Source: Lama guanicoe | Taxonomy: Eukaryota | DNA length: 64,000 nucleotides | Assembly: GCA_013239625.1 (NCBI GenBank) | Contig: MU055269.1 | Span: forward strand, 3,659,225 to 3,723,224 | Reading direction: 5' to 3' | In this document: positions 1 through 64,000 of the stretch, piece by piece | How positions within the stretch are numbered: the stretch's first letter is position 1 | Layout of the letters: every line of letters starts with the position of its first letter | Made by a program: the position numbers and the translations under genes | The notes under the pieces: model-generated | What the model was told of the DNA's origin: nothing | Databases searched by the model: none | Seen by the model: the letters and a program-made list of their open reading frames with translations, nothing else

Positions 1-1492
1 AGAGACACCCTCTTACCTAGCCGTGTACAGTAAGCAGCATTAGAAATGAAGATTACACGGGACCAGTTTCTTCTCTGCAGATTTCCCTGATGGGCCAGTA
101 ATAGTGTGTTCAGCTGTCAGCTCGGTGGTCCTGTAACCCAGACAGTCCCTGCATCTTTCCCTCCTTTGTCTTCTCCTTGGCCAGGGGTTTTGCAGACCAG
201 CCTTGTCCAGAACACCCTGCGTGTTCTGAGCAGGCCCGTCAGGCAGTCTGTCCCTTTCCAGTTTTTTGAGTGTAGGTTACTTGGTTAGGCCAGTGTCTGT
301 AGTGAAAAGTTCCTCTTGTAATTAAGTATCATGTGAGAGATACTTCATTGCTCAGTAGACACCTACCTTAACTCTCACCATACTGTGTAACATTTTTTGC
401 ATCTATTGATGGTTCCTGCTTGGACCTGCTGTTTTTATGAAGATTGTACAGTGGTGATGTTCGTGGTCTGGGGGCAGGTGGGCGCAGTGAGGCTGCATGC
501 ACACGATGGACATTAGTGCCCAGGTACCAGGTGACAGGTTGTGAGCGGAAGGGACAGAAAGGTGGGAAAGAAGAGGCCCTACTTAGAAGAGGGGGTGTTG
601 CCCCCGCCCCCGGCTTTGGGGGCCCATTTGGCAGCTCTGTCTGCCCATGACAGTCCACAAGCCTTGGATAAAAGTGAATGAGGAAGGAGGGACTTGTAAC
701 TATCTGTTCTCATGCACGAGGCCCTGACCAGAGGGCTGTTTGGACCTCAGAGAGCTCTCTGTCCTGTGGGGAATCACCCAGCAGGGCCACACTCACAGAC
801 ATTGGCATGCGGCCCAGGGCCCAGGAGGGGCTCAGCCGGGTCAGGGCAGGGCCACGACATGGGTCCCCGGGGCCCTGACCCATCAGGCGCTCTGATCACA
901 CAGCCTTCAGGTCCATGAGCTGAAAGTCCCCTTCGGAGACCACTGCCAGGCACCCAGGGTTTGATGTGGGCGTGCAAAGAAAATAGGAATTTCTGTGTTT
1001 GTAAATCTAGGAATATTACAGTAGTTCTATCAGAAAAATATAGGTTCATCATAGCCTTTTTCTAGACTGGGAAGAATATATGGGAAATTACAATTACTTA
1101 TTACTTGTTGTTGTTACACCAAACTGTTCCTTATTGTATTAACAGTTTCGGTTTTTTTAAGTTGTTTATCAGAAATGTAAGAGAATTGCGTATAAATATT
1201 TAATGTATTTTGAGACAGTTTTCATGTTATCGCTGAGTTTCCTCTCCTGACGGGACAGCCTTCGTTTTTTCAGTTGTCCTGTGTGTAGTTTTGTTCTGCT
1301 TTACACAAGAGAGACGTGCAGATGGAAAAGACCTTCGTTTTACACCCGGAGAAATGGGACCCTAGAGGGTGTTGTGACTTCTTGAAGTCTCGTGAGATCA
1401 GGTGTCCTCACCCCTCAGATGCTCTTTCTAGAGCAGTTTGATAAACTGAGAGTAAGTTCTTTCTAATGTGTGGTTTTTCATCCCGTTTCTAG

Positions 1493-1576
1493 GGCGGTTC
1501 TGGTGCGATTGGAAGGATGTAGCCACCCAGTTGTCATGAAGGGCTTGTGTGCTGAATGTGGCCAAGACCTGACCCA
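1493..1576 (+). CDS. CTDP1: CTDP1/FCP1 exon 2 (84 nt)
   Basis: tttctag|GGCGGTT...ACCCA|gtaagt. Translates AVLVRLEGCSHPVVMKGLCAECGQDLT, which I recognise as the FCP1 N-terminal Cys/His segment. Confidence 0.96.
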
Positions 1577-2222
1577 GTAAGTGCCAGCAGACCTCTGTGT
1601 TTGCGACAGAGTGAACTGTGGGTGCCAGGAGATGAGTGTTCGGGGTGCCTGGCATGGGAGCTAAGGAGTCCAACTCCGAGAGCAGCTGGCAGGCGCTCCC
1701 ATCCCTTCATCTGCCCATGCGAGGTCAGTCAGCTTCCTCAGGAGGTAGTCCTTTCTGGTTTTGTTTCTCGGAGTGCTGGAAACACGAAAGCACATCTGAT
1801 GCTCACTCCCAGTATGGTAGGAAACAGCTGGTGGGTTGAGATTTGCGTTCTCATCCCAGCCGAGCAAACTGCGTGTCCCTTCCTGGTGGGACTGGCCCTC
1901 CCTGAAGGCGGCCTGTACCTTCCCAGCCCCAGGCCCCCGCCACACACCCGGGCTGCTGCATTTATGCGCGTGGAGCAGTGTGGGCCTCTAGGTTTCAGTG
2001 TGCCTGTCACATTTTGTTTTCGAAGAGAACTTTGTGAGTGTGACTGTTAACTTTTCACCAGTTTTCCTGTCTGTTTTCAGACAGTGGAGGACCTTTCAGC
2101 AGTTGTCAACAGAGTGAAAGTTTGCACTGAACTAGCAGCGTGCCTCAGCTAGAGCATCCGCTGAGACTTCCAGGCGCTGATCAGCTGAGGGCGCCCTCTC
2201 AGCCGCCCCTCTCCCTCCGCAG

Positions 2223-2316
2223 GTTACAGAGTAAGAACGGCAGGCAGCAGGTGCCGCTGTCCACGGCCACCGTGTCGATGGTGCACAGTGTCCCGGAGCT
2301 GATGGTGAGCTCCGAG
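2223..2316 (+). CDS. CTDP1: CTDP1 exon 3 (94 nt)
   Basis: ccctccgcag|GTTACAG...TCCGAG|gtgagt. Translates LQSKNGRQQVPLSTATVSMVHSVPELMVSSE, in phase with exon 2. Confidence 0.96.
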
Positions 2317-3778
2317 GTGAGTGCGGCTCCCGAGCGCAGTGAGTGCACCTGCAGGCTCTCCCATGTGCGGAGTCACACTGCCCCAGGGACGGGTGGCCTG
2401 CCTGAGGGTGAAGGCTGTTCCCCAGGGGAGTCCACCCGCGGGAAGGTCCGCAGCTCCACTGCTTTGAGTCCGGAGCTATCAAGGAGCTGCAGCTGCAGCT
2501 GCATCCCGGGCTCGGAGGCCCCGGTGTGGGAGGGGCGTACCTCTGGATGCCACGGGAGCGCACTGTCAGGGGAGGGGCTTCGCTGGGACTCCTGCCCAGG
2601 AGCAGAGGCTGACCTCAAGCAGGGGGAAGCCAGGCCGAGCCGGAGGTGAGAGGTGTTGGGTCTGAGTGGCGCTGGCCGCATGGGCATGGGGTGGAGGGGA
2701 CGGCCCAGTGCCGGTCCCCACGGGTGATCCCTGAGCGTTCACATGCTGGCACACGCACGTGCACAAGCACTGATGAGAGGCCTGAAGAGGAGAAAGAGCT
2801 GCCTGAGGTCAGGCATCCCGGTGCCTGGGCCAGGTCTGGACGGTGAGTTGAGTGAGCGTCGCTGGGACCCGGCACCAGGCACATGCCCACCCCACGGGGC
2901 CCTGCAGAAACTCTCGTCTTAATTGTGAGGCAGTTTCAGAGCTGCACACTTTTGTGAGTGGGTAGGTAAATATCTTCTTCTCTGCGCTGTTAGGATTTTA
3001 TTAGATTAGTGCTTTTAAATTATATTTACCTACCTCATTTTTCCTGGGAAAGACAAAATGCTAGATCGATGATTCTGGGTTTCCTGAGTTACTGGAATTT
3101 AAACAAATACAAATATGTAGGTGTGTGTTTGAAACAAAACTGGGAAGTTTGGGGATAAAAAGAAGAAAAAGCGTCCCCCCGTTGCTCCTGCTGTAACAGA
3201 ATACCTGCTGGCCTTTCTGCATAACCCCTTCAGGAGCAGACGGTACACTCCCTCAGTCTGACCGGGCCAGGGCTGTTAACAGTGGTCAGTGAGGACCAGT
3301 CACGCTGAGAGATGATAAGATGCGCAGCCCCAAAGCGAGTGTCACCACCACCCTACCCTTTGGCTGATGCGAGGTGGGGCCAGGGCTCCTTCCCGGAGCA
3401 GAGCCCCACCTTGGCCTGTGGGTGACAGCCATGCTGCGCCGGCTCCGGACCCCGCGGGTCCCCTCCCAGGTGGCGCGGCTGGCCCGTTGTACCACTCACT
3501 TGCACTAAGCTGCTCCACGCATTCAGCTGAACCTGTGGACACAGTGCTTTCTTCTCACCCCTTCTCGTCACCGGTCCATGTAGTTCATTAAAGTCGAGCA
3601 CACGTCAGAGGGGCCCCCCATCCCCCGGGTGTGTGGACGCTCAGGGGGGCTTGGCTGGCGGGTGCAGGGGTGGCGAGGGACTTCTCAGCTCCCTCTCGTG
3701 TTTCCTGAGAAGACTGAATTTTGCGTTGGCTCCAGACATACTTACTCTGCCATTGCTCTTCGTCCTTTCTACCTGCAG

Positions 3779-3907
3779 CAGGCCGAGAAGCTCGGACGGG
3801 AGGACCAGCAGCGGCTGCATCGCAACAGGAAACTGGTGCTCATGGTGGACTTGGACCAGACCCTGATCCACACAACAGAGCAGCACTGCCCACAGATGTC
3901 CAACAAA
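3779..3907 (+). CDS. CTDP1: CTDP1 exon 4 (129 nt), containing the catalytic DxDxT motif
   Basis: QAEKLGREDQQRLHRNRKLVLMVDLDQTLIHTTEQHCPQMSNK. DLDQT (3848-3862) is the HAD-family FCPH signature. Boundaries cag|CAG...AAA|gtgagc. Confidence 0.97.
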
Positions 3908-5445
3908 GTGAGCGGTCCTCGGGCGGCTCCGGGGCAGGGGGTCAGGACAGCTCAGTAGCGGGACCTTCACCTGAAAGAGCTTGGTCATTTTTGGCTCAGT
4001 AAGTGATCGGGTGATGAGACAGGCGCACAGACCACGTCCTCACGGGAAGTCGCTGCTCTCGGGGCGCAGGTCCGAGGTGGAGGACGCTGAGTGCCTGGTG
4101 AGCGGCAAATGGCTTCTTTTGGCTGGAATTCAGTCATCTTTTCACATCGTGGGCACCCGTTCTTTTGTGTAACGGCAGCTGTGGGCAGACATCTCCAGGT
4201 TGCCTCGGGCACCACAGCCGCTGCGCTGACACCGGGCCAAGCAGAGCTGCAGGGCTGTGTGTAGCCCTGCGCCTGCGCCCGGGCAGCCCCGCCGCCCCCT
4301 GCCCAGGGCTTATCCTGCTTTTGAAGTCGGGCATTTTAATTCATTTTATAAAACAGTTTGAGCGAATCACAACATGCCTGTTCTCGATTTTTGAGGTCTG
4401 GAATGTGTCCTCACGGCCACATGGACAGTCCTTGGCTGCTGGTGGTGGCTTGACTTTGCCTCTGCCCACACCCTGCCTGCTGGCCGGGTTCCTCTGCCAA
4501 CTCAGGGACAACGTCCGTGACCCATGGCCACCCACCCGCCACAGTGCCTGAGTCTATGGGACACCTGTCAGTGACAGCTAGAAAGGCATATTTAATCTTT
4601 AACCTTGAAGATCCAAACTTGGGTTATTAAGGATATTTCTGCTGCAGCTTTTGGAGTTCTTAAGTACTGAGTACGGTGAAAGTTCACACAATTGAACTCC
4701 CAGAGGTTTTAACAGAACAGCCCCATCGTGAGGGGTGTGGGTAAGTCAGAGCCAGTAAAAAGGTAACTAGGCCTTGAGTTGTTTACTCTTCTTCTCTGAT
4801 TGTTTATCACTACTGAGATAATTAATGATGAGCAAGACTAGGAGCGTCAAAATTGACCTTCCTAGAAGAGTGACTTACTTGCATGCTAATCGTGTGTAGA
4901 CAGGCTGGGATTATTCATTTCATGGCTCCTCAAAATGGTTAAGAACGCTGGTTCAGCTTCCGAGTTGTGTCTGTGAGTGAGTGAAGCTGCATCTCATGTC
5001 TCGGAGTCAGACTGTTAGTGAGACTGTCACTGACCCCCTGACTGTCGGTAGGTCACTGGGGATCTGTTCCCAGCAACACAGCGGGACTCTCCTGCTGGAC
5101 ACATAGGACGTTTGGGGAAACAAAAACACGCATGGCCTCACTTAGGGTACTCGGTTTCAGCGCTGTCGGAGAAGGGTGGTCGGGACGTGTGACGCTGTGT
5201 CCGGGTACCAAGAGCCCTTGAGCAACGCCCGTGGCTCCTGGCCTGCAGATGGCTAGGGTGCCACAGCTGTCACAGGGAGCTGACTCCTGCAGGTAGTTGC
5301 CAGGGCTGCTCTGGGCGGTTCCGTGCTTGTCCCAGGTGTCCCCGGGGTGGTCCCTGCGGCAGAGGAGCCGAGCCGCTCATGGAGCGCGGGAAGGAGAGTG
5401 CGCCTGCCGCCCCGGCCCCGCCCTGACCCGGCCTCTCCTCTGCAG

Positions 5446-5596
5446 GGCATATTCCACTTCCAGCTGGGCCGGGGCGAGCCGATGCTGCACACCCGCCTGC
5501 GTCCACACTGCAAGGAGTTCCTGGAGAAGATCGCCCGGCTGTACGAGCTGCACGTCTTCACCTTCGGCAGCCGGCTGTACGCGCACACCATCGCGG
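5446..5596 (+). CDS. CTDP1: CTDP1 exon 5 (151 nt)
   Basis: ctctgcag|GGCATA...GCGG|gtgagg. Translates GIFHFQLGRGEPMLHTRLRPHCKEFLEKIARLYELHVFTFGSRLYAHTIA (FCPH domain). Confidence 0.97.
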
Positions 5597-7910
5597 GTGA
5601 GGCTGCTTGCTTGCCGCAGAGGTTCCTGAAATGGGAAGACCGAGAAGCGCTGCCAGGCTCGAGTCCAGCCTCTGGCTGGCTTGTGGGGGGCACCGTTGAG
5701 TCGATCGCGGCTGCCGGGGATGAGAGCGCCGCATCCTTGGTCACTGGGCGGGCGCCACCCACACTGCTGGGCTGCAGGCCACAGTCACTGGCCACTTTGG
5801 AAGTTGGTCAGGGCCACAGATATGTGGAAAAGTAGGAACTCTTAAGAGTCTTTAAAAATACATTTTTGTAACTGGTTTGGAAATGGCGCTGCAGCTACGT
5901 TGCCTGTGTTTGTCTGCAGGTAGCACTCCCGGTGTATACGAGGCCGTGTCCTCCTGGGAAGGGAGTGGTGTGGTGGTTGGGCCTGGGGCCTCGTGCTTCT
6001 GCACCGGCCATGCCTGTGCGTGTGTGCAGCAGTCCCTGGGCCGCCCTGGCTGGGGACAGCGGGCAGGTTGCTAGCTTCGCCCGCAGGGGCACAGCTAGGT
6101 CCAGCCCACAGGGGCCCGTCAGTGGACGTTGGGTACCTGCGTGATAGCGTGGTCACAGCTCCTTGGTGTTAGTTACAAGGAGGTTAAATTAAGTACTTTC
6201 AATTCAGACATCTTTACAGGTTGGTCTTGGTCTGTTGTTGTCTACAGGAAATAGGTTTTGAACCCCCTCTACTGTTTAGCGCCCTTGTAGGAAAGGTTCA
6301 TCACAGACACGGGAGCGTCGTGTAACTAAATTCAGCTCATTGGCCCAGCATGTGGCTGCTGTGCAGCCCCCAGGCACATAACTGGAGACGGACACAGTCC
6401 TTCCGGGACTCCTCGTGCAGTGAGTGCAGCACCCGCGTGGACGTGGCACCGGGAGCCCCTCGGGTGCACCCTCAGCTTCCCCTTGTGGCCTTCCACCCAG
6501 AGCCTGTCCTCTCTAGGGGTCAGAGAGGCCCATGGGACCCCAGCAGCGGGTCCCTGGGGAGGCCTCTCCCGTGCGCGCCAGCTCAGCCCACCCGCCTCCC
6601 AGGGGAATTCCCGCAGTCCCGCATGGGTCCAACAAGGACGTCATAGGGAAACTGTGGGCAGTGTCCCAGGAGGGGGGTGCGGACACCCTCCGGCAGCACC
6701 TTGTGGTGGGGATGACATTGAGACTGACAGTGCTCGCTCATGGACAGGACCTGGGAAGAAGCTCATGGCTCACGGGGTCGGGGTGGGGGCTGCTGAGAGC
6801 GGTGGGCTCCGAGGGTTTGGGGACTGAGCGTGTCCACACATGACCAGGGCACCTTTAGCTGGAAGGAGTCAGCTGGTCACCTGTGTCAGTGTGATTATTC
6901 ACAGGTGACAGCAAGAGGCCAGATGTTCATTCTGATGCCTGAGTGGCTTTTAACAGCGATGGTTTCTGCAGCTTTCTCTTTCCGTCAGCTTTTAATTGTG
7001 AAAGTCACTCCTTCCACAGAATGGCACCTTCACTGTAGCTAGGGTGGAAGTATGTCCATTGAGGCTTTGCTTGCTTTTCGTTGATTCATTGTAGAGACTT
7101 AATAATTCTGTTCATCAGCTTTCGGCTTAGCTGCTGAGAACCATCAGCGTCCATACAGGAGTGACAGCGTTCTTTCTGTGTTGGAAAGTAGTGTTACGTT
7201 TCTTCTGTAAGAGCGAGTTTTCTGTTAACGAGATACTGATGACTCAATGAAGGCAGGGATTGAGACACAGTGTCAGATTCACGGTGTCATCCGGCGTCAG
7301 GGATGAGGCGGGATCTGGGCGGCACAGGGAGGGTGGGCTGGAAGCCAGGCTGGAGAAGAGGGTGACTGGGGGGACAGGATGCACTTGGAGCTACGCAGGG
7401 CTTCCCTGTCTGGGTGAGAGGTCTGCAGCAGGCCCGGCTGTGGGTGGAGTCTGCAGGCGGGGTGCGAGGTTAGAGGTGCTGCCGCCCACTTTGTCCTGTG
7501 AACGATGAGGGCTCAGGAAGATTTTAGCCCCAGTCGGGACCGCCACTTCTCCCATGTCTGGGCCCCTCTCCGGTGCCCCAAGCACCCCGTGTGCGGGTGT
7601 TGAGGGGCATGCCTGGGTGTATTGCCCCGGAGGCCCTGAGCTTCCTGGGCATGAAGCTCATGCTCCCGCCTTCCAGCCTAGCGAGACCCCAGGGGGTGTG
7701 AAATGCAGCCAGCGTTGGCTGCACGGGTGGCCTGACGTGTGTTAAACTAAGAGTGGAAGGCGGGGAGTGGCCGGCTGTCCCGCCTGAGCGAGGAGGGCGC
7801 TGGCGCCAGTCCTGCTGCGGCGCTTCCCGCGTTCGGAACGGCCTCGCCACGTGCACAGTGGGACCTCGTGCATCCCACACACATGACCTCGTCCTGCTCT
7901 CCTTTCGTAG

Positions 7911-8001
7911 GGTTCTTGGATCCTGAGAAGAAGCTTTTTTCTCACCGAATATTATCGAGGGACGAATGTATTGACCCGTTTTCTAAAACAGGGAATCTGA
8001 G
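7911..8001 (+). CDS. CTDP1: CTDP1 exon 6 (91 nt)
   Basis: ctttcgtag|GGTTC...CTGAG|gtatgt. Translates GFLDPEKKLFSHRILSRDECIDPFSKTGNLR. Confidence 0.97.
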
Positions 8002-9580
8002 GTATGTACCTGGTTGGTGTGTTCCTTGCTGGGGCGCCCGTGCCGTCCCCGCTGACTGCACTTGGAGCGTCAGACAGCGGTTCTGCCTTGATTCTCCTGG
8101 TTCCCACTGTTGGTTTTCCGGCACTTAGCATGCCGGCTGTCTTCTCCCCAGACCCTCCCATCCCTGCGTCTCTATGGATGTCCAGGCACTGGCGGTTCTG
8201 GGGAACTTGGGGCCGGAGCCCAGGGCGACAGGGGTGGGGAGAGGCCCCGAGAGCAGTGGAGTCGTAGCAGTTGGAAGGGGGCGAGTGGAGGTGGTGGGAG
8301 AGGGACACCCAGGGCTCCCCGCGGGCAAGGCGGTGGCTTTGCCGGGTCAGGAGTCTCGAGGGGTTGCTGGCAGGGGTGTTGGCTTTAGACTCTCGTGTGC
8401 TGTTGTCCCTCAGGACGTGATACAGTCCTGAGTCCGACAGTGCCTGCTCCCACTCCTCCCCTCCCTGTCCTGGCCTTTGCTTTCACCACAGGGATGGCCA
8501 GGCATTGACAAAGGGCTGTTTTATATTTTGAGAATTTTTTGCTTCCCCTGTACAAAGAATTTCCCCACTTCTACCCAGAAAAGTAGCCCGCCCCATTACA
8601 CTACATCAGACACCACTTTTTGTGGGTGTTGTGGGGGGAGCAGGCTCCAGGGCCCTCGGGTGGTGCAGGTCTGGGCCGCTGGGTCTGCTCCCTGGGCTAG
8701 ATTTGGTGTGGTTTTTACCTCCCGCATCTGGAGTTAAGTGTGCCGGGTACTTGAGCTGCCTTTTGTGTTTCACCTGCCACGACGAAAACAGACTCAGGAA
8801 ATAACATTAACTTCGGACGCATGAACACTTTTTCTGGGCAGTCGCAGGCTTAATCGGCTGCTGGAGAACCTGAAGGGCGTCAGGCGCCCCTCCTGGGTTT
8901 GCTTTTCGACCCAGGAGGCAGGCACAGGGCTCGCACCCTCTGAAGTTTGGCTCTCGGCACCTCCCTCCGTGGGTCTCAGTCGTGGGCAGAAATCAAGTTA
9001 AAAGCCCACAGGGAGGTCCGCTTTTGTTAAGTGGCTTTTTGGACCCTCGCTCATATTTCTGCTCACCCCGTGCACCCTGACAGCTTCGGGGAGAACAGTA
9101 ATCCCTTTCTGGACTCGATGTCAGGTAGGTGCCCTGCAGGGAACGGTTGGGTATTCCAGACAGCTGAGATTCGAGTAAGGGCTCGCCCTCCCCCTGTGAC
9201 TGAGAGCTCTCCCCTGGCCGTGGGCTGGACACCTGTGTGTGTAGATGAAGTCGTGTTGGGGTGCGGCCAGCCCTACTGGTCCACACCAGCTTTCTGTGGA
9301 CGAGGGCTCCCGAGGCCCCTGAACAACCCCGTCCCTCTGGCCCTTTAGAGGAAGTGTTCTGACTCCCGCTTTGAGGGATCTCAGAAGCGAAGAAGCCTGT
9401 CTTAGTGTTGCTTTCTGCGGAAACTTGGAGATTTTACACGCGAGCTGAATGAAGGCTCTCAGTGTATCTGTTTCTAGGGAATTTGCTCTCCGGTGGTTTC
9501 ATATAAGAGACACTCTTAACTTCTGATTGAGGATTATTTTATAAACTGTGCTGGTAATTTTGATGGGTTCTTACTCCCAG

Positions 9581-9747
9581 AAATCTCTTCCCTTGTGGAG
9601 ACTCAATGGTTTGCATCATTGATGACCGAGAAGACGTCTGGAAGTTTGCCCCCAACCTGATCACTGTGAAGAAGTACGTGTACTTCCAGGGCACGGGGGA
9701 CGTCAACGCCCCGTCTGGGTCCCGGGAGCCTCAGGCCAGGAAGAGAG
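9581..9747 (+). CDS. CTDP1: CTDP1 exon 7 (167 nt)
   Basis: ctcccag|AAATCTC...AGAG|gtgggc. Translates NLFPCGDSMVCIIDDREDVWKFAPNLITVKKYVYFQGTGDVNAPSGSREPQARKR, including the conserved IIDD motif. Ends in phase 1. Not in the ORF track. Confidence 0.96.
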
Positions 9748-10644
9748 GTGGGCCACTCCGCCGGGGCGTCAGAGGATGAGTGTTTGCTCCTGTTTTTCTC
9801 CTCTCATCTCTGTCACGGCCACTGTAAATTCAGAATTCAGTTTGGTTTTATTTCTTTTTATTACTTTAGTTATACAGGTTGTTGGTTTATTTATTTACGC
9901 TGAAAAGCACGATATTATTTGGCTTCAGTTATTTTTTTCTGACAGTACTAACCTAAACGTTTTTTGAGTGAGTGAAGATTAAAGAATACAACTTAGTGCA
10001 TCTGAATACTGCCTTTCATTCCCAGCTTTCCTTGAAGGACAAACGTGACTCTGGGAATCTGGCCGCTGCACTGTGTGCAGAGAGCACACTGGTGTGAGGC
10101 TCTGGCACGCGGGAGGCCGACGCCGTGCCCTGGCCCGGAGCCAGCGGGGAGGCGTGCAGCTGCGCCTGCCAGGCAAGCCTGAACCTAAAATCTGGAGAAA
10201 ATTTAAAGTTTTGGTTTAAATGAAGTTTTTCTGATGATCTTTAGTTTTTAAATGAAATACTTCGAGGCATACGGTTATTGCTGCAGTCACTGAAATGACC
10301 CTGAGGTGCAGGCCAGGAGGGGTGGGACCCAAGAGCATCCCCACGGAGGATCAGGCTGGACAGCACGGCTTGTGGAGGCTGCCGTCCACAGGCCCGGCCT
10401 GACCGCGGCCTGGACACTAAGCATGCGGCATGTTTTGTGTCGTCGTGGAAACCAAAGCAGAGTGAGCGTGTGAGGTCCCCAGACCTGAGTGTTTTCTCTC
10501 CAGCTCCTCCCAGCAGAGGTTTGCCAACCCTGGGCCAGAGTGGGGTTCAAGCCCGCAGCCGTGGGAGGCAACCAGGTCTGCTTGAGCGGGAAGTCCCTGT
10601 TAGATGCTGAGTGACACACCTTTTTCTCTCGTGCACACGTGTAG

Positions 10645-11641
10645 TAAATCCTTCTTCTAAAAGGTGCCGACATCCCGGAACAGCCTCCATCCGTCAGGGA
10701 CCCCGAGGAAGGAAGGCAGGTGTCTGGGGTTGAGCAGAGCAACGGCCTCGGGAAACCAGCGAGGGAGCTAAACGGAGGTGCTGCTCCACGGGGGGGCTGG
10801 CCCTGGCCTGGGCAAGAGGAGGACAGGGGCGCCCGGCCCGCCGCCCGCACCCCTGGGGCCGATGGCAGGGGGCCCCCATCATGTGTACAGCAGCGGGGGC
10901 GGACACAGCCCGAGAAGCGGCCCGTGTGGGGCCCCACAGGCCCCGACCTGGAGCTGGACGTCCCCAGTGACAGCGGGAGCAGCAGTGAGTCTGAAGGCCG
11001 GCCGTCCCCCGCCGCCTCTGACTGCGAGAGCGGGGAGAAGAGGGCCCGGAAGACCAAGGCCCCCCGGGACGCCGGCAAGGGCGGCCCACCCGGCGCAGCG
11101 GCGGACAGGCCTGCGGGTGCCAACCACTGCGGGGAGCCCACGCCCGGTGCCCACCTGGACGGCCAGGAGGAGGGCGAGCGGGACGGCCTCTGCGGGCTGG
11201 GCAGCGGCTGTGCTGACAGGAAGGAGGCCGAGACGGAGTCGCAGAACAGCGAGCAGTCAGGCATCACGGTGGGTGAGTCCCTGGACCAGAGCGTGGAGGA
11301 GGAGGAGGAGGAGGAGGAGGACGCCGACGACGATGACCACCTGGTGCACCTGGAGGAGATCCTGGCCCGTGTGCACTCTGACTACTACGCCAAGTACGAC
11401 CGCTTCCTCCGCGGGGAGGCCCGGGAGCCCCCCGACATCCGGAAGATTGTGCCCGAGCTCAGGAGCAGGGTGCTGGCTGATGTCGCCATCATCTTCAGTG
11501 GGCTGCACCCCACAGACTTCCCGGTGGAGAAGACGCGGGAGCACTACCACGCCACGGCGCTCGGTGCGCGCATCCTCACCCAGCTGGTGCTGGACCCCGA
11601 CGCCCCCGACAGGGCCACCCACCTGATCGCGGCGCGGGCCG
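10645..11641 (+). CDS. CTDP1: CTDP1 exon 8 (acidic linker plus start of BRCT domain); 5' boundary is either 10645 with a +1 frameshift or 10664 in frame
   Basis: ORF 10720-11712 gives SNGLGKPARELNG...GQEEGERDGLCGLG...DHLVHLEEILARVHSDYY...VLADVAIIFSGLHPT...ATHLIAARA. Donor GCCG|gtgagt at 11641/11642. See the finding on the acceptor. Confidence 0.93.
11296..11319 (+). repeat. (GAG)8 coding triplet repeat (poly-Glu)
   Basis: Eight uninterrupted GAG codons in exon 8. Confidence 0.9.
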
Positions 11642-12683
11642 GTGAGTCGGGCCTTCCCTGGTGGGAGTGGGGTCCTGGTGCAGCCTCTCCCTGGGGACAG
11701 CCCCAGCTCTGACTCGGCGGCTGTCCCCGCGTGTGGCCCCGTGCCGCGTGTGAAATGAGCAGGTTGTACCTGGGTCGGGGTGGAGCTGGGGCCCCAGCGC
11801 GTCTGCCCAGCCGCTGTGTGGTCACACGTGTCGAGGTTGAACAGGGGAGGCGCAGATTGGTCAGGACCCATGTGCACCCCGGTTGAATATAGGTGGTGAG
11901 TGAGGGTTACGGCGGAGCTTCCCTCAGGTGCTCAGGCACTGCTGGTCTCAGCCGAGCGGACGGCCCCTCAGTGATTGGCGCACCGTGAAGGCATGCTCAC
12001 GCCCTTTTCCTTTAAAGAAAGTCAGAAGAACCTCATTACTTCCTTGAAGCAGTTTGGTGTTTTCCAAAAAAAGCCTGCTGCAGGCCGGCCTCTCTGGTCA
12101 TTGCCCCTCCCTCATCTGCAGCCGCTGAGTCAGGGCTTCTGAACACCTGCCCCCAACAGAGCATGATCTGCAAGGTCCTCTGTGAACTCGCGGGTGGGAC
12201 AGGCCCTCCCCGATGGTGGAGGAGACCTTCCCGGGACATCAGGTGCTGTTGTGTGTCTGCCCCGCCTGCATCCAGAGTGGTCTGTTACTGTTCTGGGAGA
12301 TGGTGGGAGACGGCGGGCTCCAGGGGTGGAGAAATGAGGGGTCCCAGCAGAGGGGGACTAGGGTTGTGACCTTAAACGGCCAGCGGAGGAGCTGAGACTC
12401 CGTGTAGCAAGGAGAGGGGCTTGCAGCGGCTTCCTGATTGGGGCAGTGGAGCAGGACTTGGGGACGTGGTACTGTGTTCTCGGGAAGAGAGCGAGCTGCA
12501 GGCTCTGCAGTGGACACTGAGAGAGGTGGTACCAGCGGAGGCTTGAGACCCTTCCTGAGCCATCATGAAACGGTGTCCCTGCAAACCTGGCCTACCGCCC
12601 TGCTGTGAGGTCACCCCTCCGGGACCCCAGCCTGCGCACCTTGCCCTGACGGCAGCACTGCACTGACGGGTGTTTGCTTGCAG

Positions 12684-12825
12684 GCACGGAGAAGGTGCGC
12701 CAGGCCCAGGAGTGTGGGCAGCTGCACGTGGTCAACCCCGACTGGCTGTGGAGCTGCCTGGAGCGGTGGGACAAGGTGGAGGAGCAGCTGTTCCCGCTGA
12801 GGGATGACCACGGCAGGGCACAGAG
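12684..12825 (+). CDS. CTDP1: CTDP1 exon 9 (142 nt), C-terminal half of the BRCT domain
   Basis: ttgcttgcag|GCACGG...CAGAG|gtgagc. Translates GTEKVRQAQECGQLHVVNPDWLWSCLERWDKVEEQLFPL, with the BRCT W-x-x-x-C motif. Confidence 0.96.
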
Positions 12826-13547
12826 GTGAGCACCGGCCCCCAGCCTCCCTGCCCAGGACTCCCAGCACGGCATTGCCACAGCCAGCCAGGCCGGCCCCTG
12901 GCCCCCAGGGTGCGGATGGGGAAAGACAGGCTTGGGGTGGGGGTCTGCTGCTCCTTCCTCCAGAGGCCGCTCATCTGTCCCCTGCCACCCTCGCCGCAGG
13001 TGCTGCAGGCTCCAAGCAGGTCATCTTGAAAAGCACCTCTGAGCATTGCTTCCTGGGGAAGGAACAAAATTGCCTTTTCTGAGACACAGTGTGGCTTTTA
13101 GCAACAAAGCTTAGTTTGTGTGTCTTTCCTTTGTGGCTAGGATGTGGTTGTAACAAGTCACAAAGCCTTTGTGGGGTCCGACGTGGAGGGAGGTGGTGAG
13201 CGGGACTGGGGCGGGGCAGAAGACCGGTTGGCAGGTCGTGAGTCCCCAGGGGCAGCCGGGGGTGGGGGTGCACCGTGCAGGCCTGTTTCTATTGAGGCAA
13301 CTTTGATAGGGCTCCTGTCTGGGCAGAGTCAATTCCGTGCTTGGAGGGGAAGCACCAGAGACAGCAGGGTGGCCCCCATGCCCACCTCTCGGGGGGCCCA
13401 GGCTTACTTAGGAAGAACCGTGTCCTCACGTGCAGACGTGGAGGGAGGAACCGCGGGCAGGAGGGCTCAGCTCCCAGCCTGAGCAGAGGTTGCTGGGTCC
13501 CACGTCAGTGCCAGCCCCTCCTCATGGCCCTCGTTCTCATCCTGCAG

Positions 13548-13751
13548 GGAGGACGGCCCGGCAGCCTTTCCCGACAGGCAGGGTGTGCTTCCCACCACCC
13601 TGTTCCACCCGACGCCCGTCCATCCCAAGGCCCTGCCCGGCCCCGAGGCTCGGGTGTACGACGCCAGCACGGGCAGGCTCATTCGGAAGGGCGCTGCGGG
13701 CCCCGGGCCCCCCGGCTCCCTGCCCGTCCACGCAGAGCTCTCCTCCTTCAG
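13548..13751 (+). CDS. CTDP1: CTDP1 exon 10 (204 nt)
   Basis: cctgcag|GGAGG...TTCAG|gtacgt. Translates EDGPAAFPDRQGVLPTTLFHPTPVHPKALPGPEARVYDASTGRLIRKG...SSF. Confidence 0.95.
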
Positions 13752-16700
13752 GTACGTGGGCTCAGCCAGCAGGTAGCGCGCTGGGGCGCTGGTGGTCCGC
13801 GCATGAGGGTCGGGCTGGGGCATGCTCCTCACGCATGTCCACGTGGGGCCTTTCTCCACGTTCCCTGTCCTGCCTTGGGTCCCAGAACTGGGAAGTCGAG
13901 TCCGTGGTTTAGCCTTTGCTTGGTGTCGGGGTGCCAGCCCATGTCCTCCCAGCGGAGGCAGGCCTTGGGCGGCGGGATCTGACCCTCCTGCCTCGCCCTT
14001 GCAGGCCTGTCCCCCCTGCAGGACGGAGAGAACTGTCACGAGGGAGGAGGGTCCTGCTCGGGCCATCGGGAGCAGCTCTGCTCTGCGGCTCCCGCCCTCA
14101 GCAGGCCCAGCCTCCCTGTCCCACTTCCGACTCGGGTCAAACTGAGGGTCGTGGCGGCTGGGGCAGTTTGTGAGCAGGAGTGCAGGTGGGTGGGGATGGC
14201 ACTGCCCTGAGAGGAGCATGGCCAGTGGTCTCCACCCACGTCTCCACAAGTGTCTGTTTCCTCCCTGTGTGTGGAGGACCTCTGCCGGGCTGAGGGCCTT
14301 ACACAGCACTTGGTGAGGCACCTTAGGACACCCTGAGGTTCAAAGGAGGGTCCGAAGCTCTGTCTTGTCTTCCGTGAGTGGCCGTCGCTGTGAACTGTGT
14401 GTGATGGACACGTGTCATCTTGCTTCTGGGTCCCCTGCTCTCTGGAGCCCAGAGCCCTTCCCGAGAGCCAGCCCACGTGTGGCAGCCGGCTCCTTCTGCC
14501 TTGACTCCTCGGGCCTACGCTGACCTGCCTGCACTGACCGGCAGGGCCCCACCAGAGTGCTCTGTGGGTGGGCAGTGACTCCACACCCTCTGGCCACAGC
14601 GACGCTGCGGGGCCGCTGCGAACCAGGGCTGGTGTGTGCAGAGTGGACGTGGGCGTCTGCTGGCCCCGCTGCTGGGCTCCACACGTGAGCGGACAGACGC
14701 CCTGTTCGGCCTCTTAGGCCAGTTTGACTTGGGCTACTTGATTGGTGGTTTGTTCTGTTGTTTTCAAGCAAAGGCGTCGTCACTGATGAAGCCTCCATCT
14801 TCTCCCAGTGACGGTTAGTCATTTGAAGAGACACGTGGCGACGTCTGTGCTTCTGTTTACGTGCGAGTTCCTTCCCGAGAGCAGGGCTGCTGGGCTGAAG
14901 GGCACGTGTACCCTTGTCCTTAACAAACGGGGTCAGTTGTTTTCCAAAAACTCACTAGGGTCCGTGGCCCCACCCGGAGGACCCGGCCCCGCCCTCGCCC
15001 TCCGTCCAGTGCTGGCCCCTCACACCCGCCCGCCCGGTGGGGAGTGGAGGCAGACGTCCCCAGCGGTCGTCTCCAGCTGCCGGGGGGCCCCCCACGCACA
15101 CCGGTCAGCCTTTTGGGTCTTAACGTCGGGCGGCTGCTTACATCCCGGATGGACTCCCTTTGCCTTACTGGGGTCTGACGCCTTGTGGCTGTGTCGTCGG
15201 GGAAACGTTTGTTGTGGGTAGAAGTGTGTTCTGAAGATGACGCCACCCGCCGAGGTGCCGGGGGGACCTCCATGGCTCTCGCCGAGCCGCCGGGGCTGGG
15301 GTTCTCTCTGTAGTCCCGGTTACAGCTGCGGTTTTCACTGTCGGGTCTTCTCGAGGAGTTTCTCACTTTGCTCCTCCTGTCCTCCGCCTTCTTTTTAAAC
15401 ATGTTACGTTGATCTGGCATTATTTCAAGTCCGTGTTTTTTGAGTCATAGCTTACCTGAGGCCCCAGGACAGAGTAGACATTTGGGCGTTTTCTGTCACC
15501 GGCGCCGAGCGGGTGGCAGGCGGCTGAGGGAAGGCCCAGCCCAGGCCCGCGACGCCGCGCTCCTGCTGTGGGGACCTTGCCTTCAGGGCAGAAGCGTCCC
15601 AGTGCCTGAGGGAGCTCCCGCAGGAGATTCGGGTTTGGGCTTATAGCTCTGTATTTTACTGTCCCTGAGGACATCGGCACCCGAAACAGAGGCCTGTCGC
15701 CCCTTCCTCAGACTCCTCACGTGTGCAGACCTGTGGGTCAGGATGGTCCATTTGTCACCACGTAGTGTTCGTCTTCGTGCAGTCATTGCTCCACTGAAGC
15801 ATTCTGAACGGGGCATCACCCTTGTTTCTGAGGCTCCTCCGTTTGAAAGTAAACCCAGTGGGTGTGCAGGACACACCTCCAAGGGGGACCCTCCCCAGGC
15901 AGGACTGTGGGTGCTGCCTGCAGGGGCCTTCAGGGACGTGGACCCAGGCCCCTGCGCTCACAGGTTCCAAGCGCGGGGGCCGTGGGTGCAGGCCCTGCTG
16001 GCTCACTGCTCCCAGGGTCACAACTCAGGAGCCTGCAGCCTCGAGGCTGTCGGGGACACAGGCCACGGTCAGTTAGCCTGCGGGACGGCAGGGAGAGCCT
16101 TACCGCCACCCGCACTGGAGTTGCCCTCCTGGTGGAGGAGGGTGTGAGCTCGCACTCAGGGAGGGGCCGGGGAACAGGTGGGGAGAGCCAGTCCCGCCAC
16201 CACTTCTCACACCTTCCCCAGCAGGAAACAGTGATGGTCCAGTGCCGATGTTAATTCTCAGCCCGAGCCCGCTTGTGCGGTGACTGGCTCTCGCTGCAAG
16301 AGTTGCCCACAGACTGAGGGCACCAGGCCTGAGGTGGAAGGGCTCTGGTCCTGGTAAGAGGGCACTGCTCTGATGGGATTGGTCCTCCCACTGCAGATGG
16401 CCAGAAGTCTCACGAGCGGGCGCACCAGCCATGGGAGGGTATCGGCCAGCACCCTGCACGGCGGGGCTTCTCCTGCGCCTGAGAGGAGCGAGCCGGCAGA
16501 GCCCTTCCTGAGGGCGTGTCTCGTGTGTCCAGCGTGGATGAAGCCATGCCCATGGCGGTGCCCCCAGGGCTCTGAGGCAAGGTTGGGATTAGAGGCCATC
16601 GGAGCAGACCCCCGATGGGAGGGTGGAGGGGCCTTAGAGACGGTGTCACTGCGTTGATGTGCTGGGAGGACAGCAGGCCGGGTGGGAAGGTGGAGCCATC

Positions 16701-19700
16701 TCCGCAGAGAATTGCAACCCGTGACGACAGGCAGACAGGCGCCCAGACTGACAAGTGCAGGGCCTCAGGGTGACTGGAGAGACGGAAACCAGGCGCGTGA
16801 AAGGCGACGCGGGAGGAGGATACCTGGGGCGTGCACCCCGCACGGGGGTCAGCAGGGAAGGCCCCGGCCGCCACAACTCCCGGCCACGGGCTGGACGAGG
16901 GAGAAGCCAGGATGAGCACGGCGTGGTTCAGCTTTTTAAAGACCAGAGATGAGAAAAAGCCTGTTTTACGACCTGTCCTGTAATAGTGTGTGTGTTACAC
17001 GTTAACGCTGGCGTTAATGGTGTGTTCGTGCCGTGATGTACCATTAAGTGGCACCACAATGTAAATTGTAACGTGTACAATTAAAGAATGGATTTTTATC
17101 TCTTAAGGTTTAATGTTTTTGTGTAGCAAGAAAGTTAAGAGCTGCTTTTGTAGTCGCCACCAGCTCATTTGGGTAGTAACATTCGTAGATCATGAGATGC
17201 TGTGAGTGAGGAAAGGGAGATGCTCGTCTTCGGGGCCTTGCATGCTCGGGAGGCACAGGCGGTGAGGGGTGCTGGTGGGGCCAGGTCTCCTGGGGGCGGA
17301 CACATTAGCACAGCCCCTTCCAGACCTCCAGGCCTGTCTGGATGGCCGGGCCACCCGCAGTGTCAGAGCCGAGGGGCTGCCAGCACACGGGAGCTGGGCC
17401 AGGCACTGAGGAAGCTGGGCGTTCACACAGCGGTTGCACCGTCTCCAGATTTGGGGGCACCGTCAGCCTTCAAAGAGACAGCTGTCTGTTAAGCAGAAGA
17501 GAACGAGGCTCCTTTGGTGGTGTCCTGGGAGGAGCCCCTGACGCTCCCCTAGCAGGCACAGGGCTGCACTCTCCCCAGTTTGCTCCCTGCCACCTGTCTT
17601 GCCTGGAAACCCCCGACAGCGCCTGACAGCGCCCCGCCTCCGTGCACTCTGTACCTGCTCCTCCTGGTTTCCTGGGCTGGTGGGCGGGGGTGCTGGTAAG
17701 TTTCACTCGTAGGGGCGAGCAGTCCCCGAAACGCCTGGTGTTGGGTTTACCGCGGGGATCGGTGCTGGACTGAGACGCCGTGGTTCACCAAGGACGGGGA
17801 TGCATGCCCTTGTGTCTGGAGCCCCAGCCCCACAAGCAGCCCTGCCCTTCGCAGTGGGGTGGCCTCCCGCCCTTGGCCTGTGGCTCGTGGAAGAGGGGGT
17901 GTCAATGGGCAAGGACAAGGCAGGCAGGTGCTGGCGGCTCCCTGAACAGCCACGGCTCCTTCAGGAAGTGCCCTGGGGTGCATCACAGGCTCCCAGGCTA
18001 CGATCTTGTGGTGGCTGTCGTGATGGGACAGGGAGGCCAGGGACTGGGCTCCGAGAGTACCGTGTCCCCGTGCGGGCAGCCCTGGGGGCCTGTGGCGAGT
18101 CTGGGGTTTCCAACTCAGGTGGCAGTGGTGGCACAGACACAGAGATGAGCACGAGGAGGTGCTGTTGTGGCCTTCATCTTCCGTCTGTGTGAGTCTTGAT
18201 TTGACCTGAACACTTCTGGCCTCTGGGGAGTTGACAACCTCCCTGGGCCGCCTGGCGATGGTCATTGCCCAGATTAGCTCAGATGACCCCCCCAGGAGTA
18301 AAACGACACCGTGGTTCACGACACTGGAAATGAGGGACGGCGGAGCACGGGGCTGTCCCCCTTCCGAGCGCTGTGTTCACCAGGGTCCTCCCGGCAGCGT
18401 GGTTCAGGCTTCCACTGCAGGGACAGCCTACAGATGCTGTACTTTGAATTAGAAGGATGCAGGAGATGCCAGGAAGGATCTGTGTGTTAAAATGACACAG
18501 AAATGACAGTTCTTAAATTGCAGTTTTACAATAGCGTTTGCGTAGCTTAAAGCAGCCCCAGGTCAGTCCTGTGCTGACGTTTACCCGAGTGAGTCCTGGC
18601 TTTAGATCTGCTTCACGCTGAAAATAAAGTGACAAACATTTGGCTCGTTTCTCTTAAATGTGAAGAACAAAGGCATATTAAACTGTTTGGCATATTTAAA
18701 AATTATGTACAGCAGTGGGTTTTCAACTGCTCAGCCTCGCTGGGAGTCAGTGGCGGCAGGCGAGGAGCTTCTGAGACAGGAGGGAGCAGTTAAGTGCTGT
18801 CTGGAAACAACCGCGCAGACGTGAGGGGCTTCCTCCCACTTGTGTGACGGTGCTGTCGATGAGGCGCGGAGGGCCCGGACTTGTCCCGAAATGTGTGTGA
18901 TTTACATGAACAGTCGCAGTTCAGTCCCACGTGGTGCAGAAAAGAGAGGCTTCAGCTCTGCCTGTCTTTCCTGAGGAAAACACACGCGTTGGGCTGGGGT
19001 TTATTCTAATGAGTTGACTTTCGGTGAAATTTTCTCTTTTTTTTAACTTGAAAGTGTGATCCCCACCAAAGCACTGATTTTTGTTAGTTCTCGTCCAACC
19101 ACTTAGGTACACAGAGGGACAGTAACATGGTTCACTGTCCGGTTATTCCGTGAACTCTGTGAAGGGGGCAGCGTTGCTCCAGCCGCACCAGCACGCTGCC
19201 CCGATGGAGACCATCTCCTCGGAGGAGGCCGGAGACGTCTTCTAGATAGCCTTCGTCTCGCGAGTTACGCTCCATCCTCGCCCCACTCACGTGTGCAGGA
19301 GACCGTACGTTCTCCTAAGACTGGCAGGCGGTCGACGGCTTGTGGGTGGTTCTGCTTCCGAAGCTGGTGAAGTGGCCCATCTCCGCAGGAGAGCAGCAGC
19401 GCTCCGAGCAGACCGAGAGCCTCCCGTTTATCTGATGGCGTGCTGTGCCCGACACGTCTGTGCCTGGTCCGTCTGCCTCTGTTTGCGCAGTCAGCCCTTG
19501 GCTCTGCTGCTCCTGCCTCCGGAAGCTGACCCACACCCGTGTGCCCAGGGCGGGGGGCCCCCTCCCTTCGCCTCCCAGGCTTGTGACTCAGCAGTGTTCT
19601 AAGCCTGGAGCCCGCGTGGGCCTTATTGTGACAGGTGCCAGGCTTCCGGGCAGCTGCGGCTCTTCCACGGGCTCTCCCGGGCGAAGGCTCTGAGGATGCT

Positions 19701-20192
19701 CAGTTTCTGTGATTTTTGCTTTGATGCTTTGGTTGCGGGCTAGTCTACTGGCACCTTGGGGGGTTGGGAGCAGAGGTCCTTGTGGTGTGGTCTCCCTGGC
19801 TGTGGTCAGCAGGCGTGAACGTGCTCTCGCACAAGCTTCCTCTGTGTGGAGCGCTTAGGGAGAGCGTTGGACACGGGAGCAGTTGGCAGGTGCAGTTTGG
19901 AGCCACCCCGAGCCAGAACCAGGGCCGGGGCCGTCCGTGGGATGTGCGAGGCTCCGAGGGGTGGTGACTGGGCCTAAGCCTTGGGCCTCCCGCAGGGGTG
20001 TCTGCAGGTGGAGGTGACAGGTGCCTGTGCGGGGGAGTGGAGCGGCGTCCCACAAGGAGACGCAGGGCTGGGAAGGAGTCTGGGTTCACAGAGTTGGAAA
20101 TCAAACATACTTCCCTGCTCGGACAACGTCTGAAATTCTAGACCCCTTGTAATTTATCTGTCATCAGCTGTGTTGTGTAAGTTGTGAACATT

Positions 20193-20430
20193 TTATTTTC
20201 TTGAAGGTTTTATTTTGAGGTAATTGTAGATTCACAGACAGTTACGGGAAATAACACAGACCTTGAGTGTGCTTGTAATCGCCTGTTGAAGCATTTTTTT
20301 ATCATGGATACTTAAGAATCTTCATCAGGTAATTCCGTCATTTCTGTCACCTCAGAGTTGACATCTCCTGGTTGCCCTTCTCGTTCAGTTTGCGATCTCC
20401 CTGCTTCTCAGAGATTTTCGGTTGAACCCT
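20193..20430 (-). mobile_element. Old L1 (L1MC/MD-like) fragments in intron 10
   Basis: ttttattttgaggtaattgtagattcacagacagttacgggaaataacacag resembles an antisense L1M 3' terminus. The following stretch resembles 60660-60790. Recognised by eye. Confidence 0.55.
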
Positions 20431-21142
20431 GAACAGTCTCCCGTCTCGTCGTGACAGTCAGGACCTCCTGTGATGCTCTGTGTGGCTGCGTTCACTGCTC
20501 TGCTTCAGCAGCAGAAGTAGGGGCACAGCTCACCTCGACTCTGCTGGGGGGGGTCGAGGTCCCTTGCAGGCGCTGCTGACCCCTGTGGGGCCACCGTCAC
20601 TGCTGGGCGGCTGTCGGGGTCCCAGCCTCCCGCGGTCACCACGGGCACGTGGGGGGATGTGTCCGTGAGTGTCTGACTCTGGTGCCCCCTGGTTACTGCA
20701 GGGGGTGGGCTCCACTGGCTGCAGCGGGTCATGGACTGGAGTATGAAGTGTGGAGCCAGGACGTGGGGCCAGGCGGGCACAGACTTGGCACCAGGTCAAG
20801 AGCGGGACCTCTGTTCACCGTCTCCCCATACTTGCCCTTTGCTCTGAGATGAGGGCGGCCGGGCTGTGAGCCTCAGTGTGTTGGCAGGAGAAGGTAGATG
20901 CTCGCTTTCGCTGGAGGAGGCGTGAGCCTGGGCTGCCCGTGGTCGGGCTGGACCCGCCAAGGTTGCAGTTCGTAAGCAAACTGATGCAGCCCGGGCAGGC
21001 ACTGCCGACAAGACAGCGTGTCTTCACGGCTGAAACGGTCTGTGCATGTTTGCACACCTGTTCCCAGGGTCAGGCGTCTGCGTCGGGGCTGGAAGTGAGC
21101 TCAGACCGATTCCTCACGTGGGGCCTGTGAAATTCGTTTCAG

Positions 21143-21305
21143 GGCTGTTCAGCCACATCCACCGCCGATGTTTGGTGAGGACGTGCCAGACCATCAGGAT
21201 GGGGAGCCGCCCGGCCCCCCGCGCAGGAAGCGCCAGCCCAGCCTGTCGGAGACAATGCCACTGTACACGCTGTGCCGGGAGGACCTGGAGAGCATGGACA
21301 GAGAG
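21143..21305 (+). CDS. CTDP1: CTDP1 exon 11 (163 nt)
   Basis: ttcgtttcag|GGCTG...AGAG|gtgagg. Translates AVQPHPPPMFGEDVPDHQDGEPPGPPRRKRQPSLSETMPLYTLCREDLESMDRE. Confidence 0.96.
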
Positions 21306-23640
21306 GTGAGGCCGGCCCGTCCCCTCCCCAGGGCACATGTGAGGAGGTGGACGGCAGCACCGGGGGGCCGTCAGCATGCAGTCTGAGTCCACTTCCAAAG
21401 TCGGGTTTGTGATTCCAACCGTGGGGCCTGACTGTGCGCGCCCCCCCCGCCCCCCCCGGCCCACTTGGCAGCGTGTGGGTCATCGTTCCAATGAGGGCTC
21501 CTGATGTGCAGTGGGTGGGGCCGGGGTGCCAGGCGGCCCCCACAGTGTCAGCAGCGCTGAGGGTGAGAGACCCCAGTTACTGCCGTCTCGGGTGCACACG
21601 GACTGCTGAAACACACTCAGAAGACTGGTACTTTGTTGTTACACCACTAAGAAGGTTTGGGCAATGGAATCCCCTCCGAACTGAAGGTTAAATGCAGAGG
21701 GGATTCTCCTTGGGAGCAAAACACGCCTGAACTGGGGGTGATTCTGCAACCAGTTGCCCGTGTCTTGCCCACGCGAGCAGCCTCGGGCCCTCACGTCGGC
21801 CTGCCCTGGACCCCCCCAGCCCCCCCGGCCCCCAGGCTGTCACAGCCAGGCCCCTCCAGAGAAGGGCCAGGCCCTGTGGGTGCTTGTGCTCATTACTCCT
21901 GGCCTGAACGTTCCTCGCAAGGACCGATGTGTAAACATAGCCCTCAAGAGTCCCCAGCCAGGCCCTGGTCAGGACGGACGCTGCCCAACGCCCCTCAGAC
22001 TCTCACCTCCGAGGCGTGTGAGGAGCCGTAGCCGCTGCCCGCTGTGCCGCGTGGGTGGGCGTTGTCCTCGGGACCTCTGGGGACCACTGGGGCGGCAGGC
22101 ACATTCCGTTCACATTCAGTGATCTGTCCCAGTGGTCAGCCTCATGGCTTCTCCTGGGAGGCGCCTGCCCTCAGAAAGCCTTAGGGAGCCTCCAAAGCAG
22201 GGCTCTGGCCTTAGCAGCCGGGAGACCGCAGGCCTGGCGGACAGAGTTCTCAGCGCGTGCTGGCCGTGAGCCCTGCCCGTGAGATGGGGATGCTTCCGCC
22301 TGCGTCATCGAATCCCACGAGGGGTCTGCGCTCACTAGGCTGTAGAGAGGGCGAGAGAGCGAATAAGACCCCTCATACAGTAGGGAATGTGTCGGCGTCG
22401 AGCGCTCCCTCCCCAGGCAGGTCCCAGAGCGAGTCCCGATCTCAGAGGCGGGGGCTCGATTCTGCCGGCTCGGTCTCCCCTGAGAGTAGGAGGCAGGAGC
22501 GGTGAGGCTCACTGGTCAGTGTTGAGGTAAGTTTTAGGAGAAAACCCCAGAAGGCTCCTTGAACTGAGATAGGCCCTGGCAGAAAACTGCCGTGCATCTG
22601 CCAGAGTCAAGGTCAGTTTTCTAAGCAGAGGTTCCTGCTCTTTAGAGATCGCTGAGGACAGAGCCTTCTCAGGTCCCTTCTGGTCTCTGTAGAGCCATCT
22701 GTACACTGGAGACCTAACTGGTGGGCCTACTTTTTGTGCTTTTTCTCGATTTATCAGCAGATTATTTTCCCGTTGAATGACATTGTTCCTTCAGTGGGCT
22801 TTCTGCTGAAAACATGTTGCAAACACAGTTACGTTCTGGGAATCACAAGATCTGCTTCAGGTCACCTGGCGTCGTTCTGTACGACTGTTAGGTGGGCGTG
22901 CTTTCCTCTGTTCCATGAGTGGAGGGTCCTGCGAGGTGTGATGGAGTCAAATACGAGGTCCCCCCCCAACGCCCTGTCCCGGGAGCCCCGTGCCCACCCC
23001 ACACCTCATCCCTGGGGCCCCACGGCCCCCGTGCAGTGACTCTGAGCCCGTTGCAGTTGTATTTCAATCCACCAGAGGGGGCTCTCGCTGCAGGCTGTGA
23101 CCAGCAAACAGGTGCTTGGTTCTTGGGTGAGCCTGCCTGCTCTGAACGTTTGAGACCTCATCTTGGGGCCCCACAGCCAGGGCATCTGGAAGCGCAGACC
23201 CCTCTCCAAGCCCCGCAGCCCCCGAGCCATCCCCGCTCCCTTCACGTCCAGCCCCTCTTTGTTCTGCGGCCAGAGTCTCGGCTCCTCTCAGGGGAAAGCA
23301 CAGAAGGTCACGAGGCGGCGTAGCGTGGCTTCCCGTGGACTGTTGGTTAAGTGCGTGCTGTCCTTGGATGCACTAGGCACAGGCTGGCATCTTAGGTCAG
23401 TGTCTCTGCAAACCCAAGGTCTAAGACAGAATCTCCTCCTTGCTTCTGTAAAAGAATTACAAACGTAACGTGCATCTAGCGTGATCATCTTAGCTCTTTG
23501 TCCTGTCGATGCCAGACAGTTATCCTTGTGTATCTTGGTTCACGTGAAGGAGCTTTGTGCTGAGTGGAGGCTCGTGTGCCACATGGGCCATGGTGCGAAC
23601 ATCAGTGAGGGAGCCGGCCCAGCCTGTGCACACCACCCCT

Positions 23641-23750
23641 TGCGTGCTTCCCCACGTGTGTGGGCCTGCGTGTACCTCCCCGCGTGTACGTGCCCGCATG
23701 TACCTCCCCGCATGTGCCTCCTCGCATGTGCTTCCCCAAGTGCCTCCCCA
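23641..23750. repeat. Degenerate ~14-bp tandem repeat (TGTRCCTCCCCGCR)
   Basis: Repeated units such as tgtacctccccgcg, tgtacctccccgca and tgtgcctcctcgca. Confidence 0.65.
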
Positions 23751-24652
23751 CCGAGGGTGCAGGCCCGCCTTGGCCTCTCCCCCGAGGGTGCAGCCTGCTG
23801 GCGGTTTCCTCTCACTTCCATGGCAGCTCCTGTCAAGGAGGAGGACGTAGACTTAGTTTCGTGGCGTTTCGTGGGTGCTTTGTCTTCACTGACTGTGAAG
23901 GTAGCTTTGGACCAGTGAGCACTACCTGTCCGCAGAGCGAGTTTGTGTGTGGACATGAGTATGTTTCACTAGAGAAACTGAGGCCTTAGACACGGGTTTG
24001 CTGTCTGGTGGCTTAAGGCTTCAGTACGAATTAACCAAAGTGTCCAAAAGCCGTCCTGTGGCCCCGCAAGGCCGCCGCCGCACGCGCGCCGTCAGTCCCG
24101 TGAGCGGTCGCTGGTTTCCTCTGAGACATCTCGCCACCGCGCGGTGGGGCCGGTGCCCCAGGGGAGCCTCAGTGAGCGTTTCCGGAGCTTCACCCCAGGC
24201 GCCCCTGCCATCCCCTACGGCTCCGTGTCTCCCCAGGAGGGGCTCTGAGGGGGTGCCACCTGGTTGGCCTGGCTCTCCAGCTGATGGGAGCCTCCCCGCC
24301 TCAGCCTCGGTTTAGACGAACGCCCTGCTCATTCACCGTGGGCCCTGAAGTGTGCTGGAGGCAGAGCCCCATCAGGGTCAGGCTCTGCGTGGCCTGCACC
24401 CGGGTCTCCCTCAGGGACCCAGGGCCCAGTGAGGTGGGCACAGAGGAGAGGACGGCCTGGGCCATCGTCCGTCCACGCGCCCCATTGACGGTCCTTGGCG
24501 CTGTTTGCGAGCACCTGACTGCGGCCCCGTTTCGGAGTTCTGGGAGGCGGTTGGGGCCGTGCTGCTGCTGTGGGTTCATCCCTGGGCGAGGGACATCTCT
24601 GGGCTCTCGGGGACGTCAGTCTCAGAGTGTGCTGCCCTCGGCCCTTCGTCAG

Positions 24653-24837
24653 GTGGATGACATCCTAGGAGAAGGCAGTGATGACAGCGACAGTGAGAGG
24701 AGGCGGCCGGAAGAGCAGGAGGAGGAGGAGCGGGGACGGAGGCCCCGTGAGCCTGAGGCCCCGGGGGCCCAGCGGGGACGCGCGCTCAAGTCCACTCCAT
24801 CCAGCGAGGGGAGTGCAGCGGATGGCCGGGGGCCCAG
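24653..24837 (+). CDS. CTDP1: CTDP1 exon 12 (185 nt)
   Basis: cttcgtcag|GTGGAT...CCCAG|gtgagc. Translates VDDILGEGSDDSDSERRRPEEQEEEE...GRGP. Confidence 0.95.
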
Positions 24838-24932
24838 GTGAGCGCGGGCAGGTGAGGGGCCGTCGGGTTGGGGGCAGCACCAGGAGAGGGGGCCTCACCG
24901 CGAGCCGAGTGCCTCACATGCTTCTCCCACAG

Positions 24933-25077
24933 GGGCCACAAGCGGAAGCTGAGCGAGGGGGATGCTGCCAGCGGGTCCAGCTGCGAGGACGAGGAGGACG
25001 AGGACGAGGAGGGGGGCAGCTCGGAGGCAGACGAGATGGCGGCTGCGCTGGAGGCCGAGCTGGGCGACCTCATGTGA
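24933..25077 (+). CDS. CTDP1: CTDP1 exon 13 coding part (TFIIF/RAP74-binding C-terminus), stop TGA at 25075-25077
   Basis: ctcccacag|GGGCC. Translates GHKRKLSEGD...SSEADEMAAALEAELGDLM*. Confidence 0.96.
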
Positions 25078-25781
25078 CCGCCGGGCGGGGCTGGCACACG
25101 GCCACCTCCGTCTGCACAGGCCGCCCCCGGTGGGGTTGCCTTTTCTCCAGAGGGACGTGTCTGTTTAGCACAGCTCAACATACAGAAACACGTTATTTTG
25201 AAGAAAATAGGTGTTTTTAGAAATTTTACTACAGGAAAGCCGACTTTTTTAAGTGACAGCGTGTGACGGGGAGCGTGGTTCATGCCAAAGATGCTGGTCA
25301 GCTCAGCGGAGCCGCCTGGCGAGCTGGAGCTTGTGGTCTGCTGTCAGGCAATGAGGGGCTTGGGGGGGCTCCCTAAATACCGCACTTCATTTAGGGAGGA
25401 GACTGGGGATCCGACACCACGTGGGGGACGATGTCATGAGAACCCACATTTTCATGCTTTTTCACAACTATAGCCACCAAACAAACGTGTTGGATGTTAA
25501 CTGAGGCAGAACAGTCACGTGCGTCAAAACCTGACATCGGGTGGACAGGCCTAGGGGGCCCAAGGGAGCAGCACCGAGGCAGCCGGGCCCCTGGAGCTCT
25601 GCAGCAACCCGGGTTCCAGCACGGGGTCCACTCCACACACCCAGACCGCCCCCTTCCTCCGCAGGCGTCTGGAGTCTGGACAGAGGGCTGCCCTCAGTAG
25701 CAGCCTGGCTCCCCTGCGAGATCGGATGTAAAGTTTTGTATATCGATTTCGTATTTGACACACAGATTTTTTCTTTCATTT

Positions 25782-25787
25782 AATAAA
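25782..25787 (+). terminator. CTDP1: CTDP1 main polyadenylation signal AATAAA (3' UTR about 25078-25810)
   Basis: First AATAAA I find after the stop, in a U-rich context with upstream TGTA motifs (gatgtaaagttttgtatatc). Confidence 0.8.
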
Positions 25788-26544
25788 AGTCCTTTTTGTA
25801 AGCCTTCTCCTCTGCCCCACTCCCTCTGTGCAGGATCCAGCTCACGCACCGCGTGGGTGAGCCACCCCGCACCGCCACCCTGTCAGGGAGCTCGCGGGGC
25901 AGAAGGTGTCTCAGAAGATTCCTGGCTGAGTTACCGGGGCCTTGGAAGGTTAAACAAAAACAGGTGCTCTCTGAAGCCATTCCGTGGCTGTTTTCCTGTT
26001 ACTGGGAGGAGCTTTTCAAAGGTGTCATTTCTGATTACTAGATCTATGGAAATCAGATCTAAGGCGCCTAAGGAAACTGAGGCAGCTTTGCTGGTAGGTC
26101 CTCACCCCTGACAAGGTAGAGAGTGAGACTTTGTACACGACGTGGCACCAGACGGCCTGGGCTGGGGTTGCCCTGGGACCTCGGCTCTGGCCTCAGGCCG
26201 CGCGCGGCCCCCGGGGTGGGCAGCGGGCGAATTGGCCTTTGTGCCCCTTTGAGGCAGCCACTCGGGGCCCTGCCTGTGTGCTCCCTGCTGGGTGGCGGGC
26301 TGCAGGTGGAAGAACCCGGAGCCCAGCCTGTGTCTGTGACCTGTGGTGGTCACATGGAGAAGGAGCCTGGGGCTATAGTGTCGGCTAAGCTGCCTGAGGC
26401 GTTGATTAGAGACTTCAGTGCTGACTCGCTGAGACGTCGCGGGTGAGCTGCTTCAACTCGACACCAACACAGCGGACATTTTTCTTTCCGTTTTCTGGGC
26501 TAATCACTGAATTAAAAGTGAGCATTAGGCTAAGGCTGTGTGCT

Positions 26545-26800
26545 CTTAATACTTTCTCTGTTGCAAGTAACAGAGTCACAGCTCCAGTGAGCTTATCTTC
26601 CTGTGCTGGCACTTGTCTGAGAAGTTACGGAGCAGCTTCAGGTTCGGCTGGATCCAGGTGTTAGATGCTTAGGTGTCACTGGAAACCTGAATCCTCCTCC
26701 CAGGGTTTGGCCTCCCTCTGCTGGCGGCACTCAGGGCAGACCTTCTGCACAGTGTCATCCACTCTCCCAGCGGTGGGGTGGGGGCAGTACCACAGTGCAC
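26545..26800. mobile_element. MaLR LTR relic (MLT1J/K/L-like)
   Basis: gttgcaagtaacaga...gcttcaggttcggctggatccagg matches my recollection of the MLT1K-type consensus. Confidence 0.6.
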
Positions 26801-28354
26801 ATGGGGATGTGTGTGGGTAGGCAGCCGTCAGGAGTCCAGGCACAGCCCTTGCCTCGTCTCCCCACCAAGGTGGATGTGAATGCACGCACTCAGCACCCTC
26901 CACGACGGCAGCAATGCGGCCCTCCAAGACTTCCAGTCAAAACCGTTCCCATGGAACAGAAACAGGGACCCCCCTGGTAGGTGGTCTGTTAGGCTAGAAA
27001 TGGAGATGGCAGGATTGTGACGCTGAGTAACCTCAGTGCAAACACAGCAGCCTCCTAGGTGGGTACTTCTAGAAAGGGTCAGCGCTGGCGGCGTCTTGCA
27101 GCCTTGTTGCCAGTGGACGCTGAGCCAGCAGGGACCACCGCTGTCCTGGGGGAGCCGGGGTCTTCACTTCCAAAGCAGAAGGGCAAGGCTCCCGGGAGAG
27201 GGCGGCAGGGCGACATCTCCCCCTTGTGCCTTAGTTGATGCACACCTTTCAGGTGTGTCCAGCGCTGGAGCAAACCACACAGTTACTTAAAACTTGGCTC
27301 AGCCGAGGCTGGGGCCAGCAGGGCTGGGTGTCGGGCTGCTAGTCCCTGGGGCCCCTCGTGCCTCCTGTGGAGCTGCCACCAGCGTGGCCAGCTCGCCTCT
27401 CAGGTAAGGGCTGCCCGGGGCCAGCAGCCCTGATGGTCATGCAGAGAGAAACGCGCTGAGGTCGGGGGAAATGCTGAATTCAGTGCCACTCTCCCAAATG
27501 ACGTCTTTTTTAGAATTTTAATAGGAAACTTGGAACTTGCTTCCTTGAACGTAACTTAAATGTCAGACCCTATGCTTAAAATGACTGTTAGGAAATTCAT
27601 GACCAAGAATTGAGAGAGAGAAATCTTGTTGGCACAAGTAGATAATAAATCTTAGGCCATTTATTTACCAACATTCAAAAATCTGTAACACTGGAGATTC
27701 GGTGAAAGTTTCCTTTCCTCCTTGAGAAAGGGGAGGTTGAAATTTTGTGTAAACGTGAGTGGACTCCTGCCCCATCTGAGTTTTTCACATTACGTTTTTA
27801 AAACAACCGTGAAGCTGTAACATGCAGGTGCCAACATGGATGGACGGCTAGGTCCAACCTGGTCCACAGGCCCACTCCTCACGGGAACCTGGACTCAGGG
27901 CCGGGCTGCCAAGGCATCTGGGCGGGGGCCCCCGTGCTCCCCGTGAGGACCCTGGAGAGGGTGGAGGACGGCTACGCTCAGAGTGACCGGCCACCCACTT
28001 GTATGCCTGGAGGGGCGCTTCATGCTGCGTTGTGTCCATGGAGCTGTTACTGTCAAGATCAGAGTCAATCCAGCCCACGCACAGTCTGCTGTGTGTGCAC
28101 CGTGTGTGTGTGCGCGCGTACACTCATGTTCAGAGGTGCAGCCTGGTTTCAAGTACACTCGTCACACACAGAGGTGACAGTCACAGCCAGCATTTACTGT
28201 ACTTTCCAGTGGTCACGTGCCTGGCTTTTTAAAATGAGTCTAATTGTGAACTTTTTAACATAAACCATCGGGGACGAAGGAAAAAATGCTCTGACCCTGC
28301 CACCAAGTCTAACCACGGTAACATTTCAGTGTGTTGTTTCAGTTTCTTAGGCAT

Positions 28355-28770
28355 ATTGTTTAAAAAATTTTATTTTTGGAACAGCTTAAGTTTAGAGCGA
28401 AATTGAGGGGAAGGTACAGAGACTCCCGCACAGCCCTGCCCCCTCCACGCACAGCCCCTGTTACCTGCCTCCCCCAGATGGCACCTTTGTTACGACTGAT
28501 GGACTTATGGTGACACAGGATCATCACCCCAAACCCACAGCTCAGAGTGAAACTCACTCTTGGAGTCGAACGTTCTTTGCGTTTGGACACATCCAGCGTC
28601 ACCGTGTCACGCAGAGGATTTTTACTGCCTGAAATCCTCTCTGCGCCATTCATCTTCCCCGGCCCCACCGACTGTCCACTGTGTCCACGGTTTTATCTTT
28701 TCCAGAACATCATGTAGTTGGAATCGCACATCATGCAGCCCTTTCAGAGGGGCTTCGTCAGTATCCAATA
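28355..28770 (-). mobile_element. L1MC-like 3' end, antisense
   Basis: ttttatttttggaacagcttaagtttagagcgaaattgaggggaaggtacagaga...ttttccagaacatcatgtagttggaatc is typical of an L1M 3' UTR. Confidence 0.7.
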
Positions 28771-28964
28771 TGCAGAAGGGGGCTGCTGGGGACTCCAGAG
28801 GTGTCTTCAAAGGGTGCTTTGCAAGAAAAGCAGAAGAGAGAGGAGAGCCTTTTGGCTAAGACAGAGGCGTGTCATCCAGTCCTAATGCGGGCTCGTCTGG
28901 GTCCTAATTCACACAAACTGAAGGTAGGCAGACGTGAAAGCACACGGCATGACACGGTCAGAAT

Positions 28965-29220
28965 TTTAAACATTGAACAGACGTATGATAGTAACGAATA
29001 TTCTTTTCTTTTAGGTGAGGTGTAGCGTTTCTAAAAGCTCCTTTTTTAGGAACAGTACTGAAATGTTTATGGATGAAATGACGTGGTGTCTGGGGTTTGC
29101 ATCAGAACATCCCCAGGCACAGCGGGGAGGGCGGGGGCCCAGAGGGACCACAGTCGGCTGGTCTTCCCTGGAAAGCCGCAGTTCTGCCCAATTTGTGTGC
29201 ATTTGGAATCTTCCGTAGGA
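28965..29220 (+). mobile_element. Old L1M 3' end, sense
   Basis: tactgaaatgtttatggatgaaatgacgtggtgtctggggtttgc resembles L1MC4/L1ME 3' ends. Confidence 0.55.
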
Positions 29221-32200
29221 AGAAGCGGGAGCACGTGAGTAAAGGGGCTCAGTCCGAGCTGAAAGGAGCACAGGATGAGGCCGGTGCTCTGAAGTAACAG
29301 GATGCTTCTGTCAGTTCCCGCACCCCAGGCTTTGGGCACCACGTCCAGCTGTCTTTCTGAAAGGTATTGGGGGTCTTTTGTAGCAGATATGGGAATAGCA
29401 CCAGTTTCAGGTGGTCATTTGGAAAAAAAGCTCTACGCACACTTGTCTGAGAGCCACTTCCCCGGCGCTGGGACCAGAGTGCTGAGACGCGGCTGCCCCT
29501 CTCTGTGGGACCCACCCCAGTGCGGCCCCACCTAGGGAGACCTGTCCTGGGCATTCTAGCCGCGACGCAGCAGTCCTGAGACGTTGCTCCCGTTTCCAGT
29601 GCAGCAGTGAGACTGGAGGAGAGCTAGGCTCCGGCAGAGGGACGTGGGCAGCAGCAGGGCTGTCATGGTCCTAAACCTCCCACTGGCGGGGGGGTCCACG
29701 TACCTTACGTTCACTCCATGCAGCGAGTGACCAGGCCGGCCACTGACCAGGGGGAAGGTCCCCTCCCCCACAGGGAGGCGCCTCGGTCACAGGAAAACGG
29801 GCAGGAACCCTCCACCGGGACGGCAGAAACATCGGGAGTAACCACGCAGCGTGATGATGCTTTGTCTGGATTTTTGCTGGTTGCATTTGAAGTGCAGACA
29901 GGAAGCTGAGTGCCTAAGGTGGAACCTGCCAGCAGACCTATGGAAACAAGAATGTACGTTTCTCGAGACTCCTCAGTGCCACGCACCTTCCCCAATACTC
30001 AGACAGACCGTCTCCACTCTGGTTGCACTGAGGTTCTGTGAGGTGAGTGGGCTGGCTGCAGCCCAGCGGGACAGAGCAGGGCCCCAGGTCCCCCGCGGGG
30101 ATGAGTCGGGCTGGCGCACAGGAAGGAGCCAGAGCAGGAGAGCCAGCCCACACGGAGGACCCTGGGCGGGCCGGACCGTGGGAGCGGTGAGGAGACAGAC
30201 CCTCAGGAGGTGTGGGGAAGCCAGGGCAGCGCCATCCTTCCAGCCCAGGTGCTCTGCCCACTGCCCGGCATGTCCGCAGCCCTTTGGTCCTGAGGTTTCT
30301 CTCCGGCACCAGCTCGTCTCCTCTGAGCCTAGCCATCCTGGGCACCAGCCGCCAGCTGGCCCTGGCTCCCCCCATAGGACCACGGGACACCTCCCGCAGA
30401 TAAGAGCTAAGGACACCAGGGGCCACATGCGTGAAAGGAAGGCCACGAGGGCCAATGCTGGGGAATCCTGGGTTCCCACCACCGAGCGGCACAGGCCTGG
30501 CCTGCTTGGTGACAACGTGCTGTCTTCAGTAGCCCCTGACTGCTGCCAAAATTCTGGTCCCCAAGGTTGTTGTCTTCAAATGCAAGTCTCTACCCTGTTT
30601 GGATGACGTGTGCGGGATGTTTCTGCTGGCATCTGGCAGCACGCCGCCTTCACTCACCACGTTGTGGTCCCCACCTCAGAGCAAACCGGAGGAGTCAGTG
30701 TGGAAACACATAAAGCAAAGCAAAACGTGGCCGTCCTCACGACAAGAGAAACACAAAGCAATCTCTGTGGTGGAGACCCAGCGGCTTCTTTCTAGTCTGT
30801 TCCCACGTGTGATCTGGGCACCTGGCGGGCGTGTGCTCACATTGCCTGCTGCTCCCAGTGAGCCCAGCGGCGTCCCAGGTGCACACCTGCTCGGCACAAC
30901 CCTGACTGTGCATCCTGGGAAGCCTCTGTGAACCTGCCTAGGGGTTTGCTCCAAACGCCTGCTTCTCCATCCCCGGCATGGGCCAATGCAGAGGTCTGCA
31001 GACCACAGCGGAGCAGGCTGGGCTGGCCTCGCTGCCACCAGCCTGTGTAGGGCGCCAGTTGTCCCCGGCCTGTCAGCGTTGCCTCCCCGCGTGGCTCCTA
31101 GGCTCTGAGGTGAGCAGTTCTGTGACCCACACAGGACACGATGCAGTGCTTGCTGTAGATCATGTGAACCACCCTCTGGACACACACACGTGTGCACACA
31201 CGTGTACACGCATGCGCCATCGCCTGGAGGTGACTGGTGTCCTGCTCACACAGGATCTTCCGGTGGGCACTAACCTCTGACACCTCTGAGACAGGCAGTC
31301 TGTGTGGGCACGGAAGTCCTCCGAGGATCTGGCCCTCGAGGCCGAGCTGCTCCCAGCAGCGCGAGCTGACGATGTCGCTGTGTGACGTGGCCTGAGAGGC
31401 TTCAGCATGCTCCAGGACATTTGCAGGGCAGCTGCTCCTGGCTCTCCCAGCAAAGTGGCCCAGATTTGAGGTTAGGGGTGTGCTGGATTCCTGCATGTGC
31501 CGCGGGGAGGGAGCCTGGCACACGGTCAGGACTGACCGAGGGTCAGGAGCCACCCAGCTCATGCCGAGGGGGACAAGAGGCCTTGGGGAGCCCCTGCCCT
31601 GGGGATCCCTATGGGCCTGGTCAGCCCTGCCGAGAAGGCTCCCCCCGGAAGTCTGGGCGCCCAGCAGGGGAGACCCTGACCTGCGCACCTGCGCCTGCCA
31701 CCCAGAGCCCATCGGGATCTTGGCCTTTTCCCTTCCTCCCTGCAGGTGAGCCCCTCCCAGGCGCCGGGTCGCTGGGGGCGATGCACCCCACCCAATGCAG
31801 CTTGGTGGGGAGATGCTGGGGGGCAGGTCCTGTCCGGATGCATCCCTGGGGGTGAAGCTGCTGCCTGGCCCTTGGCCCCCAGCCCATGAGCGTCACCTTT
31901 GCTGAGAACGAAATGGATTGAGGCCCAAGGGCACCTTCCTCCTTGCTAGGGTGTGGGCGGTGGGTAGTGGGGGCAGACAGCCATGCAGCTGGCCTGAGCC
32001 TCCCGCTGAGTCTGGCCCTGGAGCAGGTCACAGGGGTGGGGGGGTCACGGCGCCACGCAGGTCCCATCAGGCAGGTGGCACAGCTAGGGGGAGGGTGCAG
32101 GGCAGGAGGGGAGGGCTCAGCCGGTGCGTTGGAACAGTGCTTCTTGCGGGCCCTCCGACCTTCTGAGGACCCGGATTAAAGGGCTGGGGGCCATGGAGCC

Positions 32201-35200
32201 GAGAAGTCCTGCCCGCCTGTACTGCTCTCCCAACCCCACGAGTGTTTCCTCCAGGCATTTGCTGTGCACGTGGGTCTCCTCGGAGGAGGCTGGCCCTCCC
32301 CACACTGAGTTGAGGATTAACTTGTGTCCTTCATTGAAGGGAATTCACTGCTGTTAATAAAGTAACATTGTTGCATTTCAACCTAAACATCTTTCACTCA
32401 CCTCCTCTTTTCTACTCCAAACAGTCCCAAACGCACCCCAAACCCCATTTTCCATTACTGTGCATTAGATCTGCCCCATGGCAGTGACCCCAGAACACTG
32501 GACCACAAGGGCCTTTCACTACCCCAGTCCCAGCAGAGAACAAAAACAGATAAATTATGACTTCACTGCTTTGTTCAATTTTTAGACGTTTTTTCCCCAG
32601 GGTCACCACAAGGAAGCTGACTGATTTCTTTAAGTAGCATTTTTCACAGGCACTGGTGACTGTAAAACTGATTTGCAGAAAGGAGTGGTTTTAAATCGCT
32701 GGAACACCAAACTTCGCCACACGTGGCATTTTATCCCAAGAGCAGTGATTTGTCGTGAATTCTGTTCCCTTTCAGTGACCACAGGACTGGAACAGAGAAT
32801 CCACGTGCCACGTAGCTCCTTACAGACTGTCCTCTGTCACAGAGATGCGCCTGCTAGTGCCCCGGTTCCCGCAGGCCCAGAACTCATCTGCTGGAACAAA
32901 CGGTAGCTCGAGGGAGGACGCGGCCCCCGGGCAGGCGGTGGCCCTGCCGGTCACACGGAGCTGGCCCCTGTGTGAGGATGTGGCCCTGATTCTGCCTGAT
33001 ACGCTGCTTTCGGCTGTCTGGGGAGGAACCGCCCGGCCCGACCACAGAACCCGAAGTCAGGGGAGAAGGCACCTCAGCCCACTTTGGTCGCTGCCGTCCC
33101 GGCACCACATCCCCTGCCCCATCATGCCCCTCCAGTCCTTCTCAAAATCAGATCCCCAATTAGCGTTAAAGGCTCCTCCCAAGCCCTTGCCGCCTGGAGC
33201 CTGCGGAGCCCAGGCCTCCGCCTCCCCGCGCATCCCACCGCCCGCCCTGCCGTGGCCCCATGGGGGAACTGAACCAGAGACAGCCGCGCAGGCCTGGTAC
33301 CAGCCCTCCTCCAACACCTGCTAAGAGTCACATGCAAACTTGGGGCCACGTGGGGAGGACACCCCGCCCCACAGAAGGCAGCCCTGGGACCTCCGGGGTG
33401 AAAGGGGCCCCTGGCTTCCGGAAGCAGTCCCCGCCCTATGCTCCCTGGATGGAGAAGTGAGGTTAGAGCCTCCAGCTGAGCCCCGAACATCTGTGGCATC
33501 AGCCGGGCAGCCAGCAGGACCCCGTGACCTGCTGCTGCTCCAAATCCAACTGGAAGCAAACTTTGTCTGCATTGGTGGCTGCTGTCCTAAAACAGCATCA
33601 GAGATTCCCCACCGAGGTTTCCCCGGCCCGCCTCCCCCAGCTCCTGGGAGCTTTCCCACCACCTTCCTGAAGTCCCAGTCCTCCCCACAGAGCTCTGCGC
33701 TGCCTCAGGGCTGCCTGCTCACCAGACCCAGCACACAGCAGGTGCCGACTATCCATTCGCTCACCGGGGATAACGGCAGTGACCACCGGGGAGCCTGGGG
33801 CTTCGGGGGAGGATGGTGGCTGGGCTGATGGGTCCTGGATAGTGCCTTGTAGGGGCCCCTTCTCAAAAGGGCCTGCTGCACTTCCGTGTGCTCACGCTGG
33901 GTCTGCGCCCAGGGTCCAGCTCGAAGAAAGGGTTCCCGCTAAATAAGGTGACCAGAACAGCAACAGCAGTGATAGTAAGGCTGAAACATCACTGGCTTAA
34001 GAAACCTGCTACGTGCTTCCAGCACCAAGTGAAAGATGTGCGGCATCAGGTTTTCTCTTGCTGAAAAAGTCGCTTGATGAGAAAATGCAAACCCAGGGAG
34101 ACCAGCGCTCCGCACAGCAGGTGTTCGTCCTGACAAGCCGCCTTGGCAATGTTTGGAAGCGGTAAACACAGTTCCATTCAGGGTGTCACAACACACACTT
34201 AATGAATGGACAGAAAACAGACCCAGCCTCGTCGGCACCCACGTCCCTGCAGGTCCACAAGGAGCATCTCGGGAAGAAAACAAGACTCCCGCCAGGACCC
34301 CCACGGGGCCGGTCCCACTGGGCGAGTCTGGGCTGTGAAGTCTCAGGTTTAAAATCGGGGGTGGGGGGGTGCTCCTTGTCGCCAGGAGCCCAGCTGAGAA
34401 GGAAAAGCCTGCTGACTCACCCGCATCCTCGGAGACATGATGTCCCCCCGACGTCCTTTCTCTGTCCCTGGGTGCCGCCTTTGGGCGACTGGCCCCTTGT
34501 CCCTCCAGGTCGTCAGTCTGTCCTTATGTGTCGTGACCCAGACCTTCTGATGTGCATGGCCGGACATCTCACCGACTGTGCTTCCTCGCACTCTGTCCCC
34601 GCCGTGCGCGTCCCAAGAACCGGCAGAGACAGCGGCCTCACCGGGCAGCGTCTCAGAAGGCTGGGGTCAGCCTGCGTCAGCACCAGGGTCTGGCCATCTG
34701 CCACGCTCCCACCTGTTTCAGAGGTGCGCCGGGGAGGCTCCAAGACCTGCAGCCACCCTGGTTGTCATCGAGCTTCTGCGCCCGGGGTCCCGGCTTCTCC
34801 CCCACATTCCTCGTGGTGGAGACTAAAATGGGCAGAAAGCATTTAGTGAGATTAAGAGGGGATTAAAATTGGGGCCTAAGAGATCGAGGCTTGTGAGGGT
34901 CTGAACACAGCCTGTCCCTGGGGGTGGACACGGCCCTGGTGGACGCCCCTCCTGGAGGACCGACACGGCAGCCTTGGAGTCTGGCCCCTGCACAGCCGGC
35001 AGCAGGCCCTGGAAATCAGATCATCAAAGGAGTAACAGGAGGGACCTGAAGCTCCCAGGAGAGGCTCAGGGGTGGCGTCAGGGCTGGACCAGCGCCTGGT
35101 GACAAGGGTCTTCGCTCTCCTGTCTTCAAGGCGTGTTCTGGGGAAACAAAAGTACTCAGCGTGATGACAGACAGAAAAGCCAGTGCAGCCCACAGCCCAG

Positions 35201-36849
35201 AGGTCGAGTCCCCTCGAAGGCTTCTCCGTCCTGACCTCTCTTGTGGGTTCCCTCCCCCTTGGCCGACCTCGACTCCAGATGGCCCTAATGTCTCTTCGCC
35301 TTGGCCGCCACCCGCAGGCTCACCTCCTGGTGACAGTCCCCAGGTGTGGGAAGCTCAGCAGAACCACGGGCAGGACGACACTTCGAGGGACACGTGTGAC
35401 ACGAGCGTGGAGTCGACGGGCGAGGGCCCGGGCCTGGGAGAGGTCTGGGTCTCTGTGGGGCCCACTCACTCGTGTCCTGAACCACGATTCTTCTTTGCTT
35501 CCACTGGTGGTCACTCAGCCGCCCGCTGGGACCGGGGGGCTTTCCCGTCCCCTTGATGCAGAGCGTGAGTTTTCTCATGGAAGAGGTTTGTGGGGAGAGC
35601 GGCTCTAATTAACCTCAACCTTTGTGGGGTTCTGGTCAGACAGAAGCGCTGCTCACATCCTGCAGCCTGGGTGGGGCGGCCTGTGGTCGACGCTCAGCGT
35701 GCGTGGGGAAAGGACGCCTGCCTGCAGAGGGACGGCCGGGGGTCCCTGCCCACTGTTTACCAGCATCAGTGTCACCTGAAGTGTGTTAAAGAGAGAAAAT
35801 GCAAAGCACGCAGAAGACAGCACGATTAGCTGGTTCGTTATATAAATGTGCCGTAACGCATTTAGCAGCAGATTTCCATTTCAGCAACAGGAAAAGTATA
35901 AACATGAAGCCCACATGTGCATGAACTTGAATTTTGTTTGCATCTCCTGCGCTGTAAACACATATGTGCCCGGGCCCACCCACACGCAGAGCCCAGTGGG
36001 CTCCTGCCCCCGCCTCACGGTACGAGTTCCCCCACAATCTGAAGGGGGCCTCATTGGACCCTCTGGTCATTCCACTGGCACGTTAGGGGTTGGGGGGACA
36101 AGTGGGCCTGAAAATGGGCATGAGGCAGGGTTGGCACTCTTGTCAGAAATTCCTCCAACGCCCGTAGGCCGAGCCCACCACAGGGCTGTCTGCGTGGGAA
36201 GGCCGCTCACTCAGCCACACGCTCTTTAACACCCGTGTTAGAACGTGTTGTGTGAGCAGGTGAGGCTGAGCCGGGTGACGGGTGGGGCAGCCTCCCAGCG
36301 GGCAGGATCTCTCACCTGGCTGAACATGCCCCTGGCCCCGCAGTGCTGCCCTTCTGGGCCTCAGGGCCCCGAGGAGCAGTGCTGACCTGTGGGGCCAGGA
36401 CAACCGACCCCCAAGGCGAGGTAGGGACAAGTCCGTCCTCAGAGCAGGAAGGACTGTCAGAGGGCAGGCTGGGCATGGGGGCAGTTCTAGGGTGTCAAAA
36501 CCAGGATGGCCCAGCCCAACACGTGATCAGGTGCCAGATGGGCTGCTCTGTCCTGGGGAGGGGGCGGCCTGCTGACGGGGCTTCCACAGAGACGCCACCA
36601 GCCGGGGCACCCTCCTCAGCGGCCCGGGGCGCCCAGTGCCGGGGGCCTTCCCACGTGGCCCCTGCAGGAAGGTGGGCTCCGCACCGGGAGGAGGGGCGGC
36701 TGGGCTCTTCACTGTCTAAGTGGGATGAACGCTGGGAGCCCGCAGTGACGTGAAGCCAGACTCCTCTCCTCACTGGGGACGCTGGTCCCCAGTCTGTTTC
36801 CCGGGAGGGGTGGACACGCGGAAGGAGCTGCCTGCCAAGAATTCCACAC

Positions 36850-36960
36850 ATTCAGCTTAGTTTGACGAATGTCTGTTGAACCCCTGCTGTGAGGCAGCCT
36901 CCAATCTAGGAGCTACAGAATAAAGATGAGCAGGCTCTGCCTTTAGAGAGATAGCCTTGA
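36850..36960 (-). mobile_element. L2 3' end fragment
   Basis: gacgaatgtctgttgaacccctgctgtg...ctaggagctacagaataaagatgagcaggctctgcc resembles an L2 tail. Confidence 0.45.
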
Positions 36961-37044
36961 TGCACGAAGGGGTAGTTTTATTACAATACATCAATGGCTA
37001 ATGACTCACACGTGCTCAGGCACTGTCGGGCCCAAAAGAAGGAC

Positions 37045-37330
37045 ACTGAGCTATCAACCGAAACACAACTTTAACTAGTTGAGGCAAGTGGGGATTAGTT
37101 AGCTCGTAGCATCGAGGAAGTGCTGAAAGACCAAGCTAAGAGATTGAAGGTGAGGGTCAGCTTCAGGAACAGCTGAATCCAGGTACTCAAGTGCTACTGG
37201 TGTTCTGTCTGCCTTTCTGCTTCCCTCCCCACTATCCCAGCTTCCTCCAGCCACGGAAAAAGACCCCAAGCCCACATGTCTCACCCCCAGCTGCTTCCTG
37301 GGCTGGGGCTTCCACATGAAGCACACGCAC
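37045..37330. mobile_element. MaLR LTR relic (MLT1J/K-like)
   Basis: cagcttcaggaacagctgaatccaggtactcaa shares the motif seen at 26635-26660. Confidence 0.5.
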
Positions 37331-39334
37331 CCCTGAACCCATCAAAGTCCTTTTGCCACGTACGATGCAGCGGCCGCTCCCAGTGAAAACATACGGTCTG
37401 CTGGGAAGAGAAGCGATCCCCAAGGGCAGGTGCTCACCCTGCAGGAAAGGGACGTTTAGGGCAAGGAAAACAGCTGATGTCAAGTCCACCACGCGTGGGG
37501 CCCAGACTCGGAGATCAGAGGCGCCCCAGGGGAGAGGAAACCGCGGTGGGTCTTTACCAAGGACACGCAGTCAGCCTGGCGAGAACACAGCTGGATCAGC
37601 CACGCTGGGCACCAGAGTCCTGACCCGGAGGTGGTCCAGGAGGCCTGCTGCGCTGGGGCCAGGGGCGGGGCCCGAGCTCAGGACACCGCGACGCTGCGGC
37701 GGGTGGCTGCTCCAGCCGAGGATGAGAAATGAGCTGCAGACACCACTGAGGGGCAGAAGCTTCTGGCTCTGACTTCCAGTCCGTCAGTGAATTGGAGCTG
37801 CCGGCAATGGTGGGCTCCCGGCCGCGTGCGGCTGGGGAGCCGTCCTGCTGGCCCTGTCTTCTGAGCCACTTAACTCGGGGTGGGGGTCCTGTACCAGGAT
37901 CCTCGTCAGTCACTTAAAAAGTCTCAGCCTCTCGAAGTGCTGAAAGTTCAGGCTTTACATGCAGCAGCCGCCGCTGGAGAAGGCGCTTTCTTGCTCATTC
38001 AGACGTTTAACGGTGTCTGTTTGGTGCACAGGACACACAGCCATGGAGCTGACCCGTCTCTCAGAGGATGATTCTCTCAGAGCAGCCCCTGTGGACGTGG
38101 CCAAGCCTAACCCCTCGTGGCCCGCCCGCTCCGGGGTGACCCTGGTTCCAGGCTACCAGCTCCTGGCGGCCTGGGGCGGGTCTTCTCCTCCTTGGCTTCT
38201 CACGGGGGATTCGGACAGACACCACACGGCCGACTCGGTGGTGGCGGATGCAAGGGAAAGGGGGCCGCAGGTTGGACATTTGGTGGTGGGCTGAGGAGGG
38301 ACCTCGTGTTGGGACTAACTGTGAATCTGGTGATAAATGTTGAATCTGAGGGTCCAGCTGGCAGTTCTCAGAACAGGACTGAGGGGCACTTGCAGTGGGG
38401 CTGGACTCAGTCCCAGGGGTGGGGGGCTCGCTGGAGCACCAGGTGAGGGAGTGCACTAGGGCATCGATGCCCAGAGGGGCCCTGTGAGGGACGTGTCACC
38501 CCCCAAGAGGCTCAGGCATGGTGGCGGACGGGGCCCAGGGCTGCACAGCCCCACAGAGGCACGTAGATGCCTGTCTTCTCGCGGGGGAGCCCGGCAGCCC
38601 TGAAGGAGGAGGTCCACCACCCTCTGGGGCAGCTGAGGGGCTAGGTGGTGACTTGTGACCTTGGCGTGGCCAGCTGGCATGGGGCTCAGGCCAGACCTGT
38701 CCATGGCCGGGCACTGCCCTGCTCAGTGGCCCAGCTCCACCTCCCGGGGACCCTGCAAACTCCTGACACCTTTCCAGAAAGACGTTTTCGTCTAACAGGG
38801 CCTGGTCGTGCCTGGAAATGTCCAGCTGAAGCTGAGGTGGAGGACCCTGTCTGGGACCAGGTCCCAGAGTCACCACTTCTTGCTGGAAGCAGGGTTCTCC
38901 TCCAGAGCCACTAACGGCGGTGCCGTGGACAGATGCCTGGTGCTAGAACGGGCCACGGTCCACTGGGGCTGGTTTGCAGCCCCTGCCAACTGCGTACTGT
39001 AAATCTTCCCACGTGGTCCAGTTTAAGATACGACCCAGATGACCCGAGAGACAGCGCAGGCAGACAGGCACCGAGCGGTTCGTCCTGTAACGCGTTCAGT
39101 TCACGGTCAGCTCGCAAAGGTTGGTTTTTAATAACTGCACAGCCGCACAGCCCACCTGTGTCTGCCCCGCACGAACATTAAACAGCAAAATCCTTCATCA
39201 GCGTTGCTCTGTTGCTTGTTTGGTGAGAGATTCTCTGCTCTGCTGGTCCCTTTATAGCCCCTTCAGAGCCTCCCTTCTTTTCATAGAATCAAATAAATGC
39301 AGAGCTGGACGGACTTTGGAGGTGGAGCGGCCAA

Positions 39335-39470
39335 GCCTCTGGAACTTGGCTGCACACGGGTGAATCGCCTGGGGTCTTGTGAACAGAGATTCGGTTCCAT
39401 GGTCTGGGGCGGGGCCGAGCCCGGCACTTCCAGCAGGCCTGTGCAGACCACACTGTGAGCGGCCCAGGCC
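39335..39470. mobile_element. MER5A-like hAT-Charlie DNA transposon relic
   Basis: gaatcgcctggggtcttgtgaacagagatt...ggtctggggcggggccgag...gaccacactgtgag is collinear with the MER5A consensus as I recall it. Confidence 0.6.
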
Positions 39471-42400
39471 CTCATTTAAGATCCAGAGAGTTTCCGTGAC
39501 TCCCCTGAATCATGCTGCTAGTTCCTTAGACTAACTGCTTGCCTTTCTTCTTACCAATGTATTACAGATTTTCAGCTGTTTCCAGCACACTCACCTGCAC
39601 ACACAGATTAAGCAAATCTCAAGACTGACGGGCAACCCCTCTGGAAACAGAGCCCCCGGGATCCTTAGCTGTGCACTCACACGGTGTGCGACTGCAGCTC
39701 CAGGCTGCGTGGCGGCCACGACCGGCTGGCCTTTCTCACACTCACCACCAGGCAAGAGCCTGGCCTGCGTTTATCAAATAGCAAATGTCCTGGTTCCAGA
39801 GCCGAGCAAACACCACCCGGCTGGACACAGCTCACGGCGGACCTGAACAGCGCAGGCTCCCGCCACGACCACCAGCTCCATCCTGGCCCGGGGGCCCCAC
39901 GCCTCGAGTCCCGGGCCCTCCGCTGCGACCTCTCCCCACGGGCAGCCTCTGGTCCAAGCTGACTCGCATCTTCCCGGGCTCTGCTGCTGCTCCACCCCCT
40001 CCCAGGGCAGAGAGGCCTCCAGCCAGATGTGCGCCGTTCGCTGGGGAGGCCAAGGCCCCTCACGGTCCCCACCTCCTTTAGGGAACTGGCCATGAGCCTT
40101 TCCTGCCTCAGAAGCCTCAGCCAAGGAGAACTGGACCGGCTATCCTCCGAGGAGAACTCCGTGGGCCTCTGGGTGCAGAGTGCCTGCCCCCACCCAGCTC
40201 TGCATCTCATCAGGGGTGCAGACCCTGGGCACATCTGCCACTGTAACGAAGATGATGACACCAGAAGGTCCCAGTTACACACAGGTTGTACCTGGACGGA
40301 GCGCGGGGCAGGCCCGTTCCCCGGTGTGTGCTTCATGACCACACCTGCCTCCCAGGAGACCTGGTGTTGCTCTAGAACCGGTGGGCTGTGCGTCTCCTTC
40401 TAAATCGAAATTTCCTGTTTTATAACTTGGCCCGAGTCCAGTTTGACAAAAAGGAAAATTTTAAAGCTAGCAGCATTTGGCATTTTTTCTCCTGACAGCA
40501 ACTGTTTCTCTAATTGCTTGGCTGTCTTGGAGTCTCTGGGAGCGTGGTTTGAGGGCGTCTGGAGAGCCCTCGTTTGCTGAGCCGCACCTGTCTGGAAAGC
40601 TGTGGACCATTGTTTTATTTTTGGTTCTGGTAACCTCTGTTACGTAGGTGCTGAGGGACGGGAAGTTTTCCGGTCACTCCACAGCAAACATAGGAAAATA
40701 AGTGAACAGGGCAACCATTCAAATTCCAGCCTCTGCCTTCCAAGTCCCTGCAGTGCTGAGAGAGTTCCCTGGGTGGTGTTTCCAGAACTGCGTGCTAACC
40801 TAAGGACGGGGTCAACCATGGGGTGGTCCCCGATGCTGCAGACCCCCTGGAGGTGGGAAGTCCGTCTTTCAGCTGCTGAATCACTCCCAGCAAGGGGCAC
40901 GGTGCCCACACTGGGCGGGTCCCTGAAAACCACCTTCGAGAGAATAAATGAGTGCACACTGAAGTGTTCGGGGTCAGCCTTAGCAAAGCAACGCTTCCTG
41001 AAAGGCCCCCTTTCCAAAACACTGTCGTGTGTTGGACAACGCGGCTTTCAGGCACGCTGGGGCGGCACCGGCTGCGGGGGTGGGAGCAGGCCATCCTCCC
41101 CCTCCCCACTTGGCCCGCGTCGCTGTCTCTCCACCTGTCATGCTGACCTGAATCCCCACCACAGCTGACTGGGCTGGCCAGCCAGGGTGAATGGGGACCC
41201 TGGGGCTCCGTCTGACACCTGGGAGCTGCAGGCTGAGCCCCAAGCTGGGCTTGGACTCCACACCCGCCTCTCCACAGAGTGGGTCACATGCCGTTACACA
41301 CATGCCTTCACATGAAGCGAGGTATCCCCAGGGTGTCACTCACTTGGCTGTTAGCACAGACCCACTCGGTCCGGAGCCGGCCAAGGAGTCAGGGAGAGCC
41401 GGTGGAAGTATTTAGAAGAAAGCCTTTAAAACATTCTCAAATAGCGTGGCCTTTCCCCAGAGCTGCTTCCTGCCTGCGCTTGGTGTCTTGTCATCAAACA
41501 AAGAAATTTTATACCCGACGCAAACTTAGAACCAGCGTCCTTGCTGGTTACCAAGGGAGATTTTTTCTTACGATTCCTCACCTGATAATTACACTTCCCA
41601 CCCCCGATAACAAGTGGGAAAAGCACATCCCTGTGGGTGGGAGGAGGGGCGGGGGGTGTTTAAGGGCAGTAAAAACAGCCTGCGACCAACTGGAGGATAG
41701 TTTGCCCCCCCAGGCAGCACTGCTCGTCCGCAGGCGTCCCCGTCCACCTGTGATGCCATGTGGGATGGTGATGTCACTCCGATGACATCGTGGGACGATG
41801 TCCCTCAGAGCACCAGCGCTGCGGTCCTCAGAGCTGCAGGAGGGGATGTGACCTCAGCATCTGAGTCACCCAGTGCGTCCTTTCTGCAAGGGTCCCAGAG
41901 CATTCTTGGAAATACCCCCACCCCCACTGCTCCACCCTGCAGACACGGCCTCCTGCCGTGCGCACCGCACTCCAGTTGTCCCTGGGCCCACTGGGCTCTG
42001 TCCTGTCCTGTTGTGAAATGACACCTCTCACTTTTCACCCAAATACAGGGCCCACCCTGGTGTGCACCGCAGGTGTCCCCATGGGGAGGGCTGGGATGAG
42101 AGGGAGAGGGTGGGATAAAATGTGGCAGGGACCAGCAGCCGGGACACCAGCCCAGCAGAGCCCTTTCTGTCTCCGATGGGGTCCCCAGCTCTGGGTGTCC
42201 CAGCTGAGAGCTCGGAAGACACCATGCATGGAAGACCACCCTCAGATTGGACGTGAGTACACAGAAGCTGCCACTCTCTGCCTTGTGCTTTATCCCAGAG
42301 AACACGGCAGCCGGGAAGCACATAGCAGACGCGGGAGGCCCCAAACTCAGGGCCTTCGTGGCCCCGACCTCGGAGCGCGGCCGTGTCACTCCCGCATCTG

Positions 42401-44345
42401 TGCGGGGCGGCGGGGCAGAGCACGTGTGCCTGGGAGGCTCCCCAGGCCCAGTGCCCACATGTCCCTGTGCCTCTGCTGGGGGTATCCCTGGGGCGGGGCT
42501 GGACCCCTCCCGTGGGTGCAGCTCTGCTCCCCACCACGGGGCCCCGCCTGCCTGCTCCCTGCATCCAGCACTTGTGGCCCGTGAGCATCAGGGCTCTGCC
42601 ACAGCTCCGTCCACAGCCCAGCCCCACCAGTGGGCATGGGGCTGAGTCTGTGTCCACTGTCAGCTAAGAACATTCTAGCAACTCTGCTTTCTGGGCTGGC
42701 AGCGAAGAAAACAGTAGTTTTTGTTTGGTTTTGTGGTCTGTGGACTGGGCCCCCCGCTGCCTCTGAGAGGGGAGGCCGGGTGGGCAGCCCCAGGGCCCCA
42801 CGGGCGCCTGAGTGTCTGCACAGACCACTGTGGCCGAGCAGGGGAGGACGGGCAGGGGAGGGAACATGCTGCGTCACTGGTTTCGCCGTGTTCACGGAGC
42901 TAAGAGACCTCAGAGTTCACATAGGGATTCTACCCCACCCTCAAGGGAATGGGCATTTCAGTTTTGGGACCTGAGGAACCCGGCCCACCCACCACCATGG
43001 AGACCAGTTTGATGACACGCACGCAGTGGCCGGGGAGGCCCCACGACCACGCGTGCCCTCGAGGAGGCCCTGAAGACACCAAGCAAGGCCGCGTCACCCC
43101 GAACAACACGCCTGCGTCCAAACACTATCCCGTGAGGGTTTTAACGCCTGTCTCCTTGGATGCCAGGAGGGAGAGAGGGCAGGAGGAGCCTCGCTCCAGG
43201 GTTTGCTCCTCAGAGAGCTGTCATCTCGAAACTGGGGCAGAGGCTGGGAGAGGGGCCACCATGCTGGACAGCGCTCAGCGCTTCCGGAGAGTGCGAAGCA
43301 AGGGGTCAGAGCCGTCGGGAATCATCAGGGATCCTCAGGAAGATGCGGACGTGCGGAGCAAGGTGCCCTCGGAAAGTAGGCCGGAGCAGAGTCAGCAGAC
43401 TGTGCGTGAGGCAGCCTGAGGGTGGGGACAAGAGACCAGCCAGGGGAGGGTGTCCAGCCAGCTAACCTCCCTCCCGCCACAGCCCTGCCCACACAGAACA
43501 GCTGGGAACTGAAGCTGCCACTGCATCACTGCTTCTAAATGCAAACGCCATCCGCTCACGCCGCAGGAACTTGGTGTCTGGCCAGGTGCCAGATCTCCCA
43601 GGTGTGGGGCCATGTTACCCTCCAGCCCCAGGAGAGTCACTGACCCGATACCTGCATGTGACAAAGGGCGTGCATCCCCACGGCCTGAATGCCTGCACGT
43701 TGCACCTGATGCCTCTTTATAGGTGTGGCTCCCCTACAAGGGCAGAAGCTCTTTGCGTCACAAGCGTCTGGCACAGACTTAGCACCTAGAGGGTACTTGA
43801 GGAAAGTTCATGCATGAGTGAGAATAAATTGTTTTACAAGAAGGTGAAACTCACTGAGGGCAGAGTCCACGCACACGACAGGGGGTCTGCATCATGGACC
43901 TGGCGCCAGTCCCCCAGGGAATGAGTCTCCCCGGGTGGGAGGCCCCCTGCTGGTAAGGGGCAGGCAGCCAGGCTTGGTCTCACAGGGATGAGCAAGCAGG
44001 CACTGCGTGTCCCCTCCACCCCGAGAGACGACAATTTCCTCGGAGACACGTGGCGGGCGGGAAGCTACCACGCAGCACTGCTTCCACGCCCTCCCAGGCT
44101 GACTCTGCTCCTGCGACAAATGCGGCTCAGCTCTGACCCCTCAGGCCTCGGGGCATTTAACCTGCGGCCACACTGATGGGTCAAGTGCTGGCAGACCCGG
44201 CTTGAGGAAAATGGTCACGGAGCTGGAATCACTCAGCCCCAGGAGAGGGGAGGACAGGCTGCATTTGTCACCTGCAACGTCACTATTTTTAGCTCTTACT
44301 ATTCTCATTTTTGAGGTCTGAGGCTTCAGAGGACTACCGGAGGCT

Positions 44346-44408
44346 GTCAGCAGTCAGGAGGGGGCGCTGGGGGCCGTCAGCAGTCAGGAGGGGGCGCTGG
44401 GGGCCGTC
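44346..44408. repeat. Perfect 30-bp tandem duplication containing a CTCF-like motif
   Basis: gtcagcagtcaggagggggcgctgggggcc x2, plus a partial gtc. Confidence 0.92.
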
Positions 44409-47400
44409 CCCTATTTTCATTCACGGCAATGAATTGTCAGCCCTGAAATAATAAAAATAAACCGGTTTTGCTTTTTCTATTCCTCGAAACTGTATTTGAG
44501 ACATTAATAAACTCCCCTCACCTGAAAACCAGAGCAGGCCCAGACGACCTCTGCGCGAAGTCCGAGTGACCTGAAGCTGTCTCGGCGTTACAACAGCCTC
44601 GCAGACACGGGGTGAGGGACACGGGGTGAGGACAGTGTGCTCTGCAGCGGGTCTCACCTGGTGACTCTGCTGCCCCTCCCCGGGGACACTCGGCAATGTC
44701 TGCACAGTTTTGGTCACTCAGCCCTGCGAACCAAGGCCTTGACGCTCCACCACTGCACGACCCCAGCCTGACTTGCTGGGAGTTCATGCCTCTGGACACA
44801 GGGACCCGTTCAGTGATGGACACAGGGCCTGAGCTAAACCATTCCGATCCCTCCTGGGAGTGTTGCCAGAACTTTCTCTGGAGCCAAAGGGGCCTCGGCC
44901 CACGTGCAGCACCTGCTGAGAAGAGACCGGAGAGGACGGCTGCACCGGGACCCTGGGCCCCGTGACGCCCTTGAGCCTCAGCTCAGGGCCCCCTGGAGCC
45001 GGGCTCCCGGCCCAAGCCGGCCAGCTGTGGGTTAGCGCGTCTCAAGTCCCAGCAGCCCTCCTTTTATGTAACAAGTGCTCCCAGTAAGAGGCAGCTTCCT
45101 GAAATAAAACAGAAAATCGTTCACTGCTGAACAGCACTCCGGGGGCTGGGGGCTCTGGCCAAGCCAGTAATTCCCTTGTCTGATTCACAACTGCACACAT
45201 GATTCTCTGCCAGAATTCGTCTTCTTCCTTCTTCCCATCTTATGAGAGTCAGGCGGACACATTAGGTTTTTCTCTGTGACTTTCCTCTGCTCGGTTGTTC
45301 TGTGGTCAGAAATAGCACTTTCAATCCTCAGTATTTCACCGAATTGTAAGAGCCGGCCTACAGGGCATGGCTGGGCCTTCCCGGCACAGACCCCTCCTGG
45401 GGCACCCGCAGGTTCTCCAGTTACAGCGCAGGAGCCGGCATGAGGACTGCCTGCGGCTGAGGGCAGGCCCCACGCATTGCTCACTCCCCGCCTTTTATGG
45501 CTATGAATGTTGCCCAAGTTCTTTGTGGAAAACACTGAAGAGTTGAAATCACTCAGGCCCGCAGACAAGGGACATGGCGCTGGGGCCCACGTTTCCGTTC
45601 CCAGGGCATCTGAACCAGCCCGTCCGATTCACACACCTTTAGACGTTCTCCATTGACACATGACGCACAGTCTCTCGTCCTGCCCACGACTTGACCTTGT
45701 GTCCACGCCTGACCCACGGGTCGGCCTGGGGACAGCCTGAGGCGGACGCTGAGGGGATTTCCCATCTTTCACTATTCTCTCCTGTGAACGTGCTTAGACC
45801 CCAGGGTTTCCATCCTCGACTCTCTTCTTCAAAGAGGTTTTCAGGACAGGGCAACTGGACAGTTGGAACATAGCATCTCATTTCACAAGGAACAGAGGCA
45901 TCTTCTTAATTTGCATTCTCTAGTTACAAGTGCACTTGAACAGTTTTTCCAAATATTTGCTGGTATTTCGATTTTTTGTCGCTTTCATCTTCATCCCAAG
46001 GTGCCAGCCTTGAATATTCTGAGGGCAAACAGAGCTGAAACATCCCGAGCCCAGAGCTGACAGCAGCCCCAGTGGGGGACCAGCGCAAGGCTGCACGGGC
46101 CCCCATTACAGTCCCCGCAGGGCAGGGCAGAGCAGGGCTGAGCCGCGCTCTCCGTCCCTCCCGCACCTGCAGAGAGGACCCAGGACAGGGAGGAGCCTCC
46201 TGCTGGCAGGTCTCTCTCTCCCCCAAACCAGCTGCGACTCGAGGCTGCAGTCAGGCCAGTCATGGGACATGAGGGTTGGGACCCGCTACGTCTAGAAATT
46301 CACACTAAAAATCTGTTTGTCTGAGGTGTGGATGATGCAGCCCTTCTGACAAACAGAGTGCCGTTTTACTGGTCTTCAGTGGGAAGCAGAGGGGTGAGGA
46401 GCCCCCACCTCAACTCTCACAGGAGCCGTGAGTGGAGCACCAGCTTCAGGGCCACGTCAGGGAGCCTGGCTCAGCAGGAGGCGCGCGTGGCCGGAGAGTC
46501 CACCAAACCGATGCCAGGAAACTCGCTCCCCAGACGGCCCGATGCTGCCACGTCACCCTCCGGGTGATGCCCTTGTCTACCGAGGGAGGACAGAATGAAT
46601 CTCCCCAAGGGCCGGCCCCCACCGCGGCTCTACAGCCACAGCCCAAGCAGCCTTCACGCCCCCTGCTCTTCCCCCAGAAGGTCCCCATGGGCCCGACACT
46701 GGTGCAGACCTCACCTGCTGGCCCCGAGGTCTCTCCTGTGGCATTTGTAGTGAAGCCCCTTTTGTCCAGTAAAGGAGCCGTCCCGGGCTCACCGGGCACG
46801 CCACCTCTACCCTCCACCCCCGGCTGTTCAACGCCATTTCACCATGTCTTTTAACCTCCACCTGTCCCATTGCTGCCACCAAACACCACACCTGGACCTG
46901 CTCAGGGACTCTCAAAGCTGCTGCAGGGAAGAGAAGGACTCATGATTTTCCATCCACCGCATTTCCCCATGGACCGCCCTCCAGCCAGTCAGTTCCAAAA
47001 TGGAAGAAGATGGTTTAGTCAATCACTTCCCCTGCACCTGGTTCAAACATTTTTTGATTTAGTTGTATTTGCACAAGAAATATGGCCCATTGGCCAGCAA
47101 AATGTAAAACTAACCTTTTTATCCAGAAAACTGCTACAACTGGGGTAAACGACGGGGCCTGGGTCCAGAGCACAGTTTGCGGCGCTCCTGTGTGGGGGTG
47201 TCCTCTCCTGTTAAACGTGGGGCCAAAGACCTCCCCACCTGGCCCACCCCCACAACAGTGGAGCCCCCTCCCCAGAGGAGGGGGGGCCCCCCATCCAGCC
47301 GTCTGGCCCTTCTCTGCTTCCGACGGGGTCCCCCTGGGGCACCCTTCTATAGGGCCCCTCCCATCTCAGCCACGCCGAGACCCGAGGTCTTCGGGGTGAT

Positions 47401-47597
47401 GGTGCCAGAGGCCCACCCCTGACCCTGGGCTCAGCGTCTCTGAATCTCTGAATTCCTGGGCAGGCATGGGGCGAGGAGATGCTGAGGAGGGAGGGAGAGA
47501 GCTGCTAAGACCCACGATGGAAGGAACCCAACACCCGCCCTGGGAAGCACCGTCTGTGTTCTCCGGACATGTGCAACCTAGCACCCACCATGGCAAG

Positions 47598-47752
47598 GTG
47601 CACGTGCACACACACGCACATGCATGCATGCATGCACACGCCTCACACGTGCACACACATGCTTGCACACACCTCACACATGCACACAAGGTGAACACAG
47701 ACACATGCACACACACGCATGCACACGCAGGCTCGCACACACCTCACACGTG
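47598..47752. repeat. Degenerate (CA)n / alternating purine-pyrimidine tract
   Basis: gtgcacgtgcacacacacgcacatgcatgcatgcatgcacacgc... Confidence 0.85.
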
Positions 47753-50079
47753 CCGTCTACCCAGAGCTCCATCTTGCCCTTGACATTCTAAGGAGGGTGT
47801 GACCAGACCCCTCCTGGTCCCATAGGAAGCACGGAAAATCCTGGATCACTTGGTGTGTTTTGTATACCAGAAGCAGCTCTCCCTGTCCCATCTCCACCAG
47901 GGGCTCTGTTCTCTCTGCGGCCAATGCGAGCAGGATGGCCCCAGACTGAAGTGTTGTCAGCACTGCGGGAACTCCTTGTAATTAGCATCAGGCCTCGTTA
48001 TTCCTCAGCAGAGAAAAACGACCCCAAAGCTAACGTGGAAGCGTGCAGCTGGCATCCCTGCCGGGCCTTTGCGGACGCCCTGGAGCCACGTTGCCAGGAT
48101 GGTGATGAGACGGCAGGCCCCGGGCGGCTCGAGGATGGGTCTGCACAGGGGAGCAGTTAACAAGGGTGTGAGGCTGAGGGTGTATCCAGGGAGAAAGTCC
48201 AACAAAAGGCACCTCTGCCTGAGGCGCTGCATCTCCTCACAAGCGATGGTCGTGCTGCTTATCGAGGGAGGCGAGGACAGGAGGAACGGGACGCACTGCA
48301 GTCAGTCGTGGGACGGAGGGAGTGAGCGTCGCGGGCAGGGGCCCTGGCCCCCCGGACGGGGTTCTGTGGCCAGGATACCAGCAGGACGGAGGACATCTGA
48401 CCTCGCAGAGCCTCCACCTGGGCACCTGGGGACATCGGCTCAGACGAAACAAGCACCGAGAGCAGCGTCTGCAGTCGGCCAGGCTCAGAACCCTGAAGGA
48501 GGCTGGACTTCAGCATCCATTCGCTTGTTTCTAGCTGGAGGTGCTAACGGCCATCCTGGCAAGGAAGGCTGCGGGGCCGCTGAGAGGGAGCCTGGGGGGG
48601 CGAGGAGGGGGATGCGGCTCTGCTCCGCGCACCTGACGGTGACAGTCAACCTCCCTCTGAGGGACGGAGGGAGGCGAGGTCAAGGGCAGCGGGGACGCCA
48701 CTGCTCTGGTGTCTGGTTTATTTTTGTCTTATCCATTCCATAACTCTCTCCCGTGTGTCTCCTACACTGCTCCTATCATTTCTCGCAGGAAAATCTTGGT
48801 CTTTGCGTGCAATGGCTCTGACTCATTCATTGTTTTTCGAGGAAGGCGGCCACCTCCCATACAGGCTAGGAAACACCTGTTGTCTGTCACTTACTCATCC
48901 AGAACGGTTCCTCGTTCTTTCTGGTTTGTGTGTGTGTGCTGTGAAGGGTAGACTGCAGCTTTCTCCGTGTGTCTCTCTTTTTCTCACTACTGTCCTGGCC
49001 TCTGTGATCTGAGCCACCACTTTCTGCAGACTGAAGATGGTGGCGGGGTTCGTGTTTGGGGAGGAAGAATTTAAGGCTCATTTAAAGGCTGAGCCGAGAC
49101 AGATAAGCCCCACACGGCGGTGTCCTGGCTCTTCTATCTGGGGCCTTGCCGTCTGAGATCCACCGCTGCGCAACAGGGGGTTTCCAGCTGAGTTCAAAGC
49201 ACCTTTTGGCTGCAGTGCCCAGCACGCCCAGTGCAAACAGGTGTGAGCAAGTTCTTACTGAACTGGGTGAGGGTGAGTGGTCTCTCCCACGACGCTTGAG
49301 TGGCCAAGGCTCCACTCTGTTCACAAAGACAAGAGAAGTACTTCTCTTCCAGCTGTCACAAAGCCAAATAATTCAGGAAAAAAGCCATCACCCAAAACCT
49401 TACTCAGTATGCTCTACAGGATTAAGCAATTCAAATAATTTAAAATGTACTGCATCAGCTTTGAGGCTGCTTCGGAGAAGCACGACACAAGGGAAGCTGA
49501 ATGTTGAATTCATAAGCACAAAGTTGATCGAGGTAGCAAAAGACTCCTGCATTCATTCCACTGAAGATCTAAATTAAATGACGAGCCGCTCCTGCAGAAG
49601 GGCTGCGGTGCTTATTGGATCATTTCGTAACAAGAAGAGCAACACTGAAAAGCGTCACGTGAGTTGCTCACTAAGGCACAGGTTCTGAGGTTCACAGACA
49701 CGCAGCAGCCCCGCCAGGCTCACCGGCCTCCACCATGAGCATCTGCTCATCGGGACGAGAGAAGGACCAGGGCGCAGGAAGTGCCCTCACGCCTCGGATG
49801 CTGTTTGAGGACAGCTAAGAGACGCTGGTTGCTTACCTCCCACAGTACCTTTCGTCAGAGCTCGCCTTAAAGATTCTTGTTTGACCAGATTCACAGAGTC
49901 ACAGCTGCACCCGTTTCAGGGGCATGTCTGTCTCCAGAGTGAAACGTCGCCCAGTCCTTGAACCGCAAAGGCTCCCGGCGAAGGACCAGGGCCGTCGGGA
50001 TGACTTCCCGAGGCAAACACACTGAGTTTGTTTTAGCTACATTCCAGCAGCTTGCGTCCCTACGCAGAGCTCAAGGATG

Positions 50080-50830
50080 CCAAATTAAGATAAGGAAATG
50101 GGGGACCAGAGACACGCAGAGCTCGGGAAGTTAGGGCAGAGGATGAAAAGTGACGACCAAAGGAGGAGCTCTGAGAAAGCTCAAAGGAGCCACCGCTCCT
50201 GTGATGGGAGAGGTTTGATCTATCAAAGCGGGAGGGACAGAGCAGCCTCTGGGAGAGAAACAGATCACTCAGCAGTCGCCGGAACTGTGAGGTGACCGGA
50301 CACATGAAATGCTGCAAACACTCCAGACAGAAAAGCAAGAGGAGAGAAACGCGGGAAGACGATGGTTTTCCAGTAGCAGCTGAGTGAACCAGGGAAACGC
50401 CTGCGGTGGCTCTGGCAGGAGGAACCACCAGCAAGGAGAGGGGCTGGCCTGCAGAGATGGAGGGTGGCAGACCTTGAAACAGACCCCTTCTTCCAAGAAG
50501 AAGACGAGAAAAAAAAGGAAAGCCAAGAACAGGCAGATGAAAGAACGCAAGCGTCTGAAAGGCCGTCAGACTCCAGCAGCAGAGGCGACGTCTGCAGAAC
50601 AGAGCTCTGAGCACCTGTGAACCCAGAAGGGGCAGGCAGGCAGATGGGCAGATGGACAGATCGACAGACAGCGAGTTCATGCCACCAGGGGCCGGGGGTC
50701 TTTGTGGGGAGGTGAAAATGCTCTACCACTAGCTGTGATGGTTGGATGACTCTGTGAACATTCTAAAACCCACCAGGTCACAGCCATTAGAGGGATGGAT
50801 CGCACAGTATCTGAATTCTTTCTCAAGGAA
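50080..50830 (+). mobile_element. Highly decayed L1M fragments (ORF1-like purine-rich stretch plus 3' end)
   Basis: A-rich sense strand with aacagagctctgagcacctgtg, and the L1M 3'-end pattern gtgaaaatgctcta...gtgatggttggatgactctgtgaacattctaaaac. Confidence 0.45.
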
Positions 50831-52289
50831 GCCCATTCCCCAAAAAGGGGGGAAATGTATCACCTTATTTTGAAGAGGAGCCAAGAAATGAAAATTCATG
50901 AAAATTATAAATACCTAGAAGAAAACTACTCATTTGGAAAATATTAGCAAAGAAAGTAATTAGACATCTATATTTGCAACAGTATCCAATTCCTTCCTCA
51001 CTTACACGTTCACAGCGAGCACTGACAGCACTCGTCCTCGGTGCCGGGTCTTGTCCACACTGAGGACAAAGAAGCAAAAGTAAAAACAACCCTGCACAAG
51101 GGTTCACTGTCTGCAAAGACAGAGAAGCAAGTAAATGCATGGGCAAACTTCCCATTCCTTCAAAGAAATAAAGTTTCAGCTACATTCACCACAAGGGTTT
51201 TCCACTAATAACATACCAGTCAGTATTTGCCAATATGTTACTATCGTCAAGAAAGTGGGTTAAGCTACACCTACAAGGCTGTTTTGGTAGCAGTATTTTA
51301 TAATACTGAAAAACTGGAGAAAACTTGGGTGTCAAATAATAGAGTTTCAGCTTAAGTTTGGTACTGACCACAGATGGAGTTCTGTGTGATCATTTAGAAA
51401 GATGTTGGCGCCTGGAGAGCTCTGAGAATGTTCATTCCCTGTTAAATCCAGTGAAAATCCAGTAAAAATTATGATGCTATTTTTGTGTATAAACTCACAA
51501 AAATACATATCTGCATTTAAAAGGGTCAAAATGTTTTGGTACCAAAATAGGTCCTGGATAGTAACAGTGACAAAGTCTGAATGGTGGAGGTGCAGCTACA
51601 GGGATTTCTGACTCTCCCCTGTGCATTTTTCACGGGTTTACTGGTTTCCCACAATGAGCAGGTACTACGCCTCCCAAACATTTCATAAACGTTTGCTCAT
51701 TTTGTAAAACAGAAGCTACACAAAAATTCAAATGTGTCAACCAGCGATGAATTTAATGTTATTTAGAAATAACATTACTGCCTCGGCAGCTACAAATATC
51801 CATTCTCCTGGGCAAGTCCCCCCCCCCAAACCATATTCTGCTCCGCCTGCTCGGCTCCTCTGCTGACAGATGGAGCTGTCCAAAACGCAGACAGCCTCCC
51901 ACCCTCAAGCCATCACTTCCAGTGGGAGAGGCGGCCTTTCAGGGATAGGTGGCCAGGCCTCTCTAGCTCTGACACTCAATGAGTGTTTCTGTGGAGGAAA
52001 ACACCTTCTCTCCAAGGTCTCGGTGTTCAGGCTGGAGAGGAACATCTCCTTGTAAATGCAAATGAGGGATGTCAGTAATCCGATGCATCACACATGCCTC
52101 TGGCAACGCTGGCCCCCAAGAGCAGGCTCTCCTGGTGGCCAGCCGAGCGTCTCCAGACCCCCCAGCTGGCCTTCCTCAGGGCTCGGGACCGCGCCCAAGT
52201 GGAGAGCCCCTCGTCTGCCCCTCTACCCCAGGGCTGCTTTGCAGTGTGGTAATGGGGATAGGAGGGGGCGCCACTGTGTGTGTGTGTGA

Positions 52290-53960
52290 GCGCGAGTGTG
52301 AGCGCGTGTGCCTGTCGCATCGGTGGGCGCGGTGCGCAGAGCGGGGCCCGCGACTCGTGCGCCCCCGAGAGTCCGCTCCGAGTGGACATGGCCCTGGGCT
52401 CCGGCTCCCAGCCGGGCAGCCGCGCCCAGGGGTCCGCTCGTCCTGGGGACCCGCGGCCGGCGCGAGGGGGCGCCGCGCTACCGCAGCCTGGCGGATCCCC
52501 AGGGCCGGGCGGGCCGGGGGCGGCGCGCGGGGCGGTGCCGGACTCCGCGGGCTTCGGGCCCCGGAGACGCCGCGCTCCGCCCCGAGGAGGACGCCAGCAG
52601 GGCGAGCGGAGCGGCAGCCCGCGGAGTCCAGCCCCGAGGTAAAGTTGGGCGCACGATGGGGCCGGGGGTTTATACGGGAGGGTCCCGGGGCTGGAGTGGG
52701 CACCGGGGGCGCGGGGTTCTATACTGGAGGATCCCGATGCAGGAGCGGGGCGCGACGGGCGCGGGGTCTACACGGAGAGTTCCGGGCAGGAGCAGGGACA
52801 GAGGACGCAGTAGAATCTACACCCGAGGGTCCTGAGGCCAGAGAGGCGACAAGGGGTGAGGCGGGAAAGACGTCTACGCTGGAGTCTTTCGGGGCCGAAG
52901 TGGGGACAGAGGGCAGGGAGTCTACATTGTAAGGTCCCGATGGAGGAGACGGGCGGGAAGGGCGTGGGGGTCTACACTCGAGCCTCAGGGGCGGCAGCAG
53001 GGCCAAGGGGAGCAGGCACCTGTCCCGAAGCGGCGATAATGCGGCGCACGCAGTCTCCACTGGGTTGCGCGAAGGGCTGGGGGCAAAGAAAATTCCGGGA
53101 GGGACGTTTGAAGCGCCCCTCCCCCCTCCGCCCCTGGAGCCGGGGCAGGGCTGAGCTGGGCGCCGCCCCCAGTCCCCCGCAAGGCTCGGAGTCCTCAGCG
53201 CACGGGCGCCCCGCCGGACGGGCGCGCGGGTTCCCGCCGCTTCGTGCGCTTTCATGGAGGTCAGGGCGGCTGCGGCCGGAGCCTGGTTCCCGCTTCCGCC
53301 CCGTCTGCCCGCGTCTGATCTGCCGGAGCACAGGTGAGAAGAAGGACAGGTGGGCAAAGCGGCGTCCGAGACCCAGGGGGGTGACCTGGGTGGGAGATTA
53401 GGGTGGGGGCACCCGAGCAGGGTGGCCGGGGATCTCCCCGGCGCCCGCTCTGGCTTGGTTGGTGGAGCACCCGGTCCCTCCAAGGGGGGGCGGGACGTGG
53501 GCGAGCCCGCAGCCCGTGGGTGCCCTTTCCTCGCCCCTGCCTGTCGCCCCCGCACACACACGGCTGCGCGAACCCGCAGCCCCCCGCGCCGCCCCCCTCC
53601 ACGCACGAACGCCCTCCCAGCTTGTCCTTCTCTGGCCGGGGCGCAGACCTGAACAGGGGAGAGGAAGCCCCACTCCGGCAGCCGGGAATTCTGCAAACTC
53701 GGAGCCCAAGCCCGCCCTGCACCCTCCAGGCCCTAGCTGAGCCCAGGGGGCTCCCAAATTCGCCCACCGAGCCCAGAACGGGCGCTCGGGCTGAGGGCAG
53801 AGAGAGAAGCCCGGGGTCCGAACAGTGGCCGCAGGAATGAGGGGGTACGGCACCGAGGAGTCCGGGGCTTTGGCAGGACGAGCTGGGGTCTCCCTAATGC
53901 TTCCCCAAACCTGCGAGTCCGCGGGGACACTGTGGTGTTCGCACGCCAGGGTGCGTGGTA
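52290..53960 (+). promoter_or_regulatory. CpG island / probable promoter and non-coding first exon(s) of the next gene (KCNG2 by synteny)
   Basis: Very high CpG density and multiple GC boxes. + strand donors GAG|GTAAAG (52638/52639) and CAG|GTGAGA (53333/53334). Gene identity is inferred only from the CTDP1-KCNG2 order in mammals. Confidence 0.75.
52660..52995. repeat. Cryptic ~49-bp minisatellite, 7 diverged copies
   Basis: TAYAC-type cores start at 52671, 52720, 52769, 52818, 52875, 52923 and 52973. Confidence 0.8.
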
Positions 53961-55894
53961 GACCCCCCTCCCAGCCTGCCTCTTTCTGGGAGGTTCCTTT
54001 CCGGTTTCTGGTTTCTTACTCTTCCAGCCAGGCTCTGGTAGAGGGCTGGAACTTCCTTTGTCACCCTTGTCACCTTGTGAAAAAGCACACCCAGAGCTTG
54101 GTTTGGGCTCCCGTCTGCCTGTGCCTCCCTGTCTCCTCCCCCTCCCGCAGCTGCAGAGACAGCTGGTTTACTGAGGTGTGTGCTCCAGGCCAAGGTTTGG
54201 AGCAAGTGGCTGTTGTAAAGGGGTTCTGACTGTTGGTGAATGTGGCAGTGATTCTGAGGAGGCAGCAGTGTCGGGCTGGTTCACCCCTCAGCCCTGCTCA
54301 GGGGCAGCTGTGCTGGGGGGCAGGGGCGGGTCAGTCAGGTGAACCCGAGGTCTTCCTGTCTACAAGCGATGTAAGCACAGACTCCATCTCTGCTAAGAAG
54401 TCCGGGGTGGATCCCACAAACCCAGACGGGGTTCACCAGACCCTCACCCCTTCCCAGTCTTGAGGATTGGGTGGTGTATACAGCCGGCCTCTGAAGGCTT
54501 CACTCCAGCTAAGATGCCCAGTCAACGGGTGGATCGCTCTGGGTTCTCTTAAGCTGAACTGGGGGAGCATCGTGCCACATCTGGGGGTTGAACCCTCTTG
54601 CCCGGGTCCCTGCTGCTTACCAGCCACACACACACTGGGCCTGATTGCACAGCACTGCCAACAGAGACTAGGGGCTGCACCTTCACTGAAGACAGGTTGT
54701 GAGAACAACTCTGGTTCCTTCCGAGGCTGGTGCCAAAGTGTTCTGATCCCTTTCCTCTTACAATTTGTGTATTCCACTTCGCAAAAGTTTTTTTATGCCT
54801 TGAGATTTCCATAATTTAAGGGAAAAAATTGGGCGTTTTTGTAGGCTTGGGAAGAAAAGGGGGGAAGCCAGTGCTTGGCTGGCACCGAGGCCTGAACATG
54901 CCAGATGCCCAGAAAATATGTGCTGGTTGATTCATTGTTTGAGTTGAATTAAGAGTTTCTACCCAGGGTATGGCTGGGAGCTGCATTATCATAATTACAG
55001 GTGTATGCGCCGTGATTAACAGGTCATGTGGAACACACAGTTTGGTAGGAAATGATCAAATGTCGGGGTTTGTCCTGGCAAAAACAGGTGGGGTCTGCGT
55101 CCTGGGAGGCTGGGCAGCCCCTCCTCCTGCCCAGGTACCAGGAGGGCAGGGCGGGTGCAGGGGCATTTGGAGTGGGAGGGGGGCCTGCACCGCTTCTGCA
55201 GCAAGCACGGATGTGGGGGGTGGGAGTGGAGGGTAGCAGGTGGAGCAGGCCAGACCTTGTGGGTGCCAGGGTCAGACCAGCCAGGAGAGGGGCACTGGGG
55301 GACCTGAGAAAGGAGGTCAGTGAGCTCTGCTGGTGAGACAGGTCCGGGGCCCGAGAAGGACAGCCGCGTGTGTCTGAGTATCCGGGTGCCTTTGTCCTGA
55401 TGGACAGCTTCATGAGGAAGAGGGACAGTTTAGGGCTGATCTACGGCACCCCCCAACACCTAAGAGTTGACTGCTGGTTGGACTGAAGAGGTTGTCACTG
55501 GTAGTGACAGCGGCTCACACCCTGGCCCTCCTCCGGACGGCACCCAGGACGGCCTGGAACCTGCAGCATCACCTCCAGGGATGGTCGGGGGTGCAGGCTC
55601 TCAGCCCCCTGTCCCCAGCCTCAGTGGTGATTACTGTGCCCTTTAGGTTACAGGGGTCCACTTGGGTGCTGCAGAAGCTGTGTCCCTTTCACTGTCCAGC
55701 AACTCTCCTGAGAGCTCCAGCAGTTCTTGGCCAGAGCAGAGCGAGAGAGAGAGAGAGAGGGAGAAGTGGGACCCTGCTCGGAGCCTCGGCCATGACCGAG
55801 GGCAGAGGCACATGGGCAAGTATCTTGGCTGCTGATACTTCACATTTTCTGATGCCTCCCCTGTCAGATGAGAAGCTAGGCTGAACCACGTCTG

Positions 55895-55995
55895 CTCTCT
55901 GACTTCCAGAGGAGAAACTTGTGAAAGAGAGTCAGTAGTACATTCTCTCTGACTTCCAGAGGAGAAACTTGTGAAAGAGAGTCAGTAGTACATTC
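55895..55995. repeat. Perfect 50-bp tandem duplication
   Basis: ctctctgacttccagaggagaaacttgtgaaagagagtcagtagtacatt x2. Confidence 0.95.
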
Positions 55996-58269
55996 GCTCA
56001 CAGTGAAGCACCCAGTATTCTAGTTTGGTTGTGTCTTCAGAAAAAGATGAATTGAAATGTCACATATAAACAGTGTAGAAAATCTTCATGTTGCTTTTTA
56101 AATTAGTGAAGCTAAGACAGGGAACTACCCACAGCCAAGGGCAGACGGTCCCCTCGGCACCGCCCCCCCCGCCCTCCCCCCCAGCCCTGGATGGGCCTCT
56201 CTTGATATAGCAGTTGCTCCCAGGGAGCACCTGCCCCCCTGGCCACACCTGCTCTGTCCACACCCTTGGTGCTGCTCGGCCTCCCTCGGACAAGCAGACC
56301 AGCTCCCGCGGCGGCCAGAGCGCTGGGCTGCAGTTCCCAGAATTTAATGACCTTCCCAGATATTTTTAACCTTCTCAGATATTTGAACGATGGGGCTTAA
56401 TTCTTAGATTAGACGTGGGAAGTGCTGGGCACATGACAATCAAGGTCAGAATCATGGGGCCCAGCAGAGCCTCAGGAACGCTCAGGCTGAGGTGAATGTC
56501 GCAGCGGTTTGTACTGAATTCCAGCTTGGAGAGGCACATTTATTTTTGTAAAGGATTAGCCTTTTCTGGTGGGAATGTCTGTGCTGTTGTGTTCCTGACT
56601 CAGTCCTCACTGACCTGTGGCCGCCTGGCCCCAGCAGGGCTTGGGGACGGGTGGGTGGACAGGAGGGTCTGCCTGCAGCTGGTGTGGCTTCCGGGGGCCT
56701 CTGTGCCCCCCGCCCTCCCAGCACCAGTGGACGCCTGCATCCGGGTTCAGTCTGGCAGTTGGGGTGGGGCCTGGGGTTCGGAGTCTCAGCACAAGTCCTG
56801 GTGTCTCATCACTGGGAAGGTGGAAACACGGGTTTGTGGGCTGTGACTGGCATCTTTGCAGCAGGAATAGAACAGAAAGTATTAGCGTTTCACACATTAC
56901 GGGTGTAGCTCCGTGTGTTCACGCTACAGGTGTAGTTCTGTGTGTTCTGGGTAGTGGCGTAAAACGGGTTCAATGATGGGAAGGCCCTGCCCAGACTGTT
57001 CCTAGAGTCCAGATCTCTTCTCTGAATTCAGCTTAGCTGAGAAACCAAGTGGCAGGGCTCAGAACAGAGCCCAGGGCACGACGGCACCCAGGGCGGGCGG
57101 CAGGGGTGGGAGGGTCTCGGCCTGTCTGAGCTGCGCTGGCTCAGGCCCCTGCCCCTTGCTAAGTGGGCACTTGGTGGGCTCCCGCATCCCAGGTCAGTTT
57201 GGAGCTCCAGGAGCCTCCGCCGTCCCCTCCGAGCAGAGTCACCGTGTGCACCGTCTGAGCTGCCCGGCCACTGGCCCTGTGGACTTCTGTCATCTTCCTG
57301 AACAAACCCCTGTCTGGAAGCAGCCAGGAGGCGGGTTCTCTTCCTGTCCTTTCTTTTTTGGAGGTCGAGGAGGCGTGTAGATTAACATGGGAAAAAGTGC
57401 ACGACAAGTTCTACATCCGTATATTTTATTTAACATCATAGCAATTAGTGCAATGGAGTGAGATGCTTCAGTGAAATAAAATGCATTAAAAATGAATGCT
57501 GGTTATGCATATTAGCTGTTTAGTCACAGGAAGGGGACAGTCTTCCTTCTCGGCCTCTGTGACATATGACTGTGATGCTGTGATGTTATAAGGCCCCTGT
57601 CTTACATGTCTCCTTTCTGGAGCATTTAGCTGGTTCACAGTTACTTCAAGAAAATGACAGTTTCTGACTGTGAACAAATTTCCTTGATTTTTTTTTCAGC
57701 AAAAGTAAAAACAGACATCTTGTAAATAAGGAAAGATGGGAGACGTGTATCATCAGGCTCTTTACTACCCATCAGACTAGAAACAGAGGAATTCTAGAGC
57801 CAGGAGAGCGCAGAGGTGTGCTGGGCAGCACTCATGATGAACAGGGTGGATTTTGGTCCCCTACCATCGTGACAAGTTGTTTTAAGAAGAAACCTACGGG
57901 AGTCGGGGGGAAGTCTTGTTGAGTAAGAGGCTTCCGAGGGGCTTGTCAACAGCGGGGAGCCCTGGGCTCCAGCAGGCCTGCGGGGCTGACAGACCTGAGC
58001 CCCAGCCCTGGTCTCCGGCGAGGGGGCCTGGACCCCAGCCAGGCTGTGGTTAGGAGGGAGAGCCACACAGCGGGCCTCCCAGGGCCTGAGGCCGGGCTAG
58101 CAGAATCAGGAGCTGGGCCTTCTGGGCTGACACCCTTTCACATGAAGAGAACGTTTCACACCAAAGGGAACGTGACTTTAAGAAGCCAGTGCCCACCCCG
58201 AGGAACACGCGGAAAGGTAACTTGTTACGTTTCCAGACACAACAAAAGCAATTAAAAATACTGGCCACT

Positions 58270-58860
58270 GCCTTTCCTTTGTTATAAAAGAAGTACCTTT
58301 TTATCATCGAAGACTTGGAAACAGAGTAAAGAGAAGCATAAGCTGGAGAAAAGTCTGTGTGCGCCCCCGTGATTACACCTCCGGGGGCGCCGGCTCTAAC
58401 TTTACCAGCACTGCTCCCTCCTGGGTCCGAATTTACCTACAGAGCCACACCGCTTCACGCATACGCATGCTCCCACGGAAACATCTGGGTTGCTGTGCGT
58501 CCGCACCTTCACTTGTTATATCAAATATTTGTGCGTATGGATTTGTCAGACTCTCTGTTTCCTTCTATTGCTGGCCATGTGGGCTATTTCTAATTTTTCA
58601 GTATTCTAAATACTGTTATAAATGCATCTTTATGGATAAGTCTTCAGAAAACTTTGCATTTGGTCCAAACGCAGGAGCTCTGAAGGCTTTTGATTCGGAC
58701 GTGACGCTGGATGGTTTATCAGGAAAGTCAGGAAAGTCGAGCTGGGGCTCCCGCCGTGCCCTTTCTCTCAGCACATCTTGAATCAATGCTTTAATCTCTT
58801 TTTATGTTTCCAAAGTCAGTGTTTTTCTGTTGGACGGTACCACATGGTCGTGGTAAACAC
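58270..58860 (-). mobile_element. L1ME-like 3' fragment, antisense
   Basis: ccttctattgctggccatgtgggctatttctaatttttcagtattctaaatactg is typical of an antisense L1ME 3' region. Confidence 0.5.
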
Positions 58861-59304
58861 GTGTAGGAGAGAGGGTGTGCACTGCCGTCGGGCGGGGTCC
58901 TCCTGGTCACGCGTGTCCCCGTGCCAGGAGACCCCGGTCTCCGAGAACATTGCAGCTTCTGTTGTCCTGTTTGTCTCCCAGGAAGGTTGAGCTTGTCCTC
59001 TGTGTCTCATGATGACCTCGTCTGTCCTGTTTTTGGACAGTGCTCCTCCCTGGGCCACTGTTTGCCTCCACAGTGCTGTCTGGATTTGCCTCCAGCCCTG
59101 CAGCACGGCGCCTGGCCGGGTAAGCCCCAGCTCTGGGTCACCCATCGGGGCCGGGACGGCAGACCCGTGTCGGGGCTCTAGGGCCAGGCGGGCCTGAGGT
59201 CAGCAGACGCTCCCGAGTCTTACAGCGAGCAGGATTCCATGCTCAGCAGCCCAAAATATATCTCACCATCTAGAACCCCGAGTCTAGCTGACGGGAGGAG
59301 GAGG

Positions 59305-59465
59305 CATATACAGACATGCATGGACAGCTGCACCTCCACATGAGTGCACACGCACACACCCACCCAGACACACCCACGTGTACACACCTACACACATGCA
59401 CCTCCACACACACGTGCGCGCACACACATGCACACCTACTAGACACACCTACACACACACGCATC
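59305..59465. repeat. Degenerate (CA)n tract
   Basis: cacacgcacacacccacccagacacacccacgtgtacacacctacacacatgca... Confidence 0.85.
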
Positions 59466-59629
59466 CGTTTCACTTCATCTTCATATAATCAGACGTGAAC
59501 AGCCAGAGTTCCAAAAACAAATGGTTGTGCACTGGTCTCGGGGACACTTCCTCTCTGGGTCCGTTCCCCAACTTATTAACACACACCTGCCCGACTGCAG
59601 GGCCCGGCCCTGGGGTAACGGGGAGAGCT

Positions 59630-60950
59630 TCCAGTGATGTGGCTGCGTGTCTGCTCTGTTGGTTCGGTGAGTTAGACTGACTGACTTTCGGACGTGGAAC
59701 CAGACTTGCATACCTGGACTAAATCTCACCTGACCCAGCAACTTTACACATCACTACATGCTAATATTTTGTTTAGGATTTTGTGTCTAAGCTCATGAAA
59801 GTTATTGATCTATAGTTTTCTTTTTCCTCTTTTTTTTTTTTTGTGCTTGGTCTAGTGTGGTCTTCAGGTAATACTAACCTCAAAGTGATTTACAAAGTGT
59901 TCCCTCATTTTTGTTGAATGGTTGGTAGGATTAATTCTTTTTTTTTTTTGAATATTTGGTAGAATTTTCCAGTGAAACCATCTGGACCTGGAGATTTCTT
60001 TTTTAGGAGTTCTTAAAGAATTAATTCAGTTTTGTAAGTTACTTTGTTGCTATGACGTCATATAGAGACCCTTCCTCTTTTCTAATGTAAGCATTTAGTG
60101 CTATAAATTTTCCTCAGCAGTGCTTTGGCTGCATCCCACATGTTTTGATCTGTTGTGTTTTCAATTCTTTCAGTTCTCTGTGTATTAAAATTTCCTTTGA
60201 GTCTTCCTCTATGACGTGATTCTGTGTGTGTTACCTGATTTCCAAGCATTTAGAGATTTTCTTGTTTTCTTGCTCTGCTTCTTGAATCTGTAGGTTTATA
60301 TTTTTTGCCGAATTTGAGAGGTTTTCAGACCTTCTTAATCCAAATACTTTTTCAGCCACATTCCCTTTCTTCTCTCCTCCTGAGACTTGATGATATGAAT
60401 GTTGATATTTTTGTTGCTGTCACATAGCCCCTATGACTCTCTTCATTTTTTTCCAATCTTTTTTTCTCTGTTTTGAGTAATCTCAAGTTCACTGATTTTA
60501 TCCTCTGCTATCTCCTCTCTATCTTTGACCCCATGCACTAAGTTTTAAATTCAATTACTGTATTTCTCATTTTCATATTTTCATTTGTGTATTCTTTTAA
60601 TAACTTACATTTCTTTGCTGAAATTTTTTCTTCTTTTTTTTTTTCGTTTCAGGAAACCCATAGTCATTTGGTGAAGCACTTTTATGAAGGGTCCTTTGGA
60701 GGAGTAGTCAGATAGCACCGACATCTGGTTTGTCTCAGTGTCTGCGGATGGTCGTTTTTCAGTCAGGTTTTGATTTTCCTGGCTCTTGGTAAAGCGAGTG
60801 ATTGTTATTGTTATTATTTTGTATGAGGGACATTTTTGGACATTCATTCTTTTGCATGTTGAATCCAGCTGTTTCAGCTCCATTAGTTTAACACACTATT
60901 CTTTCCCCATCAGATGGTCTTGGCTCCCCTGTTGAAAGTCAGCTCATCTG
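59630..60950 (-). mobile_element. Fragmented L1M element(s), antisense
   Basis: Minus-strand translation QVRFSPGMQVWFHVRKSVSLTHRTNR resembles L1 ORF2 [26 protein letters not shown]. The + strand is T-rich. Confidence 0.8.
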
Positions 60951-61054
60951 TGCGTTTCATGTTCTGGGTGTATGAACAATGCTTTCCTCATGATCCCTGT
61001 TCTGAAAAACTCGTCAGTGTTAAGATCTAAGCAACTGCATGGTTTTGGAAGCAT

Positions 61055-62270
61055 TATTTCATTGCAGTAAACTATACATAACATAAAATTTCCCATTCTA
61101 ACCATTCTTAAGTGTACAGTTTAGTGACATCAGATACATTTGAATTGTGCAACCATCGCCATCCTCTGTCTCCAGAACTTCTTCATCTTCCCCAGTTGAA
61201 ACTCTGTCCCCGTTAAACACTGACTCCCCACACCCTCCCCCAGCCCCTGGCCCCCACCGTCCTACTTTCTGTCTCTGAATTTCACTCCTCTGGGACCTCA
61301 CACAGCATTTTCCTTTTGTGACTGGCTTCTATCACTCCACATGCGTTTCTGGTGTGGTTGCTGAGTTGTGGGAGTTCTCTATGTATCCTGGATACTGATC
61401 CTCAATCAGATACATGGTTGGAGAATATTTTCTCCCTGTGATCTGATCTGTGTGCTGCCTTTCCACTCCACTGATTGCGTTCTTTGGTGAACAGAATTAT
61501 TTAGTGCTGATGAAATTCAGTTAATCTACTTTTTGTTTTGTTACTTGTGCTTTTGGTGCCATAGCCAAGAAATCATTACCAATTTCAATGTCATGAAGCT
61601 TCTGTCCTGTTTTCTTCTAAGAGTTTACGGTTTTAGCACTTATATTTAGGTCTTCGATCCATATTAATTGTTTTTACATGGTGTAAGATGAGGGTACAGC
61701 TGTTTTCTGTTGTTTGTTTTTTGGGGTTTTTTTGGTATGTGGATACCCAGTTTTCCCAAGACCATCTGTTGAAAAAGCAGCCTTCCACACTGAGCGGTCC
61801 TGGCATCCGTTTAACCATGTAGCTGAGGGGTGCTTTCCTGGACTCTTGATTCTCTCCCATNNNNNNNNNNNNNNNNNNNNNNNNNNNNNNNNNNNNNNNN
61901 NNNNNNNNNNNNNNNNNNNNNNNNNNNNNNNNNNNNNNNNNNNNNNNNNNNNNNNNNNNNNNNNNNNNNNNNNNNNNNNNNNNNNNNNNNNNNCCCCGAG
62001 TTTCCGGATAAACTTTAGGATGGATTTTTCTATTTCTGCACAAAATGTTGGGATTTTCATCGAGACTGAACCTGCAAGAGGACATGATTGGTGTAGACTT
62101 CGTAGTAATTCTGTCTTCCCGTCCATGGACGTGGGGACAATTCTAATTCTGTGTGCCTTCATTTGTTTCTTTCAAGCAACCGTTGTGGTTCTCAGAGATG
62201 GGCCTGACTCCCCTTGAGTGGGTGATTCCTACGTGTTTTGTTCCCTTTAATGCTCATCTTCCATTTACAA
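61055..62270 (-). mobile_element. L1MB-like element (3' UTR plus ORF2 C-terminal remnants), antisense, interrupted by the gap
   Basis: Minus-strand peptides AEIEKSILKFI and FFNRWSWENW resemble L1 ORF2. 61070-61330 matches an L1MB-type 3' end. Confidence 0.82.
61861..61993. other. Assembly gap (133 N)
   Basis: Run of N. Confidence 1.
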
Positions 62271-63759
62271 TGGCCCGGGCCTTGATGCAGCCCAGCGTGT
62301 AAAGCAGGGGCCACACCAGCAGCCCTTTCAGGCACTGTCCCCTTTCCTGCTCCCACACCCTCCCCCTTCCCGGGGTCCTGCTGCCGAGCCTCCCTCCCAC
62401 TGCTCTGCCTGGAGGGCCTCTGGGCGCTAACTGTGGGTGGAGCCCCTCTGCCTCTGGTCCAGCTGTGGCCCCGTGAGCCCTGTCCGGTGAAGGTCAGTGA
62501 CTGGGATCTCTCCTGCTGCTGGTGCCCCTGCACCCGTGGGACTGACTCCTGGAGGAGAAGAGGCAGCTGACACGGATGTTCCTGGGAAGGGCTCTGCCTT
62601 GGCTGACAGGAGGCCCCTTGACGAGGGGCAGGGGCAGCAGGTCACCCCCTGCCGCAGGGTCCTCATGACTTTGCAGGAGCAGGCTTTCAGGTTTTACTTA
62701 TTTTGACCTGTGTTTATCTGTAGCAGCTGTAGATAAAGGAGAAGAGGAAAAAAGACTTCATATTGCTGACAGGAAACAGCATTTCTTCTAAAAATATTTT
62801 TTCCTGAAGCCTGAAGTCACAGCAGCCCCCACACGAATTACTTGGAGGCTGTGTGCAGGCATCTCCTCGGGGCCCTAATTACAAGATGGAGTGTGCTTTC
62901 GGCAGCGACTAAGTGCAGCACCTCGGGGAGACGTGCGATGCTGCCCCAGCTCTGTGTGTTCAAGGCCCAGCCCACCTGCCAGAGCCTCTGGCCCCAAGAC
63001 AGAGCAACTTCCCGGAAGAAGCATCTGGAAGCCGCTTTCAGGGTGGGGCGCTCCCACCTCACAGAGGAGGGCCTCTGCAGCCCTGCCTTGCAGAACAGCC
63101 CCAGACGGCTGCGAAGTGGTCCGGCCGGGCTGCTGGAATCACCGATGACTCACAGGCCAGCCCCTCAGACCCAGGGCCCAGCCCGGCGCCTGGCCGGGGA
63201 GTGTGTCGGGTGAGAAAGTCAGGTGCCTGCAAACGCTCAAGCGATGAAAGACGCAAAATGAGAAGAGCAGAGAAGTCACTGCGACGGCCGAGGAGGGCGT
63301 GGGGATGAGATCCCCTTGGTCCTGTGTGACCAGCGAGGGGCCATTCCACGGGCCGCCAGTGCCAGCCATGGGAGCAGCCTGCAGAGGGTGATGGGGAGAT
63401 GACCCCAGCACCCCGCCAGCCGATGGCTGCAGGGGCAGCTATTTCGCCAGCACCTGGCTCTCCAGGCATCTCCCCAGGGCAGGGCACTCGACCTCACTCT
63501 CCTGGGAGTCTTCCAGATGGCCGTTCAGGTGCAGCTGGGGCTCCAGTCACAGCACTGGGAGCTGACAGGGAGGGCTCCTCCGAGCAGCCCCCCGTGCCCT
63601 CACTGTCCACACCGGGTGCTGCACTGGGCACTCAGTCTACATGGGCATCTGCTCTGCTTGGGCTGCATCACAGGAGTCTCTGCGTGAGCTGCACTTTACA
63701 GATGGGCTCAGAGCTCAGCCCCGGCCAGAGCTTGAGGCCAGAGCTAGAGGCTGTCCACC

Positions 63760-64000
63760 ACGTAAAACACGCAGCTGGCCATTCACACCACCTTGACCTG
63801 TGCGATTGTGGCATCAACTACACTCACCACGTGTGCAGCCACCACCACTGCTTGCAAAACACTGTCATCACCCCAAACAGAAACCCTGTCCCCACGAGGC
63901 AGTAACTCCCTGCCCCCCTCCCCCAGCCCTGGTACCTTCAGTCTGCTTTCTGCTGACTGGATGCCACATGCAGCACCGGCCCTCTTGTGACCGGCTTACT
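63760..64000 (-). mobile_element. L1MB-like 3' end, antisense, running off the window
   Basis: tgtgcagccaccaccac...tcatcaccccaaacagaaaccctgtcccca...ccccagccctgg is similar to 61145-61270. Confidence 0.7.

Follow-up and report, generated by a model that had tools for sequence, protein, structure and literature searches.

A shifted acceptor at exon 8 of camelid CTDP1 and a likely harmless insertion in the segment that it bypasses

The CTDP1 gene of Lama guanicoe carries two closely spaced acceptor sites at the start of its eighth exon, of which the downstream site is the working one in camelids. In the stretch of DNA that was analysed (64,000 nucleotides of contig MU055269.1, hereafter the window), exon 7 ends at position 9747 and is joined to 10664. 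An ancestral acceptor that would begin the exon at 10645 is still present and is now out of frame. The preferred reading, held with a probability of about 0.9, is that exon 7 joins 10664 and that an extra A is a tolerated insertion, acquired in the bypassed segment before the camel-llama split. Overall, the case is likely an old, ordinary splice-site shift, and the mutation is likely harmless.

Two acceptors at the start of exon 8

The features of the region, with coordinates in the window unless another locus is named, are as follows.

9728..9749, plus strand: 3' end of CTDP1 exon 7 with its GT donor; last base 9747, phase 1; joint 9745->10662 in runs X17 and X19
10612..10615, plus strand: branch-point-like TnAY word, predicted by motif scan, with its A at 10614
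10643..10644, plus strand: upstream (ancestral) acceptor AG, out of frame now; start of the long forms of other mammals
10645..10663, plus strand: inter-acceptor segment of 19 nt, now intron; supplies the downstream acceptor with its AG and pyrimidine tract
10659..10662, plus strand: AAAA run, likely site of the +1 insertion; any of the four A may be the added one
10662..10663, plus strand: downstream acceptor AG, used; A at -3, G at +1, 9/10 pyrimidines at -14..-5
10664..11641, plus strand: functional exon 8, 978 nt, open; 324/325 residues identical to alpaca proteins
10731..10733, plus strand: TGA stop reached via 10645, 908 nt ahead of the next exon junction; predicted NMD target
G000:C7914, about 18160-19510, minus strand: L002, a processed CTDP1 copy with exons 7 (part)-8-9-10, at another locus of the window's own genome

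A preliminary description of the window had claimed that the orthologous acceptor leaves exon 8 out of frame and that 10664 offers an in-frame alternative at a cost of six residues. Both statements were confirmed. With the donor at 11641, starting the exon at 10645 gives 997 nt (remainder 1) and starting it at 10664 gives 978 nt (remainder 0). Translation from 10645 gives N-P-S-S-K-R-C-R-H-P-G...V-W-G-* and stops at the TGA, and translation from 10664 enters the conserved frame, G-A-D-I-P-E-Q. With 10664 as the acceptor, exons 2-13 are open for 843 codons (exon 12 ends at 24837; exon 1 lies outside the window), and the product agrees with the annotated alpaca protein P0129 (residues 104-946) at 842 of the 843 positions. 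Other upstream AGs that also give a remainder of 0 (10604, 10594, 10559 and others) were ruled out as acceptors. A TAA read directly from the sequence at 10645-10647 lies in the conserved frame, so that any acceptor farther upstream is unusable in that frame.

Judged from orthologous proteins, neither AG is accidental since each matches a splice junction in those proteins. The upstream AG has T at -3, T at +1 and 5/10 pyrimidines at -14..-5; it is the only one of the gene's acceptors in the window with T at +1, and its pyrimidine count is the joint lowest. Among the 12 CTDP1 acceptors in the window, only the used site has A at -3. The predicted branch-point A at 10614 is 31 nt ahead of 10645 and 50 nt ahead of 10664, in the sole TnAY word in 10561-10662. 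The A at -3 of the used site, together with the position of this single branch-point-like word ahead of both AGs, would lead one to expect some splicing to 10645.

The segment between the acceptors is 19 nt in the window versus 18 nt (six residues) in the long forms of other mammals, the latter spacing being read off proteins and not off orthologous DNA. The mammalian sequence VNHSSKG given in the preliminary description is borne out: VNHSSKG or VNHSSRG occurs in proteins of squirrel, beaver, hamster and macaque. A long peccary model reads VNPSSKGAD, which is what the window would encode with three A in place of four. This comparison, together with the gap-free camel-type contigs considered below, is the basis for placing the likely insertion in the AAAA run.

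Acceptor use in camelids

Three independent lines identify 10664 as the working acceptor: contigs from camel-type RNA, a retrocopy and camelid protein annotation. Four of 24 sequencing runs (RNA X17 and X19; DNA X6 and X8) were examined, all as contigs, which drop rare forms. The comparison of junctions 9747->10645 and 9747->10664 that had been proposed as a check could be made in the contigs of the two RNA runs, which come from two studies. Both runs contain the joint 9745->10662, which with the cut moved by +2 becomes 9747->10664 with GT..AG ends. It is carried by one contig per run (depth 175 and 221) and is the sole joint listed. The ancestral AG is intact in the window, and no joint from 9747 to 10645 is listed in either run at the level of contigs, from which rare forms are lost. 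The contig depths (8.8 and 17 for the intron path versus 175 and 221 for the junction) were not taken as a measure of usage. The RNA runs are camel-type and not from the species of the window; their V>A and V>M exon changes are present in 5/5 Camelus proteins compared and in 0/3 from alpaca.

The camelid cluster is the top protein match of the window (98%), and all 15 proteins listed for it (wild camel, dromedary, Bactrian camel and alpaca) read ARKR-GADIPEQ, without the six residues. Over the 325 residues of exon 8, the window departs from three alpaca proteins by a single residue, and comparison with five Camelus proteins shows 4 residue differences plus two shifted gaps. The window thus belongs to a South American camelid. 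In the comparison with Camelus, one residue is gained near 11050 and one is lost in a glutamate run (about 11290-11320); at the extra codon near 11050, the retrocopy sides with Camelus.

The retrocopy L002 lacks introns 7, 8 and 9 and is about 85% identical to the gene in exon 8. Past the exon 7 tail, 28/30 of its bases match the sequence from 10664 onward versus 7/30 from 10645 onward, a record of one molecule that gives neither a ratio of forms nor an order of events. The 7|8 and 9|10 junctions match at 29/30 and 27/30 bases, respectively, and 8|9 is joined with a small indel. The frame of the copy has decayed through several frameshifts. It diverges from CTDP1 at 61/783 non-CpG sites and its flank is seen as a loose end in RNA run X17 (depth 38); from these two observations, L002 is likely older than the camel-llama split. 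The flank in X17 may be transcribed, may sit in an intron of another gene or may represent DNA carry-over, and loose ends of DNA runs X6 and X8 likewise carry L002 sequence. Beyond exon 10, the copy matches a 42-nt stretch of intron 10 (16397-16438; 82% over 57 nt). This stretch has AG before it and GT after it and may be a cryptic exon that is in frame. Since the 60 nt concerned also match three further genomic locations at 84-85%, the stretch may be an exonised repeat.

With the RNA joints in 2/2 runs, the retrocopy and the 15/15 camelid proteins listed all at 10664, the real acceptor shift that the preliminary description offered as one of its options is upheld. A loss-of-function reading does not hold, as an in-frame transcript is seen and the frame is kept with the shifted site. 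This agrees with the earlier argument that a null allele of FCP1 is improbable because the protein is essential: mouse CTDP1 knockouts die before embryonic day 7.5 (PMC7803460), which makes a true null unlikely.

As translated, the camelid protein is intact and six residues shorter than that of horse, bat or cat. The junction corresponds to R341|G342, between the Pfam matches to NIF (182-319) and BRCT (638-693). In a weak alignment, it falls just inside a part of fission-yeast Fcp1 that is absent from the 3EF0 construct. Deletion of the disordered segment 330-393 of fission-yeast Fcp1 is reported to keep activity and growth (PMC4436666). The six residues thus likely sit in a dispensable linker, and the cost to the protein is likely nil.

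Long and short forms across mammals

Forms with and without the segment were counted as protein annotations, with 15 or fewer listed per cluster, and are not counts of usage. The exon 7 anchor was required; rows in which it was missing were dropped (8/12 in the warthog/peccary cluster, 8/14 in the muntjac cluster, 1/15 in toothed whales, two in horseshoe bats, one in macaque, three in fruit bats and one in mustelids). Among the proteins listed, only the long form was found in horse and rhino (15/15), in cats, bears and fox (15/15), in seals (15/15), in vesper bats (15/15), in horseshoe bats (13/13), in fruit bats (12/12) and in mustelids (10/10). Gorilla is long in 5/5 listed, with a five-residue segment. 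Great apes (P0102, P0117, P0243-P0246) read VNHSR in the same linker, which is five residues and not six. Both forms are listed for macaque (six long and three short), squirrels (14 and one, ground squirrel having both), baleen whales (ten and five) and beaver (four and one), and both are also annotated in langur, Kogia and pilot whale.

The short form is the one listed for the pig cluster (15/15), hippo (12/12) and pangolins (15/15), some of the pig and pangolin forms being derived from assembled sequencing runs. It also accounts for 15/15, 6/6 with the anchor, and 12/13 of the proteins listed for the ruminant clusters. Judged by annotation, the downstream acceptor is no camelid invention, since annotated proteins of pigs, hippo, ruminants and pangolins mainly use it. 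The preliminary description had presented 10664 as a neighbouring acceptor that rescues a frameshift; it is no chance neighbour but an alternative acceptor of long standing that appears in the annotation of many mammals. Pangolins (P0211-P0224) are short in 15/15 versus the long carnivores, which suggests an independent switch to the downstream acceptor. Three models, Rangifer P0199, Bos mutus P0079 and dingo P0058, match neither form.

The warthog/peccary cluster has three short forms and one long form, the peccary model, among its anchored rows. Eight proteins of this cluster read the segment in frame, as VVNPFSKGAD or VVNLFSKGAD. In whales the long form is the more frequently annotated one. 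The toothed-whale cluster is long in 14/14 with the anchor among those listed, which argues against a simple single switch, and the timing of the switch is uncertain.

A history may be proposed from these distributions. A pair of acceptors 18 nt apart would be an old feature of placental mammals. Its downstream member would have become dominant in several lines, including most even-toed ungulates, where this probably happened early. Once bypassed, the 18-nt segment would have lost its coding constraint and would then have gained one A by slippage in the camelid stem. Any leftover splicing to 10645 would meet the premature stop and would likely be cleared by NMD as noise.

The fourth A and alternative readings

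The preliminary description had listed a homopolymer assembly error and a heterozygous loss-of-function allele among its options, and the camel-type contigs tell against both. The intron-holding contig of X17 (record 3) covers 10239-10691 with 453 letters, no gaps and 23 other letters. That of X19 (record 5) covers 9721-10679, and all 41 of its gap letters are listed at or before 10077. The 19-nt spacing of 10645-10663 is therefore also present in a different animal, in contigs of two runs that are about 5% divergent from the window (23 in 453) and that extend only 29 and 17 letters to the right of the A run, less than the 31-letter bridging threshold. Since the same spacing recurs without a gap in both runs, an assembly error or a private allele is unlikely. 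If the fourth A were nevertheless of that kind, the true sequence would have three A and both acceptors would be in frame. The extra base does lie within an A run, the evidence consists of contigs and not raw reads, and DNA runs X6 and X8 are without cover across 9690-10850 and hence silent on three versus four A. Against this, besides the gap-free contigs from two studies, no long form occurs in the 15/15 camelid proteins listed from four species, and the gene would be intact via 10664 even if the proposal were true. It is considered extremely improbable, and the fourth A is unlikely to be an error, the spacing evidence being drawn from camel-type contigs and not from the window's own group. 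As a camel-type animal has the identical spacing, the insertion is taken as shared by both camelid tribes and was probably fixed before they split. This divergence is dated to about 16 Mya (15.8, CI 9.2-23.2; PMC5577142).

The order of events could also be reversed, with the insertion coming first, a weak downstream acceptor rescuing the gene and that acceptor then being strengthened in camelids. An essential gene would need a compensating acceptor (PMC7803460), and one retrocopy cannot order the events. However, the annotation of pigs, hippo and ruminants already has the short form as its main one, and the in-frame segment in eight warthog/peccary-cluster proteins indicates that dominance of the short form arises without a frameshift. 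This order is thus very unlikely. A further proposal concerns the fate of the ancestral AG, which the preliminary description suggested had become a poison junction as part of the acceptor shift. A sizeable, tissue-dependent share of transcripts would use 10645 and be destroyed by NMD, tuning the dose of CTDP1 in camelids. The AG persists and is the first after the only branch-point-like word, and its use leads to a stop 908 nt ahead of the next junction. No change at 10641-10664 is found among the rows listed for both camel-type runs, with 17 substitution rows unlisted. In addition, human frame-disrupting minor tandem sites are reported to rise under an NMD block, and some are tissue-specific (PMC8055015). 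Several observations weigh against the poison role: a joint to 10645 is lacking in 2/2 RNA runs, in contigs that would miss a rare form, and no other acceptor of the gene has features as weak as those of this site. At 23 differences per 453 bases, two given bases are expected to be unchanged about nine times in ten, and retention of the AG is consequently no sign of selection. Mice with one copy of the gene are haplosufficient (PMC7803460), so a need for tuning the dose of CTDP1 is not obvious. Regulated use of 10645 is therefore improbable. The same low standing is given to its fuller form, in which an insertion in the camelid ancestor made an old in-frame acceptor a poison one that was kept for about 16 million years to set dose by tissue. 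If true, it would represent the dated birth of an NMD switch, with the retrocopy as a fossil of the spliced form, and only in that event would interest in the site rise.

Under the preferred reading of a tolerated insertion in a bypassed segment, the case means little for biology, as the protein is intact and public camel and alpaca annotation already uses the 10664 junction. It does provide a tidy example of a minor alternative acceptor becoming the only one while the bypassed bases decay, with a retrocopy as an independent witness. It also serves as a warning, since human or horse exons aligned to camelid genomes would give a false frameshift in an essential gene.

Likenesses can be found in several known systems. 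The CESAR paper describes 360 real shifted exons tested in mouse, rat, cow and dog, and expects short shifts to have little effect (PMC4914097). As in those shifts, a nearby alternative site replaces the ancestral one, a genome alignment makes the exon seem broken at the orthologous bases, and the displacement at the protein level is a multiple of 3 nt. Unlike them, the ancestral AG of camelids is unmutated and was disabled by a +1 insertion between the sites, and the displacement is 18 nt where 3 or 6 nt are commonest (PMC4914097). The two acceptors, 19 nt apart in the window, also fall within the TASS definition of acceptors within 30 nt of each other (PMC8055015). Macaque, langur, beaver and whales have annotations for both sites, the indel lies in a likely disordered region, and NMD would conceal a minor site that disrupts the frame, all as in TASS. 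Unlike TASS, camelids show one site in use and the pair may be alternative no longer (PMC8055015). CTDP1 is not named in the text of that paper or in nine of its supplements, and a literature search that was thin on subscription journals found no paper on CTDP1 in camelids and, among the papers listed, none on this exon by title or opening of the abstract.

The domain order and sequence of CTDP1/FCP1 (Pfam NIF PF03031, BRCT PF00533 and FCP1_C PF09309) are intact in the window, and it is the absence of the six linker residues that sets the protein apart from that of horse, rhino, carnivores and bats. In humans, the disease CCFDN results from a variant of the same gene that lies deep in the intron after exon 6 and turns 95 nt into exon (PMC12785426). 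The two cases share a gene and a splice form that leaves the frame and meets an early stop while normal transcript is also made, this form being a predicted one in camelids. Unlike CCFDN (PMC12785426), the camelid change lies at exon 8, is fixed in the lineage and shows no sign of lost function.
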